From Chloroflexota bacterium (GTDB lineage: Bacteria; Chloroflexota; UBA11872; VXOZ01): a stretch of DNA of 64,000 nt. Positions 1-64,000 of the stretch are shown here, one piece after another. The first letter of the stretch is position 1; each line of letters begins with the position of its first letter. Position numbers and translations under genes: made by a program. The notes under the pieces are model-generated. The model was not told the origin of the DNA and searched no databases. It worked only from the letters and a program-made list of their open reading frames with translations. Location of the stretch: positions 96,001 to 160,000 of the forward strand of contig OZ219801.1 in NCBI GenBank assembly GCA_964291655.2, given 5' to 3'.

Positions 1-2
1 CC

Positions 3-1217
3 ATCAACCGCGCCAGTATTCTCGTTGTAGACCCTCATGGGGAGTACGATACGCTGGAGGAAATTCGAAATGCCGCCGAATTCAATGCCGACGACGGTTA
101 CAAGGCAGAGGTAAAGACCGTCCCCCAGGACCAGGTGAAGATTCGTGTATCTGATCTTACGTTCTACGACATGCGCTTCCTCCTCGGCGCGCAATTCGGC
201 CTCTCCGGGCCCATGGAATACGCACTGCGATTGGCGTTGGATCGCGTGGAGGGCGATCGCAAAGACAAGTCCGCATGGACAACGGGTGACCTCTTTGGAG
301 CCTTGGAACTCATGCAGAACGGAGAGGAAGAGCAGGCAGCGGCACAGTCTCGTCATTCCCGCGAAAGCGGGAATCCATCTTCAGACGACGGCGACCTCGA
401 CTGGCTCGACGACGCTGGCAGAGTGGAGCAGCAGAGCAGTCGCGCCAAGCCGGACCTGCAAATGCGCGGCAGTGCACGAGCGTTGCATTGGCGCCTCAAG
501 AGCCTCTTCGCCGAGTCACCGAACTTCGACAACATTGAATCCATCGATCTCCACCAGCTCTTCCGTCCCGGTCTCTGTTCCGTGCTGCAGCTCAACGAAA
601 TCGATCGCCGCCAGCAGCAAGTAATCGTGGCCGTACTCTTGCGCATGATTTGGAAAGCCCGCATGAATGCGGCTAAGGGAATTGGCGGCCCGAAGGACCG
701 ACTTGATTATCCAGTCTTCGTCCTGCTCGAAGAGGCCCATCACTTTGCCCCGGCAAATGAAGACGTGGTCACCACGAATATCCTCAAGACCGTCCTGGCC
801 GAGGGGCGCAAGTTTGGGGTAGGCGTGGGCCTCATCAGCCAACGCCCCGGCAAGCTCGATTCCGACGTACTCTCGCAGTGTATGACGCAATTCCTGCTGC
901 GCATCGTCAACGAGTATGACCAGAGCAGCGTGGCCGCGGCCGTCGAGAGCGCGAGCCATGACCTTTTGATGGAATTGCCGGCACTCTCCAAGGGGCAGGC
1001 GATTGTGGCCGGAGCCGCCGTCAATACGCCGCTTTCAATTCGAGTCAGGAAGCGGATCACGCGCCACGGGGGCATAGAACCCGATGCGCCCGCCGAGTGG
1101 GCCAAGTACTTCTCGGACGAGACGCGCCGCCGTCGCGAAGTGGACGCCTCCGGGCTGCCGGATGGACCGCCGCGCGGGCGCAGCAACATTCTGCGCAAGA
1201 GCAGCGACCGTCGCTAA
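3..1217 (+). CDS. HerA/DUF87-like ATPase (5' truncated by window edge)
   Basis: Frame open from position 3 (ILVVDPHGEY); Walker B VLLEEAH; EGRKFGVG..ISQRP motif typical of the HerA/FtsK-like family. Confidence 0.85.
   Translation: MNRASILVVDPHGEYDTLEEIRNAAEFNADDGYKAEVKTVPQDQVKIRVSDLTFYDMRFLLGAQFGLSGPMEYALRLALDRVEGDRKDKSAWTTGDLFGALELMQNGEEEQAAAQSRHSRESGNPSSDDGDLDWLDDAGRVEQQSSRAKPDLQMRGSARALHWRLKSLFAESPNFDNIESIDLHQLFRPGLCSVLQLNEIDRRQQQVIVAVLLRMIWKARMNAAKGIGGPKDRLDYPVFVLLEEAHHFAPANEDVVTTNILKTVLAEGRKFGVGVGLISQRPGKLDSDVLSQCMTQFLLRIVNEYDQSSVAAAVESASHDLLMELPALSKGQAIVAGAAVNTPLSIRVRKRITRHGGIEPDAPAEWAKYFSDETRRRREVDASGLPDGPPRGRSNILRKSSDRR
351..380 (+). repeat. Palindromic element (GTCATTCCCGCGAAAGCGGGAATCCA type) inserted in frame in the HerA gene
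   Basis: Hairpin ATTCCCGC-GAAA-GCGGGAAT translated as RHSRESGNP; intergenic relatives at 26056-26085 and 48304-48329. Confidence 0.75.
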
Positions 1218-1309
1218 AGAGACCCGCGCCGACTCACTATGTACGCTGGGCAGTAAGACCGGTCACGTTCACATGCAATCATTCTTCGCCCACATAGAGG
1301 ACTATCCAG

Positions 1310-2365
1310 ATGCCCTTCAACTATGAGTACGACCGGCGCATACGCGCAGGCTTCATCGGCTGCGGCAAGCACGCCTTTCAAAGTATTCTGCCCAGCTTGC
1401 AGTATGCCTCGGTAGAGTTGGTGGCGGTCTGCGATCTCATTGAGGAACGCGCCCGGTTTTGTGCACGGCAGTTTGGCGCCCTGCGCTGGTACACCGACTA
1501 TGCCGAAATGCTCAATCAGGAGGAGCTTGACGCAGTCTTTGTAGTGCTCAATCACGACATTCAAGGGCGACCGCAGTACGCGCCGGTCGCGATTGACGTG
1601 CTGCGGGCGGGACTCCACGTTTGGATCGAGAAGCCGCCGGCATCGACGCTGGCCGAAATCGAGGAGATGCAGGCGGCGCGGGAACAAGCGCAGCGCTTCG
1701 TTCAGGTGGGCTTTAAGAAACCCTTCTATCCTGCCATCCAGCACGCCAAGGAATTAATGTCCCAACCGGAATTCGGCGCACCGACGTCGGCGTATGTCCA
1801 CTACGCCGTAGACTTGCCACCGGTCGAGGGGCGACCCCACAGTCCCGAGATGATGCGCTTCCTCCAGATCGGCTGTCATCCACTCTCGATCTTGCAATTC
1901 CTGCTTGGTCCGGCGCAGACGCTCTATTTCGCCGATGAAGCGCGGTGGGGCAGTTCATTAGGGGTCTTCACGTTTGCCAGCGGCAGCATCGGCTGTCTGC
2001 ACCAAGCCGCAGGCAAAGGGGAAAATGCGCCGTGGGACCGTGTGGAGGTGAATGGCGAGGGTGCTTCCATAGTGGTTGAGAATGGCATCGACCTTACGTA
2101 CTATCCGCCGGGACAGCCGCGCTCCAGGGAGTCATTCGTCAGCGATGACGCCGCCGCTCCCCGCCGCTGGCTGCCAGACTTCTCCCACGGACGTCTTGCC
2201 AACAAGGGGCTCTTCCTCCTGGGCTACGCTCCCGAAATCATCGCCTTTGCCGAGAGCGTGCTCGAGAATACGCCGCCAAAGACGGCAACGCTCGAGGACG
2301 CCCATGATGTCATTCGCATGTATCTTGGTTACACCCAAACTGCGGGACAGGTCATTACGCTGTAA
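1310..2365 (+). CDS. Gfo/Idh/MocA family oxidoreductase
   Basis: GFIGCGKHA Rossmann motif, IEKP motif, RBS GAGGA upstream. Confidence 0.9.
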   Translation: MPFNYEYDRRIRAGFIGCGKHAFQSILPSLQYASVELVAVCDLIEERARFCARQFGALRWYTDYAEMLNQEELDAVFVVLNHDIQGRPQYAPVAIDVLRAGLHVWIEKPPASTLAEIEEMQAAREQAQRFVQVGFKKPFYPAIQHAKELMSQPEFGAPTSAYVHYAVDLPPVEGRPHSPEMMRFLQIGCHPLSILQFLLGPAQTLYFADEARWGSSLGVFTFASGSIGCLHQAAGKGENAPWDRVEVNGEGASIVVENGIDLTYYPPGQPRSRESFVSDDAAAPRRWLPDFSHGRLANKGLFLLGYAPEIIAFAESVLENTPPKTATLEDAHDVIRMYLGYTQTAGQVITL

Positions 2366-2400
2366 ACCTTGTCTTTGTGTAAGCTGAGCTTACAAGTGCT

Positions 2401-2424
2401 GTAGCGCGGGGGCTAGTCCCCCGC
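2401..2424 (+). repeat. GTAG-type REP (family B)
   Basis: GTAG followed by GCGGGG..CCCCGC hairpin; second copy at 25262-25283. Confidence 0.7.
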
Positions 2425-2523
2425 TTCCTTCTCTTCCTCAGGCACGCCAGCGCGGAGGCTAACCATGATCGGAAAACCTGCGTAGCCTCAACTGCTTAGA
2501 GCTTAGTAATTAGTGCTTAGAGC

Positions 2524-2575
2524 TCAAACCGGCGGCGGTATCGGCGGCAGATCGTAGTCGCGCACTGCCAAGGCC
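2524..2575 (-). pseudogene. Duplicated 3' tip of the aldo/keto reductase gene
   Basis: Encodes ALAVRDYDLPPIPPPV* versus ALEARDYDLPPIPPPV* in the intact gene, with synonymous changes. Confidence 0.8.
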
Positions 2576-2581
2576 ATTGCT

Positions 2582-2607
2582 CCGTTCGTGCTGAGCTTGT
2601 CGAAGCA
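2582..2607 (+). repeat. Palindromic repeat CCGTTCGnnCTGAGCTTGTCGAAG family
   Basis: Near-identical copies at 29007-29033 (+) and 29597-29622 (-). Confidence 0.75.
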
Positions 2608-2684
2608 TGGACTGAGCCAAGCGCTAGAATTCTCAATCCAACGAGACCGACTAATGAAGCTTTGAAAAGCTCGTCGCTCTTTCC

Positions 2685-3644
2685 TCACACCGGCGGCGGA
2701 ATAGGCGGCAGATCGTAGTCGCGCGCCTCCAGAGCCAAGACCTGCGCCATTTCCTCAGTTGTAACCGTCTTGCCACCCGAGGCCCGTACGTTGTCCTCAA
2801 CTTCGGCAACCGTCATCGCCCCGGGAATCACGCCATGCACGCCCGATGTGGCAAGCACGAACTGCAGCGCGGCCTGCGTCATCGTGCGCCCGTTCGTGAG
2901 AAAGTCCAGCTTCTCCACACGCGCCAGCACGGCATCGATGAAGGCCGACGAAAATTTGCGCCGGTCGTCATGATCGTCGAAGACCGTCTTGCGCGTAATG
3001 GCGCCGGTGAGGAACCCAAAGTGGAAGTTTTCTCGCGCGATTACACCCACGTTTCTTGCATCAGCCAATGGGAAGAGTTCCTTGGCGGGCAAAGTGTATA
3101 AGAGACGATATGCCTGCTGGATGACATCCACCTGCCCCTGGTCGATGAGACGCATCGCCAGTGGAATACCCTCATCTACTGACATGACGGAGAAGCCTGT
3201 GGCCCTGATTTTGCCCTGCTCCTTCAGGCGGACGAGCGCTTCCAGGCCGTCGTCACGAAAGAGATCCTCATCCGGGCTATGGAGATAGTAGATGTCCAGG
3301 TAGTCCGTACGCAGGCGGCGCAGGCTCTGCTCGACTTCGCGCATAACCCTTGGGCCTGAGTAGTCAAAGCTCTGCCGCCCGCCGGGAAACATGCCCACCT
3401 TGCTGGCCAGCACCACCTCGTGACGCCGCCCCGCGATGGCATCACCGATCACCTCTTCACTGCGGCCGTTGCCATATATGGGAGCCGTATCGATGTGGTT
3501 TATGCCAAGCTCCAAGGCGCGCAAGATCGCGCCCCGCGACTCCGCGTCGTCCGCCCGCCCATAACGGTCGCCGCCCATCCCCCACGTCCCCAACCCCACC
3601 TCCGAGATGCGAATGCCCGTCCGCCCTAACGTCCGGTATTCCAC
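2685..3644 (-). CDS. Aldo/keto reductase
   Basis: VGLGTW, IDTAPIYG, LASKVG, SLRRLRTDYLDIYYLH motifs; GTG start behind GGGAGG. Confidence 0.92.
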   Translation of the reverse strand: MEYRTLGRTGIRISEVGLGTWGMGGDRYGRADDAESRGAILRALELGINHIDTAPIYGNGRSEEVIGDAIAGRRHEVVLASKVGMFPGGRQSFDYSGPRVMREVEQSLRRLRTDYLDIYYLHSPDEDLFRDDGLEALVRLKEQGKIRATGFSVMSVDEGIPLAMRLIDQGQVDVIQQAYRLLYTLPAKELFPLADARNVGVIARENFHFGFLTGAITRKTVFDDHDDRRKFSSAFIDAVLARVEKLDFLTNGRTMTQAALQFVLATSGVHGVIPGAMTVAEVEDNVRASGGKTVTTEEMAQVLALEARDYDLPPIPPPV

Positions 3645-3838
3645 AGTACAAACCTCCCTGCCACTGGGTTTCCTTGGCACTCATTCTCGTACATCTTGAA
3701 TTCGGCGTCCATGCATCGACATTACTCTCGTGCTGCCTTCGTCACCTTCCAATTGATGGGGCGCTGCAAGCTTCTTGTTGGGGAATTGGATACTTCATTG
3801 CGAAATTTCGCTCTTTCCAAGCGAACACCTGAAATGTA

Positions 3839-3870
3839 TGTCACTCCGCTGCGCTTCATTCGGAATGACA
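3839..3870. repeat. Short TGTCA(C/T)TCCG...CGGAATGACA palindromic element
   Basis: 10-bp inverted repeat with one mismatch; ends match the elements at 22728-22818 and 49638-49767. Confidence 0.55.
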
Positions 3871-4066
3871 CATGTTCCTGTCGAGCACAATACATGGATC
3901 TCTTGCTTGTTTTATTGAATATGCTGGCAAATTACCTGACACTTCCATCCGCGCGATAGGCCAGTCAGGCCTACACCGCCCACATTTTCATTCGACATGC
4001 GGCTGGGCTTTCCGGTATTCTGTTGCTGGTTTCTTGTATCAGTTAACAGTCTGGTTATTCCCTGAC

Positions 4067-5251
4067 ATGAAGATTCACGAATTTCAAGCGAAAGACATTC
4101 TGGCGCAGTACGGGTTGCCGATTCCGCCCGGGCATGTGGCGACCACGCCGGAGGAGGCGCGGGAGGCGGCGGCCGAGATTGGCGGTACCGTGGTCGTAAA
4201 GGCTCAGGTGCTTGTCGGCGGTCGAGGCAAAGCGGGTGGCGTAAAACTAGCCGCCACACCGGAAGAAGCCGCGGAGAAGGCAGCGGACATCTTGGGCATG
4301 GACATCAAGGGCATCACCGTACAGCGGGTCTTGGTAGCGCAGGCCGTAGACATCGCTACCGAGATCTATCTCGGGGTGATCCTCGACCGCACAACGAAGG
4401 CCATCACTATCATGGCAAGCGCAGAGGGCGGCGTGGAGATCGAGGAGGTCGCGCGGGAGACGCCGGAAAAAATTCATCGCGTGCACGTGCACCCCCTCGC
4501 CGGATTCGCCGACTACCAAGGCCGCCAACTGGCGTTCGACATTGGCATTCCGTCCGACCTTAGCAGGGATTTTGCACGCATCGTCAAGACTCTCGTGCAG
4601 GCGCTCACCGAGAACGACGGCGAGCTGGTTGAAATCAACCCGCTGGTCATCACCGAAGACGGTACCATTCAGTGCATCGATGCCAAGATCAACCTAGACG
4701 ACAACGCCCTCTTCCGCCACAAGTCTCTCGCGGATCTGAGAGACCACGATGAGGAAGAGCCCGCGGAACGCGCGGCCCGCGAAGCAGGGCTGTCGTTCGT
4801 CAAGCTGGACGGCACCATCGGCTGCGTCGTCAACGGCGCCGGACTTGCCATGGCGACCATGGACACGATCAAGCTGAGCGGCGGGAGTCCGGCTAATTTT
4901 CTCGATATTGGCGGCGGCGCTCGAGCCGAAAGCGTCGCCAATGCCCTGCGCATCATCCTCGATGACGAAAACGTAAACGCCATCCTCTTCAACATCTTTG
5001 GCGGCATTACCCGGTGCGACGAGGTAGCGCGGGGAATTGTGAGCGCCCTGCCGTCGCTATCCCGTCAGGTGCCGATGGTGGTGCGCCTCGTCGGCACTAA
5101 CCAGGCAGAGGGTCGCGCAATCCTACAGGAGGCCGGGCTCGTGGCCGCCGACACCATGCATGCCGCTGCGCAGGAAGTAGTGAGAGTGGCGGCTGTGCCA
5201 CAGGCGACTGCGCCGAAGGCGGCGGCAGTGCCGAAGGCGACGGGCTCATGA
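4067..5251 (+). CDS. sucC: Succinyl-CoA synthetase beta subunit
   Basis: MKIHEFQAK start, [36 protein letters not shown]. Confidence 0.97.
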
Positions 5252-6120
5252 GCATACTAGTCGATGAGCAAACTCGCCTGCTCGTACAGGGCATCACCGG
5301 TCGTGAGGGCACGTTCCATACGGAGCAGATGGTGCAGTACGGTACGCAGGTTGTGGCAGGTGTTACTCCGGGCCGCGGGGGCCAGGAGGCATGCGGTGTG
5401 CCGGTCTACAATACGGTTTCCAAGGCGGTCCGCGAGACGGGCGCAAACGTCTCGATCATTTTTGTGCCCGGTCCTTTTGCGCCGGACGCCATCTTAGAAG
5501 CGGTGGATGCCGGTGTATCCTTCGTGGTCTGCATCAGCGAGCACATTCCCGTCCAAGACATGCTGCGAGTCTTTCATTATGTACATCTCAAGGGCGCACG
5601 CTTACAAGGGCCAAACTGCCCTGGCCTCATATCACCAGGTAAGGCCAAAGTGGGCATTATGGCAGGTGACATCCACATGCCCGGTCCCGTGGGCGTCGTC
5701 AGCCGCTCCGGCACGCTTACATATGAGGTGGTCTCTCATCTCACTGGCGAGAACGTCGGACAGTCCACCGTCGTCGGCATTGGCGGCGATCCGGTGATTG
5801 GCACCGGCTTCATCGACGTCCTGCGCATGTTTGAAGGTGATCCGGCAACTGAAGCGGTGGTCATGATTGGCGAAATCGGCGGCACCGATGAGGAGGAGGC
5901 CGCCGCTTACATCAAGGCACACATGACCAAGCCCGTCGTTGGCTTCATTGCCGGTCGCACCGCCCCACCGGAGAAACGCATGGGACACGCCGGCGCAATC
6001 GTCTCGGGCGGCATTGGCACGGCGGAATCAAAAATCAACGCGCTTCAGGCCGCAGGCGTGGATGTGGCAGATTTCCCCCGTGATGCGGCGCTGCTGGCAG
6101 CCGATCGAATCAAGGGATAA
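5248..6120 (+). CDS. sucD: Succinyl-CoA synthetase alpha subunit
   Basis: [22 protein letters not shown] phospho-His motif; ATGA overlap with sucC. Confidence 0.97.
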
Positions 6121-6161
6121 CTGCTGAAGAAGCTTTCATCTATGTGGAGGGCAGGGAACCT

Positions 6162-7475
6162 ATGGCACTCTTACTTGGCGCCGCACAACGCAACATTTCG
6201 CCCCCTTTGGGCACGCACATGGCGGGTTATTACCACGTACGGCCGGCCAGCGCCGTGCATGATGATCTCTTTGCCAGGGCGCTCGTCATCGACGACGGCG
6301 ACACAGCAATTGCGCTGGTAACTTGCGATCTGGTCTCTATTCGTGAAGAAAGCGTTGTCAACGCTAGGCAGCAGATCGCAGCAGCCACCTACATTCCCGG
6401 CGGCAACGTGCTTATCTGCTGCACTCATACGCACACCGGCCCCATTACGCGCGGCGACCGTAGCTCAGCCACTTTTGGCAGCATGAGCGAATCGTACATG
6501 GCGAACCTGGAAGCGCAGATCGCCGGGGCGGTGCAGGAAGCATGGGAATCCCGAACGCAAGGCACATTGCGCATTGGCAAGTCACAAGAGACTCGCATTG
6601 CCTTCAACCGCCGCTTCCACATGCGTGACGGCAGTGTCAAAACAAACCCGGGCAAGAACAATCCCGATGTCATTGAGCCGGTCGGTCCTATCGATCCCGA
6701 CGTTTACGTGCTGCTCGCGGAAACCAGCCGAGGCGATCCTATTGGTGTACTCGTCAATTACTCGCTCCACGCCGACACAACCGGCGGCGACCAGATTTCG
6801 GCCGACTATTCCGGTTGGATGGAGAAGCACTTCAAGAATATGTCGCCGGAGTTAGATGATGCCGTCCTGCTCTACGCCAACGGCTATTGCGGCGACATTA
6901 ACCATGTCAACGTGAACGATCCAGACCAACTCAAGGGGTTCGCAGAGTCTGAGCGTATCGGCCGCTCGCTGGCTGAGAGTGCCACCCAGGCGTTATCGCA
7001 CTTGGAGCCACTACAGGGTGGAATCGTCCATGCAGCCCAGCAATTTGAAGCGCTGCCCGCGGTTGTTCCGACCGCGGAAGACATAGCCTGGGCACGGGAA
7101 GCGGTGGCTGCCTCACCGATGGGCGGCGGCCCGGGACGAGACGATCTGGTTAAGGCGCATCGCGATCTGGCACTACAGGAGTTGAATGAGCAGCACTTCG
7201 CCACGGAAGTCCAGGTATTGGCCGTTGGCAACGTCGCGATTACGGCCCTCCCCGGTGAGATCTTCGTCGAACTTGGACTCGCAATCAAGGAGCACTCGCC
7301 GTTCGAGCACAATCTGCTGGCAGAGCTGGCAAACGGCAACCTGGGGTACATCTGTACGGAAGCGGCATATCCGCAAGGGGCATATGAGCCGACATCCAGC
7401 CGCGTACAGCCGGGATCCGGCGAGCAACTCGTCCGCGCGGCTCTCGACCTGCAGCGTACGATGGCTGGGACATAA
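6162..7475 (+). CDS. Neutral/alkaline ceramidase-like metal hydrolase
   Basis: NISPPLGTHMAGY, HDDLFARAL, THTHTGP, NYSLHAD, LPGEIF motifs. Confidence 0.7.
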   Translation: MALLLGAAQRNISPPLGTHMAGYYHVRPASAVHDDLFARALVIDDGDTAIALVTCDLVSIREESVVNARQQIAAATYIPGGNVLICCTHTHTGPITRGDRSSATFGSMSESYMANLEAQIAGAVQEAWESRTQGTLRIGKSQETRIAFNRRFHMRDGSVKTNPGKNNPDVIEPVGPIDPDVYVLLAETSRGDPIGVLVNYSLHADTTGGDQISADYSGWMEKHFKNMSPELDDAVLLYANGYCGDINHVNVNDPDQLKGFAESERIGRSLAESATQALSHLEPLQGGIVHAAQQFEALPAVVPTAEDIAWAREAVAASPMGGGPGRDDLVKAHRDLALQELNEQHFATEVQVLAVGNVAITALPGEIFVELGLAIKEHSPFEHNLLAELANGNLGYICTEAAYPQGAYEPTSSRVQPGSGEQLVRAALDLQRTMAGT

Positions 7476-7713
7476 CACAGATGGAGACCGTTGCCGCCGC
7501 TGCTTGCGCCCCCATGCCGGCGTGATATCAGCACGAGCGCACCCTCGCTGTAGCACGCTGCTGTATCGATTGGCTCCGCTGGTTTATAATTGAAGAGGAA
7601 TATACTATACTTGCTTTGCGCTATTGAATTGCGTTTGAGGAAGCATATCCTTGGACGGGGCAAGCGCAAGAGCACTAACAATCGACTATTGCAGGAAGTA
7701 AAGTACACGGATA

Positions 7714-9492
7714 ATGACGAGAAACGACCTAGTCATCCGCGTCGCTGGTGAGGCAGGCGAAGGGATTGTCTCAACCGGCCAACTGCTCACCCCAGCGGCA
7801 CTGCGGGGCGGATTCCACGTTCTCACCTACTCACAGCCGCCGTCCGAGATTAAGGGCGGTCATGCCTTCTATCAAATCAGGCTCAATGCGTACCGCTCCT
7901 ATAGCAAAGGCGATTCCGTAGATATCCTTCTCGCCTTCAATCAGGAAGCATACGACCGCAACGCAGCCGAAACGAAAGATGACGGCTTACTGGTCTATGA
8001 CCCTTCAGAGGTGACGCCGTCTGCCGATAGTCACTTCGTGCAAGTAGAATTCCCGCTCAACGACATCGCCAAGAACCAGCTCAAGTTCCCCATCGCCAAG
8101 AATGTCGTGGCGGTTGGCGCGCTGGCGGAGCTCTTTGGCTTGCCGACAAAGCACCTTGATTCCCTCATCGAAGAGCGATGGTTGCGGAAAGGCGAAGCGG
8201 TAGTCCAGAAGAACCTGGACGCATTGCGCGCGGGCATTGACTATGTCATTGCACACGTCCCGCAGCGGGAGAACTTTGCCCTCTACCCTGAGAAATCTCA
8301 TGCCGGTGAAATCATGGTAAGCGGCAGTGAAGCAATTGGCCTTGGTGCAATTGCCGCCGGATGCGGCTTTATGGCGGGCTATCCAATTACACCTGCCAGC
8401 GACATCAAAGAATTCTTAGAGGTACACTTGCCGAAAACAGGCGGCCACGCGCTGCAAGCGGAAGACGAACTTGCCGCCGTCGGCATGGTGCTGGGAGCAT
8501 CGTTCGCGGGATCAAAAGCGATGACGGCGACCTCCGGCCCCGGTTTTAGCTTGATGATCGAGATTCTTGGACTTGCAGCAATGGCGGAACTCCCCTGCGT
8601 CATCGTGGACGCGCAGCGGGCCGGGCCTTCAACCGGTATGCCGACCCGCCACGAGCAGGGCGATCTCTACCAGGCCGCCTTTGCGGGACATGGCGAGTGC
8701 CCCCGCATCGTGTTGGCACCCACATCGGTAAGAGACTGTTTCTACCAAACGGTTAATGCATTCAATCTCGCCGAGAAGTACCAGACTCCCGTCATCTTGC
8801 TTGGCGATACGCTGCTTAATGTGCGCTCAGAGAGCATTCCCCGTCCCGATCTGAACGAAGTCGCAGTAATAGACCGTCTGTTGTTCTCTGAGAACGGCAA
8901 CGGCATCGGAGAAGACGTCGGCGTCGGTGACGAGGTCGGTAGCATGAACGGTGAGTATCATCGCTACGTGCTCACGGAGAACGGAGTCTCACCCATGGCC
9001 GTCCCCGGCCAAGAAGGCGGGCAGTATATTGCCACCGGCCTTGAGCATAACGAAGAAGGCCTCCATCGCTATGACGAGGCAACGCATACAATCATGACCC
9101 AGAAACGCTTCCGCAAACTCGAGCGCGCAGCTCTTGAGGCGCCAGAGGCGGATCGATTCGGCAACCCGGACGCTGAAATTGGCATTCTCACGTGGGGCTC
9201 TACTGTGGGATCCGTCATCGAGGTGATTCGCCAGGCGGAGAATGAGGGCTTAGAGCTCGATATGTTAGCGCCAAGAATGCTCATGCCGCTGCCGGACCAT
9301 GAGCTGCGGCCCTTCATCGAAAGCAAGCGTGTGATTATAATCCCGGAGGTAAACTACGTCGGTCAATTCGCCAACATGGTCTCGAGCCAGTTCCCCCGCG
9401 ATTACGTGCGGATTAACATATTCGGCGGCATGCCGTTCCGCGTCGACTGGCTCCTGGAAAAGATTAGGGAGGAAGTGGCACAGTATGTCTAG
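7714..9492 (+). CDS. korA: 2-oxoacid:ferredoxin oxidoreductase alpha (gamma-alpha fusion)
   Basis: AGEAGEG, AGYPITPASD, QAEDELAA, TSGPGFSL, QRAGPSTGMPT; TCA context suggests 2-oxoglutarate as substrate. Confidence 0.9.
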   Translation: MTRNDLVIRVAGEAGEGIVSTGQLLTPAALRGGFHVLTYSQPPSEIKGGHAFYQIRLNAYRSYSKGDSVDILLAFNQEAYDRNAAETKDDGLLVYDPSEVTPSADSHFVQVEFPLNDIAKNQLKFPIAKNVVAVGALAELFGLPTKHLDSLIEERWLRKGEAVVQKNLDALRAGIDYVIAHVPQRENFALYPEKSHAGEIMVSGSEAIGLGAIAAGCGFMAGYPITPASDIKEFLEVHLPKTGGHALQAEDELAAVGMVLGASFAGSKAMTATSGPGFSLMIEILGLAAMAELPCVIVDAQRAGPSTGMPTRHEQGDLYQAAFAGHGECPRIVLAPTSVRDCFYQTVNAFNLAEKYQTPVILLGDTLLNVRSESIPRPDLNEVAVIDRLLFSENGNGIGEDVGVGDEVGSMNGEYHRYVLTENGVSPMAVPGQEGGQYIATGLEHNEEGLHRYDEATHTIMTQKRFRKLERAALEAPEADRFGNPDAEIGILTWGSTVGSVIEVIRQAENEGLELDMLAPRMLMPLPDHELRPFIESKRVIIIPEVNYVGQFANMVSSQFPRDYVRINIFGGMPFRVDWLLEKIREEVAQYV

Positions 9493-10351
9493 TGTAATTA
9501 CTGCAGAGAAGCGGAAGGTTGCCGACTATAAGGGCGATGAGCGCCCGACGTGGTGCCCCGGTTGCGGAGATTTCGGTGTCCTCAACGCTGTATTTAAGGG
9601 GCTAAGCGAACATAACTTCGATCCCAAGAATGTGATCATCGTCTCCGGCATCGGCTGCTCCAGTCGCCTGCCCTTCTTTACCAATGCCTACGGCTTCCAT
9701 ACGGTGCACGGGCGCGCGATGCCCGTTGCCGCCGGGATTCGCGCGGTACAGCCGGAAATGCCGGTCTTGGCCATGGGTGGTGACGGCGATGCCTTCGCCA
9801 TTGGGGTGGGACATCTCATTCACGCCATCCGACGCAACCTAAACATTTGCTACGTGGTGATGGATAATGCGGTGTACGGACTTACCAAAGGGCAGACTTC
9901 TCCCACCGCCGAGCGCGGCCTGGCGACCAAAGCAACGCCGCAAGGCGCCAGCGACCCGGCCGTAAATCCGCTTCTCCTTGCTCTCGCCACCGGTTGCACG
10001 TATGTCGCTCGCGGCTTTTCCAGCAAGCCCAAGGAACTGGCCGACCTCATCGCCCGCGGCATCGCGCATCAGGGGTTTGCCTTCATAGATACGTACAGCC
10101 CCTGCCCAACGTTCAACACGGTCAACACCTTTAAGTATTATCGGGATGCCACAGAAGATCTTCCCGTCGACTTCGATCCCACGAATTTCAACACCGCCTT
10201 GCAATTTGCCGCCAGTGAAGACCCCCTCTATTTGGGTCTCTTTTACCAAGATGAACAGCCTACCTTCGAGGATCGCATCCTAAGCAACCGGCCGGAAGAA
10301 ACAAGCAGTCCAATGACCGTGGTGGAGAATCTGTTCGAACAGATGAGCTAG
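9485..10351 (+). CDS. korB: 2-oxoacid:ferredoxin oxidoreductase beta subunit
   Basis: TWCPGCGDF, SGIGCSSR, GDGD TPP motif, NAVYGLTKGQTSPT. Confidence 0.9.
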   Translation: MSSVITAEKRKVADYKGDERPTWCPGCGDFGVLNAVFKGLSEHNFDPKNVIIVSGIGCSSRLPFFTNAYGFHTVHGRAMPVAAGIRAVQPEMPVLAMGGDGDAFAIGVGHLIHAIRRNLNICYVVMDNAVYGLTKGQTSPTAERGLATKATPQGASDPAVNPLLLALATGCTYVARGFSSKPKELADLIARGIAHQGFAFIDTYSPCPTFNTVNTFKYYRDATEDLPVDFDPTNFNTALQFAASEDPLYLGLFYQDEQPTFEDRILSNRPEETSSPMTVVENLFEQMS

Positions 10352-10386
10352 TAGTTGGTCATCGCTACACTCTAGAGAAGTCTCGC

Positions 10387-10420
10387 AAGCGGACTCCATA
10401 AAGCTGGAGTTCGCTTTTAT
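10387..10420 (+). terminator. Intrinsic terminator after korB
   Basis: AAGCGGACTCCA-loop-TGGAGTTCGCTT followed by TTAT. Confidence 0.7.
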
Positions 10421-10449
10421 GCGCCTGCTTGCGAGCATCGGAGCTTTGC

Positions 10450-10479
10450 TTAACATTCATGCCGCCTGGATTGTATACT
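10450..10479 (+). promoter_or_regulatory. Putative sigma70 promoter for the sdh operon
   Basis: TTAACA-18 nt-TATACT. Confidence 0.4.
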
Positions 10480-10630
10480 AGTGGCTGAGGGCTGGAAAAT
10501 CGCCACGTCTGAAGCGTGTACTTCGCTGTAGGTGGCGAGACAATTATCCAGCCTATTTTGCAGTAATGTGACGACGTTTTCGGTGCCTAGGCACCGACCT
10601 TGAAATTCAATTGCGTGGGAGTGCCGTACC

Positions 10631-12307
10631 GTGCTGGAGCATGACGTCGTAGTGGTAGGCGCCGGTCTTGCCGGCATGCAAGCTGCGCTGCACGCGGCAC
10701 GCCAGGGCGTAAGCGTAGCCATTCTCACGAAGGTACACCCCGTGCGCAGCCACTCAAACGCCGCGCAAGGCGGCATCAATGCTGCTATGGAAGAGGACGA
10801 TCCCTGGGAAGACCACGCCTACGATACGGTCAAAGGCAGCGACTACCTGGGAGACCAAGACGCCATCGAGGTGTTGTGCAGCGAAGCTCCGGAAACGATC
10901 ATCGAGCTTGAGCACATGGGGGTCATCTTCAACCGGGGCTCTCGCGGCCAGATAGACCTGCGCGCCTTTGGCGGCCAGGCACGCAAGCGCACCTGCTACG
11001 TGTCCGACATTACCGGCCAGGTCTTACTCCACGTCATCTACGAGCAACTGATGAAGGCCGGAACCACGGTCTATGAAGAGTGGTTCGTGACATCGCTCGT
11101 CCGTCAGAATGACGCGGTCTGCGGTGTAATAGCCATGGATCTGCGTACGGGTGAACTCCAACTCATCAAAGCAAAAGCCGTAATCCTTTGCACCGGCGGC
11201 TCCGGGCGCGTGTACGAACCCAGCAGCAACGCCCTCATCTGCACCGGCGACGGCTACGCACAGGCCTATCGCGTGGGCGCCCCTCTGATGGACATGGAAA
11301 TGGTCCAGTACCACCCCACCACGCTCCCCGGCAACGGCGCGCTCATGACCGAAGGCGCACGGGGCGAGGGGGCGTATCTCATCAATGCAGACGGTGAGCG
11401 TTTCATGAAGCGCTACGCGCCAAACATGATGGAACTGGCCTCGCGAGACGTAGTTTCCCGGGCGGAGCAGACTGAGATCAATGAAGGACGGGACATTAAC
11501 GGCTGCGTCCTCCTGGATGTTCGGCACCTTGATCGCAACACGATTCTGCAGAAGCTCAGCCAGATTCGCGAGCTTGGTCTCGAATATGAAGGTGTCGACA
11601 TCATTGAAGAGCCCTGTCCCGTGCGGCCCGGCATGCATTACATGATGGGCGGCATCAAGACGGACATCGAAGGAGCCACGTTCGTCAAGGGTCTCTACGC
11701 CGCCGGAGAATCGGCGTGCGTCTCCGTACATGGCGGCAATCGCTTGGGTGCCAACTCGCTTCTCGATACGCTTGTGTTTGGCAAACGGGCGGGCACATCC
11801 GCCGTCCTGTATGCAGATAGCATTGACTCTCTGGACATCCCGGACTCGCGCTTGCAGGAAGACCAGGAGCACATCAACGGCATTCTCGCTCAAGACAGAG
11901 ACAGCGGGGAACGCGCCGCAGCGCTGCGACTAACCATGGGTGAGACCATGCACCGGCATGTCGGCGTCTTCCGCAACCACAATGGCCTGGTAGAAGCGCA
12001 AGCGATTGTAGCTAACCTGAAGGAACGCTTTCGAAACGTTCGTGTCGATGACAGGGGCAAGATATTCAACACCGACCTGCTCTTTGCGCTGGAAGTCGGC
12101 CTGATGCTCGATGTCGCGGAAGCCATCGTGGCAGGCGCGCTGTTTCGCACCGAAAGTAGAGGTGCCCACTACCGTACCGACTACCCGGACCGCAATGATG
12201 ATGACTGGCTGAAGCACACGTTGGTGTTTCACGGTGACAGCGGCCCGCGCTTAGAAACGCTGCCCGTCACGATTACCCAGTGGCAACCTGCGAGGAGAAC
12301 GTACTAA
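10631..12307 (+). CDS. sdhA: Succinate dehydrogenase/fumarate reductase flavoprotein
   Basis: GAGLAG, RSHSNAAQGG (covalent FAD His), QYHPT, HYMMGG, HGGNRLGANSL, ESRGAH. Confidence 0.95.
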   Translation: MLEHDVVVVGAGLAGMQAALHAARQGVSVAILTKVHPVRSHSNAAQGGINAAMEEDDPWEDHAYDTVKGSDYLGDQDAIEVLCSEAPETIIELEHMGVIFNRGSRGQIDLRAFGGQARKRTCYVSDITGQVLLHVIYEQLMKAGTTVYEEWFVTSLVRQNDAVCGVIAMDLRTGELQLIKAKAVILCTGGSGRVYEPSSNALICTGDGYAQAYRVGAPLMDMEMVQYHPTTLPGNGALMTEGARGEGAYLINADGERFMKRYAPNMMELASRDVVSRAEQTEINEGRDINGCVLLDVRHLDRNTILQKLSQIRELGLEYEGVDIIEEPCPVRPGMHYMMGGIKTDIEGATFVKGLYAAGESACVSVHGGNRLGANSLLDTLVFGKRAGTSAVLYADSIDSLDIPDSRLQEDQEHINGILAQDRDSGERAAALRLTMGETMHRHVGVFRNHNGLVEAQAIVANLKERFRNVRVDDRGKIFNTDLLFALEVGLMLDVAEAIVAGALFRTESRGAHYRTDYPDRNDDDWLKHTLVFHGDSGPRLETLPVTITQWQPARRTY

Positions 12308-13267
12308 ATGCAATTCAGGCTCACCGTTAGACGCTTTGATCCTGAGGCAGAGAATCCCGCTCCTTACTGGCGTGAGTACGACGTGGATGTGCCTGAAAAC
12401 GCTACGGTCCTCGACTGTCTCATCCACATTCGGGAGTACGTCGACGGTACGCTAGCCGTGCGCTGCTCGTGCCGGTCGGCCATCTGCGGATCGTGCATGA
12501 TGCGAGTCAACGGCCAGGCGCGCTTGGCTTGCGCCACCAAAGCGAAAGACATGCAGGCCAGCGGCGATGTGATCACGGTTGAGCCGGGCGGCAACATGCC
12601 GGTGCTCAAGGATTTGATCGTGGACATGGATGTGTTTTGGGACAAGATCCGCCAGGTCAAACCCTGGCTGGAGCCGGTTCAGCCGGTTCCTGAGCGCGAA
12701 TACCTGGTGCCTAACGAGACCATTCTCGATCTCACCGTGGCTATGAACTGCGTCATGTGCGGTGCGTGCGTTTCCGACTGTACCTCCCTGGAAGTCGATA
12801 AGAATTTCCTCGGGCCTGCGGCCCTGGCGAAGGCGTACCGGTTCGTTGACGACCCCCGCGATGACACAAGGCAAGAGCGGCTGGTAGAACTCAGCGACTC
12901 CGGCGGCGTGTACGACTGCACGCATTGCTTCTTCTGTGTAGAAGTCTGTCCGAAGGGTGTCGCGCCGCTTGAGCGCATCGTGGAGATACGCGAACGCGCC
13001 CAAACCGCGGGTGTCACGAATAATGCCGGTACCCGCCATGCCAAAGCCTTTGAAGGGATTATCCGCGACAGCGGCATCCTGGATGAGCCGATGCTCTTGC
13101 TGCGCTCGATCGGCATGAATCCGGTGGAGCAAATGAAGAACGTGCCCGGCGGCGTGCGCCTCTTGCGCGCAGGTAAGCTGCCGTTGGCTTCAGGCCCGTT
13201 CCATCACAAGATTCCGGGCCACGGCAATGTACAACGCCTCTTTGAAAAAGTGGAGTCTTCCCAGTGA
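12308..13267 (+). CDS. sdhB: Succinate dehydrogenase iron-sulfur subunit, long non-classical type
   Basis: SCRSAICGSC 2Fe-2S motif; CVMCGACVSDC and CTHCFFCVEVCP; C-terminal extension. Confidence 0.93.
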   Translation: MQFRLTVRRFDPEAENPAPYWREYDVDVPENATVLDCLIHIREYVDGTLAVRCSCRSAICGSCMMRVNGQARLACATKAKDMQASGDVITVEPGGNMPVLKDLIVDMDVFWDKIRQVKPWLEPVQPVPEREYLVPNETILDLTVAMNCVMCGACVSDCTSLEVDKNFLGPAALAKAYRFVDDPRDDTRQERLVELSDSGGVYDCTHCFFCVEVCPKGVAPLERIVEIRERAQTAGVTNNAGTRHAKAFEGIIRDSGILDEPMLLLRSIGMNPVEQMKNVPGGVRLLRAGKLPLASGPFHHKIPGHGNVQRLFEKVESSQ

Positions 13268-14154
13268 AGTATGCCTTCTTTCCCGGTTGCGTCTCGCGGG
13301 GCGCGTGCCCGGAACTCATGCAATCACTCACGGCAGTGGCGGCACACATCGGCATGGAACTGGAACTCATGGAGACCGCTTCGTGCACAGGCGCCGGCGT
13401 CATCAGCGAGCGCAATCAAAAACTGGCCGATGCCTTGAATGCCCGCAACTTTGCCTTGGCGGAACAGACCGGTTTGCCGCTCATGAACATTTGCAGCACG
13501 TGCCAGGGCGTGATGAGTGGTGTCAATGAGCGACTCAAGGCCAGACCGGAATACCTGGCAGAAATCAATGAGATGCTCGCGGAAGAGGGCTTGTCGTATT
13601 CCGGCAGAGCTGAACCACGCAACTTCCTGTGGGTGCTGGTGGAAGACTTCGGCCTGGATAATCTGCGCAAGCTCGTGAAGCGACCTCTATCGGAACTGAA
13701 TGTCGCTCCCTTCTATGGCTGCTACATTTCGCGCCCGACCGACATCCTGGGTTACCATGACTTTCCTCAGCGCGGAGTTTACCTTGAAATGATCATAGAG
13801 GCATGCGGCGCGACGCCGGTGGACTACTCCGGCAAGAAGAAGTGCTGTGGTTTCCCTATTATCACTATGAACCGCACGAATTCGCTCAAGATGGCGGGCA
13901 ATCACGTCGGTGAAGCATCGGAAAAGGGCGCCGACTTTATGGTCACGCCCTGCCCGCTGTGTCACTTGAACCTGGACGCACAGCAGCCTGACGCCGCCAG
14001 AGTTGTACAAACACCCCTCAACTTACCGATTCTGCACCTTTCACAACTCATCGGCATGGCACTGGGCCTCGACGATGCGGACCTTGGCCTCAATCGCCAC
14101 GTCATCTCCACCAATCCGGTGCGAGAACGCGTCCACGCGCTGCCAATGGCATAG
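13264..14154 (+). CDS. CCG-domain (HdrB-like) subunit, probable anchor of type E succinate:quinone oxidoreductase
   Basis: FFPGC..SCTG..ICSTC and FYGC..KCCG..PCPLC repeats; GTGA overlap with sdhB. Confidence 0.88.
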   Translation: MKYAFFPGCVSRGACPELMQSLTAVAAHIGMELELMETASCTGAGVISERNQKLADALNARNFALAEQTGLPLMNICSTCQGVMSGVNERLKARPEYLAEINEMLAEEGLSYSGRAEPRNFLWVLVEDFGLDNLRKLVKRPLSELNVAPFYGCYISRPTDILGYHDFPQRGVYLEMIIEACGATPVDYSGKKKCCGFPIITMNRTNSLKMAGNHVGEASEKGADFMVTPCPLCHLNLDAQQPDAARVVQTPLNLPILHLSQLIGMALGLDDADLGLNRHVISTNPVRERVHALPMA

Positions 14155-14384
14155 GCGGCATGGGTGCAAACACGTGCCGGTTTGCGCGGCAGACAATGTG
14201 GCATATTGCGGCAATGTCTAGGGGTCCGCGAATATCTCCTTCAAGATCGAGCAATCGTGCCACTCTGGTAATTGTGCGTACTCCCTCTCAACGGTACGTG
14301 TGAGACATTACACTCTCGATCAACGCGGTTACGTAAACTCAATCCGGCAAGAATAAGCAAAGCGGCAATGGAGGCAATCCAGCT

Positions 14385-15311
14385 ATGCGGAAGAAAGTGA
14401 CAATCGTCGGTGCGGGTCAGGTTGGCGGATCGTGCGCCCGGCGGCTTGCCGAGCGCGACTATGCGGACATCGTACTCATTGACATCGTAGAAGGGTTGCC
14501 ACAAGGCAAGGCGCTCGACATCCTGCAGGCAGCGCCCATAGTCAATTATGACTCGAAGGTTGTCGGAACCAATCACTACGCCGACACCGCTGGATCAGAT
14601 GTTGTTGTCATTACAAGCGGCAGCCCGCGCAAACCCGGTATGAGCCGCGACGACCTGCTGGCCGTCAATCAGAAAGTAATCACTGCCGTCACAGGGGAGA
14701 TCGTCAAGCACTCGCCCGACTGCACCATCATCGTCGTCACCAATCCGGTTGACGCCATGACTCACCTCGCGTGGAAAGTTAGCGGCTTTCCCACAAACCG
14801 CGTCGTAGGGCAGGGCGGCGTGCTCGACTCGGCACGGTATCGCACGTTTCTCGCTCAGGAACTCGGCGTATCTATGCGCGACATCACCGGCTACGTGCTC
14901 GGCGGCCACGGCGACCAAATGGTCCCCTTGCCCCGCTACACGAGTGTCTCCGGCAAGCCGGTTTCGGATTTCATCGCGCCCGATAGACTGGAAGAAATAA
15001 TCCAACGCACGCGCGACGGCGGCGCCGAAATTGTAAACCTCCTCAAGATTGGCAGCGCCTATGAAGCGCCGGGGGCCGCGCTGGTGGAGATGATCGACGC
15101 CATTCTGCTCGATCAGAAGAGAGTCTTGCCGTGCGCGGCGTACCTCGAGGGGGAGTACGGCATTAGCGGCGTCTACGTCGGCGTTCTCATACAACTTGGC
15201 GCCGGTGGCGTAGAGAGCATCGTGGAGCTCGATCTCACCGCAGACGAAAGCGCCATGCTCAACCAATCCGCGGACGCTGTACGTGAGTTAGTGGACGTGA
15301 TGGGCTTTTAG
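14385..15311 (+). CDS. mdh: Malate dehydrogenase (LDH-like)
   Basis: VGAGQVG, PRKPGMSRDDL (Arg specificity residue), VLDSARY, GGHGD. Confidence 0.95.
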   Translation: MRKKVTIVGAGQVGGSCARRLAERDYADIVLIDIVEGLPQGKALDILQAAPIVNYDSKVVGTNHYADTAGSDVVVITSGSPRKPGMSRDDLLAVNQKVITAVTGEIVKHSPDCTIIVVTNPVDAMTHLAWKVSGFPTNRVVGQGGVLDSARYRTFLAQELGVSMRDITGYVLGGHGDQMVPLPRYTSVSGKPVSDFIAPDRLEEIIQRTRDGGAEIVNLLKIGSAYEAPGAALVEMIDAILLDQKRVLPCAAYLEGEYGISGVYVGVLIQLGAGGVESIVELDLTADESAMLNQSADAVRELVDVMGF

Positions 15312-15374
15312 GCGGCTACTTTTGCGCCAACTCTCGCATGGAGATTGCAGCTCTTCGTACCCTCCACAGTCTCC

Positions 15375-15399
15375 GGTAGCGCAGGTTTGCAACCTGCGC
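15375..15399 (+). repeat. GTAG-type REP (family A)
   Basis: GGTAG-CGCAGGTT-TGC-AACCTGCG; copies at 29224, 39810, 52504, 52575, 52646. Confidence 0.8.
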
Positions 15400-15499
15400 A
15401 TACTTGGCACAAGTCGGCACGTGCGTGCAGTCCCTCTACTGCGACCGAACGAGGCAAGCTGCCCAATCCGGACCGGATGGTGTCCCGGGCCGAGGTAGA

Positions 15500-16459
15500 C
15501 TAGGGTAATGCCGTCCGAGCAACCTGCGGCGCTTCTTCAGCAAGCGAGGCTATACGCTCACGCAAGACCGCCTGTATGCCAACAAGATCCGGTTCGAGGA
15601 CAAACATCCCATTGATTTCTTGTGGACTTACCAGTCCCGACGCCTCGTCTATCGCGTAGGTGTCTATACTGTCGGCATCCACGTTGCTGGCAAACCTGGC
15701 CAGGAGTACTAACGTTTGTAGCGAGATGTTGGTGTTCACCGTGTGACGGAAGTCATTGTAGAGCGCGGGTAAACGAAGCAAGGTACGCGGCGTTAGCGCC
15801 TGTGCCTTGAGCGCGTACATTACCTGCTGCTGCCGGTACATACGCCCAAAGTCGCCGGTAGGACTGGACTTACGCGTCCGCGCATACTTCAATGCGGTTT
15901 CACCATCGAGGTGCTGCACACCGGCATTGAGCACGAACGGCTCGTAGCTGATGCCATCCGCCGCCGGAAACTGCATGTCAGAAATGTCAGCTGGCACATC
16001 AATGGTGACACCGCCGAGCGTATCGACAATGCGCGCAAAACCGGAAAAGTTCACTACCGCATAGTAGGGAATGTTCACACCGAGGACGTGCTCAAGTTTG
16101 GCGCGTGCAAGTTCGGCGCCGCCATGCGCGTAGGCAGCGTTGATGCGCTGCGGCTGCGGAAGCCCGTCGAGGCTCACGCGCAGGTCCCGCGGCACAGACG
16201 TCAGCAGCACGCGCTTGTGGTCCACGTCGATGCTGAGCATGGCAATGGAATCGCTGCGCCCCGACAGCGCGTCCCACGAATCCACGCCAAGGAGAAGGAC
16301 GTTTACAATCTGAGGGCTCTCCTCAGCACGCTCATCAATTGACTCCACCGCCTGATCGGATTTGGATACGCTGGCTACTGTCGCGCACCCCGCAAGCATG
16401 CCGGTGAGGAGAAAGAGGCAAAGCAATTTCATCCAGCGTTCCGTCCGCGTTCGCCTCAT
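15500..16459 (-). CDS. LCP (LytR-CpsA-Psr) family cell-envelope protein with lipoprotein-type signal
   Basis: NVLLLGVD, GRSDSI, SVPRD, RINAAY, YARTRK..GDFGRMYRQQ; LAGC lipobox. Confidence 0.9.
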   Translation of the reverse strand: MRRTRTERWMKLLCLFLLTGMLAGCATVASVSKSDQAVESIDERAEESPQIVNVLLLGVDSWDALSGRSDSIAMLSIDVDHKRVLLTSVPRDLRVSLDGLPQPQRINAAYAHGGAELARAKLEHVLGVNIPYYAVVNFSGFARIVDTLGGVTIDVPADISDMQFPAADGISYEPFVLNAGVQHLDGETALKYARTRKSSPTGDFGRMYRQQQVMYALKAQALTPRTLLRLPALYNDFRHTVNTNISLQTLVLLARFASNVDADSIDTYAIDEASGLVSPQEINGMFVLEPDLVGIQAVLRERIASLAEEAPQVARTALP

Positions 16460-16776
16460 CCGCTGATTCTCTCCTACGCGCTCTGCCGCTGATACGAGAC
16501 ACTTTCTCTATCATGACCCAATAAAGTGAAGGCTGTATGAGTTTTCAGCAATCCGCGCCCGCATCTTCACCAATGAGTAAATGCGGGGTAGCGCCCGCCC
16601 GAACACAAGCCCGCGCAGACTGCACCGTTGCGGCATGTCGATGGCGCTTGGCAAGCCTAGCACACACGTATCATGTGCGCCAATTAGCCTTTCTCCACTT
16701 CGGAGCGTGCAAAGATGAAACTGCACGTGGCTCGGAGTATGATTGTGCTAAGTAAAATGTTAACAGGATCTTCAGA

Positions 16777-18228
16777 GTGACTATCTCCATACAGCACATC
16801 GACCTCAACGTCCTCAATATGAAGACGCGCATGCCGTTTCGCTACGGTATAGCCTCTTTAGAGTCCGTCCCTCACCTCTTTCTGCGCGTGACGGCAAAAA
16901 TTGGCGGTGCAACGGCTATGGGAGTCTCAGCCGAAGGCCTGCCGCCGAAATGGTTTACGAAGAACCCTGACACGTCCTTTGCCGAAGACCTCGACGAGAT
17001 GCTTACAGTGATCCGGCAAGCGGTGACGTTTGCGCTGGATTCACCAGCGGCGAGTAGCCCATTCGACCTGTGGCAAGGGATTTTCCAACGCCAATCGACA
17101 TGGGCAGCCGAGACTGATTACCCACCCCTCCTATGGGGGTTTGGCGTAAGCATGGTTGAGCGGGCATTGATCGACGCTTTCTGCCGCGCTACCGGGAGAA
17201 CTCTTGCGCAGGCCATGCGAGACAACTCACTCGGGGTCCGCCTCGATGCCCTTCATGGAGAACTCAGCGGATACGAACCTGCTGACCTACTGCCAAAACA
17301 CGCCAATCGCACGATGATCATTCGGCATACTGTCGGCTTGGCCGATCCGCTAACCGACAGCGAGGTCCCGCAAGATGAGCGCCTGACCGACGGCTTGCCG
17401 CAATCGTTAGAGGCAAGCGTGCAATTCTATGGTCTTACCCATCTCAAGATCAAGCTATCGGGCGACACCGACGTTGATGTCGAGCGCTTGCAGCGCATTG
17501 CCCGGATTGTGGAAACCCACGCGTCCGCTGGCTATGCCCATACTTTGGACGGCAACGAGTTCTATACGGAAGTGGGTCCGTTTCAGCGTTTCTGGGAGAC
17601 GATTCAGTCCGAGTCTACGCTCCGCTCCTTCCTCGATCGTGCGCTCTTCGTGGAGCAGCCGTTCCATCGAGACGTAGCTCTAAGTGATTCCGTACGTTTG
17701 GATCTCCAGCGGTGGCACGGCCGGCCCCCATTGATCATCGATGAGTCAGATGGGGAGTTGAACAGCATCGCCGCTGCGCTGGATTGCGGCTATGCCGGCG
17801 GCAGTCACAAGAACTGCAAGGGTGTCTTTCGCGGGATCGCGAATGCCTGCTTGCTCGAGCACTACCGGCAGCACAATCCCAAGCAGGCCTACATCTTAAG
17901 CAGTGAGGACCTTTGCAGTGTGGGTCCGGTTGCCATGATCCAAGACCTCACTGTGGCAGCGAACCTGGGAATCGACCACGCGGAACGCAACGGACATCAC
18001 TATTTTGCGGGGCTCAGCATGTATCCGCAGCGCGTCCAGGCGCACGTGCTGGCAAACCACGGCACGATTTATCGCCGTCACGATGAGGGGTTTCCGGCGC
18101 TCGACGTGCGCGACGGTCGGGTGGACGTATCGAGTATCGTGGACGCGCCGTTCGGGTACGGCTTTGACCTCGATACGGCACAGTTCACACCTCTGGACGA
18201 ATGGAACGTAGATTCCTTGGAAGACTGA
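16777..18228 (+). CDS. Uncharacterised enolase-superfamily enzyme
   Basis: KIK, LDGNE, VEQP, IDES motifs in enolase-barrel order. Confidence 0.65.
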   Translation: MTISIQHIDLNVLNMKTRMPFRYGIASLESVPHLFLRVTAKIGGATAMGVSAEGLPPKWFTKNPDTSFAEDLDEMLTVIRQAVTFALDSPAASSPFDLWQGIFQRQSTWAAETDYPPLLWGFGVSMVERALIDAFCRATGRTLAQAMRDNSLGVRLDALHGELSGYEPADLLPKHANRTMIIRHTVGLADPLTDSEVPQDERLTDGLPQSLEASVQFYGLTHLKIKLSGDTDVDVERLQRIARIVETHASAGYAHTLDGNEFYTEVGPFQRFWETIQSESTLRSFLDRALFVEQPFHRDVALSDSVRLDLQRWHGRPPLIIDESDGELNSIAAALDCGYAGGSHKNCKGVFRGIANACLLEHYRQHNPKQAYILSSEDLCSVGPVAMIQDLTVAANLGIDHAERNGHHYFAGLSMYPQRVQAHVLANHGTIYRRHDEGFPALDVRDGRVDVSSIVDAPFGYGFDLDTAQFTPLDEWNVDSLED

Positions 18229-18259
18229 GCCGGTGTCGAGAATTGTCGGTATCCTGCCG

Positions 18260-18682
18260 CTAGCCCCCTTCCTGAGCAAGGAGCAGGATGTGCCCGTTGC
18301 AGTCTTCGATTTCGAATTCGCGCAGCCCCCATGGCTTCTTGACCGGACCGTCCTCGTACTCCGGTCTAATCGTGACTCCTCTCCGCCGGTACTCTGCGAA
18401 CAGCTCATCGATCAGCACACAGTGAATATACGTGTATCCAGCCGTAGTCGGTTCAGTGCCGTGGCGGCGACGGTAGCCGGTGAAACGCATACGCTGCACG
18501 CTCTTGCCTCCCCCGCCGCCTATTGAGACTCGAGCATGACCCCCACGCGCCATATCCACAAAGTCGAGCGTAAAGCCTAGAATCTCGCAGTACCACGACG
18601 CGGTTGCTTCAACATCTGCTACTTCTAGCACTGGCTGGATGCCATAGAAGCGATATCTCTCTGCATCGATGGGAGCTTTCAT
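18260..18682 (-). CDS. VOC/glyoxalase family protein
   Basis: PVLEVADV..WYCEILGF; KPWGLREFEIEDCNGH. Confidence 0.85.
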   Translation of the reverse strand: MKAPIDAERYRFYGIQPVLEVADVEATASWYCEILGFTLDFVDMARGGHARVSIGGGGGKSVQRMRFTGYRRRHGTEPTTAGYTYIHCVLIDELFAEYRRRGVTIRPEYEDGPVKKPWGLREFEIEDCNGHILLLAQEGG

Positions 18683-18736
18683 AGGACTTCCTTGGAGTTC
18701 TTGACTGGATCGACACGCCCAGCTCTAAGGTACCCT

Positions 18737-19813
18737 CTACGGTTGGAACGGCTTCCCCAGCCGGATGACGCGTTCCGCTCGTGCGTACCAGCCTTGGGGA
18801 GCAAAGTCGGACGTGTGTAGGTAGCACTGCACGCGCACTTCATCGCTGCCCGCGGTAAAGGTGAGAAGCCGGCTCATCGGCAACGTTGTGCGTCCAGCGT
18901 GGTGGCGCGCGAGCGCAGCGCAGTTGATGAAGTTCACGTCCCATTTCCGTTCAATGTGCGACCGTCCGCCATGCCGGTCGTCAGGATGGGTGTGCGTATG
19001 GCCGCCGAGCCAAAGGTCGATCGCCCCCGGCCGCTCTGCCAGGTATCGCTCGAATGCCTGGGCGTCCGGGTGTTCATCCAAGAAGTACAAGTACGAAGCC
19101 CCTGCCGGCCCGCCGTCGGCAAAGTAGCCGTGGTAGTGCCCGCGCCATGCGCCGCTCTCATCCTTGCGGTAACCTTCCCAGGGCCCTGAAGCCACCGTAG
19201 TTTCCTTGAGCATGTGGTGATGTGCGGAAACTATGATGCAATCTGGATTTGACTCTACAATTTCACGCCACCAGGTGAAAGTCTCGCCGGTCACCGCTCC
19301 CGATGGGTAGCCTCCACCGCTTGGATTGCGTCCCACCGGTGGCGGCAAATCGTTGCGGTCGCCCATCATGAGAAAGAGCATGTTGCCGACACGAATTGCA
19401 TACCGCTCCCACGTTCCCTCGATGGGATACGGTCGCTGCGCCGCGTTCACCCCGGAGAACTGACGACTTTCACCCGTGGGGTCAACCCACTTGCGGAACC
19501 ACCATTGGGTCGGTTCCGCATGGAACGTAGCATCATGGTTGCCCACCAGGTTGTAAAAGTGCTCGCGTCGGTGGTGTTGCGCCGCGCCGAACTGGCGCAC
19601 AACTTCCTCACCTTCCGCATCGTCAGGCGAGCCTTGATTGCCGGAGAGGTCGCCGAGATGCAGCATGATGTCCCAGTGAAACGTCGGTCCTCCTTCAGCT
19701 CCGCCAAACTCCGACTGCCGAATCGCCTCGGCCAAGCTTTCGCGGCCAAACCTCTTGTCTGTGCCTACATGCGCGCAGCCGGTAGCCCAAACTGAAAATG
19801 TCTCCACTGGCAT
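18737..19813 (-). CDS. Calcineurin-like metallophosphoesterase
   Basis: HLGDL, VGNHD, AHHH, GGHTH motifs; start chosen at MPVETF. Confidence 0.8.
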   Translation of the reverse strand: MPVETFSVWATGCAHVGTDKRFGRESLAEAIRQSEFGGAEGGPTFHWDIMLHLGDLSGNQGSPDDAEGEEVVRQFGAAQHHRREHFYNLVGNHDATFHAEPTQWWFRKWVDPTGESRQFSGVNAAQRPYPIEGTWERYAIRVGNMLFLMMGDRNDLPPPVGRNPSGGGYPSGAVTGETFTWWREIVESNPDCIIVSAHHHMLKETTVASGPWEGYRKDESGAWRGHYHGYFADGGPAGASYLYFLDEHPDAQAFERYLAERPGAIDLWLGGHTHTHPDDRHGGRSHIERKWDVNFINCAALARHHAGRTTLPMSRLLTFTAGSDEVRVQCYLHTSDFAPQGWYARAERVIRLGKPFQP

Positions 19814-20172
19814 GTGCTTTCCTTCATTTTCCGCAAGCAAGGGAATTTGAAACTGTGCACCCATTCAGGCCATTATGTAAATATGACTTCGCCGGGCCGG
19901 TGCGGCGGGAGCGTGCCTACACTGCGTACTCTTCCACCTTCTAGTGTTCGAGCGCGCTGCACACCAGCATCTCAATGGTAAACACAACCCATCGAGGCCG
20001 CAAAGACATCCCATCTGAGAATCGCTATCATAAAGGGCAGCAACTTAGCTGCAAGATGCACAGCTAGACACAAGGGTAAGATCCCTCACCCCCGCAGATC
20101 GGGTGCGGCATGAGTTCAGAATCTTCGATCGGGCATTCCGCCCGAATCCATAGCGACACGCAGGGAGGATGG

Positions 20173-21732
20173 ATGGGAGGCAAGTTTCTCTCAATCGATC
20201 AGGCGGTATGGCTCATCCAGGATGGCGCTGCCATTGGCGTGGGCGGATTCGTCGGTATCGGACATCCGGAGGCGCTTTCCGCGGCAGTAGAGCGGCGCTT
20301 CTTGCAGACCGGAGAACCACGGAATTTGACGCTCATGTATGGCGCCGGGCAGGGCGACCGCGAGACGCGCGGCCTCAACCACTTTGGCCACGAGGGGCTT
20401 GTCAAGCGTATTATCGGCGGTCACTGGGGTCTGGCGCCGAAGTTGTGCCAGCTCGTCCTCGACGGCAAGATTGAAGGTTACAATTTTCCCCAGGGCGTCA
20501 TCATTCATCTCTTTCGCGACACCGCCGCGGGCAAGCCCGGCACGATTACCCACGTTGGCCTTCACACGTTTGTAGACCCGCGTCAGGAAGGGGGACGGGT
20601 CAACCCAGCCTCCACACCCGACCAATTGGTGCAACTTTTAGAATTGAACGGAAAAGAGCACCTCTTCTATCCGCGCATTCAACTGGACGTCGGATTCATA
20701 CGGGGCACCACTGCCGATCCCGACGGCAACATCAGCATGGAACGCGAAGCCGTGTACGGCGAGATGCTCAGTGTGGCTCAGGCTGTGCATAACTGTGGCG
20801 GCACCGTAATCGCGCAGGTAGAGCGCACGATATCCACTCCCTTGCCCACACGCGAGATCAAGATTCCCGGCATTCTGGTAGATGTCGTAGCGGTGGCCGA
20901 CCCGGCCGAGCACTGGCAGACGTTTAGTGAAGACTTCAATCCAGCGTACGTCTCAGAGACCCGCGGTGAGGCGCCGGAGTTCCCTCCGCATGTCCTCGAT
21001 GAACGCAAGATTATCGCCCGCCGGGCCGCAATTGAGCTGCAAAAGGGAGACATTGTAAACCTTGGCATTGGCTTGCCGGAGAGTGTGGCAGCGGTAGCCG
21101 CGGAAGAAAGCATCATTGCTGACCTTGTGATGACTGTTGAAAGCGGCGCGATTGGGGGCATTCCGGCCGGCGGTCTCTCTTTTGGAGCTTCGTTTATGCC
21201 CACGGCGCTGATCGACACGCCTTACATGTTCGACTTTTATGACGGCGGGGGGCTGGATATCGCCTGCTTAGGCGCAGCGCAGATTGATGCCGCCGGCAAC
21301 GTAAACGTCAGCCGTTTTGGGGGCGTCATCCCGGGCGCAGGCGGCTTTGTGAACATAAGCCACAATGCCAAACGCATCGTATTCTGCGGCACGTTCACGG
21401 CTGGCGGTCTGGAGGTCATGATCCAAGACGACGCACTGCAAATCGCCCGCGAAGGCAAACACCCGAAGCTGGTGCAAGCGGTCGAGCAAATCACCTTCAA
21501 CGGTGCCTACGCACGCTCGCTGGGGCGCGCCATAACGTACGTTACCGAGCGTGCAGTCTTTACACTCACAGATCAGGGACTTACCCTCACGGAGATTGCA
21601 CCCGGCGTGGATCTGGAAAGAGACCTGCTCGCACACATGGCTTTTCGGCCTCATATCTCTCCCGATCTGTGCCCTATGGATTTACGCCTCTTCCGCGTAG
21701 AGCCCATGGGCCTGGCCGAGAAGTTCAGATAG
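20173..21732 (+). CDS. Acyl-CoA:acetate/propionate CoA-transferase (fused alpha-beta, YdiF/Pct type)
   Basis: GGHWG, THVGLHTFVDPR, NLGIGLP, ESG catalytic Glu, GNVNVS, GGFVNIS. Confidence 0.9.
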   Translation: MGGKFLSIDQAVWLIQDGAAIGVGGFVGIGHPEALSAAVERRFLQTGEPRNLTLMYGAGQGDRETRGLNHFGHEGLVKRIIGGHWGLAPKLCQLVLDGKIEGYNFPQGVIIHLFRDTAAGKPGTITHVGLHTFVDPRQEGGRVNPASTPDQLVQLLELNGKEHLFYPRIQLDVGFIRGTTADPDGNISMEREAVYGEMLSVAQAVHNCGGTVIAQVERTISTPLPTREIKIPGILVDVVAVADPAEHWQTFSEDFNPAYVSETRGEAPEFPPHVLDERKIIARRAAIELQKGDIVNLGIGLPESVAAVAAEESIIADLVMTVESGAIGGIPAGGLSFGASFMPTALIDTPYMFDFYDGGGLDIACLGAAQIDAAGNVNVSRFGGVIPGAGGFVNISHNAKRIVFCGTFTAGGLEVMIQDDALQIAREGKHPKLVQAVEQITFNGAYARSLGRAITYVTERAVFTLTDQGLTLTEIAPGVDLERDLLAHMAFRPHISPDLCPMDLRLFRVEPMGLAEKFR

Positions 21733-21755
21733 CCAGAAGTCGTCTTGTTGCAGTC

Positions 21756-22580
21756 ATGGGGAATCTCTTGGGTCTCGAGGCGGATAAAGCTCTTCTACAG
21801 GGAAAGCACATCAAGGGGCTCTTGCTCGACCTGGACGGTACGCTCTACTTCAAAGGTGTGCAGATTCCGCGCGCCGACCAGGCTCTCGTTGCGCTCAGAG
21901 AGATGGGAATTCGGGTGTGTTTCCTTACAAATATCGACTCGAAAACCGCGAGTACCATCCATCGCGAGTTAGCTGCAATGGGCTTGGCGATTGAGAAAGA
22001 GACGATATTCAGTGCCGCCAGCGCCGGAGTGCGTTTCTTGATGCAGCGCCCTGACAAGCGCAGCTATTGTCTGGTCTCAAACGAATTGGCCGCCGAGTTT
22101 GCACCTTTTCTTGCCGGTGAGGGTGCCGTAGACTATGTAATTGTCGGAGACTTTCGCGATTCCGTAAGTTACGAAGTCCTCAACACGGCCTTCCGCCATG
22201 TCATGGAAGGCGCTGAGATCATAGCTCTACAAAAGGGTAGGTACTTCGTGAACACTGAAGGTAAAAACCTGGATACGGGAGCCTTCGTGCAGCTCTTGGA
22301 GTATGGCTCCGGCAAGACTGCCAGAGTCCTTGGGAAGCCGTCACCGGACTTCTTCAGAATGGCAGCAGCGCAGGTTGGATGCTCTCCCGAGGAAATCGCC
22401 GTTGTGGGAGATGACGTGACTACTGACATCGTTGGAGCACGTGCGCTAGGCGCGCTGAGTGTGCTGGTCCGCACAGGAAAGTACTCAGATGAGACTCTGG
22501 CGTGCTCCGCCGTCAAGCCCAATCTGATTGTAGATTCCATCGCCGACGTGCCACAGCTTCTTGCTGAGATTGCACGATGA
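21756..22580 (+). CDS. HAD-IIA hydrolase (LHPP/HDHD2-like)
   Basis: DLDGTL, FLTN, GKPSPDFF, VGDDVTTDI, VRTGKY. Confidence 0.88.
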   Translation: MGNLLGLEADKALLQGKHIKGLLLDLDGTLYFKGVQIPRADQALVALREMGIRVCFLTNIDSKTASTIHRELAAMGLAIEKETIFSAASAGVRFLMQRPDKRSYCLVSNELAAEFAPFLAGEGAVDYVIVGDFRDSVSYEVLNTAFRHVMEGAEIIALQKGRYFVNTEGKNLDTGAFVQLLEYGSGKTARVLGKPSPDFFRMAAAQVGCSPEEIAVVGDDVTTDIVGARALGALSVLVRTGKYSDETLACSAVKPNLIVDSIADVPQLLAEIAR

Positions 22581-22727
22581 AGGGTGCGCAAGCGCGCACA
22601 GCCGTAAGCACATGGGCTTCTTTCAGTAGGAATCATTGCGAGCAGACCATGGATTCAAGGGAGGCAACAAGCAAACAGTTCAGAACTAGCAGACCCTGAC
22701 TTGATAGAATCGAAAGGCTGCATCTTG

Positions 22728-22818
22728 TATTATTCCGAGCGCAGCGTCGAACAGGGTTCGCGGAATCTCGAAGTCCTCGCACCCTAGATTCTTCGTCGCT
22801 GCGCTCCTCAGAATGACA
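22728..22818. repeat. Paired palindromic element (..ATTCCGAGCG..GGAATCT / AGATTCTTCG..CAGAATGACA)
   Basis: Homologous to the element at 49638-49767. Confidence 0.7.
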
Positions 22819-23070
22819 GATTGTCGAACTGCGTCGGGCGTGCACCTGTGCGGCGTTTCGCAAGTTCGCACGGTGTAAGTCAAATTCTACTTACTTGAGA
22901 ACTGATCCTATGAATAGAGGGAGTCTTGAATATCGGATACATGGGGCACACCCTTAGGATGAATGTTTTCACTCCCCGGGGAGACCATGCGTGAATCCGA
23001 CCAGAGGCAAGCTAAATGCTCACTCTCTCTGGGAAGTACACTGCAAAACCCAAACCTGTTGGCGAGGAAA

Positions 23071-23105
23071 CCCCCTCTCCCTTGAGTGAGGGTTGGGGTG
23101 AGGGG
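23071..23105 (-). repeat. CCCTCACCCCAACCCTC..GGAGAGGG palindromic repeat
   Basis: Inverted homolog of 32169-32202. Confidence 0.65.
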
Positions 23106-23278
23106 ATGTTCTTAGACATTTACCCAGGGGCGCACACATGGCAAGATTGCCGACAATGTGATGATGGAAGGCTAAGAAAGCCAATTAAAGGTCAATCATC
23201 TCGACACATGCAAAAGAGCGTCAAGAATAGTCCAACCAGCCCATCGCTTTCACCAACCCTCGGAGGATAGAAGGGAAC

Positions 23279-24472
23279 ATGAACAGTCAACAGCCGGTAA
23301 TCCTGGCCGCTGCCCGCACGCCGATTGGGAAATTCGGCGGCGCGCTGAGTGAACTCGCGGCTCCTGAATTAGGTGTAGTTGCCTCACAGGCGGCGTTGGC
23401 GCGGGCAGAGATCGCGCCCGACGAAATACAGGTTTCGATTTTCGGTCAAGTTTACCAGGGCGGCAGCGGCATGAATCCGGCGCGACAGGTTAGCATTCGC
23501 GCCGGCGTGCCTGAAGGGTCGCCGGCCATGACCATCAACCAGGTCTGTGCATCGGGACTGCAAGCCGTTGGGCTTGCCGCCCAGTACATTCGCCTGGGGG
23601 AAATCGATGTGGCCTTAGCCGGCGGCATGGAATGTATGAGCCAAGCCCCCTATGTGTTACCCGATGCACGGTGGGGCAGCAAGCTGGGACATGCCAGAGT
23701 CGTGGATACCCTCCTTGGCGACGGCCTCTGGGATGCCTTTGCCGACTGCCACATGGCGACCACCGCCGATGCCCTCGCGCAGGAATATGGCATTTCGCGG
23801 GAAGCGCAAGACGAGTATGCGCTGGAGAGCCAGCAACGCTACGCAGCCGCGCGGCGGGCTTGCTTCCTTTCTGGCGAGATAGTCCCTGTTTCGGTGCCCC
23901 AGCGCCGCGGTGCACCAAGAGTCATAGACGATGATGAATACCCCCGGCCGGATACAGACCGAGAAGCGTTGGCCTCGCTCCGACCGGCTTTCAAAGACGT
24001 TACGACCATCACCGCCGGCAACGCCTCCGGCATCAACGACGGTGCGGCTGCCGTCGTGGTGGCATCCGCAGAGTGGGCGCAAGCGCACAATCGGCAGCCG
24101 CTTGCCATCCTCAGGGAGGTCACGACCACCGGCGTTGCACCGGTGCGCATGGGTATCGGGCCGGCCAAGGCAATTCGAATCCTCCTTGAGAAGACCGGAC
24201 TTACTCTGGACGACATTGACCTACTCGAAGTCAACGAAGCCTTCGCCGCGCAAGTGCTCTCAGTCGAAGCCGAACTTAAGTGGGACCGCTCACGGGTGAA
24301 CGTAAATGGCGGCGCTATTGCCGTCGGTCACCCGGTCGGCGCCAGCGGCGCCCGCATATTGGGTACGCTGATCTTCGAAATGGAACGCCGCAACGTGCGG
24401 CGGGGCATTGCCGCGCTGTGCGCTGGCGGCGGCATGGGCATCGCCGCGTTGGTGGAACGAGAGGTGCACTAG
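23279..24472 (+). CDS. Acetyl-CoA C-acetyltransferase (thiolase)
   Basis: RTPIGKF, NQVCASG, NEAFA, GHPVGASG, LCAGGG. Confidence 0.95.
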   Translation: MNSQQPVILAAARTPIGKFGGALSELAAPELGVVASQAALARAEIAPDEIQVSIFGQVYQGGSGMNPARQVSIRAGVPEGSPAMTINQVCASGLQAVGLAAQYIRLGEIDVALAGGMECMSQAPYVLPDARWGSKLGHARVVDTLLGDGLWDAFADCHMATTADALAQEYGISREAQDEYALESQQRYAAARRACFLSGEIVPVSVPQRRGAPRVIDDDEYPRPDTDREALASLRPAFKDVTTITAGNASGINDGAAAVVVASAEWAQAHNRQPLAILREVTTTGVAPVRMGIGPAKAIRILLEKTGLTLDDIDLLEVNEAFAAQVLSVEAELKWDRSRVNVNGGAIAVGHPVGASGARILGTLIFEMERRNVRRGIAALCAGGGMGIAALVEREVH

Positions 24473-24476
24473 CTTC

Positions 24477-25235
<759 letters not shown>

Positions 25236-25261
25236 GAATATATCATGGGTTCGGTTCCGAC

Positions 25262-25283
25262 GTAGCGCGGGGGCTTGTCCCCC
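25262..25283 (+). repeat. GTAG-type REP (family B)
   Basis: GTAGCGCGGGGGCTTGTCCCCC, matches 2401-2424. Confidence 0.7.
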
Positions 25284-25328
25284 AATCTGCCTGAGAACAC
25301 GACCTCTAGGCCCGAAAGGAAACGTCCG

Positions 25329-25991
25329 ATGCTCATCGACACCGCACAATTCAAGACCAAACACCTCGCCGCCGACGACGTGCTTCCACCCGAGAAGACC
25401 GCGCTCATCATCGTGGACATGATGCGGCGCTTCTGCGATCCGACTTGGCTGGGAAGCGGTAGCAAAGAGAGCGAGCAGTGGTTTACGGCGGAATTGCAGA
25501 CTGTGATCCCCAACCTGCGCTCGATCCTGGACGCCTTTCGCGCCTCCGGCGGCCTCGTGGTCCATGTCGTTAATGCCAAATGGACCGAGGAGGCGCGCGA
25601 GGCCGTGCCCTACCAGCGGGGCCGCGACTACGATTACTTCGACTCCCACGCCATGTCCGTGACCGACGAACTTGCTCCTCAACGCGACGAGATCGTCGTA
25701 CGGAAGCTGACGAGCTCCGCCTTCACCGGCACGGGTCTTGACTACATGCTCAACAACGCGGGCATAAAGAATGTGGTCCTCACCGGACAGTATGGTGGTG
25801 CCTGTGTGTTCTACAGCCTCATCCAGAGCCGAGAATACGGCTTCACCAATTACTGGCCCAGTGACGCCATTCTCCACGCCTCGGCCCTTGATCAAGCCAT
25901 GATTACACCGCTGGTGGGCACACGCTGGGCGACGTTAGCTACCTCCGCGCAGGTCGCGCAGGCAATCACCGGTCAGCGCACTTCGGCGTGA
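25329..25991 (+). CDS. Isochorismatase/cysteine hydrolase family
   Basis: ALIIVDM, RKLTSSAFTGT, G..GGACV (Asp-Lys-Cys triad); RBS AAGGA. Confidence 0.85.
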   Translation: MLIDTAQFKTKHLAADDVLPPEKTALIIVDMMRRFCDPTWLGSGSKESEQWFTAELQTVIPNLRSILDAFRASGGLVVHVVNAKWTEEAREAVPYQRGRDYDYFDSHAMSVTDELAPQRDEIVVRKLTSSAFTGTGLDYMLNNAGIKNVVLTGQYGGACVFYSLIQSREYGFTNYWPSDAILHASALDQAMITPLVGTRWATLATSAQVAQAITGQRTSA

Positions 25992-26055
25992 AGGGCCACT
26001 CCACGTTACTGTTTTCAAATGCCGACCAGGAATAGATTGAACGGTCCGACCTGCC

Positions 26056-26085
26056 CGTCACTCCCGTGAAAACGGGAATCCATCT
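26056..26085 (+). repeat. Palindromic element, relative of 351-380
   Basis: CGTCACTCCCGTGAAAACGGGAATCCATCT with a compensatory stem change. Confidence 0.75.
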
Positions 26086-26240
26086 CTTCCGCGCATAGAG
26101 GATTTCCCCTGCCAGTCTGTTCGCAGGTACGAGTCTTGTTCTGAGCCACCGTTGCAATGCACACTCAATTGAGCCGGCACTCCCATCCCGTCGCGCCGCC
26201 AAGCAACGCGCTTTGGCACAGGACTTCGCTTCAATTCTGC

Positions 26241-26269
26241 TTGACACTCGGCAAATGCGCTGCTAATCT
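26241..26269 (+). promoter_or_regulatory. Sigma70 promoter for the solute-binding protein
   Basis: TTGACA-17 nt-TAATCT with TGn extended -10. Confidence 0.65.
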
Positions 26270-26312
26270 GCAACCATCCGGTTGGTTGGAGCATCCACAG
26301 AGGAGCTTTCAA

Positions 26313-27698
26313 ATGACACGACGAAAAGTGCTACTCGGACTTGGTTCCGGCGCAAGTTTGGCGCTCTTGGCGGCCTGCGGTCAGGCAACGATGACGTCCG
26401 ATGAGGCGCCGGCAGCCGCAGAAGAGACGGAGGCTAAGGCGGAAGAGCAGCCTGCCGCTCCTGAGACTTACGAAATCCGGGTCTTTACAACGGCTACATG
26501 GGACCTCAGCCAGGGCATTGGGCTAGAGGTTGTGCAGGAGTTGGAAGAAGCGAACCCCGGCATCACCGTAAACGCCACGGCGGAGTCCGGCAACCGCATG
26601 GACAAGATGGTGACGGCCGTCGCCGCCGGTTTTGGCCTCGATGTCGGCCAGGCGGGTTCGTGGCAGTCCCAGACATTGGCCGTGCTCAAGGTACCGCATG
26701 GCCTCGACTCTTACATGGCGGCCTCAGACGTTATCAAGAAAGAGGAGATTTGGGAATCGCTGCGCGGCGACCTGGAGTGGAAGGGCGTTGTGCATGGCAT
26801 GCCCTTCGGACCCGACATCCGCTTCCTCTACGTCGGTAATAAAGCCTACCTCGACGCGGGATTAGACCCCGAGAATCCACCAGCATCGTGGACTGATCTT
26901 GAAGACGCAATCTCGACGCTCTACACCGTGAGCGGTGACAAGATTGAGAAACTGGGGTTCGACCCCTTGCGCGGCACCGGCGGCAACCACCTTTGGATGG
27001 TTCCCATGTGGCAGTTGGGCGGTGATACTACTTCCCCCGAGGGACTCGTCACTCTTGACACGCCCGAGGCTGAAGAGGCCCTGAACTGGCAGAAGCGCAA
27101 TATCTACGATGCCCAGGGCGGCTACAACCAGGTGTTGGATTTTTGGGGAGAAGCAGCCCGCTATCCGGCTTACTTCCAACCGTTCTTCCAGGGCGTGGTC
27201 GGCAATATGCACCTGACCAATTCTGAGCGAGCCACCCAGATTTGGCCGAACAATCCTGACTTTGAATTCAGCTTTGGCCCGTATCCTGTCCCTGAAGGCG
27301 GTCGCCAGGCCGGCTACGGCGGTTGCCATACCTGGTTCCTGACCGTTGACTCGCCGGATCCGGAAAAGGGTTGGAAGTTCCTCGAGCACTTTGGCAGTGC
27401 GGGCGTAAATGTCCGGTGGGCGCAGCACTTCGATCGTTTGCCGATTCGCGCTGATGTGGCCAATGACGAGGAATATCATCAGGGCGACGAATTCGTGCTC
27501 TTCGCGGCTAACATGATGCAGCACCGCAAATTTGTCATACCCTTGCCGGGCGCGCCCCAGGTTCTCTCGTTTGTCAACGGTTTCGTGCCTGACGTCATGG
27601 CGGGTAACCGCACGATCCCCGAAGCTCTCAAGGAAGCCGAAGAGCAGGTCCAGACTATCCTCGACGACTTCTTGGCTGAACACGGCGAAACGCGGTAG
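26313..27698 (+). CDS. ABC transporter carbohydrate-type solute-binding lipoprotein with Tat signal
   Basis: MTRRKVLL twin-Arg, LAAC lipobox, GVVHGMPF, PPASWTDL SBP_bac_1-like motifs. Confidence 0.88.
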   Translation: MTRRKVLLGLGSGASLALLAACGQATMTSDEAPAAAEETEAKAEEQPAAPETYEIRVFTTATWDLSQGIGLEVVQELEEANPGITVNATAESGNRMDKMVTAVAAGFGLDVGQAGSWQSQTLAVLKVPHGLDSYMAASDVIKKEEIWESLRGDLEWKGVVHGMPFGPDIRFLYVGNKAYLDAGLDPENPPASWTDLEDAISTLYTVSGDKIEKLGFDPLRGTGGNHLWMVPMWQLGGDTTSPEGLVTLDTPEAEEALNWQKRNIYDAQGGYNQVLDFWGEAARYPAYFQPFFQGVVGNMHLTNSERATQIWPNNPDFEFSFGPYPVPEGGRQAGYGGCHTWFLTVDSPDPEKGWKFLEHFGSAGVNVRWAQHFDRLPIRADVANDEEYHQGDEFVLFAANMMQHRKFVIPLPGAPQVLSFVNGFVPDVMAGNRTIPEALKEAEEQVQTILDDFLAEHGETR

Positions 27699-27729
27699 GT
27701 CCTGCCCATCAACTCGTAGCGTCAACGGA

Positions 27730-27759
27730 GAAGGAGGAGGTCAGGCGGCCTCCTCCTTC
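27730..27759 (+). terminator. Stem-loop after the SBP gene (terminator or mRNA stabiliser)
   Basis: GAAGGAGGAGGT..GCCTCCTCCTTC hairpin, no strong U tract. Confidence 0.5.
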
Positions 27760-27782
27760 CGCACTTCAACGAAAGGTGTCTC

Positions 27783-28928
27783 GTGATAAGCGAGGATCCT
27801 AGACTAACCGGAGCCGACGTAGACCCGCTGCGGCAGCAACTCTTTGAGGCGTATGACAACTGGCTCATGCTCCAATGCCGCGTGCGCTATAACGCCCGCG
27901 GCGAAAACTGGCAGCGGGACTACTCAAATCAGGATGCGTATCTGAAGTCAATTGAACCAAATCGCGAGCGCCTGCTCGCCATGATCGGCGGCTGGCCGTG
28001 GGAGCGCGGCCCGTTGGAGCCGCGCATCGAGGAAATCGCCGCTACTGACACCTACACGGCTTCCCGCGTCTGGTATACGTCATTCGACGACGTGCGCGTG
28101 GACGCTATTCTCATTCGCCCTCACGGCCCGGGGCCGTTTCCGGCGGTGCTCGCCCAGCACGGCGTCAATCACACGCCGGAGCAGATTTGCGGGTTTTGCG
28201 ACCCAGAGCACAGCGCCGCGTACCACGAGATCGGCGTGCGCCTCGTCAAGCATGGCTATGTCGTCATCGCGCCGCGCATGATTGGCGGTTACGGCGAAGA
28301 CCGCTTCAACGTGCCCAACATTCCCTCCCTACGTCAGCAGGAGCAGGGCCGCGCCCAGAACCAGATTCACCGCAAGGCAATTCTCATCGGCCAGAGCATA
28401 CAGGCGTTGGAGTATTTTACGCTTTCCCGCGCCGTCGACTACCTGGAATCGTTGCCGGAAGTGGCCAACGACCGCATCGGCCTCTACGGCCTTTCGCGCG
28501 GCGGCCGTGCCGCCCTCTGGCTGGGGGCTCTGGAGCAACGCTTGCAGGCGGTGGTCTCATCGGCCTGGTTCAACGAGCGCTTCAGCAAGATGCTGCAGCC
28601 GGAGATAATCAAAGTCGGTTCCTTCATTGAGACTTCATCCGAATTTCAATTCATCCCAGGTCTTTTTCATGAGTTTGGCGATGCCGACATAGCCTCTCTC
28701 ATCTGCCCGCGCGCCTTCTTCGTGGAGGACGGCAAGCACGACCGCGCCGTGTGGTGGCCGAAAGCAATCCAAGAGTTTGAGTTGGTTGAAGCCAATTACG
28801 AAAACCTTGGCATTCCTGAAAAGTGCGGCATTCGCATTCACGAACAAGGTCATGAGACGGAACCGGAAGCGGAGATCACGGATATCCAAGCCGTGGCGTT
28901 TCTCGACCGCTGGCTGAAGGCTGTGTGA
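27783..28928 (+). CDS. Alpha/beta hydrolase (dienelactone hydrolase/esterase-like)
   Basis: PFPAVLAQHG, RAVDYL, GLSRGG nucleophile elbow, GKHD, QGH. Confidence 0.85.
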   Translation: MISEDPRLTGADVDPLRQQLFEAYDNWLMLQCRVRYNARGENWQRDYSNQDAYLKSIEPNRERLLAMIGGWPWERGPLEPRIEEIAATDTYTASRVWYTSFDDVRVDAILIRPHGPGPFPAVLAQHGVNHTPEQICGFCDPEHSAAYHEIGVRLVKHGYVVIAPRMIGGYGEDRFNVPNIPSLRQQEQGRAQNQIHRKAILIGQSIQALEYFTLSRAVDYLESLPEVANDRIGLYGLSRGGRAALWLGALEQRLQAVVSSAWFNERFSKMLQPEIIKVGSFIETSSEFQFIPGLFHEFGDADIASLICPRAFFVEDGKHDRAVWWPKAIQEFELVEANYENLGIPEKCGIRIHEQGHETEPEAEITDIQAVAFLDRWLKAV

Positions 28929-29006
28929 GGAGTTTCCGCCTTGCGCGCCGCACTGAAATGCAATCGAAAGCAATGTCCTTTCAATCTTGAATTGACAGCA
29001 GTGCTG

Positions 29007-29033
29007 CCGTTCGCCCTGAGCTTGTCGAAGGGC
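29007..29033 (+). repeat. CCGTTCG..CTGAGCTTGTCGAAG repeat (left of the HMA gene)
   Basis: Matches 2582-2607; inverted partner at 29597-29622. Confidence 0.75.
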
Positions 29034-29148
29034 ATTCCGACAATTTTGTGCCTTGGAAGTGGCGTCTTTAGTAATGCTGCGTAGCCACTTCACCACAAAC
29101 GGTATCCCGGTAGGCCCTGTAGTCGCCTAGACTTGAGGATGAGTCACG

Positions 29149-29514
29149 ATGCCAAGACTCTTAAATTTCTTCATCGATCCCTACGTCGTGCTCCGACGGG
29201 ATGAAACCACGGGCGACGACTCCGGTAGCGCAGGTTTGCAGCCTGCGCTAACACGCGAGCTTGAAGTCCATGTCGCCGGTCTCGCCTGCACGAGCATATG
29301 AGCGCGGCGTACACAGGAGGGCCTTGCGTCACTCCCGGGCGTCCAAGAGACTAGTTTCAACCCTAAAACCGATACCTTTTCTGTCCGCTATCACGGGGAC
29401 GAGCTAGATCTCGCTAGTGTCAACGCAGCGGTGCGCGGGAAGGTGGTCGCCAAGCCGGTGCGCAGGCTGCTTGCTTGGATCAGTCGCCCGTTTCGCCACG
29501 CCCCGAAAGCATGA
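29149..29514 (+). CDS. Heavy-metal-associated (HMA) domain protein with in-frame TGA, probable selenoprotein (C47-x3-U51)
   Basis: Manual translation MPRLLNFFIDPYVV...LEVHVAGLACTSI*ARRTQEGLASLPGVQETSFNPKTDTFSVRY...; HMA pattern continues through TGA 29299-29301; hairpin follows; GAGG upstream of the ATG. Confidence 0.75.
29224..29248 (+). repeat. GTAG-type REP (family A) inside the HMA coding frame
   Basis: GGTAGCGCAGGTTTGCAGCCTGCGC, read as GSAGLQPA. Confidence 0.75.
29302..29334 (+). promoter_or_regulatory. Putative bacterial SECIS element
   Basis: GGCGT/GCGTC lower stem, AGG/CCT upper stem, AGGG loop beginning 16 nt after the TGA (folded by eye). Confidence 0.5.
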
Positions 29515-29596
29515 ACCCAGTGGGCGCGCCGGACTCCAACCACCTAGTTGAAGACCGGAATAAGAGGGTGGAAGGGAACTCCCGCTCTGCCGTCCA

Positions 29597-29622
29597 CACT
29601 TCAACAAGCTCAGTGCGAACGG
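29597..29622 (-). repeat. CCGTTCG..CTGAGCTTGT(C/T)GAAG repeat (right of the HMA gene)
   Basis: Reverse complement matches 29007-29032 at 23 of 26 positions. Confidence 0.75.
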
Positions 29623-29712
29623 CAGAGCTTACCGCGAACTACTTGTGCTTGGCGATGCGAATTTTCTTCGACACGCCTCAACTCAACGCATGCAACTTTG
29701 CATCGCTCTCGC

Positions 29713-29741
29713 TTGTATCTCCTCCCAAGAGCGTCTAAAGT
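29713..29741 (+). promoter_or_regulatory. Putative sigma70 promoter
   Basis: TTGTAT-17 nt-TAAAGT upstream of the MetE-like gene. Confidence 0.45.
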
Positions 29742-29829
29742 GAGGCTAATGTTTGCGTAGTCACTCAAGACCTAGCGCACACTTGACGCGAACTCCCTTT
29801 GACCGTTAGTGCCAAGAGGACGTACATTC

Positions 29830-30885
29830 GTGCCTGCACCCTCATCTGACACAGCGCCCAATACCGCAGGGGATCACAAAGAACCCCCAATTCTGACCAC
29901 CGTGGTGGGGAGTTATCCGGTGCCCGGCTGGCTGCTCGCCATGCCCAGCAGATCGGCGCTGCGCGACGCCATGCTCGCAGTCTTCAAGACCCAGGAACTT
30001 GCCGGCATCGACGTGGTGACGGACGGCGAACTCTCCCGCTTCGACGTCAACCATCCGGAAACCCAGGGTATGATCGAATACTTTATTTCCCCCTTGTCGG
30101 GCGTAGACGTGGAGTTTAGTCGCGCTGATGTAGACGCTTTTCGTCAGCAGGCGGGCATGCAGTTTCGCAGACAGCCGGCGGGGGTCGTACGAGAGGCAAT
30201 TGGCGCGGGCACGCTTGACCTGCCGTCCGCCGCAAATGGTGTGACCTTCACCACGAGGCCCTACAAGTTCACGGTCACCAGCCCATACATGTTGGCGAAA
30301 TCTCTGCTTGACGTTCACTATCGCGACATTCGCCAACTGGCATTCGCGATTGCCGATGTCTTTCGGGAACAGGTCGCGGACCTCGATGCCGCCGTCCTGC
30401 AAATTGACGAGGCAAATCTGGTTGGCTCTCCGCAGGATGGCGAGTGGGCGGCCGACGTGCTCAACCACGTTTTTGCGGGGTTCAAAGGACAAAAAGGAGT
30501 GCATCTCTGCTTTGGCAACTACGGCGGCCAGACCGTTCAACAGGGCCTCTTCAAAGACCTGTTGCCCTTCTTCAACCGGCTCGCGTGCGACCATCTAATC
30601 TTGGAATTCGCCCGGCCCGGAGATTCCGAACTGCCGGTCTTCAAGGACTTGCAGCCCGCTGTGAGCCTGGGTATCGGCGTTATTGACATCAAGGACAACG
30701 CCGTGGAGACTCCGGACCTCATCGCCCGCCGCATCGAGCGCGCTGTCACCGTATTAGGCGCGGACCGCATCAAGTGGGTGCACCCGGACTGCGGCTTCTG
30801 GATGCTCTCGCGCATCGTGGCCGATCAGAAGATGGCTGCGCTGGTCGAGGGCCGTGACCTCTATCTCGGAAAGACACGCACCTAA
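29830..30885 (+). CDS. Cobalamin-independent methionine synthase II family protein (single-barrel MetE-like)
   Basis: TTVVGSYP, TDGE, QIDEA, HLCFGNY, HPDCGF zinc ligands; start uncertain (29809 or 29830). Confidence 0.88.
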   Translation: MPAPSSDTAPNTAGDHKEPPILTTVVGSYPVPGWLLAMPSRSALRDAMLAVFKTQELAGIDVVTDGELSRFDVNHPETQGMIEYFISPLSGVDVEFSRADVDAFRQQAGMQFRRQPAGVVREAIGAGTLDLPSAANGVTFTTRPYKFTVTSPYMLAKSLLDVHYRDIRQLAFAIADVFREQVADLDAAVLQIDEANLVGSPQDGEWAADVLNHVFAGFKGQKGVHLCFGNYGGQTVQQGLFKDLLPFFNRLACDHLILEFARPGDSELPVFKDLQPAVSLGIGVIDIKDNAVETPDLIARRIERAVTVLGADRIKWVHPDCGFWMLSRIVADQKMAALVEGRDLYLGKTRT

Positions 30886-30895
30886 GGAGTGACCA

Positions 30896-31954
30896 ATGGG
30901 AGAACAAGCGCGCGTAGCCGTTATCACCGCCCCATCGGGCACCATGCACGTCAGTGGTTTTCTGGAAATCCTGGCGGCGCTGCCTGAGGTCGCCCAGGTG
31001 GCGTTGGTGACGGACGGCGCCGACGACATAGAGACGCATGCGCAGGCGCATCTTGGCGCACGGCTCGTCGGCACGTTCGCGGATACGGATTCACTGTTTG
31101 CCGCCTTCCAACCGGACCTCGCCATTGTTAGTTTGGAACCACGCACCGCGCCTCCTGTCATTGCTGCCTGTGTTCGCCAGGGCAGCCACGTGCTTGCCGA
31201 GAAACCCGCCTGTCTGCATTGGGAAGATTTTGCGGAACTAGCTGCTCTGGCTGATGCGCAGCAACGCAATGTCGGCCTCGCCTTTGCCGCGCGGGGCTTT
31301 CCCTTCTTGCAAGACGCGAGAAGCCTCGTCGCCAACGGCACGCTCGGCAAGCTCTACGGCGTCGACACGTATTTCATCGCCGACCAGACACGCGTGCAGC
31401 AAGCTGAATGGCAAGCATCCTGGTTTTCGCAGCAGGCCTTCGCCGGTGGCGGCCACCTCATATGGCTTGGCATTCATTATGTCGATCTGTTGCACCATCT
31501 CACCGGACAGCGCATTGTCGAAGTCGCGGGCCTTACCGCGGTTGTCGGCGGTGCGCCCATCGATACGGAAGACGCCGCCGTCGCGGTGCTGCGTTTCGAG
31601 GACGGCATGGTCGGCACACTGACCTCGGCCTACTACGTGGACCGCAACAAGCAGTCGCACCTCCATCTCTGGGGTTCCGATGGCTGGCTGCGGGGAAGGC
31701 CCAACGATTGGGAGAGCCTGGAGTGGTATAGCACACATTCCGCCGAACGCTCCGCGCCCTACCGCACCATCCGGTACGATGCCCCGACAGACGACGCCGC
31801 GCCCACGTACTACGGATTGGTGCGGGCGGCGGTGCGCGGCGCCTTGGGACTGGAAGCACATCCGGTCGCCACGGCGGAGGCCCTGCACGTACTCAAGGTC
31901 GTCCACGCCATTTACCGCGCTGCGGAAACCGGCCAGACCCAGCGGGTTGAGTGA
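30896..31954 (+). CDS. Gfo/Idh/MocA family oxidoreductase
   Basis: HVLAEKP, GGGHLIWLGIHYVDL, TEDAA motifs. Confidence 0.88.
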   Translation: MGEQARVAVITAPSGTMHVSGFLEILAALPEVAQVALVTDGADDIETHAQAHLGARLVGTFADTDSLFAAFQPDLAIVSLEPRTAPPVIAACVRQGSHVLAEKPACLHWEDFAELAALADAQQRNVGLAFAARGFPFLQDARSLVANGTLGKLYGVDTYFIADQTRVQQAEWQASWFSQQAFAGGGHLIWLGIHYVDLLHHLTGQRIVEVAGLTAVVGGAPIDTEDAAVAVLRFEDGMVGTLTSAYYVDRNKQSHLHLWGSDGWLRGRPNDWESLEWYSTHSAERSAPYRTIRYDAPTDDAAPTYYGLVRAAVRGALGLEAHPVATAEALHVLKVVHAIYRAAETGQTQRVE

Positions 31955-32168
31955 CAAGGTCACGGAGATAGGAGTTCTTGATACCGCAAGAGAGCCAATT
32001 CATGACCATCATTGAAGTGATAGAGTCCCGTTTCCAAGTGGAGGAATTTAGAACCTGCCCAGTCATCACCTTGGGGTGAGGGTGAATCCCCACAACCCGG
32101 TCTACACGTACAGATTTGGCACTATGGCGCACAAGTCCTACCGGGAGTGGAAGGCACGTTGGCAAGAG

Positions 32169-32202
32169 CCCCTCACCCCAACCCTCTCCCCGAGGAGAGG
32201 GA
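32169..32202 (+). repeat. CCCTCACCCCAACCCTCTCCC..GGAGAGGG palindromic repeat
   Basis: Homolog at 23071-23105; partial inverted half at 32071-32084. Confidence 0.65.
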
Positions 32203-32289
32203 GTGATCTCTGCGTCTCCAGTCGAAGTTGTGCAAAGCATTACGCGTGAACTAATTCCAAGGTCTCCATAGGAAAAGAGGGAGTTGGCA

Positions 32290-33393
32290 ATGCAACGATA
32301 CCGGGCGGCGCTGATCGGCTGTGGGGGGATGAGCAAGTCGCACCTTCCCGCGCTTCACGAAGTTGGTGAGATAGACGTCGTTGCCGTCTGCGACATTGAC
32401 GAGGGCCGACTGCATGCAGTTGGCGACGCGTTCAACGTGGCAAACCGCTACACCGACTACCACGCCATGTTCGCAGCGGAGAAGCTGGACATCGTCGCCA
32501 TTGCTACGCAGGGACCCCAACACTGCGCCGCTACGGTAGCGGCGGCAGAGCATGGCGTCCACGTGCTTTGTGAAAAGCCCATGGCTCTCGACCTTGTTGA
32601 GGCCGATCAGATGGTGGAGGCTTGCGACCAGGCCGGCGTGAAGCTTGCCATTAACCATCAAGCCACGGTGCGCCCGTCCCTGCAACGCATGCGGTCCATG
32701 ATCGAAAATGGGGACATTGGTGACGTAGTCTTGGTGCGCGGTAACAACAAGAGCGGGCGCAAAGCCGGTAACGAACTTATGGAGATGGGCACGCACGTCT
32801 TCGACCGCATGCAGTTCTTAGGCGGAGCGCCGACCTGGTGCCTAGCCCACCTTACCTGGGAGGGAAGAGCCGCCACAATTGATGACGCCATGGATTCTCA
32901 GGAAATGAGTCCCAGAGACCGCGCCTCCGGTCCGGTGCTGGGCGAACGAGCCTATGCGCTGTTCGGCATGTCACGCGCACCGGTGGGTGAATGCCAGTTT
33001 CTGGGCTATGAGAAGACTGACAACCGGCTCTACAGCGTGGACGTGCTTGGTACTAAGGGGCAGCTATCCTTGCGCGGCACCGGCACGCGGCGGGGCAACA
33101 GCGATCTCTTCCACCTGCCCGTGCCGGCGTTCTATCCTGCTGATCTGCAGGATGCGCCTCAATGGCAGCACATAGCGGTGCCGGAAGAGCTCGACCCGCG
33201 ACTTGGCGAGCACAGCATTACCCCAATCCTGCAAGAGCTAATCAAGTCCATCGAGACCGGCAGTGATCACCCCTGCAGCGGCGAGGCGGGCCGCTACAAC
33301 CTGGAGATGGTGATGGCTATGTATACCTCGCACCTGAGCGGGCAACGTGTAAGCATTCCTCTCGCCGAGCGAGCACACCCCTTGTCTCCGTGA
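32290..33393 (+). CDS. Gfo/Idh/MocA family oxidoreductase
   Basis: ALIGCGGM, VLCEKPMA, MEMGTHVFD. Confidence 0.9.
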   Translation: MQRYRAALIGCGGMSKSHLPALHEVGEIDVVAVCDIDEGRLHAVGDAFNVANRYTDYHAMFAAEKLDIVAIATQGPQHCAATVAAAEHGVHVLCEKPMALDLVEADQMVEACDQAGVKLAINHQATVRPSLQRMRSMIENGDIGDVVLVRGNNKSGRKAGNELMEMGTHVFDRMQFLGGAPTWCLAHLTWEGRAATIDDAMDSQEMSPRDRASGPVLGERAYALFGMSRAPVGECQFLGYEKTDNRLYSVDVLGTKGQLSLRGTGTRRGNSDLFHLPVPAFYPADLQDAPQWQHIAVPEELDPRLGEHSITPILQELIKSIETGSDHPCSGEAGRYNLEMVMAMYTSHLSGQRVSIPLAERAHPLSP

Positions 33394-33504
33394 TTCTCGC
33401 GCAACGGGCCGTCTCGCTTCTCAAGCTCAGTATGATTCCATGGAGTGCTCTTGACACCTCTCTTACTTGCAGCTGGGGCGAGCATGAAGATACTTAACAA
33501 CAAA

Positions 33505-33541
33505 CCGCCCCAGGCAGGAATTCTGCCTAGGGCGGCATTTT
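33505..33541. terminator. Intrinsic terminator between convergent genes
   Basis: CCGCCCCAGGCAG..CTGCCTAGGGCGG hairpin then ATTTT. Confidence 0.6.
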
Positions 33542-33660
33542 GGATGCCTATTCCTCTTGGAGCGCTGTCAATGGCACTCCACAGCGCAGTAGACGATTGC
33601 CTCTAGGACTCTTGCCGAACGCGTCGTGCAGAGGCAAGGCCATCAATGATTGACTATCCC

Positions 33661-34473
33661 CTAAGGCCAATAGATCCGTATGGGGGCGCTCTCAACCGTA
33701 GCGCCGTTCGGCGTGAGAGCTCTCACTGTGATGATGAGATTGCTGCTTCCTTCCAAGATGTCGATTTTGCGTAACGTGAACGTGCCACCCACGTTCGCAA
33801 CGCCTGATGCTGCCTGGGCGCTATCCAGAACCCTTCCATCCGCACGGACAATATCAATTTTCGATGCATTTGTCACCGAAATGCTCAAGCTGACCGGATC
33901 CTCTGTGGCCCGATACGAGCCTTGACTATCCTCCGTTGCGGTCCCCTTCGCAGCAATGAACGTAAAGGTCACTCCACCATTTGCTGCCGTAGGTGACGGG
34001 AAGAAGGTTGGCTGGGTCGCGGCGGGAGCGGCGGTTGGAGTGGATGAACTCGATGCGAGTTCCTGGGGTACTCGGAGTGTCTGCCCTTCAAATATCGTAT
34101 TCGGATCAGCGAGGCAGTTCGCTGCCTGGACAATTGCCTGTGTGGAATCACTGCGCAGGGCGATGCTATAGAGCGTGTCTCCCGATTGTACGGTGTAGGT
34201 CGGCCAATCGGTACGTGGTGTGCAAGATGGCGGGGCGGTCGCGGCCTGCTGAGCCCGCGTCGGCAATGGCACTAATGTTGGCACCGGCGAGGCAGCAGGC
34301 GCCTCGGAGGTTTCTTGCGTTGGGCGAATGACCGTTGGGATGAATTCAGGAGTGGGCGTCTCTTCATCGGGGCCGTTCCCCACAAATGGGACGCAAGCGG
34401 TTGCTATGACCGCAAGTCCCAGCAACAAAAGCATGACCCGGAAGAAATTAAGGGGCATTTTCACTGGCGACAC
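33661..34473 (-). CDS. LysM-domain lipoprotein with Pro/Thr linkers
   Basis: ATAC lipobox; YTVQSGDTLYSIA..ANCLADPNTIFEGQTLRVP. Confidence 0.85.
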   Translation of the reverse strand: MSPVKMPLNFFRVMLLLLGLAVIATACVPFVGNGPDEETPTPEFIPTVIRPTQETSEAPAASPVPTLVPLPTRAQQAATAPPSCTPRTDWPTYTVQSGDTLYSIALRSDSTQAIVQAANCLADPNTIFEGQTLRVPQELASSSSTPTAAPAATQPTFFPSPTAANGGVTFTFIAAKGTATEDSQGSYRATEDPVSLSISVTNASKIDIVRADGRVLDSAQAASGVANVGGTFTLRKIDILEGSSNLIITVRALTPNGATVESAPIRIYWP

Positions 34474-34711
34474 TCCTCTTCTCGCAAGCTACCTACACCA
34501 CGGCCCGAAAGGTGCAAAGTAAAAACATCCCTCGGGACTGACTTTGTGAGAATGATCCACCAACCTAAACCACGCTGAGACCAGGGCAGGTGGTGGATAC
34601 AAAACAACTAAACAGACGCTCTGTGGGACTGACGAATCAGAGAGCTATATATATGATGCCTGGAATGGCTGCACATTACAAGCGAACCGCAGAATCCGGC
34701 GCATGACGGCC

Positions 34712-35665
34712 CTACAGCAAGGACCGGGCTTTCGCCACAATGTGTTGAGCGGTCAAGCCATACTTCTGCAGGAGCGCTGACGCATCCCCGGACTCAGCGT
34801 AGGTGTTCTCAACTCCGACGAATGCCATTGCGCAGGGGGCATGCTCGGCAACCGCCATTGCCACGACACTACCGAGACCGCACTGAACCAGATGTTCCTC
34901 AGCAACTACGATCTTGCCTGTTTCACGCGCCGCTTTCGTCACGGCTGCCACGTCCAGCGGTCGCACCGTGTGCATGTCGAGCACACGAGCCTGGACACCC
35001 TCCGCGGCTAATGTCTGTGCTGCCTCCAACGCGGCAGCAACCATGATGCCGTTACTAATGAGCGTAATGTCCCCGCCGCTGCGCAATTCGTTCGCCTTGC
35101 CCAGCGTGAAATCAGGATTGTCCCCGTAAGTGACGGGCACGTCCGGCCGACCCACGCGCATGTATGCGGGACCCTCTGCGCTCAACATCGCCGCAACCGC
35201 CTTATGGGTGGAGGGCTCATCGGCGGGTACGATCACGGTAAACGTCGGCAATCCCAACGCCAAAGCGACATCTTCGATAGCCATCTGCGACGGGCCGTCT
35301 TCACCGATGCTTATTCCTGCATGGCTGCCGACGACTTTTACATTGAGATTCGGGAAAGCAATCGACATGCGCAACTGGTCGTACCCGTTGCACATGATAA
35401 AGCAGGCGAAGCTGGCAATCACCGGCAGTTTTCCACACGCTGCCAAACCGGCGCCGATACCTACCAAGTTCGATTCCGCGATGCCGACATTGATGAAGCG
35501 TTCGGGAAACTCCTGCGCGAACCACTCGGTACGCGTGGAATTATTGACGTCGCCGTCCACGACGACAATATCGGGATTAGTCCTGCCGGCCTCCCGCAAC
35601 GCGGCGCCAAACGCATCGCGAGTCGCCTTGCCCATCTTGAGATTGACTTCTGGTTCTACTGCCAT
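34712..35665 (-). CDS. Transketolase C-terminal subunit
   Basis: ATRDAFG, NVGIAESN, HAGISIGEDGPSQ, AEEH. Confidence 0.92.
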   Translation of the reverse strand: MAVEPEVNLKMGKATRDAFGAALREAGRTNPDIVVVDGDVNNSTRTEWFAQEFPERFINVGIAESNLVGIGAGLAACGKLPVIASFACFIMCNGYDQLRMSIAFPNLNVKVVGSHAGISIGEDGPSQMAIEDVALALGLPTFTVIVPADEPSTHKAVAAMLSAEGPAYMRVGRPDVPVTYGDNPDFTLGKANELRSGGDITLISNGIMVAAALEAAQTLAAEGVQARVLDMHTVRPLDVAAVTKAARETGKIVVAEEHLVQCGLGSVVAMAVAEHAPCAMAFVGVENTYAESGDASALLQKYGLTAQHIVAKARSLL

Positions 35666-36480
35666 CCGAGTTCCTCCAAGGCACGTTGCTCTTCTTCCTT
35701 GGTAAGCGATTTGCCATGATATGAATAGTCTGCTTCAACGAAAGAGACGCCTTTGCCCTTGACCGTATGGGCGACAATGCAAGATGGGCGTCCCTCGGTG
35801 GACTTGGCTCGCTGCAATGCTTGCACCACGGCGGATGTGTCGTGACCGTCAATTTCCTGAACATCCCATTGAAAGGCCCGCCACTTTTCCGTCAGCGGCG
35901 AGTAGTCGAGCACGTCTCTCACCCAGCCGGTCTGCTGGGCTTTGTTGTGGTCCACAATGGCGGTCACGTTGTCGAGGTTATAGTGAGCCGCCGTCATGGC
36001 AGCTTCCCAAATCTGCCCTTCGTCCAGTTCCCCATCACCCAATATGACGAAAACGTGGAAATCTCTATTCTCGATGCGGGCTGCGAAGGCATGTCCCAAG
36101 CCTAGCGAGAGTCCCTGACCCAGAGATCCGGTACTAGCTTCTACACCGGGCAGGCGGGTCATGTTGGGATGCCCCTCGAGCGGGCTGCCAATCTGCCTAA
36201 GGGTTGCCAGCAGGTCCGTTGAGAAATACCCGGCCTGCGCCAAGACAACATAGAGCAACGGGCTCGCGTGGCCTTTACTCATGATCAAGCGATCACGATC
36301 ATGCCATTGCGGATTTGCGGGATCATATTGCATGATGCCGCCGAAATACAATGCAGCCATGATCTCTACGCCGGAGAGCGAGCTTGACGGGTGCCCTGAC
36401 CCTGCTATTGTCGTGCAGGTGATGATGTCGCGGCGGATTAGTCGAGCTTGTTCTTCTAGATCTTCGATTGACATCTTCAT
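35656..36480 (-). CDS. Transketolase N-terminal subunit
   Basis: SGHP, SKGHASP, STGSLGQG, GDGELDEG, HTVKGKG. Confidence 0.92.
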   Translation of the reverse strand: MKMSIEDLEEQARLIRRDIITCTTIAGSGHPSSSLSGVEIMAALYFGGIMQYDPANPQWHDRDRLIMSKGHASPLLYVVLAQAGYFSTDLLATLRQIGSPLEGHPNMTRLPGVEASTGSLGQGLSLGLGHAFAARIENRDFHVFVILGDGELDEGQIWEAAMTAAHYNLDNVTAIVDHNKAQQTGWVRDVLDYSPLTEKWRAFQWDVQEIDGHDTSAVVQALQRAKSTEGRPSCIVAHTVKGKGVSFVEADYSYHGKSLTKEEEQRALEELGWQ

Positions 36481-36961
36481 CGATACACCCACTGCCTTGA
36501 AAATCCTTCTGCTACCTTCACTCTGACGTCGTGTTCCCGGCGGAGAACCATCCGCGTCCAATGCGCCTTGGTATACTTCCGGGACAGGAGGCTTATTCTT
36601 CTCGAGAAGAAGCACACACACTCACACTATTGTAGCGTTTACGCGCCGGGGGCGCGAGCGCTTCCGGCCAGTCTCCTATTTCAGCCCCTTCCCAGTCGCC
36701 CTGCCACTGAACGTGCACCCCTCGCTTCCCTTGCGGAGACAATTCAAGCCGCACAGACAATTCGGCACTTGAGTGCAGAGGGCACTGTGGGAAAATCGTA
36801 GCGTGCATCCCCTTGCGGCCTGGACGTGTACGCCAGTGCTATACTTGAGCCGACGTGAGTGCTAAGAATTGATTCTCAAGAACTGTGCCAATGACTATTC
36901 GCTTGTCCGGTGAGTGTAGCAGGCAAGAACAGGACTCTAGGTTTACGGCCTGGCTCTCCGC

Positions 36962-37849
36962 TTGCACGATCTGAATCGAGAGGACCCCCATCCCTTGGCT
37001 ACGTCTGAGTCCACCCCCGAGACCAACCAACCTAAGACTCGCGCCTTTCCCAACGTCTGGCAGGCCCTGGTTTTACTCGGCCTGCTTTTGATTCTGCAGT
37101 TGGGCGTGACTGTGGTAGTAGGCTTCTACCTTTCCCTTCAGTCGATTCCGATGCAGGAGTTGTCCACGGTGCTTGCAATGGTGAACCTTTCCACCTTTGG
37201 CGCCGTCGTAATCTTGGGTACGGCATGGTCTCGCGTTTCGGCCCGCCAACTCTTCTATCTGCGGGGATTCTCCCCCATGCTGATCCTGCCGATGTTCGTG
37301 ATGATGCTTGGCCTCATCATTGTCGTATCGGAACTCGATAACGTCCTCCAACGTTTCCTTCCGATACCGGACTGGCTCATAGAGATGCTTGGCGAGCTTG
37401 GTCTTGGCGAGGGCTTCGCCCTTGGCACCTTCATTGTGCTGGTTGTTGTCGCGCCAATCACCGAAGAACCACTGTTCCGCGGCATCCTGCTCCATGGCTT
37501 CACGCGCAACTACGGTGCGTGGTGGGCGGTGATAGTTACCGCTTTCCTATTTGGTGCTATTCACATGAATCCCTGGCAATTCGTAGGCGCTTTTTTCCTG
37601 GGGCTTGCGTTTGGGTGGTGGACGTTGGAGACGCGGTCTATTCTGCCGGCGATCCTCGGCCACGCTATGAACAATGGCATGGTCGTCATTACGGTCGACG
37701 TGTTAAGCGTGGAGATTCAAGGTTTCAATGCCTGGGAAGAAGGGGTGCAGACTCACCAGCCGTGGTGGTTCACACTCTCAGGCGTTATTTTGCTCGTAGT
37801 CGGAGCGGGGATTCTGTACCAGCTATGGTTGCAGGAGCGCCAGACCTGA
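36962..37849 (+). CDS. CPBP (CAAX/Abi) intramembrane metalloprotease
   Basis: APITEEPLFRG, FGAIH, HAMNN; multiple TM segments. Confidence 0.9.
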   Translation: MHDLNREDPHPLATSESTPETNQPKTRAFPNVWQALVLLGLLLILQLGVTVVVGFYLSLQSIPMQELSTVLAMVNLSTFGAVVILGTAWSRVSARQLFYLRGFSPMLILPMFVMMLGLIIVVSELDNVLQRFLPIPDWLIEMLGELGLGEGFALGTFIVLVVVAPITEEPLFRGILLHGFTRNYGAWWAVIVTAFLFGAIHMNPWQFVGAFFLGLAFGWWTLETRSILPAILGHAMNNGMVVITVDVLSVEIQGFNAWEEGVQTHQPWWFTLSGVILLVVGAGILYQLWLQERQT

Positions 37850-37979
37850 TAGCGCCTTCACCCGGCGCCAGCCCTTCTCGTTGTGAGACTCGCGTTTCGT
37901 ACGCTCGTGCATGAAGAGTCGCCAACGTCGGCCAGTACGAGATTGCTCTCTCTTACAGCGGATCGGTAGCAGGATTTGA

Positions 37980-38336
37980 CTAACGCGAGCGCCACAACCA
38001 GAGAACGTTGATGAAGAAGACCATTCCCAAAACGGCATAGAAGCCGTTTGCGCCAGCCACGATCGCGCCGACGATCACCAGCGGCACGCCAAAGCCCAAC
38101 ACGGGCATCGCCACTTTGAGAAAGGCCTCCGCGTCGGATCTTGCCTGCGTGCGTGCCTGGATCATAGCAACCTCGATGCGCTCGTTGATGTGGGAATCAA
38201 TGCGCTCCATTAGCGCCGCCACGATGTGATCGTCATAGTGCTCGCCCAGCTCGCGGCGGGTGGCCACTGTAGACCTCAGCTCATCTTTCAGCCGGGCTGT
38301 TTCCGCGGGATCCTGCGGCCGAAACTTACTTGCCAT
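37980..38336 (-). CDS. Small hypothetical membrane protein
   Basis: AAGGA RBS; helical N-domain (RRELGEHYD) plus two C-terminal TM helices. Confidence 0.65.
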   Translation of the reverse strand: MASKFRPQDPAETARLKDELRSTVATRRELGEHYDDHIVAALMERIDSHINERIEVAMIQARTQARSDAEAFLKVAMPVLGFGVPLVIVGAIVAGANGFYAVLGMVFFINVLWLWRSR

Positions 38337-38447
38337 CGGCTGGCTTCCTTTGTACTCCGCGCCGCCATGCCTCCTCCGGTAAACCACGACCCCATCATAA
38401 CGCAATTGACGGAACTCGAGGTGAGAAGCCTCTAGGTTTTGTCCTGC

Positions 38448-39587
38448 TCACAGCAATGCTCCCTCGTCATGCAACCGCCACGCAGCATCAACGAGCGCCC
38501 AGAGGCCCCCGCTTACCGCCGCATTGCCGCCCAGCACCACAGGATAGCCTGCGTCCCACGCTGCGCCTGCAAAGTCTTGTGTCGATTCATCCTCGATCTC
38601 GCTAACCAGTCCCATGTCTGCAGCAAACCTATCATGTCCGTTGACCTGCCCTCCGCCGTGCGCAAACAGCACGCGCGAGTCGAGAAAGAGGGCGTCTCCC
38701 ATCTGCGAGAACGCGTCAAAGAAAGCCCGAGGCCCTACTTCCTCTAAGTAAAACCCCAGCAATGAGCGCACCGGCCGTGCGCTTGTGCTCATGCCCCGTT
38801 CTTCGGAATAGACGCGGATGCGGCACGCCATGTCCCGCCTGAGCAACGGCCAGAGCTGGGCGCTAACGCGCCCGGCCAAAACGACCTCTTCATGCGGCCG
38901 CACGAAGGAAGGCATTGCATCGCGCAGACGCGAGCTTAAGGAGAGCAGTGGCCGGCTAACAGATTGCTGTGCAATATAGGCGCGGGCCACCGGACCGCAA
39001 AGTGGATGAAGCCCGAGCATGGCAAGATCAGTAGGGGTGTCGATATCGAACATTGCGGCAATTGCGGGTTCCAGCGGTTCATGGCGCAGACTTGCTTCCA
39101 GGACCAGTTGCCGCGCCAGGCCGTTATCACGTGTGCGCGGCAGATCGACAGCGGTAAGGGCGTTCGCAGGATGAAATCCGATGAAGTCTGCCGAAAAGAA
39201 GTTGTTCGCAATCAGCCCATGGTCCAGGAGCGCAACCGCGTCGCGCAGGGCTGCCAATTCGCCAACGGAGAGCAGGGGACCGCTGCCTCCGCCGATATAG
39301 AGGACGCGTGATATGCAGTGTCGTGCGACGATTCCCGCGAGGGTATTGCCAAAGTGAAAGCACCGCGCGTCCGCGGTTGGCTCAATGATGACTTCCGGCG
39401 CAATGCCCCTGCACGCCTCCGCCCGCGAAGTTGCAAGGATGATTGGCGCAAATCCCCCGGCCGTCTGAGCCTTGGCAATTAAGTCTTGAGCAATGGCAAG
39501 ATGGCTATCAAAGACCAATTGCTCCAGCGCGGTGGCGCCTTCCTTGCCGGCAAAGAGTACGAGACCGACGTCATCAGCCATACGCAA
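38448..39587 (-). CDS. Hypothetical nucleotidyltransferase-like (CofC/GT-A fold) protein
   Basis: Long ORF; FDIDTPTDL motif, GGGSGPLL. Confidence 0.6.
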   Translation of the reverse strand: MRMADDVGLVLFAGKEGATALEQLVFDSHLAIAQDLIAKAQTAGGFAPIILATSRAEACRGIAPEVIIEPTADARCFHFGNTLAGIVARHCISRVLYIGGGSGPLLSVGELAALRDAVALLDHGLIANNFFSADFIGFHPANALTAVDLPRTRDNGLARQLVLEASLRHEPLEPAIAAMFDIDTPTDLAMLGLHPLCGPVARAYIAQQSVSRPLLSLSSRLRDAMPSFVRPHEEVVLAGRVSAQLWPLLRRDMACRIRVYSEERGMSTSARPVRSLLGFYLEEVGPRAFFDAFSQMGDALFLDSRVLFAHGGGQVNGHDRFAADMGLVSEIEDESTQDFAGAAWDAGYPVVLGGNAAVSGGLWALVDAAWRLHDEGALL

Positions 39588-39809
39588 ATCACTTCCGCTG
39601 CGTTGTGTTGGCGGTTGCCACAGTATGGCTGGGCACTCTTACAGATCGCACACCGAATTACGAACTGTGGCCGAACTCTTCACCCGCCACACCAAGATTG
39701 CGACGCGAGACTAGTTCTGTTGCTTGCACCGCAATGGCTTACAGCCCTCATGCAATTACGAACTACACCAAACGCGGACAACCCATCGTGACGATTGCCC
39801 AACCCTTGC

Positions 39810-39834
39810 GGTAGTGCAGGTTTGCTACCTGGGC
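39810..39834 (+). repeat. Degenerate GTAG REP (family A)
   Basis: GGTAGTGCAGGTTTGCTACCTGGGC. Confidence 0.6.
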
Positions 39835-40025
39835 TCATGCGGCAGCGTGACTCTCGCCGGATCGCAGACCTACTCTTGGCAAGAGTCCGGCCCTACTCAC
39901 GTAAAGTCCCGCCACCTGTGCGCGTGTGCCACACACAAACAGCCGCCAGATGAATTACCAAAGTACTCATCCAGCGGCAATCGAGTATCGCATTGCCAAA
40001 GCATTTTCACGCAATGGCAAAGAAC

Positions 40026-40337
40026 CTACATGTACCCATACTCCATGCGGATCTCTTCGGACATCATTTCCGGCGACCACGCCGGGTCCCAGACGATTTC
40101 CACTTCCACTTCCTCCACGCCCTCAAGGTCTTCGACTACCTGATTGACCTGGGCAATGATGTACGGTCCCGCTGGACAACCGGGAAACGTGAGCGTCATC
40201 TTGATCCCAACGTTGTTGTCATCGGCAGTGGTGTTGATCTCGTAGATTAACCCCAAATCAACAATGTTGACGCCCAGTTCAGGATCGATGACTTCCTTCA
40301 GGCCTTCACGAATTACGTCTTCAGCAACAATAGCCAT
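40026..40337 (-). CDS. Metal-sulfur cluster assembly factor (DUF59/SufT-like)
   Basis: VIDPELGVNIVDLGLIY, MTLTFPGCP, VWDPAWSPEMMS. Confidence 0.92.
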   Translation of the reverse strand: MAIVAEDVIREGLKEVIDPELGVNIVDLGLIYEINTTADDNNVGIKMTLTFPGCPAGPYIIAQVNQVVEDLEGVEEVEVEIVWDPAWSPEMMSEEIRMEYGYM

Positions 40338-40418
40338 GTATTTTTCTCCTGGCTCCGATCTCTGTCGTGCCTCTATGGACCATAGTAACAACCGCAAGCG
40401 CGACCCGGCAATGTTGGG

Positions 40419-41126
40419 CTAGTCTACCTCCCGCGCGTAGAGTTCCAGAATGCTGCCCGCAAAGCCGGTGGCCTCCGGTGAAGCAAGAAACACCAAGGCG
40501 TTGGCAAATTCGTCGAGGCTCACGGCGTTGCGCATGTCTTCTTCATCGAGGTATTGTTCCGCCTCCACGGTTGCGATCGTGCCCGCCACAAGGCACGTTG
40601 GTACAATGCCGCGCTGCTTGTAGTCGCGCGCCACACCTTTGGTGAACGTGACCACCGCGGCCTTACTCGCACCGAAGAGCGCGCGTCCCGGCGCCGGATC
40701 AAAGGCGCTGCCTCCGGCGATCGTGATGATATGTCCGTGCCCCTGCGCCAGCATCGCCGGCAGAACCGCGCGCACAAGATTGTAGCTCGTGTAGAGGTTC
40801 GCCTCGATCTGATGTTGCAAGTCCGCCAAGGTCGTCTCTGTTACCTCGCGTTGATCGAAGCTGCCGGAGAGGAGCGTCGCCGCATCCAAGTGCCCAAACG
40901 CGGCGCAGGTCTGCTCTACTGCGGAATTGGCTTGATCAGCCTCTGCGAGGTCCGCCTCTATGCCCAGCACCGTATCCCCATGTGGAATCCGGCTCAACGC
41001 AGCCTGCAGGCGGTCACGATTGCGTGCAGTGGTTGCCACCTGATAGCCGGCGTCGAGAAATGCCGAGATTACGGCCCCTCCTGTCCGGGCCGTCGCACTT
41101 CCGATTAGAATTATTCGAGCTTCCAT
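40419..41126 (-). CDS. Atypical SDR-family protein
   Basis: FGHLD, ANL, FGASKAAV, VFLAS SDR scaffold; catalytic Tyr replaced. Confidence 0.8.
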   Translation of the reverse strand: MEARIILIGSATARTGGAVISAFLDAGYQVATTARNRDRLQAALSRIPHGDTVLGIEADLAEADQANSAVEQTCAAFGHLDAATLLSGSFDQREVTETTLADLQHQIEANLYTSYNLVRAVLPAMLAQGHGHIITIAGGSAFDPAPGRALFGASKAAVVTFTKGVARDYKQRGIVPTCLVAGTIATVEAEQYLDEEDMRNAVSLDEFANALVFLASPEATGFAGSILELYAREVD

Positions 41127-41205
41127 AGGACACCTTTCTCCCAAGCCCGCGCAATACTCTCCCCTCACAAGAGATCGCAAGCTGTGTGCGCAGTCACACT
41201 CGCAC

Positions 41206-41217
41206 GTGAACGTTCAC
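41206..41217. promoter_or_regulatory. Palindrome GTGAACGTTCAC, possible LacI-family operator
   Basis: Perfect 12-bp palindrome with central CG upstream of the SDR gene. Confidence 0.3.
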
Positions 41218-41322
41218 CGATTTCACCCTCGCATGTTTTCCGGTTGAGGAATCCCGTAAGGACGCTAGACGCTCTAAACTATTAGCAGAGATTTCGCCCA
41301 AGCAACTTGCCGCGAATAAGGA

Positions 41323-42291
41323 TTACTTTGCCGCAAGAGCATAGCAGGCATCCACCAGCACCATAGCGCGGTGCATGTCTTCTAGACTAGCCAGAGGTTC
41401 GTGTCCTTCACGGTACGCCTGCAGCGTACTCTTGACAAAATCCTGGTAAAGTCCAGGTACAGAGTGGCCGCCGCGCTCCTCAATACCTTTGTCTGTAACG
41501 ATGCTGGTAGCGCCGTCGCGATAGGTAACGTAAGTTGATCCGTCGCTCACGTTCCACACCACGTCTGCGGCATCCGCCGGGTACGTATATGCTACCTCAA
41601 CCACCGCAAATGCACTGTCATCGCCGCAGAATGTGACGTTGGCGTACTCTTCAACCGGGACCCCCGGCGTAATGCGCTGCAGTTGGACGGACCCGATACG
41701 TACCTCCTGGCTGCCAGTGAACCAGGAGAAGAGGTCGGCGTAGTGCACACCGAGATTGCGCAAGGCGCCGCCACCGGATTCTTCCGCCTTCAGCATCCAT
41801 GGACAGCCCGAATCCACGTATCGCTGTACCGGTCCCCCGGCGTAGCGAAAATGCGCATGCTGAATCTGCCCCATGCGCCCATTGTCGCGCAACTCCTTCA
41901 CGGCTTGAGAAAAAGGCGCCGCGCGATTCGTGAGCGGAATGGCGACAAAGACGTCATTTTGCTTAGCAAGTGCGATCAACCGTTCGAATTGGCTGGCGTC
42001 GGTGCCGAGAGGTTTTTCAATTACGAATGGAATGTGCCGCTCGATCAATTGGGTGGCGATCTCCGGCTGCAGCCGGTAGCGTCCAAACGAAAAGACGAAG
42101 TCGGGCTTCTCTCTCTCCAGGAGTTCCACATAGTCCGTATACGGCGTACAGCCTGCGTACTGCCTGGAGAACCGTTCGGCATAGCTGGGCTGCTCGTCAG
42201 AAACGGCCACCGGCGTGATACCAAGCGCGCCAAATGCAGGTAAGTAAAGCGGTACGTGCCAGTGGCTGATCTCCAGTATCGCAATGCGCAT
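41323..42291 (-). CDS. Gfo/Idh/MocA family oxidoreductase
   Basis: IEKP, SGGGALRNLGVHYAD. Confidence 0.88.
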   Translation of the reverse strand: MRIAILEISHWHVPLYLPAFGALGITPVAVSDEQPSYAERFSRQYAGCTPYTDYVELLEREKPDFVFSFGRYRLQPEIATQLIERHIPFVIEKPLGTDASQFERLIALAKQNDVFVAIPLTNRAAPFSQAVKELRDNGRMGQIQHAHFRYAGGPVQRYVDSGCPWMLKAEESGGGALRNLGVHYADLFSWFTGSQEVRIGSVQLQRITPGVPVEEYANVTFCGDDSAFAVVEVAYTYPADAADVVWNVSDGSTYVTYRDGATSIVTDKGIEERGGHSVPGLYQDFVKSTLQAYREGHEPLASLEDMHRAMVLVDACYALAAK

Positions 42292-42538
42292 GTTTTGTTC
42301 TCGCTCCCAAGGAAAATTCTATTCACCAGATCTTGCGGCCCTCGCGGGATCAACCATTGAGCGCTCGGGCCGACGCCGCTTTGCCAATGGAAAACAGGGC
42401 ATCTGCAAAGTCGATAAAAACCTTTTATGTCCAGTCGGGTTCGGCCAAGACCCTGTCGAACTATGAACTGCCCCATGGCAGGTTTAGGGCGTGAAGACAC
42501 CAGTGCGCGAATGACTCCTGCGAGTGCCCACTTAGCCT

Positions 42539-45322
42539 CTATTCTTCCTCAGCGGATCGGCTGCCCGCCAGCAGATTTCGCAAGACATACTGCAACACCC
42601 CGCCGTGAAGATAGTAGTCCACTTCGATGGGAGTGTTGATGCATGCGGTCGCCGAAAATTCTTTTTCATTTCCACGTGCGTCACGTGCACGCACTTTCAA
42701 AGTCTTGCGCGGCGACAATCCTGCTGCGATGCCTTCGATAGCATAGGTCTCCTTGCCGTTGAGGCCTAGAGACTCTGCATCTTCGCCTTCCTCATACTGC
42801 AATGGCAAAACGCCCATGCCGATGAGATTGCTGCGATGGATGCGCTCGTAACTTTCGGCGATAACGGCGCGCACACCGAGGAGCAGCGGACCCTTGGCAG
42901 CCCAGTCCCGGCTGGAACCCATGCCATAGTCCTTACCCGCAAGGAGGACAAGGGGCACCTCGTCACGCTCGTACTGCTTGGCAGCATCGTAGATGGTCAT
43001 TTCTTCTTCGCTTGGCAGGTGAAGCGTCCAGCCGCCCTCTCGTGAAACGAGTTGATTGCGCAGCCGCACATTGGCAAACGTGCCCCGCATCATGACCTCA
43101 TGGTTGCCCCGGCGCGAACCGTAGGAATTGAACTCCTTGGATTGCACGCCCTGGTCGATGAGGTACTTGCCCGCGGGGCTGTCTTTGGCGATTGAGCCTG
43201 CGGGCGAAATGTGATCGGTGGTCACCGAGTCGCCAAGCACCGCCAGCACACGCGCGCCCGCAATGTCGATCGGAGAGCCGGGCTCGGCCGCCATATCTGT
43301 AAAGAACGGCGGCTGACGCACGTAGGTAGACGATGGTTCCCACTCGAAAAGCCTACCTTCCGGCACTGCCAGGGTCTCCCACTCAGACATTCCCTCGAAG
43401 ACTTTGTCATATTGCGAGCGGAACATCTCCGCATCCACCACACGCGTCATTGCGTCGGCAATTTCGCGCTGGCTCGGCCAAATGTCGCGCAGGTAGACGG
43501 GCCGTCCTGCGCCATCGTGTCCGATGGGTTCGTTCGTCAAATCCGTATTGACCGTTCCGGCCAACGCGTACGCAACCACGAGAGGAGGCGAGGCGAGATA
43601 TGACGCCCGCACCAAGGGATGAATTCGTCCTTCGAAATTTCGGTTGCCGCTGAGCACCGCCGCCACTGCCATTTCGTGATCGCTGATCGTCTCTTCAAGT
43701 GGAGAAGCCAGCGGGCCGCTGTTGCCAATGCAGGTAGTGCAGCCGTAGCCTACGAGGTGAAAGCCAAGCGCTTCCAAATGCGGCACCAGGTCGAGCTTCT
43801 CTAAGTAGTCCATTACTACGCGCGAGCCGGGGGCCAAGCTCGTCTTTACCCACGGCTTGCGGCCAATGCCGGCGGCGACGGCATTCTTCGCCAAGAGGCC
43901 CGCGCCAATCATGACGGCAGGATTGGAGGTATTCGTGCAGCTTGTAATGGCCGCGATCACCACTGCGCCTTCGCCAATCCTGGCAGGCACGCCATCCAAC
44001 GAGACATCAACGCTTGCGGACGGATCCGCGACCGCAACCGAGCCGCCAGGTTGCGCAACTGTTGCCGCGACGCCGTTTCCTCCCCCACCAGCCCCGTTGC
44101 CATTGGTCTGTGCAAACTTGTCCGGATACGCCTCATGAAAGCTCTGCCGCACGCCGTGCAACGGCACACGGTCTTGGGGGCGTTTGGGTCCGGCCAGACT
44201 TGGCTCAACCGATGACAAGTCAAGTTCCAAGATGTCGGTAAACACCGGCTCCGCATCGGAGGGTCGGTAGAACATACCTTGTTCCTTGCAGTACGCCTCG
44301 ACGAGTTTAACCAGGTCTTTATCGCGCCCGGTAAGGCGCAGGTAGCGGAGCGTCTCGTCGTCTATCGGGAACATTCCCACAGTCGCGCCGTATTCCGGGG
44401 CCATGTTCGAAATCGTCGCGCGGTCCGGCAAGCTCAACGATGCCATGCCCGGGCCGCAAAACTCCACGAACTTGCCCACAACCCCATGCTGCCGCAGCAT
44501 CTGTGTCACGGTGAGTACGAGGTCGGTAGCGGTAGCGCCCTCCGGTAGCCGGCCGCTGAGCCGAAAACCGACCACATCCGGGACTAATAGAGAGATAGGC
44601 TGGCCGAGCATCACCGCTTCGGCCTCAATGCCGCCCACGCCCCAGCCCAGCACACCGAGACCGTTGATCATTGTCGTGTGGGAGTCTGTGCCCACGAGCG
44701 AATCCGGGTACGCCGTGAGCTCGCCGTCTCGCGCATCGGCAAAGACGACTTTTCCGAGATATTCCAGGTTGACCTGGTGAACGATTCCTGTGTCCGGCGG
44801 TACGATGCTGAAGTTGTCAAAAGCCTTCTGTCCCCAGCGCAGAAACGCGTAGCGTTCCTGGTTGCGGGCAAACTCTCGCTCGGCATTGATGGCGAAAGCC
44901 TCAGGCATACCGTACACGTCCACCTGCACCGAATGATCGATAATGAGATCGGCTGGTTGCAAAGGATTGATGCGATTGGGATCTCCCCCTAAGTCGCTGA
45001 TTGCTTCCCGCATCGCCGCCAGGTCTACCACCGAAGGCACGCCGGTAAAGTCCTGGAGGATCACGCGCGCAGGAGTGAAGTTGATCTCTCGCGCCTCGGC
45101 TTGATTTGGCTCCCAATTCGCAAGGGCAACCACGTCGTCGCGCAGCACCGAATGTCCGTCTTCGGTGCGCAGCAAGCTCTCGAGCAACACCTTGATAGAA
45201 AAAGGCAGCTGCGCCACGTTCCCAATTCCCAGGTCTTCAAGCGCCGCGAGACGGTAAATTGTGTGGGCGTTCCCACCAATAGAGATCGACGACTTGCTGT
45301 CAAAGCTATTCACAGTGCTCAT
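42539..45322 (-). CDS. acnA: Aconitate hydratase A
   Basis: LQDFTGVP, IDHSVQVD, GTDSHT, ITSCTNTSN, GYGCTTCIGNSG, SGNRNFEGR, GSSRDWAAKG. Confidence 0.97.
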   Translation of the reverse strand: MSTVNSFDSKSSISIGGNAHTIYRLAALEDLGIGNVAQLPFSIKVLLESLLRTEDGHSVLRDDVVALANWEPNQAEAREINFTPARVILQDFTGVPSVVDLAAMREAISDLGGDPNRINPLQPADLIIDHSVQVDVYGMPEAFAINAEREFARNQERYAFLRWGQKAFDNFSIVPPDTGIVHQVNLEYLGKVVFADARDGELTAYPDSLVGTDSHTTMINGLGVLGWGVGGIEAEAVMLGQPISLLVPDVVGFRLSGRLPEGATATDLVLTVTQMLRQHGVVGKFVEFCGPGMASLSLPDRATISNMAPEYGATVGMFPIDDETLRYLRLTGRDKDLVKLVEAYCKEQGMFYRPSDAEPVFTDILELDLSSVEPSLAGPKRPQDRVPLHGVRQSFHEAYPDKFAQTNGNGAGGGGNGVAATVAQPGGSVAVADPSASVDVSLDGVPARIGEGAVVIAAITSCTNTSNPAVMIGAGLLAKNAVAAGIGRKPWVKTSLAPGSRVVMDYLEKLDLVPHLEALGFHLVGYGCTTCIGNSGPLASPLEETISDHEMAVAAVLSGNRNFEGRIHPLVRASYLASPPLVVAYALAGTVNTDLTNEPIGHDGAGRPVYLRDIWPSQREIADAMTRVVDAEMFRSQYDKVFEGMSEWETLAVPEGRLFEWEPSSTYVRQPPFFTDMAAEPGSPIDIAGARVLAVLGDSVTTDHISPAGSIAKDSPAGKYLIDQGVQSKEFNSYGSRRGNHEVMMRGTFANVRLRNQLVSREGGWTLHLPSEEEMTIYDAAKQYERDEVPLVLLAGKDYGMGSSRDWAAKGPLLLGVRAVIAESYERIHRSNLIGMGVLPLQYEEGEDAESLGLNGKETYAIEGIAAGLSPRKTLKVRARDARGNEKEFSATACINTPIEVDYYLHGGVLQYVLRNLLAGSRSAEEE

Positions 45323-45537
45323 CAATTCCCTCGGATCACGTACCAAAGAATTCCAATACAGGTCTGAGGCTCACTCAGAGTTCTGAGTAGAGGATACTAT
45401 ACTCCGCTCATTTCAACACGTGATACGGTTGTACGGACCTTGTTGCCTCCCTACGGTGCTTCTTGTAGCAGGGGTGTTTGCGGGGTATAGTGAGCTCAAT
45501 TGGGCGCCAGACCACCGAGACATGGTGGAAATGCACA

Positions 45538-46368
45538 GTGAAACTCTCCCTGTCAGGTAGAATCGCCGAAGCCGAGGACGTAAAGGACTTCTCTTCTCTC
45601 GACTTTGGCGGCTTGGTGCAGCTTGCCGCCCGTGTCGGCTTCAACGCCGTTTGCGTGCGGCCCACACATCTATCTAGTGAAACTCCGCTTGAACGCGTGC
45701 GCGAAATGCGTGCCATCCTCGAGTGTCACGGATTAGCGGCCTCGATGGTCACCGCGGACTCTCGTGTGTCACGGGAAGGCAGCGTTCCTGACTCAGGCGC
45801 CCCGCTGCAAAATCTCGGACCAATTCTAGAACGCGCCAACGCTCTCGGTGCAGACCTCATTCGCGTGGGCGTGAAGAGTGTGGACGACGTGGTCTGGGCG
45901 CAGCGAGCAGCGGACCAAGCCCGCGAACTCGGCATTCGGCTCGCCCAACAGACTCACACCGGCACACCGTTTGAAACCGCCGCGGGCTGCCAGGAAATGA
46001 TCGCACGCATCAACCGAGCCAACTTCGGTCTCGTCCTCGAACCTGCAAACTTTGCGCTCTGTGGAGAGGACTATGGCGCGGCAGCCTTGGCTCCGGTCGG
46101 CCCGTCCGTCTTCAACGTCTATGTGCAGAACTTGCGGGTCACAGACCGCGGCGATTCCTCCGTCGAGACTAATCGCGGCAAGGTACGCTATGAACGGCTG
46201 ATAATTGGCGACCCGGCGGGAATTGACTTGCCGCGATTCTTTGACGGGCTTTCCGCTATTGCATATCACGGCTATGTGACCTCTCACCAACCCGCAATCC
46301 CGGCACTTTCCGAGCGCAGCCTGTGCGATCAGGTGTATGCATCGCTTGCCCGCTTCGTAGGTTCCTAG
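45538..46368 (+). CDS. Sugar phosphate isomerase/epimerase (xylose-isomerase-like TIM barrel)
   Basis: GFNAVCVR, GIRLAQQTH, NFGLVLEPAN, YHGYVTSH pattern. Confidence 0.7.
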   Translation: MKLSLSGRIAEAEDVKDFSSLDFGGLVQLAARVGFNAVCVRPTHLSSETPLERVREMRAILECHGLAASMVTADSRVSREGSVPDSGAPLQNLGPILERANALGADLIRVGVKSVDDVVWAQRAADQARELGIRLAQQTHTGTPFETAAGCQEMIARINRANFGLVLEPANFALCGEDYGAAALAPVGPSVFNVYVQNLRVTDRGDSSVETNRGKVRYERLIIGDPAGIDLPRFFDGLSAIAYHGYVTSHQPAIPALSERSLCDQVYASLARFVGS

Positions 46369-46394
46369 TGCCAGACCCAAACCCGCATAGTTCG

Positions 46395-46414
46395 TCTCTC
46401 TGACGTCAGAGAGA
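46395..46414. other. Perfect 20-bp palindrome TCTCTCTGACGTCAGAGAGA
   Basis: Read directly; 27 bp after the stop at 46368. Confidence 0.6.
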
Positions 46415-46635
46415 GGCTCCGATAGCTCTCCCCGTGTCCATCCGGAATTCAGGACAACCGAGTATTCTTCGGGCAGATAATTGCAAAGTATCTGTGTTCG
46501 CAGCACGCGACTAAGTTAAAAAAGCCTTGCGGCCTTGATGCAGCCGGCACTAGGTGACGCTATACTAACGACAATAGTCATTCCGCGTAGCACCGAAGCT
46601 CAAAATAGCAATTCTCACTATGGGAGGAAAAGGCC

Positions 46636-47052
46636 ATGGCATCGACTCTGGTTCACGTAGGAGTGCGCGCCAGTGACATTGACAAGACTATTCACTTTTG
46701 GCGTGACGCGCTCGGTCTTGAAGTAGTCAACGAACTGCACCACGGCTTTGATCTCAGTGACGGCTATCACAACTTTCGGGTCTTTCAACACGAGGGGCCG
46801 GACCGTCCGGCGCACGTGTCCGGTATGCTGGACTATCTTCATATTGGTGTGAAAGTTTCGGACTTGGCAGAGGCTGCCACACGGCTCGCCGACTTGGGGT
46901 ACGAGATATTCTGGGAAGGCGTGAGTGAAGGCCAAGAGTACTCGTACGACCCGTCCAAACCGCCTTCCGGCTCATTCAAAGTGGAAGACCCCGACGGTAT
47001 CGTGGTGGACGTCACCGCGAGCAGCGACCAGTGGCCGGGGGTGGACCTGTGA
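46636..47052 (+). CDS. VOC family protein
   Basis: HVGVRASD..FWRDALGL, HIGVKV, DPDGIVVD; GGAGG RBS. Confidence 0.88.
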   Translation: MASTLVHVGVRASDIDKTIHFWRDALGLEVVNELHHGFDLSDGYHNFRVFQHEGPDRPAHVSGMLDYLHIGVKVSDLAEAATRLADLGYEIFWEGVSEGQEYSYDPSKPPSGSFKVEDPDGIVVDVTASSDQWPGVDL

Positions 47053-48146
47053 GCGAGCAGTATCGGGTTGCCATCATCGGTACCGGCCGCATGGGCGGCC
47101 TCATCGAAGACGAGCAGGACATCCGGGGGTTCATGACGCCTTACGGCCACTATCCCGGCTATGCGTCCATGCCGGAGACGACGGTCGTCGCCGTTGCCAA
47201 CCGCGGCAAGGAGCGCCTTGAAAGATTCTGCAAGCGATTTGGTTTCTCCAACGGTTATCTCGACTACCGTGAGATGATTGCAAAGGAAAAGCCGGACATC
47301 GTCAGTGTTACCACGCCGTCATTTGCGCGCGCCGAACCGATCATATTCTGTGCCGAAAACGGCGTGCGGGGAATCTTTTCCGAAAAAGGTCTGTGCGCCT
47401 CGCTGGCAGAAGCGGACCGCATCCACGAGGCGGTGACGCGCAACAACGTCGCCTTCAATTGGGGCACGCAGCGGCGTCATCACGATGCTTACAAGCGGCT
47501 GCGCGCCGCCATTCTGGATGGAGCCATCGGCAAACCGCTGCACGCATTTGTGTACTTCTCCACGGACATCATCAAGCACCATCCACACACCATAGACGCT
47601 GCCAACATGATGCTAGGTGACCCGAAGCCGACATGGGTCGAGGGACGCTTGGTTGATCCCAGCGATCCACGTGTCAGGAACAACGAACGGGCGTCGGCTC
47701 CTTATGACTCTGAGAAACACGCCTTTGTGCCAAAGCAAGGCCAGGAAATTGCCGATCCCTTGGTGGACTTCTTCCGCATTGGCTACGAGACCGGTCAGGA
47801 AAGCTACTTTATTCCCACGCCCGGCCCGTTTGACGTGGAAGTACGCGGCACGGAGGGGCGTGCGCTTGCCTTGGACAACGGCATCAACACGCGCATACAG
47901 CGGCCGCTGCGACGCGGCGATGAATTGGAAGAGACGATCATCCATGCCATTGGCGATGGGCCGACGGTGACGAACATCCGCAATCTCATCCGCGAGATTG
48001 AGACCGGCGAGCGGACAGACGGCAATATCGACCGCGTCATGCAGACCGTGGAAGCCCAATTTGGCGTAGCGCATTCTTCGTTGCAAGGTGGCGCGCGCGT
48101 GTCGCTGCCGGTTGCTGATAGGAGTCTTTATATTCCGGGCGGCTAG
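47049..48146 (+). CDS. Gfo/Idh/MocA family oxidoreductase
   Basis: AIIGTGRMG, SEKG; GTGA coupling to the VOC gene. Confidence 0.88.
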   Translation: MSEQYRVAIIGTGRMGGLIEDEQDIRGFMTPYGHYPGYASMPETTVVAVANRGKERLERFCKRFGFSNGYLDYREMIAKEKPDIVSVTTPSFARAEPIIFCAENGVRGIFSEKGLCASLAEADRIHEAVTRNNVAFNWGTQRRHHDAYKRLRAAILDGAIGKPLHAFVYFSTDIIKHHPHTIDAANMMLGDPKPTWVEGRLVDPSDPRVRNNERASAPYDSEKHAFVPKQGQEIADPLVDFFRIGYETGQESYFIPTPGPFDVEVRGTEGRALALDNGINTRIQRPLRRGDELEETIIHAIGDGPTVTNIRNLIREIETGERTDGNIDRVMQTVEAQFGVAHSSLQGGARVSLPVADRSLYIPGG

Positions 48147-48240
48147 AGTCCGGCGCGTTAACTCGCAACAATTCCAGCCGATTGTAAACCTCCGCACTGG
48201 GGAAATCAAGGCAAACGGTTTGGCGCGATTGTAGATTGCC

Positions 48241-48329
48241 TGTCATTCCTGCCGATGGTTTGTAACTCAGGCATTGGCCGGGGTCCAGAGACAAGGAGTA
48301 GATAGATTTCCGCTTTTGCGGGAGTGACA
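48241..48329. repeat. Degenerate inverted pair of GTCA(T/C)TCCCGC-type elements
   Basis: TGTCATTCCTGC at left; AGATTTCCGCTTTTGCGGGAGTGACA at right. Confidence 0.6.
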
Positions 48330-48455
48330 GTTAGAGGCGGCATCCGGAAACTAAATTCAGCTACAAATTATGTAGATGTCGTCGGAAGTTTCGGTCAGAA
48401 GAGCAGTCTAGACTAAGTGGCATTAGGTGGCCCGTAAGCATGAGGAGTAGATAGG

Positions 48456-49532
48456 ATGGCAAAGACTTACCGCGCAGCGCTTATCGGCTGTAGCCGCATG
48501 GGAGCTTTCATAGACAACGAAGTGAGATCAAGCCGCTCAATAACGCTTCCCTACTCTCACGCTGCGGGCTATGAGGCATGTGAGCGTACCGATTTGATTG
48601 CCGGCGCTGATTTGCGGCAGGACGTGTTGGAGCAGTTTGGCAGCCGCTACAATGTGAGTTCCGACCACTGGTATACGAACTACCGCGACTTGATTGCCAA
48701 TGAGCAGCCGGACATTCTCAGCATTGCCACGCAACCGGAGCAACGCTGTGAAATCATCCTTCATGCAATTGAGCAAGGCGTCCGCGCGCTCTATGTGGAA
48801 AAACCTCTCTGCGCCTCGGTAGCGGAGGCCGAAGCCATACGCGACGCTGTCCGTGCCAACAACGTAGCCTTGAACATGGGCACCAATCGCCGCTGGCACA
48901 ACGGCTTTGAGGCGATGCGCGCCAAGATCAACTCGGGCGACTTTGGCGATCTCCGCACGCTCACCATATTCTCTACGGGAAGCTTCTTCAATACGGCAAG
49001 TCACTTCTTCGATCTCCTGCTGTATCTCAATAGCGATGTCGCGCCCAAATGGGTGCAGGCCTACGTCTTTCGTTTTGACGAGCTCGTCGTGGGCACGGAA
49101 GTGCGCGACGATCCCGCGGGCACGGGCACCATGATGTTTGAGAACGGCGTCTTGGGCTATGCTCTGGACGGTTCCAGACGCACTGAGTTCGAGGCAGTGT
49201 GCGGCAACGGTGTAATAACGGCGTTGAACAATGGCGCAGAAATTCGCACGCGCACGCAGGCGCCGGACTCATCAGCAGACGGGCCAAATCTAGACTTTGA
49301 TGAGGCAAGCAGCACGCTGAACCTCGTCAACGATCTTGTGCACGCGCTGGACACGGGTGAGCCAGTTCGTGGAGGGTCTGCCGTGGCCTATTGGAACACC
49401 CAGATCATTTTCGGGTTCATCGAGTCGCATCGGCGTGGAGGTGCGCGAGTCGAGCTCCCGTTGACTAACCATGACTTGCGATTCGTCCGGCACGACCACG
49501 TGGCACGCCAGCCGAAGTACGCACCCGGCTAG
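48456..49532 (+). CDS. Gfo/Idh/MocA family oxidoreductase (paralog 1)
   Basis: ALIGCSRMG, VEKP; 358 aa. Confidence 0.9.
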   Translation: MAKTYRAALIGCSRMGAFIDNEVRSSRSITLPYSHAAGYEACERTDLIAGADLRQDVLEQFGSRYNVSSDHWYTNYRDLIANEQPDILSIATQPEQRCEIILHAIEQGVRALYVEKPLCASVAEAEAIRDAVRANNVALNMGTNRRWHNGFEAMRAKINSGDFGDLRTLTIFSTGSFFNTASHFFDLLLYLNSDVAPKWVQAYVFRFDELVVGTEVRDDPAGTGTMMFENGVLGYALDGSRRTEFEAVCGNGVITALNNGAEIRTRTQAPDSSADGPNLDFDEASSTLNLVNDLVHALDTGEPVRGGSAVAYWNTQIIFGFIESHRRGGARVELPLTNHDLRFVRHDHVARQPKYAPG

Positions 49533-49572
49533 AGCCATGCAACCGGCCTCAGTCATTCCCTGCAAATGTCAG

Positions 49573-49816
49573 GTAATTCGTTGACAGATTTGAGAACAAA
49601 AGCAGCTGAACGCAGTACTCTACATGAACAGTACACATGTCATTCCGAACGGAGCGCAGCGAAGAGTCGCTCGGAGCGCGGAATCTAAGATGTTGAGCCT
49701 ATCGGGCGACACGTTGCATGGGCCCTAGATTCCGCGAACAGGGTTCGACGCTCCGCTCGGATTGACATGATCTGTCAACACTGCCAATTTGGGAGAGAAT
49801 TCTGTCAACGAATTAC
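49573..49816. mobile_element. MITE-like element with 16-bp terminal inverted repeats enclosing a palindromic pair
   Basis: GTAATTCGTTGACAGA / TCTGTCAACGAATTAC; flanks TCAG/TCAA; internal element at 49638-49767. Confidence 0.65.
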
Positions 49817-50120
49817 TCAACACATGCAATTCCCCGCGACAGTGGGGGTCTTGGAGGACGAACAAGAGGCCGCTGAATCCTAAATGGTGGCGTGGATGAA
49901 AGGCGATATTCAGGTGGGCCCGCTAGATCTAGTTTACGGGCGCTAATCAGTGGTACAAGCCAACCTGCCATGGCGAATAAGATGGGTTCCCGCCCTCATG
50001 GAAACAACGGACTCAGGCTGCTTCTGTCCTTCGACAGCGAAGACATAATGGCCGAGACTCCAGTGCCGTGAATCCATAGCTGCTGCCACTGCGCAATGCT
50101 TCATCTGAGGGGTTTCAACT

Positions 50121-51197
50121 ATGGCAAAGACATACCGCGCCGCGCTTATCGGCTGTAGCCGCATGGGAGCATTCATCGACAATGAACACCAAGGCATACC
50201 CTCGATACCGCTGCCGTATTCCCATGCCGCCGGCTATGAGGCCTGTCCACGCACCGACCTCGTAGCGGGCGCCGACCTTCGTTCGGAAGTGCTGGCAAAG
50301 TTTGGCGAACGCTACAACGTGGGACCAGATCATTGGTACACTAATTACCGCGAGTTAATTGCTAACGAACAGCCCGAAATCCTCAGTATCACCACGCAGC
50401 CGGAGCAGCGTTGCGAGATAATTCTGCATGCCATCGAGGCGGGTATTCGCGCGCTCTATGTTGAGAAACCGCTCTGTGCCTCGGTTGCGGAGGCTGAAGC
50501 CATCCGCGATGCTGTGCGCGCCAACAACGTCGCCTTTAGTATGGGCACTAACCGACGCTGGCACTATGGATTCGCGGCAATGCATGCCAAGATTCACTCC
50601 GGGGACTTTGGCGACTTACGCACTTTGGTCAACTACTCAACTGGTCAATTCTTCAATGGATTTAGTCACTTCATCGACCTATTCATGTTTCTCAACAACG
50701 ACGTGACGCCGCAATGGGTGCAGGCCTTTGTCTTTCAATTTGATGAACTCGTTGTGGGCACCGAGATACTGCAGGACCCGGCGGGAACAGGCACCATAAT
50801 GTTCGAAAACGGCGTCCTCGGCTATGGGCTGGACAGTTCCAGACGTGCCGAGGTCGAGGCGGTATGCGAAAGAGGTATGATTGCGGCGTTGAATAACGGC
50901 GTGGAATTTCGTACGCGCAGCAAGGACATGGACTCGTCGGAGGACGGGCCAAATCTCGACTTCGAACAGAAGAGTGCGACCCTGATCCTCGTTGAGGACA
51001 TCGTATCTGCGCTTGACACGGGCGAGCCGACCCGCGGCGGCGCGGAGGTGGCGTACTGGAACACCCAGATCATATTCGGTATGATCGAGTCGCACCGCCG
51101 GGGCGGCGCGCGTGTCGAGTTGCCCTTGACCAATCACGATCTGCGTTTCATCCGCCACGGCCACGTCGCAAGCCAACCAAAGTACGCGCCCGGCTAG
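50121..51197 (+). CDS. Gfo/Idh/MocA family oxidoreductase (paralog 2)
   Basis: Colinear 358-aa duplicate of 48456-49532. Confidence 0.9.
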   Translation: MAKTYRAALIGCSRMGAFIDNEHQGIPSIPLPYSHAAGYEACPRTDLVAGADLRSEVLAKFGERYNVGPDHWYTNYRELIANEQPEILSITTQPEQRCEIILHAIEAGIRALYVEKPLCASVAEAEAIRDAVRANNVAFSMGTNRRWHYGFAAMHAKIHSGDFGDLRTLVNYSTGQFFNGFSHFIDLFMFLNNDVTPQWVQAFVFQFDELVVGTEILQDPAGTGTIMFENGVLGYGLDSSRRAEVEAVCERGMIAALNNGVEFRTRSKDMDSSEDGPNLDFEQKSATLILVEDIVSALDTGEPTRGGAEVAYWNTQIIFGMIESHRRGGARVELPLTNHDLRFIRHGHVASQPKYAPG

Positions 51198-51496
51198 GTT
51201 CTACCGGCAATGCAGGTAATTCCGATTGGAAGTGAGGAGTCTAGAGCCGCTCAGGTACTGACACTCGCACTTGTACTTAAGCATGGCACGAACATCAACG
51301 GATAGCGAGCGACAATAGTTCGGAAGTGTCGCCTCTCCGCGCAATCGCACAATCAATCTTCAAGTCAAGACAGATTCTCGCTTGCGTAGGACTGACGGCG
51401 AACAGTTGTTTGGTGCCGTTGTCTCGGTCCCCTTAAGCGATGTGTGCGAACAATTGGAGAGTCCGACATTTTCATGTGGAGAAAGGCGAGAGCAAT

Positions 51497-52474
51497 ATGG
51501 CTGAAATGATGTGGCGAGTCGCCAAGCATGAGGGTTTAGGCAACATTGTCATGGAGCATGTGCCCATACCCGACCTCGGGCCCCATGAAGTGCTCGTGCG
51601 CGTTCACGCCAGCTTGATTAGCCGCGGATCGGAACTTTGGCGACGCTACGTCATGCCCGGCCCGGTCGACCCTGGCTCAATGGGGTATTCCACGGCAGGC
51701 ACAATCGTGCAAGTTGGCAGCGACGTAACCGGATACGCGCCCGGCGACCGCGTCGCATGCACGGCGCCCCACGCTGAATTTGCGATAGGTGACGTGAGTT
51801 CCACCGCGCGCAAACGTGTGACGCCGTTGCCCGACGACCTTCCCTTCGAGAGCGGCACCTTCCAACCTCTATCGACCAGCGCATTTGGCTGGACCGCGAC
51901 CGCGGGAATTTTGCCGCAACATACCGTAATTGTCCTCGGCCTTGGGTTGGTGGGAAACCTGGTGATGCAGGCCGCCACCCGCTTTCTGCCCGCGCACCTT
52001 TGCGGAATTGACATGCTGCCTTTACGGCTTCAGCTAGCAGAGCAATTGGACATTGGCGAGATCATTGACGGAACTGCTCACGATCCGGTGCGAGCCGTCC
52101 TGGAACGGACTAAGGGCAATGGAGCCGACATCGTTATCGATTGCGTAGGCGGGCGCGCAGGATTAGAGTCGTTTCGGCAAGCGCAAGACATGCTCGTCGC
52201 AGGCGGTCTGCTGCAACTCATTGGCCTCTACCACGACGATCCCTTGCCGCTCGATGCGGGGAAAATACAGCGCAAGCGGCTTATTGGCGGGTACCTGCCG
52301 GACACGGATGTGGAGGCCATGGCCCATGCGGCGGTGCGGTCGTTAGCCAGCGGCCTCATTCAATCCACGCCGCTGATTACCCACCGCTTCCCCGGCAATC
52401 AAGCAAAAGAAGCCTTTGACCTACTCTATGAACGACCTGATGACGCCATGGGCGTAATTCTGGAGTGGACGTAA
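51497..52474 (+). CDS. Medium-chain (zinc-type) alcohol dehydrogenase family
   Basis: EVLVRV, PGDRV, GLGLVG, GADIVIDCVG, LITHRF; canonical GHE replaced by GYS. Confidence 0.85.
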   Translation: MAEMMWRVAKHEGLGNIVMEHVPIPDLGPHEVLVRVHASLISRGSELWRRYVMPGPVDPGSMGYSTAGTIVQVGSDVTGYAPGDRVACTAPHAEFAIGDVSSTARKRVTPLPDDLPFESGTFQPLSTSAFGWTATAGILPQHTVIVLGLGLVGNLVMQAATRFLPAHLCGIDMLPLRLQLAEQLDIGEIIDGTAHDPVRAVLERTKGNGADIVIDCVGGRAGLESFRQAQDMLVAGGLLQLIGLYHDDPLPLDAGKIQRKRLIGGYLPDTDVEAMAHAAVRSLASGLIQSTPLITHRFPGNQAKEAFDLLYERPDDAMGVILEWT

Positions 52475-52503
52475 CGGCAAGTAAGTCCCGCCGCCTCCGC
52501 TCT

Positions 52504-52670
52504 GGCAGCGCTGGTTTGCTACCTGCGTCCACACGAACGTACCCGCAGTGTGGCTCTGCGTCCCTCCCCATTCCGGTAGCGCAGGTTTGCAACCTGCGTC
52601 CACACGAATGTACCCGCAGTGTGGCTCTGCGTCCCTGCCCATTCCGGTAGCGCAGGTTTGCAACCTGCGC
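52504..52670 (+). repeat. Tandem array of GTAG REP family A, period 71 bp
   Basis: REP starts at 52504, 52575 and 52646; linkers nearly identical. Confidence 0.85.
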
Positions 52671-52765
52671 CCGAGAAACCTCAACTAGCGGCTTGTGCGC
52701 CGCAGAAATTCGTCTACATCGCTGGTAAACGCCACCTGTGGTCAGATTCTCACGAGGAGGTCTGC

Positions 52766-53956
52766 TCACTCCCCCGCCAACGCACCCACCCCAGGCATGG
52801 CTGCCTCAATACGCTCCGCCGCCGCCATGAGATTTTCCAGCGAGTTGGCAAAAGAGAATCTCACGTAGCCTTCGCCGGCGGCGCCAAATCCCGTCCCGGA
52901 GAGCGAGGCTACCCCTGCTTCCTCCAGCCAATACCGTTCCAAACGCGCGGACCCCACGCCAAGCTCCTTCACGTTGCAGAAGGCGTAGAACGCCCCTTGC
53001 GGCACTAAACATGAGAGGCCGTCTATGGCATTGAGCGCGCCGATGAAGGCATCGCGTCGGCGGCGAAACTCCGCCACCATAGCATCTACCGAATATTGTG
53101 GGCCCTCAAGTGCCTCGATGCCTGCCATCTGGGTAAAGCTCGCCGTGCATGACGTGGCGTTATTCAAGATCAGTCCGATCTTCTCTGCCAGAGGGACCGG
53201 CATCACGCCGTACCCCAGGCGCCAGCCCGTCATGGCATAGGTCTTCGAATGGCCGTCCAGTAGAATAGTCTGCTCCTGCATTCCAGGGTGTGCCAAAATG
53301 GAAGCGTGGCTGCCATCGTAGACTATGCGGCTGTAGATTTCATCGCTCAGCACCCAAATCGGCTTGCCCCGTACCATGTCGGCGATTTCCCCGAGCTCCT
53401 CCGCCGTGAACACGCCGCCGGTGGGGTTGTGGGGTGCGTTCAAGATAATGAGCCGCGTCTTGTCAGTAATGCTGTCGCGCAATTCATCCAGGTCCCAGCG
53501 GAACTGCCGCTCCTCGTAGAGGGTCAGCGGCACCCTGGCGGCACCGGCAAAGCGCAGCATTGAATCATAGGTGGGAAATCCCGGATCAGGGTAGATCGCC
53601 TCATCTCCAGGATTGACCGTGGCCAAGATTCCGGCAAAGACGATTGGCTTCGCTCCCGGCGTTACCACCACGTTCTCGGCTGAGGCATCGACACCCCACC
53701 CTTGCTGCACGTATCGCGCTATGGCCTCACGACAAGGCATGAGACCGGGAGTAGGGCCATAATGCGTATGTCCGTCCTGTAATGCCTGAACGCCGGCCTC
53801 CACGATGTTTTCCGGTGTGGGAAAGTCCGGCTCGCCGATCTCCAAGTGGATGATGTCTTTCCCGGCACTTTCCAGTTTACGGGCGCGCGCAAGAACCGCG
53901 AACGCCGATTCGCCTTTCAATAGGTCGGTACGAGCGGCTATGTTCGGGACAGCCAT
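52766..53956 (-). CDS. PLP-dependent aminotransferase class I/II (aspartate aminotransferase-like)
   Basis: IGEPDF, NAPHNPTG, SDEIY, SKTYAMTGWRLG. Confidence 0.93.
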   Translation of the reverse strand: MAVPNIAARTDLLKGESAFAVLARARKLESAGKDIIHLEIGEPDFPTPENIVEAGVQALQDGHTHYGPTPGLMPCREAIARYVQQGWGVDASAENVVVTPGAKPIVFAGILATVNPGDEAIYPDPGFPTYDSMLRFAGAARVPLTLYEERQFRWDLDELRDSITDKTRLIILNAPHNPTGGVFTAEELGEIADMVRGKPIWVLSDEIYSRIVYDGSHASILAHPGMQEQTILLDGHSKTYAMTGWRLGYGVMPVPLAEKIGLILNNATSCTASFTQMAGIEALEGPQYSVDAMVAEFRRRRDAFIGALNAIDGLSCLVPQGAFYAFCNVKELGVGSARLERYWLEEAGVASLSGTGFGAAGEGYVRFSFANSLENLMAAAERIEAAMPGVGALAGE

Positions 53957-54077
53957 CAGTCCACTCCTTTCCCAGAGGCATTACTGATTCAATTGTACTG
54001 GTTCCAAGAATCTCCGCCAACACTATGCTACACTCGTCGTACCAAACGAGGGACAATCCGAAAGTTGGGAACCGCTC

Positions 54078-55028
54078 ATGGCACTTGCGACACTCGCCCA
54101 AGATCCAAGAATTTACCGCATTACGGCCATTTGGAATTGGGACAGCATCGTTGAACTTTACTTTATCAACGGCCCCACGCGGGCGCTCATAGACACGGGA
54201 GCATCTGACACGCCGCGAGAGTACATTGAGCCTGCGCTGCGGTCGCTCGATCTGACGCTCGACGACATCGACGTCATTCTCAATACCCACGGGCACCAAG
54301 ACCACATGGGTGGCAATCACGCGCTGCTCAGCAAGATTGAGGCACAGGTGTACATGCATCAAGATGATGCATTCCTCGTTGAAGACCTTGAAGCGCATAT
54401 GGATTACATCTGGCACGCAGACAAGCACGTTCTTGGCTACGACCTTTCGGCGCGGAGGGCGCAGTTTCTGCATACGGTAGGCGGCCCTTCAGCAGTGCAC
54501 CGCAGGCTGGAAGACGGCGAGATTGTCGACCTCGGCGATGACATCCAACTCCGTGTGGTGCACCTTCCCGGCCACTCACCGGGCAGCACTGCTTACCACT
54601 GGGAAGCCAAGGGCATCGCGTTCGTTGGAGACGCCGTGCAAGGACTTGGCAGCAAGCCGGGCACTTTCCCTCTTTATTACACGGCGAGAGGCTACGAGCA
54701 ATCCATGCTGCGGCTGGCTGCTCTAAACATCGAGACACTCGCGCTCGCCCATCGATACCTATGGTCACAGGAACCCCGTGGCCCAATTCGCACCGGTAAA
54801 GTCGCGGAACAAACGGTGCAAGACAGCATCAACGTTGTCCGATTGATTGATCAATCTGTGCGGCACGCGCTCGAATCTCTTGCAGGCGCCGGTTTTCTGC
54901 AAGTCGCGCTCGCCGCGACACAGGCGCTGGCTACCGAGATACCCTTCACCGTCGATCCTCGCACGGGCTTGCCCACCGGCCTACCCGCAACCTTCTTTGC
55001 CCACTACACGGAACTAAATGGTGGCTAG
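54078..55028 (+). CDS. MBL-fold metallo-hydrolase
   Basis: LIDTG, THGHQDHMGG, PGHSPG, VGDA. Confidence 0.9.
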   Translation: MALATLAQDPRIYRITAIWNWDSIVELYFINGPTRALIDTGASDTPREYIEPALRSLDLTLDDIDVILNTHGHQDHMGGNHALLSKIEAQVYMHQDDAFLVEDLEAHMDYIWHADKHVLGYDLSARRAQFLHTVGGPSAVHRRLEDGEIVDLGDDIQLRVVHLPGHSPGSTAYHWEAKGIAFVGDAVQGLGSKPGTFPLYYTARGYEQSMLRLAALNIETLALAHRYLWSQEPRGPIRTGKVAEQTVQDSINVVRLIDQSVRHALESLAGAGFLQVALAATQALATEIPFTVDPRTGLPTGLPATFFAHYTELNGG

Positions 55029-55065
55029 GGGCGCCCCCAATGCGCTGGCTGCCGCCGTGTGTTGG

Positions 55066-55094
55066 TTGCCCGTCCCCACGTCCCGTGATAGAAT
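55066..55094 (+). promoter_or_regulatory. Sigma70 promoter of tRNA-Leu/greA
   Basis: TTGCCC-17 nt-TAGAAT with TGn extension. Confidence 0.65.
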
Positions 55095-55113
55095 CCCGCT
55101 GGGGACTGGTATC

Positions 55114-55198
55114 GCCGAAGTGGCGGAATTGGAAGACGCGCTACGTTCAGGGCGTAGTGGGCCTTGCGCTCGTGAGGGTTCGAGTCCCTCCTTCGGCA
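55114..55198 (+). tRNA. tRNA-Leu(CAG)
   Basis: Acceptor GCCGAAG/CTTCGGC, anticodon arm CTACG-TTCAGGG-CGTAG, long variable arm, GGTTCGAGTCC T-arm; followed by CCT (full CCA not encoded). Confidence 0.95.
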
Positions 55199-55254
55199 CC
55201 TCATAGGCCTGGTGGCTCGTGCGACCAACCATCAGAGAAAGGTTTGGAAAGACC

Positions 55255-56088
55255 ATGAGCACACAGGATTCTAATCAGTTGGGCCCTCTGTTTACGCAGT
55301 ACTTGCAAACAGTGGGCGTGGCAAACCTGAAGGGTGAAGAGGCCCGGCACCTCCGCAGATTTGTTAGTTGGTGCGGGCCGGACTCCCGAATAACATCGAT
55401 CTATCCCCACCAACTGCAGACCTATCTCGATCAAGTAACAGCGACCGCTGCCGATCCCAAGCCCTGTGCAAGTGCCTTGCGTACGTTCTTTTCCCATGCG
55501 CTGAAGTCTGACTGGGTAGAGAACAACCCCGCCACCGGTTTGCGAATCACCAAGCGCGCCACTAAGAGCAATTCCCGTGCCGCCGATGCTCAGGCCGGAA
55601 GCACTTTCATCAGCCGCAAGCGCTACGATGAATTGGGTGCTGAATTGAAGAACCACAAGAGTGAAGGACGCGAGCGCATCAGTAAGCTTCTGCATGCGGC
55701 CATCAAGGATGGCGATCTGCGTGAGAATGCGGCCTATGATGAGGCAAAGTATCAGCAAGGCATGCTGGAAGCCCGCATTCGCGAACTGGAGCAAACGCTC
55801 CGTACAAGCACGATTACCGAAGAGGAAGCACGGCCGGCAAACGGCGGTATTGACGCCGCCGACGAGGGCGTCAAGATTGGTATGCGCGTTGAATTGGAAT
55901 TGACTGACGGCAGTGAGACCATTGCTTATCAATTGGTTGGACCTTCCGAGGTCGACCCCCTTGAGGGCCGGATTTCGTACCTCTCTCCCGTTGGAGCAAG
56001 CCTCCTTGCCAAACGCGCCGGCGACACCGTTGCCGTGGAAACGCCTGCCGGAAGTGAGACCTATCGGGTTCTTAGCTACTCGTTCTAA
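55255..56088 (+). CDS. greA: Transcription elongation factor GreA with N-terminal integrase core-binding-like domain
   Basis: GDLRENAAYDEAK, ARIRELE, GRISYLSPVG; N-terminal ~100 aa LRRFVSW..LQTYL..SALRTFFS..NNPA. Confidence 0.88.
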   Translation: MSTQDSNQLGPLFTQYLQTVGVANLKGEEARHLRRFVSWCGPDSRITSIYPHQLQTYLDQVTATAADPKPCASALRTFFSHALKSDWVENNPATGLRITKRATKSNSRAADAQAGSTFISRKRYDELGAELKNHKSEGRERISKLLHAAIKDGDLRENAAYDEAKYQQGMLEARIRELEQTLRTSTITEEEARPANGGIDAADEGVKIGMRVELELTDGSETIAYQLVGPSEVDPLEGRISYLSPVGASLLAKRAGDTVAVETPAGSETYRVLSYSF

Positions 56089-56282
56089 CCACTCGCAGCA
56101 ACCGCCAAGCGGATACTGAACCGCGAGAGTCCGTCTGCCGGCTGGTCTCGCCGCGGCCCAATTCCACCCGCCGGAACCTGCATGTAGCAACTGCTACATG
56201 CTACGCCTGTGTTGAAGACTCTTGTGCGCCGCCCCCACGTCGAATCCGCTTGTGAACGCTCCTAGTACCGCCTCCAAATGGC

Positions 56283-56291
56283 TGGTACAAT
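56283..56291 (+). promoter_or_regulatory. Extended -10 element
   Basis: TGGTACAAT about 40 nt upstream of the 56334 start. Confidence 0.45.
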
Positions 56292-56333
56292 ACGAGTGTA
56301 CCTGCCAAATATTGTCCACCAGAGGATGTCTTG

Positions 56334-56759
56334 ATGGAGACCATTGCTGCTGTTCTTAACTATGTCCTTGCGTTTCTTATCGCCTACTTTCTCGCGTTGT
56401 GGGTAGCCCTTGCCATCTGGGCATTCTATGACATTCGCACTCGCACCACTGACATATTGGTGCAGCTCTTCTCGGTTCTTCTCGTGCTGGCCTTCAATGT
56501 TTTCGGCCTCATTCTTTACTTGTTCCTCCGACCTAAAGATACGCTGGCAGAGGCAAACGTACTGGCGTTAGAAGAGGAGAGCTTCTTGGCCGAAAGCGAA
56601 TCCTTGTCGCGATGCCCCAATTGCCACTATCGCTTGCAACACGACTACCAGCTTTGTCCAATGTGCCAGCTTGAAATCAGAAGGCGCTGTACCGGCTGCC
56701 GGAATCTCACCGACTTGCAGTGGAGTGCTTGCGCCTACTGCGGGACGCCGGTCAACTAA
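56334..56759 (+). CDS. Membrane protein with C-terminal double zinc ribbon
   Basis: Two TM helices ending GLILYLFLRP; CPNC, CPMC, CTGC, CAYC. Confidence 0.85.
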   Translation: METIAAVLNYVLAFLIAYFLALWVALAIWAFYDIRTRTTDILVQLFSVLLVLAFNVFGLILYLFLRPKDTLAEANVLALEEESFLAESESLSRCPNCHYRLQHDYQLCPMCQLEIRRRCTGCRNLTDLQWSACAYCGTPVN

Positions 56760-56855
56760 GCTCGCTAAGGCTAGTCTTAGTGAGTTCAGGCCGATACTCT
56801 TCACCAACTCTTCGCTTTCCCATTCTGCAACTCACCTCCACGCTTAAGGATTGCC

Positions 56856-57632
56856 GTGCCACTCGCAGCCAGCCAAGACACTGAAAGCCGCACGTTGACG
56901 GAAACCTCCGATGTACCTGACGACTCCCGGCTTTCGGTCCGCGAATGGCCGGCGGCGGAGAGACCACGTGAGCGCTTGCGCGACCTTGGTCCTGCTCACC
57001 TATCGACTGCTGAGCTCCTCGCCATCATTCTGCGTACGGGCACGCGCGAGAGTTCCGTTGTAGCCGTCGCCCAAGGGTTACTTGATAAGTATGGTGGGGC
57101 CAGCGGCTTGGCCCAAGCGAGCTTTCGGCAGATTACCCAGTATCCCGGCGTTGGTGAAGCAAAAGTAGCCCAGTTGAAGGCGGCGCTGGAGCTTGGCCGC
57201 AGAGCCAGCGCGAGTTCCCAGCCCGTACAACCCGTAATCCGTTCGGCCACCGACGCGAAGAACTTCCTGCTGTCCGACTTTGTCGACGAGGAGCAAGAAA
57301 AATTCCTCGTAGTTTTGCTGGACACCAAACACCATGTGGTGGGCAAAGAAACTTTGTATCGCGGCACGCTGAACCAGACGGCAGTTCGTCCCGCCGAGGT
57401 CTTCCGCGAGGCCGTGCGGGCCAACTGCGCGGCCGTGCTGGTTGCGCACAACCACCCGAGTGGCGACCCTACCCCTTCCGCCGATGACGTTGCCACCACG
57501 GCCCGGTTGGAGAGTGTAGGTGATCTCTTGGAGATTGAGCTTGTCGACCACATCATCATGACACGCGACGGCGCACTCTCACTACGGGAAAGAGGACTTG
57601 GCTTTACCCGTAAGCGCCCGCAAGGGACATGA
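56856..57632 (+). CDS. radC: RadC (JAB domain) protein, full-length chromosomal type
   Basis: ERPRERL, ELLAIILRTG, GVGEAK, HNHPSGDPTPSADD, VDHII. Confidence 0.93.
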   Translation: MPLAASQDTESRTLTETSDVPDDSRLSVREWPAAERPRERLRDLGPAHLSTAELLAIILRTGTRESSVVAVAQGLLDKYGGASGLAQASFRQITQYPGVGEAKVAQLKAALELGRRASASSQPVQPVIRSATDAKNFLLSDFVDEEQEKFLVVLLDTKHHVVGKETLYRGTLNQTAVRPAEVFREAVRANCAAVLVAHNHPSGDPTPSADDVATTARLESVGDLLEIELVDHIIMTRDGALSLRERGLGFTRKRPQGT

Positions 57633-57782
57633 CAAGGATCCACATAGGTACGCCCAGTTTGAGCTGAGATTGAGACGCGGCGTGTGATCGGGCAAGTTGC
57701 CAAGAAGCTCCAGGACAGTAACTTTCTGCAGGTTCCAGCACGAGACATTGCAGCATGTATACAATGTTATGCTATAGGAAGA

Positions 57783-58478
57783 ATGCCGACCTTAGGCTGG
57801 GAGGAGATCGCCACGAAATCATTCGCTAAGGAAGTTCTGCAAACGCTTCTACTCACCGCCATCATCTTCTTTGGCACACGTCTAGCGGTTCAAAACTATC
57901 GCGTCGAAGGCAGTAGCATGTATGGGACACTCCACCACAGTGAGTTCGTCTTGGTAAACAAGCTTGCCTACGTCCGCTCGGAGCCGCAGCATGGCGATAT
58001 AATCGTCTTTAACTATCCCATTGATCCTTCAGAGCAGTTTGTCAAGCGCATTATTGCCATACCCGGCGACACGATTGAGATTCGCCAGGGCGTAGTTTAT
58101 GTAAACGGTGAGAGTGTGACTGAACCATACGTCAGTGTGGGGTCTCAACTCGCTGGATTTGCCAACCGGGACGAACTCTCGAGCCGTACGATTCCCGCGG
58201 ATGCCTACTTTGTGATGGGTGACAATCGGCGCGGCAGCAGGGATTCTCGAGAGTGGGGATTCTTGCCGCGCAAATTCATCGTGGGCAAAGTCTGGGTAGC
58301 CTATTGGCCTTTGGAGGACTTCGGCGTTATCGAACACTTCGAGCTCATCGTGCCGGATCCCATTGACCGCAAGGAAGCTGTCGTCTTCGACGAAGTCGTC
58401 GTCTTTGACGAAGTCGTCGTCTTTGACGAAATCGTCGTCTTTGACGAAGTCGCTGATTACGACAAGGTCGCCGTCTAG
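57783..58478 (+). CDS. lepB: Signal peptidase I
   Basis: GSSMYGTL (Ser), FVKRIIAIPGD (Lys), MGDNRRGSRDSR; start uncertain (ATG 57783 or ACG 57813). Confidence 0.92.
   Translation: MPTLGWEEIATKSFAKEVLQTLLLTAIIFFGTRLAVQNYRVEGSSMYGTLHHSEFVLVNKLAYVRSEPQHGDIIVFNYPIDPSEQFVKRIIAIPGDTIEIRQGVVYVNGESVTEPYVSVGSQLAGFANRDELSSRTIPADAYFVMGDNRRGSRDSREWGFLPRKFIVGKVWVAYWPLEDFGVIEHFELIVPDPIDRKEAVVFDEVVVFDEVVVFDEIVVFDEVADYDKVAV
58374..58478 (+). repeat. 18-bp coding tandem repeat (EVVVFD)n
   Basis: GAAGTCGTCGTCTTTGAC units at 58374, 58392, 58410, 58428; degenerate at 58446 and 58464. Confidence 0.9.
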
Positions 58479-58912
58479 TGCCTCCCGACCTCTTTGAATA
58501 CCTCTTCGCGGCCCCCGGACCGCCGGGATCATTCTATCGCGAAATCGCGCCCCTGCTTACGATAGGGTTTGGCTCCGGTCTGGGGATTTCATTCGTCTAT
58601 TACCTAATTAGCGGAATGCTCTTCGGCAGCAGCCCACTACGGCGCCTGGCCGTACGGGTAGTATTGCTAACCAGTATGGTTATCAACGGCCTGGGGCTGG
58701 TGGCCGTATTCTTGCGTCAGGCAGGATGGGGCATCCTTTCCTACCGATTCGTGCTCGTCCTCATTGCGTTCGTGCAGATCTACATCTTGGTCAGGACGTT
58801 TTGGTACCTCTTCCGCGTGTTGCCCGCCAAGATAGCTGAATCGGCAGAAAACCGGAACAAGAAAAAAGGTGGAAGTAAACGCAAGCGGGCGCCACGACGC
58901 AAGAAACGCTAG
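58478..58912 (+). CDS. Hypothetical membrane protein with basic C-terminal tail
   Basis: Three hydrophobic helices, KKKGGSKRKRAPRRKKR tail; start overlaps the lepB stop. Confidence 0.75.
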   Translation: MPPDLFEYLFAAPGPPGSFYREIAPLLTIGFGSGLGISFVYYLISGMLFGSSPLRRLAVRVVLLTSMVINGLGLVAVFLRQAGWGILSYRFVLVLIAFVQIYILVRTFWYLFRVLPAKIAESAENRNKKKGGSKRKRAPRRKKR

Positions 58913-58962
58913 CGCCGACTCCCACGTGCAGGTGCAGGCCGGAGGCAGGTCCGTTTGACGGT

Positions 58963-59463
58963 CTACGGCCGAAAAGGCATCTCAGCCATCGCCGCTGAGA
59001 GACGCTCGAAGGTTTCTTCCAGCGTCTCGGGAATTACCCGCGTGCCGGATAATACCGTCATGAAACTCGTGTCGCCCTCCCAGCGCGGCACGATGTGCAT
59101 GTGGACGTGGTCGAGGATGCCCGCACCGGCCGCGGCGCCCAAGTTCATGCCGACACTTACCGCATGGGGGCGAAACGTGCTTCGCAAGAGCCGCACGCCG
59201 TAGCGGACGACGTGCATGACGTTCGCGCTCTCCTCTGCCGATAGGTCGTTCAGGTCCCCGACGTGCCGGAACGGCACCACGAGGAGGTGTCCGTTATTAT
59301 AGGGGTAGCGATTGAAGACTATGAAGCACGCCTCATTGCGGTGCAGCACGAGATTGGCCTTGTCGTCAAGCCCTTCGCTCGCCAAACAGAACACGCACCG
59401 GTCGTTTGGCTGCTTCTCTCGTTCCAGGTATTCCTTACGCCACGGTGACCACAGAATATCCAT
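58963..59463 (-). CDS. HIT family hydrolase (Ap4A phosphorylase-like)
   Basis: LWSPWR, CVFC, NRYPYNNGHLL, HVHMHIVPRW. Confidence 0.92.
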   Translation of the reverse strand: MDILWSPWRKEYLEREKQPNDRCVFCLASEGLDDKANLVLHRNEACFIVFNRYPYNNGHLLVVPFRHVGDLNDLSAEESANVMHVVRYGVRLLRSTFRPHAVSVGMNLGAAAGAGILDHVHMHIVPRWEGDTSFMTVLSGTRVIPETLEETFERLSAAMAEMPFRP

Positions 59464-59495
59464 CAACGTCCTTACCGGATGACTCGACTCATCTC

Positions 59496-60233
59496 TTGCC
59501 CACGCTCCGCGCCGGCTGCGCGGCGTTTGACGTTGCCCTCTATCCCAACCAGGTACGGCGATTGCAAGACTACATGACGCTGCTTTTGGGACAGCGCGGG
59601 CAAGTAAATCTTACTGGAATTCGCGATCTCGCGCAGGCAGAGCGGCTGCTTCTACTAGAGTCTATTGCTGCCGCAATTGCCTTGCCAATCCTGCGTGCAC
59701 CTCCCAGCGGCACTGTGGCGCTCCGGCTCTTGGACGTTGGCACCGGCGGCGGTATTCCGGGAATACCTTTGGCAATTGCCTTTCCACATCTCTCAGTCAC
59801 GCTGATCGAAGCGACACGCAAGAAGGTGGACTTTCTGGGGCACGCCGTGCGATCGCTGGGCCTCAAAAACGTTGAAGCGCTGTGGGGACGAGCGGAAGAA
59901 CAAGGTCACGTGGCGGCGCTTCGTGAGCAGTATGACGTCGTTACGGTGCGGGGTGTGGGCGGACTTGCTACGGTGACCGAACTGGCACTGCCGTTCTGTG
60001 CGTTGGGCGGCAGGCTATTAGTCTACAAGTCTTTACCGCTAGACTCTGAAATTCAAGCGGCAATGCACGCGATCAATGTACTTGGCGGAGGCAGGCCGCG
60101 CGTTACGCCGTTCAATCTGCCTGAATTACCGCAGCAGCACTGTGCAGTGACCCTAAGTAAGGCCGCAGGCACGCCACAGCAGTATCCGCGCCGTGACGGG
60201 CTACCTGCCCGGCGCCCGCTCACAGAAACCTAG
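59496..60233 (+). CDS. rsmG: 16S rRNA (guanine527-N7)-methyltransferase
   Basis: NLTGI, LDVGTGGGIPG, IEATRKKVDFL, RAEE, YPRRDG; start uncertain. Confidence 0.9.
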   Translation: MPTLRAGCAAFDVALYPNQVRRLQDYMTLLLGQRGQVNLTGIRDLAQAERLLLLESIAAAIALPILRAPPSGTVALRLLDVGTGGGIPGIPLAIAFPHLSVTLIEATRKKVDFLGHAVRSLGLKNVEALWGRAEEQGHVAALREQYDVVTVRGVGGLATVTELALPFCALGGRLLVYKSLPLDSEIQAAMHAINVLGGGRPRVTPFNLPELPQQHCAVTLSKAAGTPQQYPRRDGLPARRPLTET

Positions 60234-60354
60234 ATCTACCCAGTCACACGCAGCGCCGTCGCGATTCTCTATGGGATGCTCAGGAGAATGCGCGTCGCTT
60301 GGACAATGGCGGCTGTTTGTTGCTGCATGCGCATGCAACATCTGCACGTCTTGC

Positions 60355-61104
60355 TCATAGAAGTTCCGCCGCCGCACTGTCTACGAACACGGTGACGTGG
60401 CGGTGGAGTTGGAGGAAAGAGGCAGGAACCTGCGGCGTAAGCGGGCCGGCAATGGCCCGGTGGACTGCCTGTGCTTTGGTGGCGCCGCTTGCCAAGAGCA
60501 GAATGCGCTCGGCCTTGAGAATCGTCCCCATGCCCATCGTTATGGCACGGCTGGGGAATTCACTGAGGCGGGCAAAGTGGCGCGGATCAGTTTCGCTCCA
60601 GTATTCGAACGCCAGACGACGAGTCTCAGCACTGAGGCGCGCCACGTGGACGTTCGCGCGCAACTCGAGCCCCGGTTCATTAAAGCCCACATGCCCGTTC
60701 AGGCCGACCCCTAGCACCGCTAGATCGAGGTATCCCGCGCCCGCAATGGCATTCTCATAGGCATGGCATTCGACGTGCGGGTCCGGTGCGGCGCCATTGG
60801 GAATATGCACTTGACTCGGCTGCAGGTTTATGTGACCCAAGAAATGGTCCCGCATGTAGGTGTGGTAGCTTGCGGGATGTTCCGGCGACAGGCCAAGGTA
60901 TTCATCGAGATTGAACGTTTGCACCCGTGAGAAGTCAGCGGTGCCTCGTCGATGCGCCGCCACAAGCTGCCGGTACATTCCTATGGGTGTTGCGCCCGTG
61001 GGCAGCCCCAGCACCAGGTCCGGTTTCTCGCCAATAGCCTTACAGACGGTTTCCGCCGCACACAGACTCAGGTCTTCGTACGACGGCACCGTAACGACTT
61101 CCAT
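60355..61104 (-). CDS. nagB: Glucosamine-6-phosphate deaminase
   Basis: LGLPTGATP, TFNLDEY, GVGLNGHVGFNEP, AITMGMGTI, PASFLQLH. Confidence 0.93.
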   Translation of the reverse strand: MEVVTVPSYEDLSLCAAETVCKAIGEKPDLVLGLPTGATPIGMYRQLVAAHRRGTADFSRVQTFNLDEYLGLSPEHPASYHTYMRDHFLGHINLQPSQVHIPNGAAPDPHVECHAYENAIAGAGYLDLAVLGVGLNGHVGFNEPGLELRANVHVARLSAETRRLAFEYWSETDPRHFARLSEFPSRAITMGMGTILKAERILLLASGATKAQAVHRAIAGPLTPQVPASFLQLHRHVTVFVDSAAAELL

Positions 61105-61273
61105 TTGCCTCCCTTTCTTGTCCGCGCCCATTATACACAGTTGCGTGCCAAACAAGCGGCAGCCCGATTTGCGGGCAAAGCGTTGCCTATTAGGACAAGC
61201 ATGGTGCTCCGCAGTATACTTGCAGGCAAGTCAACGCCAATGCTATTCGCCCGTGATTGCAAGGTGAAAGACC

Positions 61274-62467
61274 ATGAATATCCGTCCTGACGAACTCTTC
61301 GCTCACATTAAATCGGAAGAGTTGGTGGCACTTGCCGCCGGCCTCGCGCGAATTCCCAGTGAGATTCCCAACGAAGGCGCAATCGCTGAGTTTCTTGCTG
61401 CCGAGATGCGCAAGTCCGGCGCTTTCGATGAAGTGCAAATGCAAGATGTCGTAGCGGGCCGGCCCAACGTCATCGGCATAGTGCGGGGCAGCGGCGGTGG
61501 CCCGAATCTGCTGCTCAACGGCCACATCGATACGGGCGCGCCTGCAGGCGACTGGTCGCGTGACCCCTACGACGCGTACGAGGAAGACGGGTATCTCTAC
61601 GGGTTCGGGCTTACGGACATGAAAGGTGCGGTCGCCTGCTTGGTAAAGGCAGCCGAAGCGGTTGCGCGCGCTGACGTGCGCCCGACGGGGGACCTAGTTG
61701 TTACCGCAGTGGTGCACCATGACGTGTGCGGCTTGGGCACGAAGTTCTTTCTCGAGTCGAATGATCGGCCGTTCGCAATGTGCATCAACGGCGAACCGAC
61801 CGGACTGCGCCTCCAGCTCGCTCACGGCGGCGCCTGGCAGTTCGAATTGACGACCCACGGAATCGCCGAGCACATTAGCCGCCGCGATGGTGGTGTGGAT
61901 GCCACCAAGAAGATGATTAAACTGCTTGCCGCCTTGGACGAGAGCGCATTGACGTTTGATCCTGCCCAAGCCTTGGAAGGACTGCCCCGCCTCGTCGTCG
62001 GCCAAATCAACGGAGGAACCGCAGCTTCACGCACTGCCGACCATTGCACTGCCCGCGGCGATGTACGCATCGTTCCCGGCATGACCGCTGAGTCCTTGAC
62101 CGCTGATTTCAGGCGGGTGATGGCGGAGGTCGCAAAAGACGATCCGGAGTTTCGCGCCGATCTCCGCACCTTGGTGTACCAGCGCCCATTTCGCATTGAA
62201 CCCGACGCCTCGGTTGTGGCGCTTACGGCCCAGGCACACCGCGACGTAAATGGAGCAGAGCCCGAGACCTCAACCGGACTTCCGGTGTGCAGCTACGTCA
62301 CGGACTCCTCCGACATCGTGCGTCACGGAATCCCAACCGTAGTCTACGGCCCCAGCAATTGGCGCATGGTGCCGGACGAACGCATCAGCATCGCGGAAAT
62401 GGTAGCCGCCACGAAAGTCTACGCCCTTGCCGCGGCACGAGTTGTCACAGGTCAATATTCTGATTAG
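61274..62467 (+). CDS. M20 family metallo-amidohydrolase (ArgE/DapE-like), divergent active site
   Basis: LLNGHIDT, DMKGA, GEPT, GIPTVVYGP. Confidence 0.85.
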   Translation: MNIRPDELFAHIKSEELVALAAGLARIPSEIPNEGAIAEFLAAEMRKSGAFDEVQMQDVVAGRPNVIGIVRGSGGGPNLLLNGHIDTGAPAGDWSRDPYDAYEEDGYLYGFGLTDMKGAVACLVKAAEAVARADVRPTGDLVVTAVVHHDVCGLGTKFFLESNDRPFAMCINGEPTGLRLQLAHGGAWQFELTTHGIAEHISRRDGGVDATKKMIKLLAALDESALTFDPAQALEGLPRLVVGQINGGTAASRTADHCTARGDVRIVPGMTAESLTADFRRVMAEVAKDDPEFRADLRTLVYQRPFRIEPDASVVALTAQAHRDVNGAEPETSTGLPVCSYVTDSSDIVRHGIPTVVYGPSNWRMVPDERISIAEMVAATKVYALAAARVVTGQYSD

Positions 62468-62479
62468 GCCGAACTAAAC

Positions 62480-62514
62480 CTAATCGCCTCAAGAGTAACT
62501 CTGGAGGCGATTAG
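62480..62514. terminator. Stem-loop between convergent genes
   Basis: CTAATCGCCTC-AAGAG..CTCTG-GAGGCGATTAG. Confidence 0.65.
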
Positions 62515-62589
62515 CTTGTCCAGCCGCTCTGAACATGCGGGAATTGTGCCGTCATCTGGAAGCCGCTTCTTCCCCACGCACGTTGCGGA

Positions 62590-63519
62590 CTATGACTCGC
62601 TTCCATTGGTGCGCGGTTGGTTGGGAGTGGAGTCAACAATTCCGCTCAGACCTCCCGCCAACGTCGCCAGCTCCATGGGGAAGATCCACTTGGTGGAAGG
62701 ACTTTCGGCCATGTTCTGCAGCGTTTGCAGATACTGTATGAGCATTGTGTTGGAATCCACCGTTTGCGCGATTTGGAAAACATGGTTGATTGCGGTTGCG
62801 TAGCCCTCTGCGCGCAGCGATTGTGCCTGTTTCTCCGCCTCTGCACGCAGGATTGTGGCCTGCCGATCGCCTTCCGCCTTTAGGATTTCAGACTGTTTGG
62901 CGCCTTCTGCCACCAGGATCGCCGACTGCTTCTGACCGCCGGCCTCAGTGACCATGGCGCGCCGGTTACGTTCGGCGGACATCTGGCGGTTCATAGCGTC
63001 CTGCACGTCGCGCGGCGGCAGGATTTCGCGAATCTCCACCGTCGTTACCTTCACGCCCCAGCGCGCGGTCACTTCATCGAGCTTCGCACGGAGGATGTTG
63101 TTTATCTGCTCACGCTTCGCGAGCACGTCGTCCAGGGAAATATCGCCAATCACGGCGCGTAGGGTAGTAGTGGCTATACCTTGCGAGGCTCCCGCAAAGT
63201 TCGCCACCTGCACGACACTATCGGTGGGTTCCGTAACCTTCCAATAGATGAGAAAGTCAATGAGTATTGGCGCGTTATCTGAGGTAATGCAGCTCTGTTG
63301 CGGAATTTCGAGAAACTGCTCGCGCAGGTCGACGCGGACCGGCCGGTCGATGATGGGCCAGAGCCAGACGATCCCCGGTCCTCGCGGTTCGGACATAACG
63401 CGTCCCAGCCGAAAGACCACCAGCCGCTCATATTCCGCCACAATCTTGATGGCAGAATATAATAGCCAAAGTAAGAGAACTACCAGGACTACAATCAGAA
63501 CAATGAGTTGGCCATCCAT
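62590..63519 (-). CDS. SPFH/band 7 (stomatin-like) protein
   Basis: EYERLVVFRLG, RVDLRE, TTLRAVIG, WGVKVTTVEI, QMSAERNRRA. Confidence 0.93.
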   Translation of the reverse strand: MDGQLIVLIVVLVVLLLWLLYSAIKIVAEYERLVVFRLGRVMSEPRGPGIVWLWPIIDRPVRVDLREQFLEIPQQSCITSDNAPILIDFLIYWKVTEPTDSVVQVANFAGASQGIATTTLRAVIGDISLDDVLAKREQINNILRAKLDEVTARWGVKVTTVEIREILPPRDVQDAMNRQMSAERNRRAMVTEAGGQKQSAILVAEGAKQSEILKAEGDRQATILRAEAEKQAQSLRAEGYATAINHVFQIAQTVDSNTMLIQYLQTLQNMAESPSTKWIFPMELATLAGGLSGIVDSTPNQPRTNGSES

Positions 63520-63614
63520 AACAGGTTACCCTCTCTTTAGTGCACACTACATCCCGCTGATGTCCAGCCTGCCGAGCGGCTGCACCTCCTTAGTCCAAAC
63601 CGGCTTGCCCCGGA

Positions 63615-64000
63615 CTACATCGAAATCGCTGGAATCTCCGGCGCCGGCCCTACAACCAGTGCCAATCCGTCTACGTCATAGACCCAAATCTGATCCCCCT
63701 CCTGGACCGACGTGCCCATAGTTCTTGCCGACCACTCCTCACCGGCAACCCGGACAACACCCTCCGGGTCCAACGCCGTCAACGCCAGTCCTTCCTGCCC
63801 GACTATGCGCCGCTGGCCGCGGAATTGCTGGGGTTCATTCTGTGACTGAGCGGCAATTCTCAGCAGCAGAAGGAGAAAGGCGACTGTGAGCGCTACCATG
63901 AAGCCAAGCACCCATGGCGACACAAAGAACGGACCGCCAAACGGCGAGGTAAGCGGTTGATAGAGCAGGAGCGTCCCGAGCACGAGTGCAACTACACCGC
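63615..64000 (-). CDS. NfeD-family membrane protein, C-terminal part (truncated by window edge)
   Basis: TM helices plus OB-fold LDPEGVVRVAGEEWSA; upstream of the SPFH gene. Confidence 0.85.
   Translation of the reverse strand, partial: GVVALVLGTLLLYQPLTSPFGGPFFVSPWVLGFMVALTVAFLLLLLRIAAQSQNEPQQFRGQRRIVGQEGLALTALDPEGVVRVAGEEWSARTMGTSVQEGDQIWVYDVDGLALVVGPAPEIPAISM

Follow-up and report, generated by a model that had tools for sequence, protein, structure and literature searches.

Within the window, by which we mean the whole 64,000-nucleotide stretch of Chloroflexota DNA analyzed here, positions 29149-29514 of the forward strand are almost certainly a real, intact gene, and the one internal TGA that interrupts its 121 codons (29299-29301, codon 51) is very probably a site at which selenocysteine (Sec) is inserted. 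We propose that the gene would be translated as a single 121-residue cytoplasmic selenoprotein, with UGA51 decoded as Sec by the genome's own SelA, SelB, SelD, and tRNA-Sec; that an mRNA stem-loop lying ~15 to 36 nt after the UGA would direct the insertion; and that the second TGA, 70 codons on, would be the true stop. Cys47 and Sec51 should fall where the beta1-alpha1 loop passes into alpha1, the site of the C-x-x-C motif in CopZ, Atx1, and MerP, while an N-terminal strand and an Arg-rich C-terminal helix probably mediate partner or surface contact. Taken as a whole, this explanation of the locus, an intact selenoprotein gene with a SECIS-directed Sec51 and an HMA-like core that carries a soft-metal site, is one that we consider likely.

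The sequence-only reading that drew attention to the locus had described a 121-codon frame, broken by one TGA and missed by the ORF track, and that description is exact. The frame opens with ATG at 29149 and closes with TGA at 29512-29514, and the ORF track misses it because the ORF list holds only the 50-codon stub 29149-29301 at this start. The start site is common to all 26 orthologues discussed below, which begin with the same Met/Val-Pro. The gene stands alone, 220 nt downstream of an alpha/beta-hydrolase gene that ends at 28928 and 294 nt upstream of a MetE-like gene (Meth_synt_2) that begins at 29809. Simple scans detected neither a terminator-like site nor, upstream of the gene, a promoter-like site, and an Rfam scan of 28900-29800 at E <= 10 matched nothing. 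Public gene calls split such genes in two, listing N-terminal stubs whose last residues are ...C-T-S-I and 70-residue proteins whose start immediately follows the TGA. The protein is taken as cytoplasmic because, by inspection, it has no hydrophobic N-terminal segment. The coordinates of all features are collected in Table 1.

Table 1. Features of the putative selenoprotein gene and its surroundings, in window coordinates
Feature	Position	Strand	Description	Basis
Shine-Dalgarno-like GAGGA	29135..29139	+	9 nt 5' of ATG	Read from sequence
Selenoprotein gene (proposed)	29149..29514	+	121 codons plus TGA stop	Frame, HMA match, orthologues, dN/dS
N-terminal beta strand (predicted), residues 12-21	29182..29211	+	P11 directly before	Model pLDDT 91 (residues 11-20)
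In-frame REP-like palindromic element	29217..29248	+	S-G-S-A-G-L-Q-P-A; loop between N-terminal strand and beta1	
HMA-like core, residues 40-97	29266..29439	+	beta1, alpha1, beta2, beta3, first half of alpha2	PF00403, PDB profile, overlays
Cys47 codon TGC	29287..29289	+	First residue of C-x3-U	Invariant in 26 orthologues and 46-row family alignment
UGA probably read as selenocysteine, residue 51	29299..29301	+		TGA-versus-TGC column and Sec machinery
SECIS-like stem-loop region	29306..29343	+		RNAalifold consensus, synonymous-site constraint
Lower stem	29306-29310 with 29339-29343	+	5 bp	RNAalifold consensus
Upper stem	29317-29322 with 29328-29334	+	6 bp, one bulged A	RNAalifold consensus
Hairpin loop CUUGC	29323-29327	+		RNAalifold consensus
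C-terminal alpha2 extension (predicted), residues 100-116	29446..29496	+	Basic, amphipathic, invariant Arg105	Model helix 88-116

A six-frame search of 61 genomes of the same class recovered full-length orthologues from the window's own genome, from all 16 of its congeners, and from all nine species of a second family, which we call f5. The remaining 35 of the 61 genomes yielded nothing or weak matches, with E values of 5e-6 or weaker, and these weak matches lie mostly inside 800- to 1,100-codon frames of the P-type-ATPase kind. When codons were extracted from the tblastn alignments, the column of residue 51 proved to be TGA in 10 of the genus's 17 species (counting the window's own genome) and in all nine f5 species; it is TGC (Cys) in the remaining seven congeners, and the alternative residue in this column is always Cys. 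As a codon pattern, this alternation of TGA and TGC is the classical Sec/Cys signature. Nor is the TGA unique to one assembly: besides recurring in nine other congeneric species and in every f5 species, it is unchanged in contigs from the runs of two other studies (X5 record 18; X7 records 23 and 24), which show zero differences at 29299-29301 and differ from the window at many other positions. The X1 and X2 contigs match the window letter for letter, and the window may derive from them.

We compared selection on the two sides of the TGA by the method of Nei and Gojobori, leaving out rows with indels and so using nine of the 10 TGA forms of the genus and six of the nine from f5. For the genus, dN/dS is 0.19 over the 62 codons after the TGA and 0.20 before it (36 pairs); for f5, the corresponding values are 0.17 and 0.165 (15 pairs). 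By this estimate the reading frame past the UGA is shown to be under purifying selection. A gene tree of the 26 orthologues leaves 14 of its 23 inner branches open, and its best topology has two Sec/Cys changes, of which the well-supported branches force only one. The gene is too short for such a tree to order the Sec/Cys switches.

A search of the genome (two contigs, 3.47 Mb, 59% G+C) found all of selA, selB, selD, and tRNA-Sec. The profile scores of selA (464.9 bits) and selD (383.3 bits) lie above the curated cut-offs, selB scores 356.8 bits against a cut-off of 242.25, and aragorn detected one tRNA-SeC with the anticodon tca. The selD gene (G000:C2:2457313-2458242) is likewise interrupted in frame by a TGA, at the canonical S-C-A-G-(TGA)-A-G-K site, with two hairpins after it; selD is a selenoprotein gene too. 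It is the sole internal selenoprotein control, since the only match in a genome scan for the CMD family (PF02627), intended as a second one, has no stop. TGA also serves as an ordinary stop in this genome, where it ends 315 of the 1,048 stop-free frames of at least 400 codons. The Sec machinery, the conservation of the TGA, and the Cys column together support what had been read from the letters of the window, namely, that this TGA stands for selenocysteine.

In both lineages, RNAalifold places a hairpin that begins 15 to 16 nt after the UGA. The upper stem of the genus (29317-29334) has 6 bp that are invariant among the TGA forms, and the lower stem has one covarying pair (CG in five, UG in three, and UA in two). 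The f5 consensus, which begins 15 nt past the UGA, is a 9-bp stem with the loop GGC; pairing persists at all three of its variable positions through C or U opposite G. All 19 TGA forms, and 1 of the 7 Cys forms, have an intact stem: each of the 10 TGA forms in the genus keeps six of the six upper-stem pairs, whereas the Cys forms keep six in one case, five in two, four in one, three in one, and two in the last two. The one Cys form with an intact stem (L025) looks like the bearer of a fossil SECIS. We also compared third codon positions by their mean pairwise identity, a measure taken over relatives that are not independent: in the TGA forms of the genus it is 0.86 in the hairpin region versus 0.61 upstream and 0.53 downstream, in the Cys forms of the genus 0.53 versus 0.62 and 0.47, and in the TGA forms of f5 1.0 versus 0.81 on either side. 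Judged by these comparisons, the hairpin region is shown to be under RNA-level constraint in the UGA forms only.

The case for the hairpin is comparative, not thermodynamic, since the window's own fold has a z value of +1.21 and 181 of 200 shuffled sequences fold at least as well. The sequence-only reading had drawn a hairpin from GGCGU/GCGUC plus AGG/CCU. Such a hairpin does exist, with 77 of 80 cells (96.3%) paired across the 10 TGA orthologues of the genus, but its exact pairing is one of three that are indistinguishable. The consensus and a third alternative, mutually exclusive pairings of the same stretch, have 98.2% and 94.3% of their cells paired, so that, to judge from the counts, all three fit about equally; we favor the consensus fold because it coincides in position with the clear hairpin of f5. 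The covariation that had been suggested as a check on the hairpin is present at the one lower-stem pair, but at the consensus stem it is not significant in the genus, the observed score being reached by 119 of 500 shuffles.

The assignment of the product to the HMA fold holds: with C placed at the TGA position, the protein scores 29.7 bits against the Pfam HMA profile PF00403 (cut-off 24.8), residues 40-97 aligning with profile positions 2-58 of 62, and in a six-frame scan of the genome with PF00403 the gene scores 24.8 bits and is listed over the cut-off. The two halves around the TGA jointly form one HMA domain. The motif reads G-L-A-C-T-S-I-U, with the TGA four residues after Cys47, and so indeed at the site of the second Cys with three spacer residues (C-T-S-I-U); the M/L-x-C-x-x-C motif of HMA domains does not describe it. 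To align canonical HMA domains with it, a gap of one residue has to be opened between their two Cys, both in tblastn rows (L045, L046, and L048) and in alignments to the PDB. There, a profile search found 44 sequences at E <= 0.001, all of them HMA domains, and every alignment shown has this gap; the matches to the core include domains of CopA, ATP7B, and CopZ.

Positions that are invariant across the 26 orthologues include M1, P2, P11, H41, V42, G44, L45, C47, I50, U/C51, R54, T55, and R105. A profile search of 1.84 billion representatives returned 461 proteins at E <= 0.001, 39 of them at E <= 1e-10; many of the 461 are multi-HMA ATPases, and dozens are proteins of 100 to 120 residues that align from residue 1 to ~115. 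In a 46-row alignment of this wider family, P11, G44, C47, C51, and R105 are invariant, and the spacing is C-x3-C/U in 39 rows and C-x2-C in seven. The atypical C-x3-U spacing that had been noticed in the window is accordingly a family trait (39 of 46 rows), and the N- and C-terminal extensions beyond the HMA domain are real and conserved, both among the 26 orthologues and in the 46 rows. Homologues without the TGA have Cys at exactly that position, in seven congeners and throughout the 46 rows. By alignment, the probable Sec protein is a member of a wider family of ~100- to 120-residue proteins with an invariant Cys pair in an HMA core.

None of the sources that we checked has a name for this family, and nine of the 10 proteins that we looked up sit in nameless clusters. 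The tenth is labeled tRNA-guanine transglycosylase, which is unrelated and which we take to be an annotation slip. The NCBIfam models of CopZ (NF033794, NF033795, and NF047957) score 21, 18.2, and 17.8 bits, far below their cut-offs of 95, 91, and 85, and we rejected an identity as the copper chaperone CopZ. We likewise rejected NF041115, the UxxU metal-binding (seleno)protein, which scores 16.3 bits against a cut-off of 95 and whose motif is U-x-x-U, not C-x3-U. In a protein atlas, a natural Cys homologue (P0005) fell only among HMA-labeled clusters, at 0.81 to 0.88, below the 0.9 line, and a metagenome contig scan with alignment A1 gave one 15-residue match only.

An AlphaFold2 model built on the 46 rows (mean pLDDT 82, pTM 0.67) predicts strands at residues 12-21 and 35-43, a helix at 49-60, strands at 65-71 and 76-82, and a long helix at 88-116; a model on the 26 rows has the same topology with a pLDDT of 68. 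The predicted order is thus beta1-alpha1-beta2-beta3-alpha2 plus an N-terminal strand, with no strand after alpha2, and the Pfam match ends at position 58 of 62. The model suggests an HMA core to which an N-terminal strand has been added and whose alpha2 is prolonged into an Arg-rich tail, and these two elements would set the family apart from the classical metallochaperones. Solved HMA domains overlay model residues 31-99 over 60 to 68 residues, with an rmsd of 1.6 to 2.4 A and Z values of 6.5 to 6.8; every overlay Z value is less than 8, below the level that the comparison tool calls distinctive. A Foldseek search of the PDB with both models gave no match at E <= 0.001. The homodimer prediction for two copies of a natural Cys form scored 0.02 (mark 0.42), which weighs neither way.

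All 19 loci found in a collection of species-representative genomes are labeled as Chloroflexota metagenome-assembled genomes. In a 401-genome sample of the phylum, in which f5 is absent from the tallies and from among the matches listed, full-length matches occur only in the genus (11 of 11, the window's own genome included) and in G378, whose homologue is of the C-x-x-C form; the others of the 90 genomes with a match owe it to HMA domains, mostly in 800- to 1,000-codon frames. The neighborhood is fixed in the genus and comprises genes for a thiolase, an SDR, an isochorismatase, a solute-binding protein, the alpha/beta hydrolase, the proposed selenoprotein, the MetE-like protein, and two GFO/IDH/MocA oxidoreductases, the neighbors being 58 to 94% identical versus 47 to 78% for the selenoprotein gene. 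The f5 copies are flanked by an epimerase/DUF1731 gene on each side, and the flanking genes in G378 encode a CoA-ligase-type protein and a xylose-isomerase-like TIM-barrel protein. No neighbor is common to the genus, f5, and G378, and there are no metal-related neighbors in these three; the context therefore gives no function. In the small genomes (1.7 to 1.9 Mb) of another family of the phylum, we observed two HMA-type frames of 76 to 80 codons with one in-frame TGA each (G180:C1:1186718-1186930 [L093] and G124:C1:195011-195214), and these short frames may be a different HMA selenoprotein.

The six-frame scan of the genome found three HMA matches, two of them in one CopA-type ATPase and the third in the gene at 29149-29514; no canonical free-standing CopZ was found. 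The ATPase (TIGR01511, 606 bits; G000:C2:1136849-1139326 [L099:2350-4827]) is the only P1B ATPase of the genome, and the gene at 29149-29514 does not adjoin it. The first HMA domain of the ATPase reads G-M-T-C-A-A-C, and the second has lost both Cys.

Two alternatives deny that Sec is inserted at all. Were the TGA a true stop, the locus would be a pseudogene or two small genes, one for a 50-residue stub and the other a downstream ORF of 70 residues, much as the public gene calls do divide it. Against this stand the retention of the TGA across the genus and f5 (19 forms), with Cys in the same column in seven others, the equality of dN/dS on its two sides, and the single HMA domain that both halves make together; moreover, the codon after the TGA in the window is GCG, which leaves the downstream part without a start of its own. 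We regard a true stop as highly improbable. The same small weight goes to a UGA that is read through without Sec, whether by near-cognate insertion of Trp or Cys or under a reassigned code. The inserted residue, it is true, cannot be told from sequence alone, but TGA is a common stop here (315 of 1,048 long frames) and closes the present gene as well, Cys is the only alternative residue among the orthologues, the hairpin tracks the TGA state, and the genome has a complete Sec system whose selD itself carries a TGA.

What the Cys47/Sec51 pair does is a question on which we are much less certain. We tentatively favor a thiolate/selenolate pair that binds a soft metal ion, at somewhat less than even confidence, with Cu(I) as the first candidate, given that the genome has no other free-standing HMA-type protein and that its sole P1B ATPase is of the CopA type. 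The C-x3-C/U spacing is unlike that of every solved HMA domain aligned, so the geometry of the metal may differ, or the site may bind none. The same selenoprotein might instead use the pair as a redox couple, forming a selenenylsulfide, and act as a small thiol/selenol oxidoreductase or as a sulfur or selenium relay. Most prokaryotic selenoproteins are thought to be redox proteins, according to a 2022 review and the available part of a 2026 review; the spacing of the pair is not the C-x-x-C of HMA domains, and the genus, f5, and G378 offer no metal-related neighbors. However, the only family matched is HMA, whose characterized members bind metals, the pair is placed where HMA domains hold their metal, and we found neither a thioredoxin-like fold nor a partner reductase nearby. 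A redox couple is the main alternative to metal binding, though an unlikely one. A further and rather speculative reading, which we also think improbable, is that the protein is a rearranged HMA-derived module, with the N-terminal strand replacing beta4, an Arg-rich helix, and an obligatory C-x3-C/U, and that it works as a Cys/Sec sensor or relay and not as a classical metallochaperone. If so, one possibility is that it donates Cu(I), in a selenium-dependent manner, to the single CopA of genomes without CopZ; another is a factor that responds to metal or redox state and uses its basic helix for docking. On this reading, the history of Sec would comprise a single gain in Chloroflexota and one or more subsequent losses within the genus.

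The proposed selenoprotein resembles the HMA metallochaperones and P1B domains (CopZ, Atx1, CopA/ATP7, and MerP; PF00403) in its beta1-alpha1-beta2-beta3-alpha2 core, which aligns by sequence and in the model, and in the position of its Cys/Sec pair at the loop and first helix turn, where HMA proteins bind Cu(I), Hg(II), or Zn(II). It differs from them in the extra residue between the ligands (C-x3-U instead of C-x-x-C), in the Gly-Leu that replaces Gly-Met-Thr before the first Cys, and in a predicted model that lacks beta4 after alpha2 and has a conserved N-terminal strand, a 29-residue alpha2, and an Arg-rich tail. With the HMA-related Sec families, a cation-transporting ATPase and NF041115, it would share selenocysteine within an HMA-type metal-binding motif; in those families, however, Sec comes first, in U-x-x-C/U, whereas here it would come second, in C-x3-U, within a free-standing protein that has N- and C-terminal elements of its own. 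Copper proteins of the Sco/SenC type use C-x3-C to bind copper, but they have a thioredoxin fold and are membrane anchored, and the analogy extends to the C-x3 spacing only. The longest structural overlays, of 87 to 93 residues (Z 6.6 to 6.9, rmsd 3.2 to 3.9 A), are with RNA polymerase L/Rpb11 and the alpha N-terminal domain, which have in common with the model an N-terminal strand, a sheet, and a long C-terminal helix. The identity is 5 to 18%, however, with no relation at the sequence level, and Z values of less than 8 may reflect a shared arrangement only.

Among the 87 families of prokaryotic selenoproteins listed in 2022, the only HMA-related ones are the cation-transporting ATPase (UxxC) and a putative mercuric reductase (UxxU). 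Table 1 of the 2026 review holds 119 families and subfamilies; in the portion of that review that is available, the HMA-related entries found are the same two, the second now as NF041115, together with a further metal-binding entry, MbdU, and the terms PF00403, HMA, COG2608, MerP, and CxxxU do not occur in its text. A C-x3-U HMA-like family is not among the nine new families of deep-Sep as far as its accessible text describes them, and HMA, CopZ, and UxxU do not occur in the accessible text of the Haft 2022 preprint. Full-text literature searches for selenocysteine with an HMA domain or with CopZ, and for Chloroflexota with SECIS, returned nothing relevant. The family is in neither the 2022 catalogue, the available part of the 2026 one, nor NCBIfam, and BSepDB (111 families) or Haft and Tolstoy 2025 could list it. 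In light of the catalogues checked, it is very probably an uncatalogued variant of Sec in an HMA-type site.

Annotation routinely cuts selenoprotein genes in two, and the public calls at these loci are 50-residue stubs and 70-residue tails. As proposed here, the new family joins the few selenoproteins in which Sec occupies a metal-binding-type site and not a thioredoxin-like redox site. The occurrence of natural Sec and Cys versions within one genus makes for a ready comparison of what selenium contributes. The gene also defines an unnamed HMA-derived family, marked by additional conserved elements and an unusual C-x3-C spacing. The host bacteria are Chloroflexota that are uncultured and represented by metagenome-assembled genomes only, so the finding mainly improves annotation and provides a testable protein, and it settles no open question.

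The gene also tolerates a REP-like element in frame within a conserved sequence. The element has ~28 nt, with a 9-bp stem and a 3-nt loop, and 121 copies with at most three mismatches to a 24-nt core occur in the genome; at the copy in the gene there is a depth spike, with short repeat contigs. It is present in genus orthologues, with three copies in L034, and L036 of f5 has none. In the same loop of the protein, two Cys forms of the genus (L035 [G011], 1273-1797, and P0012) have a low-complexity insert of 40 to 55 residues rich in Asp, Ser, His, and Gly. Further copies of the element lie in the window at about 15375, 39810, 52504, 52575, and 52646. Between the convergent ORFs 51440-52474 (+) and 52766-53956 (-), the stretch from 52500 to 52670 consists of three 71-nt units in an intergenic tandem array, and each unit contains the same REP-like element; similar regular arrays occur elsewhere in the genome with spacings of ~78, 99, 109, 116 to 120, and 221 nt.

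Follow-up and report, generated by a model that had tools for sequence, protein, structure and literature searches.

A long GreA of Chloroflexota with a predicted recombinase-type core-binding domain at its N-terminus

Introduction

Gre factors are thought to be two-domain proteins that compete for the secondary channel of RNA polymerase from solution. Canonical GreA and GreB proteins, such as GreA of E. coli, correspond to the Pfam models PF03449 and PF01272 and possess a coiled coil with a D..E pair at its tip and a C-terminal globular domain. The protein described here shares all of these features. However, it is longer by about 116 N-terminal residues, which comprise a separate basic helical domain and a linker. 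A comparable layout is known from eukaryotic TFIIS, wherein a helical bundle (domain I) is joined by a linker to a channel-inserting domain that stimulates transcript cleavage, and wherein domain I serves as a protein-interaction module. Thus, both proteins carry an accessory helical bundle that is flexibly joined to a part that reaches the active site. They are not homologous, and the N-terminal domain (N-domain) of the long GreA differs from domain I in being basic and derived from a recombinase.

There are two NCBIfam models in which GreA likewise forms the C-terminus of a larger fusion, namely PRK06330 ('transcript cleavage factor/unknown domain fusion protein', 718 positions) and PRK14720 (906 positions). 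However, these match the long GreA over its GreA part only (positions 595-703 and 752-898, respectively), and their N-domains are far larger and, as far as the model matches show, unrelated.

The second set of relatives is formed by tyrosine recombinases such as lambda Int, XerC/D, Tn1549 Int and Brujita Gp33, whose core-binding (CB, or SAM-like) domains share their fold and sequence profile with the N-domain. The shared features include the motifs L.RF..W.G and LR.FF..A and a basic tail after the last helix. Isolated recombinase CB domains bind DNA weakly, and CB domains of tyrosine recombinases also make protein-protein contacts. Unlike these enzymes, the long GreA lacks the R-H-R-Y catalytic domain, and what its N-domain is attached to is a transcription factor.

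Folds derived from recombinases have been reused without recombination elsewhere, as in the phage repressors MrpR and SroF and in the ALOG and Ndc10 proteins. MrpR and SroF are described as inactive integrase-like repressors (PMC10516654; bioRxiv 10.1101/2025.11.27.690993) and ALOG domains as predicted specific binders (PMC3537659). Unlike the long GreA, both repressors retain the complete two-domain fold of an integrase in inactive form, whereas ALOG and Ndc10 are eukaryotic. None of the four is fused to a factor that enters the polymerase secondary channel.

In a literature search of main texts, no account of a fusion between GreA and a CB domain came to light, and it seems that such a protein has never been described or tested. 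Public records give these proteins the plain name 'transcription elongation factor GreA', and the extra domain is invisible to annotation-based work. One paper reports that a GreA of Dehalococcoides mccartyi (cbdbA743), of either the long or the short form, is expressed and is acetylated at K17 (PMC7918482).

Results

Gene structure and start codon

The gene is found in a stretch of 64 kb of Chloroflexota DNA, which we call the window. The sole tRNA gene that ARAGORN identifies in the window is a tRNA-Leu (anticodon CAG) at positions 55114..55200 of the + strand, and it is near-invariant across the genus. The first open reading frame (ORF) on the + strand after this tRNA ends with the stop codon at 56088 and could begin either at GTG 55219 or at ATG 55255. 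The ATG and a Shine-Dalgarno-like GGA located 7-9 nt before it (55246-55248) are invariant in all 11 loci of the genus. In contrast, the stretch between the tRNA and the ATG, GTG 55219 included, varies among these loci, two of which differ there by a 17-nt indel, and thus is non-coding. Because the ATG and the GGA are retained while the nucleotides before them vary, the comparison points to ATG 55255 as the start of greA.

This start defines a coding sequence at 55255..56088 (+) for 277 amino acids plus the stop codon, which is the very protein that the earlier note had quoted. That note also placed the gene close behind the tRNA, which is correct, and gave a spacer of 56 nt, which measures 54 nt (55201..55254, +). 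Full-length relatives retrieved by protein search are 31-98 % identical and all have 274-288 amino acids. Moreover, the frame is wholly open and conserved in all 29 loci from other genomes, with the N-domain and GreA residing in one ORF. Within the window's genus, pairwise comparison of 15 coding sequences (Nei-Gojobori) gives median dN/dS values of 0.10 for residues 1-100, 0.17 for the linker (residues 101-116) and 0.07 for the GreA part. These values show that the N-domain is translated and under purifying selection.

One alternative is that translation truly starts near 55600, as the earlier note had allowed, and that the upstream frame is an untranslated remnant of an integrase that once resided behind the tRNA. 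The position of the gene directly after a tRNA and the lack of any above-threshold Pfam match in residues 1-117 would fit such a relic. However, the conserved open frames, the low dN/dS of residues 1-100 and the invariant ATG and GGA all contradict it, as do two observations presented below: half of the best protein cluster representatives (75 of 150) carry the N-domain and a near-complete GreA in one protein, and the tRNA is absent from all 19 loci outside of the genus. We consider this explanation refuted and assign it only a negligible chance of being correct.

The GreA part

The C-terminal portion of the protein, residues 117-277, had been described as an intact GreA, and this description holds. 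The N-terminal coiled coil with its acidic tip (residues 117-187; 55603..55815, +) is matched by GreA_GreB_N (PF03449) at residues 118-187 with 69 bits relative to a cut-off of 24.5. The C-terminal globular domain (residues 204-274; 55864..56076, +), which is beta-rich in the structural model, is matched by PF01272 over exactly these residues with 73.2 bits relative to a cut-off of 26.9. Helices of the coiled coil span residues 121-151 and 159-184 in the full-length model. Between them lies the tip GDLREN with D154 (55714-55716) and E157 (55723-55725), both encoded on the + strand, which we take to be the counterparts of the tip pair D41/E44 of E. coli GreA. The tip residues are invariant in 17 of 17 aligned sequences, and the pattern D[LFI]xEN is retained in all 76 long forms that were compared.

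By Pfam criteria, the long GreA is a member of the GreA/GreB superfamily. The greA models of NCBIfam match residues 117-276, but none of these equivalog models reaches its curated cut-off, and the best (TIGR01462) attains 127.2 bits relative to 139. By NCBI thresholds, the long GreA is best viewed as a diverged member of the superfamily rather than an equivalog of canonical greA.

Sequence evidence for the ancestry of the N-domain

The N-domain corresponds to residues 1-100 (55255..55554, +) and is predicted to form a four-helix core-binding or SAM-like fold, with helices at residues 9-20, 27-40, 51-64 and 69-84 and a short additional helix at 92-95. The earlier note had proposed that about 100 N-terminal residues resemble the CB domains of integrases and that no catalytic domain follows. 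The latter statement is correct, since Pfam finds no match to the Phage_integrase catalytic domain (PF00589, R-H-R-Y) anywhere in the protein and residues 117-277 are GreA. The protein is therefore not an integrase and cannot carry out recombination.

Among NCBIfam models, the sole hints in the N-terminal region are XerC/XerD models that match residues 31-103 with E 0.008-0.05. The SAM-like models of Pfam give weak matches to single members of the family, of which the best is to Phage_int_SAM_5 (E 4.6e-4), and the window protein reaches 14.5 bits with these models, which is below the cut-off of 27. Because this score and the greA score (127.2 relative to 139) both fall short of their cut-offs, the N-domain and the GreA part each appear to have diverged.

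A profile made from 11 N-domain sequences recovers recombinases when compared to the chain sequences of the PDB. The leading matches are 5vfz (4.6e-5), 2kj5 (0.003) and 3nrw (0.034). The first of these is the integrase of mycobacteriophage Brujita, whose chain residues 31-116 align with profile positions 16-103, and the second is a phage-integrase N-domain. A larger profile of 30 sequences, built from the translations of the window and the related loci only, yields 14 PDB matches at E <=10, and seven of these are recombinase N-domains (5vfz, 3nrw, 2kj5, 2kd1, XerD 1a0p, 2kiw and 2key). In addition, the 11-sequence profile finds weaker matches (E 1e-4 to 1e-8) among 401 Chloroflexota genomes in ORFs of 320-410 amino acids. 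All six of the ORFs tested carry Phage_integrase and Phage_int_SAM_1, and the profile match falls on SAM_1. When the CB domains of these six Chloroflexota integrases are compared by hhalign with 30 N-domains, the two sets align over 93 columns with a probability of 98.5 % and E 1.9e-15.

Although the N-parts in a 17-sequence alignment are only 20-45 % identical to that of the window, residues F36, W39, G41, F78 and A82 are invariant. The N-domain is also consistently basic. Its pI is 9.39 in the window protein, with a median of 9.6 over 30 sequences, 28 of which have a pI >8.7, and the median net charge is +4. Position R35 is basic in 90 % of the 30 sequences, and R76, R97 and K100 are basic in 100 %. 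In the hhalign comparison, R35 and R76 line up with positions at which the consensus of the integrase profile is basic as well.

Predicted structures

An AlphaFold2 model of the N-domain, generated with the 30-sequence alignment, has four helices and a short fifth one (pLDDT 82.2, pTM 0.71). A Foldseek search of the PDB with this model gives no match at E <=0.001, and the best match has an E of 6.5e-3. However, ranks 1-33 are entirely occupied by recombinase core-binding domains and N-domains, or by structural-genomics and NMR fragments matched to them, and the top ranks include Tn1549 Int, lambda Int (TMq up to 0.74), XerD and Brujita Int.

A second, Foldseek-independent search (VIA) of 48,161 chains returns only recombinase N-domains at ranks 1-22, from lambda Int (Z 12.2) and XerD (11.4) down to XerA (7.5), with the first unrelated chain at Z 6.2, values that are to be read with the knowledge that helical bundles can reach a Z of ~13 by arrangement alone. 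The recombinase-derived proteins introduced above score 8.1 (MrpR), 7.9 (SroF), 5.9 (Ndc10) and 4.5 (ALOG). Since helical bundles can attain such scores without common descent, the claim of homology relies on the sequence profiles and the fold together, and it is the profiles rather than the fold by itself that carry it. Considered jointly, the PDB profile matches, the hhalign comparison and the top ranks of both structure searches, including the structural comparison that had been suggested, bear out the resemblance to integrases and indicate that residues 1-100 are homologous to the CB domains of tyrosine recombinases.

The model of the full-length protein (pLDDT 77.4, pTM 0.41) contains three confident modules, which are the N-domain (residues 9-95), the two coiled-coil helices and the C-terminal beta domain (residues 204-276). 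They are connected by low-confidence joins at residues 100-115 (pLDDT <50) and 191-201. The first join largely coincides with a basic, disordered linker formed by residues 101-116 (55555..55602, +), and R97 and K100, which are basic in all 30 sequences, are located just ahead of it. The low pTM and the disordered linker indicate that the domains are not packed in a fixed arrangement.

This architecture could also be explained by a protein-protein adaptor function, wherein the N-domain docks on a polymerase surface close to the rim of the secondary channel or recruits another factor in the manner of TFIIS domain I, and wherein recombinase ancestry is a mere matter of history. The succession of helical bundle, linker and channel-inserting part resembles that of TFIIS, and an undefined domain arrangement would suit an adaptor. 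The invariant residues named above are mostly hydrophobic or aromatic, as expected for a fold core or a protein interface, and CB domains of recombinases engage in protein-protein contacts as well. Against such a role stand the net positive charge conserved in 28 of 30 sequences and the four conserved basic positions, two of which are common to integrase CB profiles. The basic tail [RK]x..[RK] is likewise kept where integrases have a linker that crosses the DNA, and no conserved partner is found in the gene neighbourhood across the phylum. We therefore regard an adaptor as a doubtful explanation, albeit the most serious of the competing ones.

Distribution and origin

The fusion is widespread in Chloroflexota. 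There are 183 genomes among 401 (a tally that includes two unpublished ones) that are matched by the 11-sequence N-domain profile at E <=0.001. All 11 genomes of the window's genus match at about 1e-42 to 1e-45, and 71 further genomes, one of which (G227) is unpublished, match at E <=2.5e-9. The strong matches thus comprise 82 of the 401 genomes and represent 34 of 82 family codes, including the window's own family. In public named records, 27 loci (L033-L059) match both the N-domain and GreA, with the match beginning at query residue 1-33, and all derive from metagenome-assembled genomes (MAGs) of Chloroflexota/Chloroflexi, including Thermoflexus. In contrast, records from other phyla match from residue 109 onward only.

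A profile search of cluster representatives (1.84 billion) yields 345 matches at E <=1e-10 and 2226 at <=1e-3. Among the best 150 representatives of 50 % clusters, 75 carry a near-complete GreA, 21 carry a partial one and 54 have none. These 54 were considered as candidates for other architectures, but 29 of them are only <=144 amino acids long. Fourteen proteins (12 without a GreA match and two with a partial one) were inspected individually, and most were set aside as gene-call artefacts because they have Arg/Pro-rich tails that appear to be out of frame or are chimeras (MTHFR, thioesterase). Three (P0256, P0239 and P0252) were retained as real. Longer proteins were also retrieved by a word-indexed search, and all of its 62 matches at E <=1e-6 have precomputed GreA Pfam domains. 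The organisms named among these 62 are Dehalococcoidia (two records) or Chloroflexota (three records), and so the statement in the earlier note that long GreA proteins occur in Dehalococcoidia is supported.

The three retained proteins provide glimpses of the N-domain in other settings. P0256 (422 amino acids) is a true tyrosine recombinase with a tandem layout, in which a GreA-type N-domain (residues 2-99, profile E 6e-20) is followed by SAM_1 (140-205) and then by the Phage_integrase catalytic domain (228-387). The protein could be the source of the N-domain module or a recapture of it. In P0239 (220 amino acids) and P0252 (217 amino acids), the N-domain precedes a Cys-rich zinc-ribbon tail that takes the place of GreA. 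The tail has a weak match to DUF6300 (4.8e-5, below the cut-off), and the two proteins share their layout but differ in sequence. Perhaps the module has acquired another partner in the zinc-ribbon tail.

A maximum-likelihood tree of the GreA part (quick search, LG+G4) separates 76 long forms from 118 short forms by a single branch with an SH-aLRT value of 97, wherein the short forms include short paralogues from seven of the carrier genomes and were sampled by their similarity to the long GreA, which is a limitation. Together with the occurrence of the fusion across the families of the phylum, a distribution that had been put forward for checking, this single branch indicates that the fusion is old and arose once.

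The domain GreA_GreB_N is present in 397 of the 401 genomes (a tally that includes six unpublished ones). Each genome of the window's genus encodes two GreA proteins, the long form and a GreA of 154-158 amino acids on contig 2. A single GreA_N match exists in 23 of the 71 carriers outside of the genus, and all 23 of these genomes are small (0.9-2.3 Mb). Five of them that are 97-100 % complete were checked, and in all five a single ORF encodes the N-domain with GreA_N immediately after it. These five genomes thus have no Gre factor other than the long form.

In the window's genome, the short GreA (contig 2, 272662-273123, - strand) has a non-canonical tip, GGDLSDMGEY, wherein Asp-Met replaces the usual Glu-Asn. 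This tip is identical in 16 of 16 loci of the genus, counting the window's own. In other families of the class, the short GreA has tips such as GELSEGNE, GAFAEGGD or SDVSANGE, which contrast with the D[LFI]xEN of every long form. Cleavage may therefore depend mainly on the long form, and the short GreA may be a paralogue with a modified or regulatory role.

The long GreA is distributed in a patchy manner within the window's class. A second GreA match, located in an ORF of 280-404 amino acids, occurs in families f1, f83 and f84, and none was found in the genomes searched from f3 and f4 or in three of the four genomes from f2. In the remaining f2 genome (G010), the second GreA match is partial and falls in an ORF of 130 amino acids. 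In place of a long GreA, the f3 genomes of genus g5 encode integrases, and among non-GreA sequences the CB domains of these integrases are nearest to the module (E about 1e-7).

Genomic neighbourhood and promoter

The earlier note had described the gene as occupying the classic position of an integrase behind a tRNA. This part of its proposal finds no support. The tRNA-Leu(CAG) gene is directly upstream of the long greA in all 10 same-genus loci but in none of 19 loci from other families, where tRNA genes occur otherwise in two cases (two tRNA-Ser genes downstream of one locus and tRNA-Pro at another), and the fusion itself is old. A search of the 64-kb window for the 3'-terminal 27 bases of the tRNA returns a single copy, even with up to 3 mismatches allowed, and no att repeat or element genes were found in the window. 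The neighbours are ordinary genes for an aminotransferase, an MBL-fold hydrolase, a membrane protein with a double zinc ribbon, and RadC. Given the genus-only linkage, the single occurrence of the tRNA 3' end and these neighbours, the location behind the tRNA appears to be a lineage-specific accident of gene order rather than a trace of integration.

No neighbour is common to the long greA loci across the phylum. The gene directly downstream in the window (56331-56759, +) encodes a 142-amino acid membrane protein whose double zinc ribbon matches PF12773 with 34.2 bits, and such a protein adjoins the long greA in 10 loci (the window's own, L047-L053, L055 and L058). In seven loci of another clade, the same place is taken by an rsmG-like neighbour, as judged by eye from its motif.

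A consensus scan reveals a promoter-like site about 20 nt upstream of the tRNA (55066..55094, +) with the sequence TTGCCC-17-TAGAAT and a TG extension. Its columns are kept in nine of 11 loci of the genus, and the remaining two (L044 and L045) have TAGAAT farther upstream. The same scan detects neither a terminator-like nor a promoter-like site in the spacer at 55201-55254, and co-transcription of tRNA-Leu and greA is plausible. RNA contigs from four metatranscriptomes cover only the tRNA (55064-55201) and none of the coding sequence, and many are <95 % identical and hence come from other organisms. In nine RNA runs, just 5-6 % of the sampled words are present.

A further reading, a stronger one raised in the earlier note, makes the N-domain a sequence-specific DNA-binding module that directs GreA to certain promoters or other sites, or that autoregulates the tRNA-Leu/greA promoter. 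The conserved promoter-like site would fit this reading. CB-like domains can confer such binding, and the VIA matches include the repressors MrpR and SroF, while ALOG domains are predicted specific binders (PMC3537659). However, 23 of 71 carriers have no Gre factor besides the long form, which must therefore serve genome-wide. In addition, gene context differs by lineage, the tRNA linkage is specific to one genus, and surface residues of the N-domain are just 20-30 % identical across the phylum. Mainly because many genomes possess no other Gre factor, sequence-specific targeting is less likely than a general role, and we consider it improbable.

Discussion

The reading that we prefer is that the long GreA is a working Gre factor whose N-domain acts as a general nucleic-acid tether that raises the occupancy of the factor on elongation complexes. 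We assign a probability of about one half to this proposal, which draws on the sequence comparisons and the structural models. A general rather than gene-specific role is favoured because the long form is the sole GreA in many small genomes.

In this mechanism, the coiled coil would enter the secondary channel of RNA polymerase so that D154 and E157 reach the active site, and the C-terminal domain would dock on the polymerase, both as in an ordinary GreA. A positively charged four-helix domain is tethered to the N-terminus of the GreA part via a flexible basic linker of ~16 residues. According to published structures of Gre factors on polymerase, the Gre N-terminus presumably remains outside the enzyme, where the secondary channel opens and the downstream DNA is near, and a linker of 16 residues could therefore let the domain reach duplex DNA or the polymerase surface. 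The N-domain, by descent a recombinase CB domain but without recombinase activity, might make general contacts to nucleic acid that are weakly specific or non-specific, most plausibly to duplex DNA near the channel mouth. Such contacts would raise the occupancy of the factor on transcribing or backtracked polymerase. The data establish the architecture, the homology of both parts, the retained catalytic tip, purifying selection, a single old origin and the sole-factor status in many small genomes. We infer the cleavage activity, the binding of nucleic acid and the placement of the N-domain on the complex, and positive charge and fold do not prove that the N-domain binds DNA.

A more explicit version of this proposal is that Chloroflexota possess a DNA-anchored Gre factor, wherein the N-domain clamps duplex DNA and GreA travels with the polymerase or is pre-positioned on it. 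We put this version forward only tentatively. If true, GreA would be anchored rather than sampling the secondary channel from solution, and the protein would be a bacterial counterpart to TFIIS in its use of an accessory domain. Such anchoring would also account for the control of backtracked complexes in streamlined genomes with a single Gre factor, and perhaps in slow-growing cells wherein factor concentrations are low.

A widespread lineage has long kept a Gre factor joined to a recombinase-derived module that probably binds nucleic acid. This long retention, and the status of the protein as the sole Gre factor in many small genomes, point to another route by which cleavage activity reaches stalled polymerase. 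The long GreA is also a clean bacterial case in which a DNA-binding domain from a mobile element has been domesticated into the core transcription machinery.
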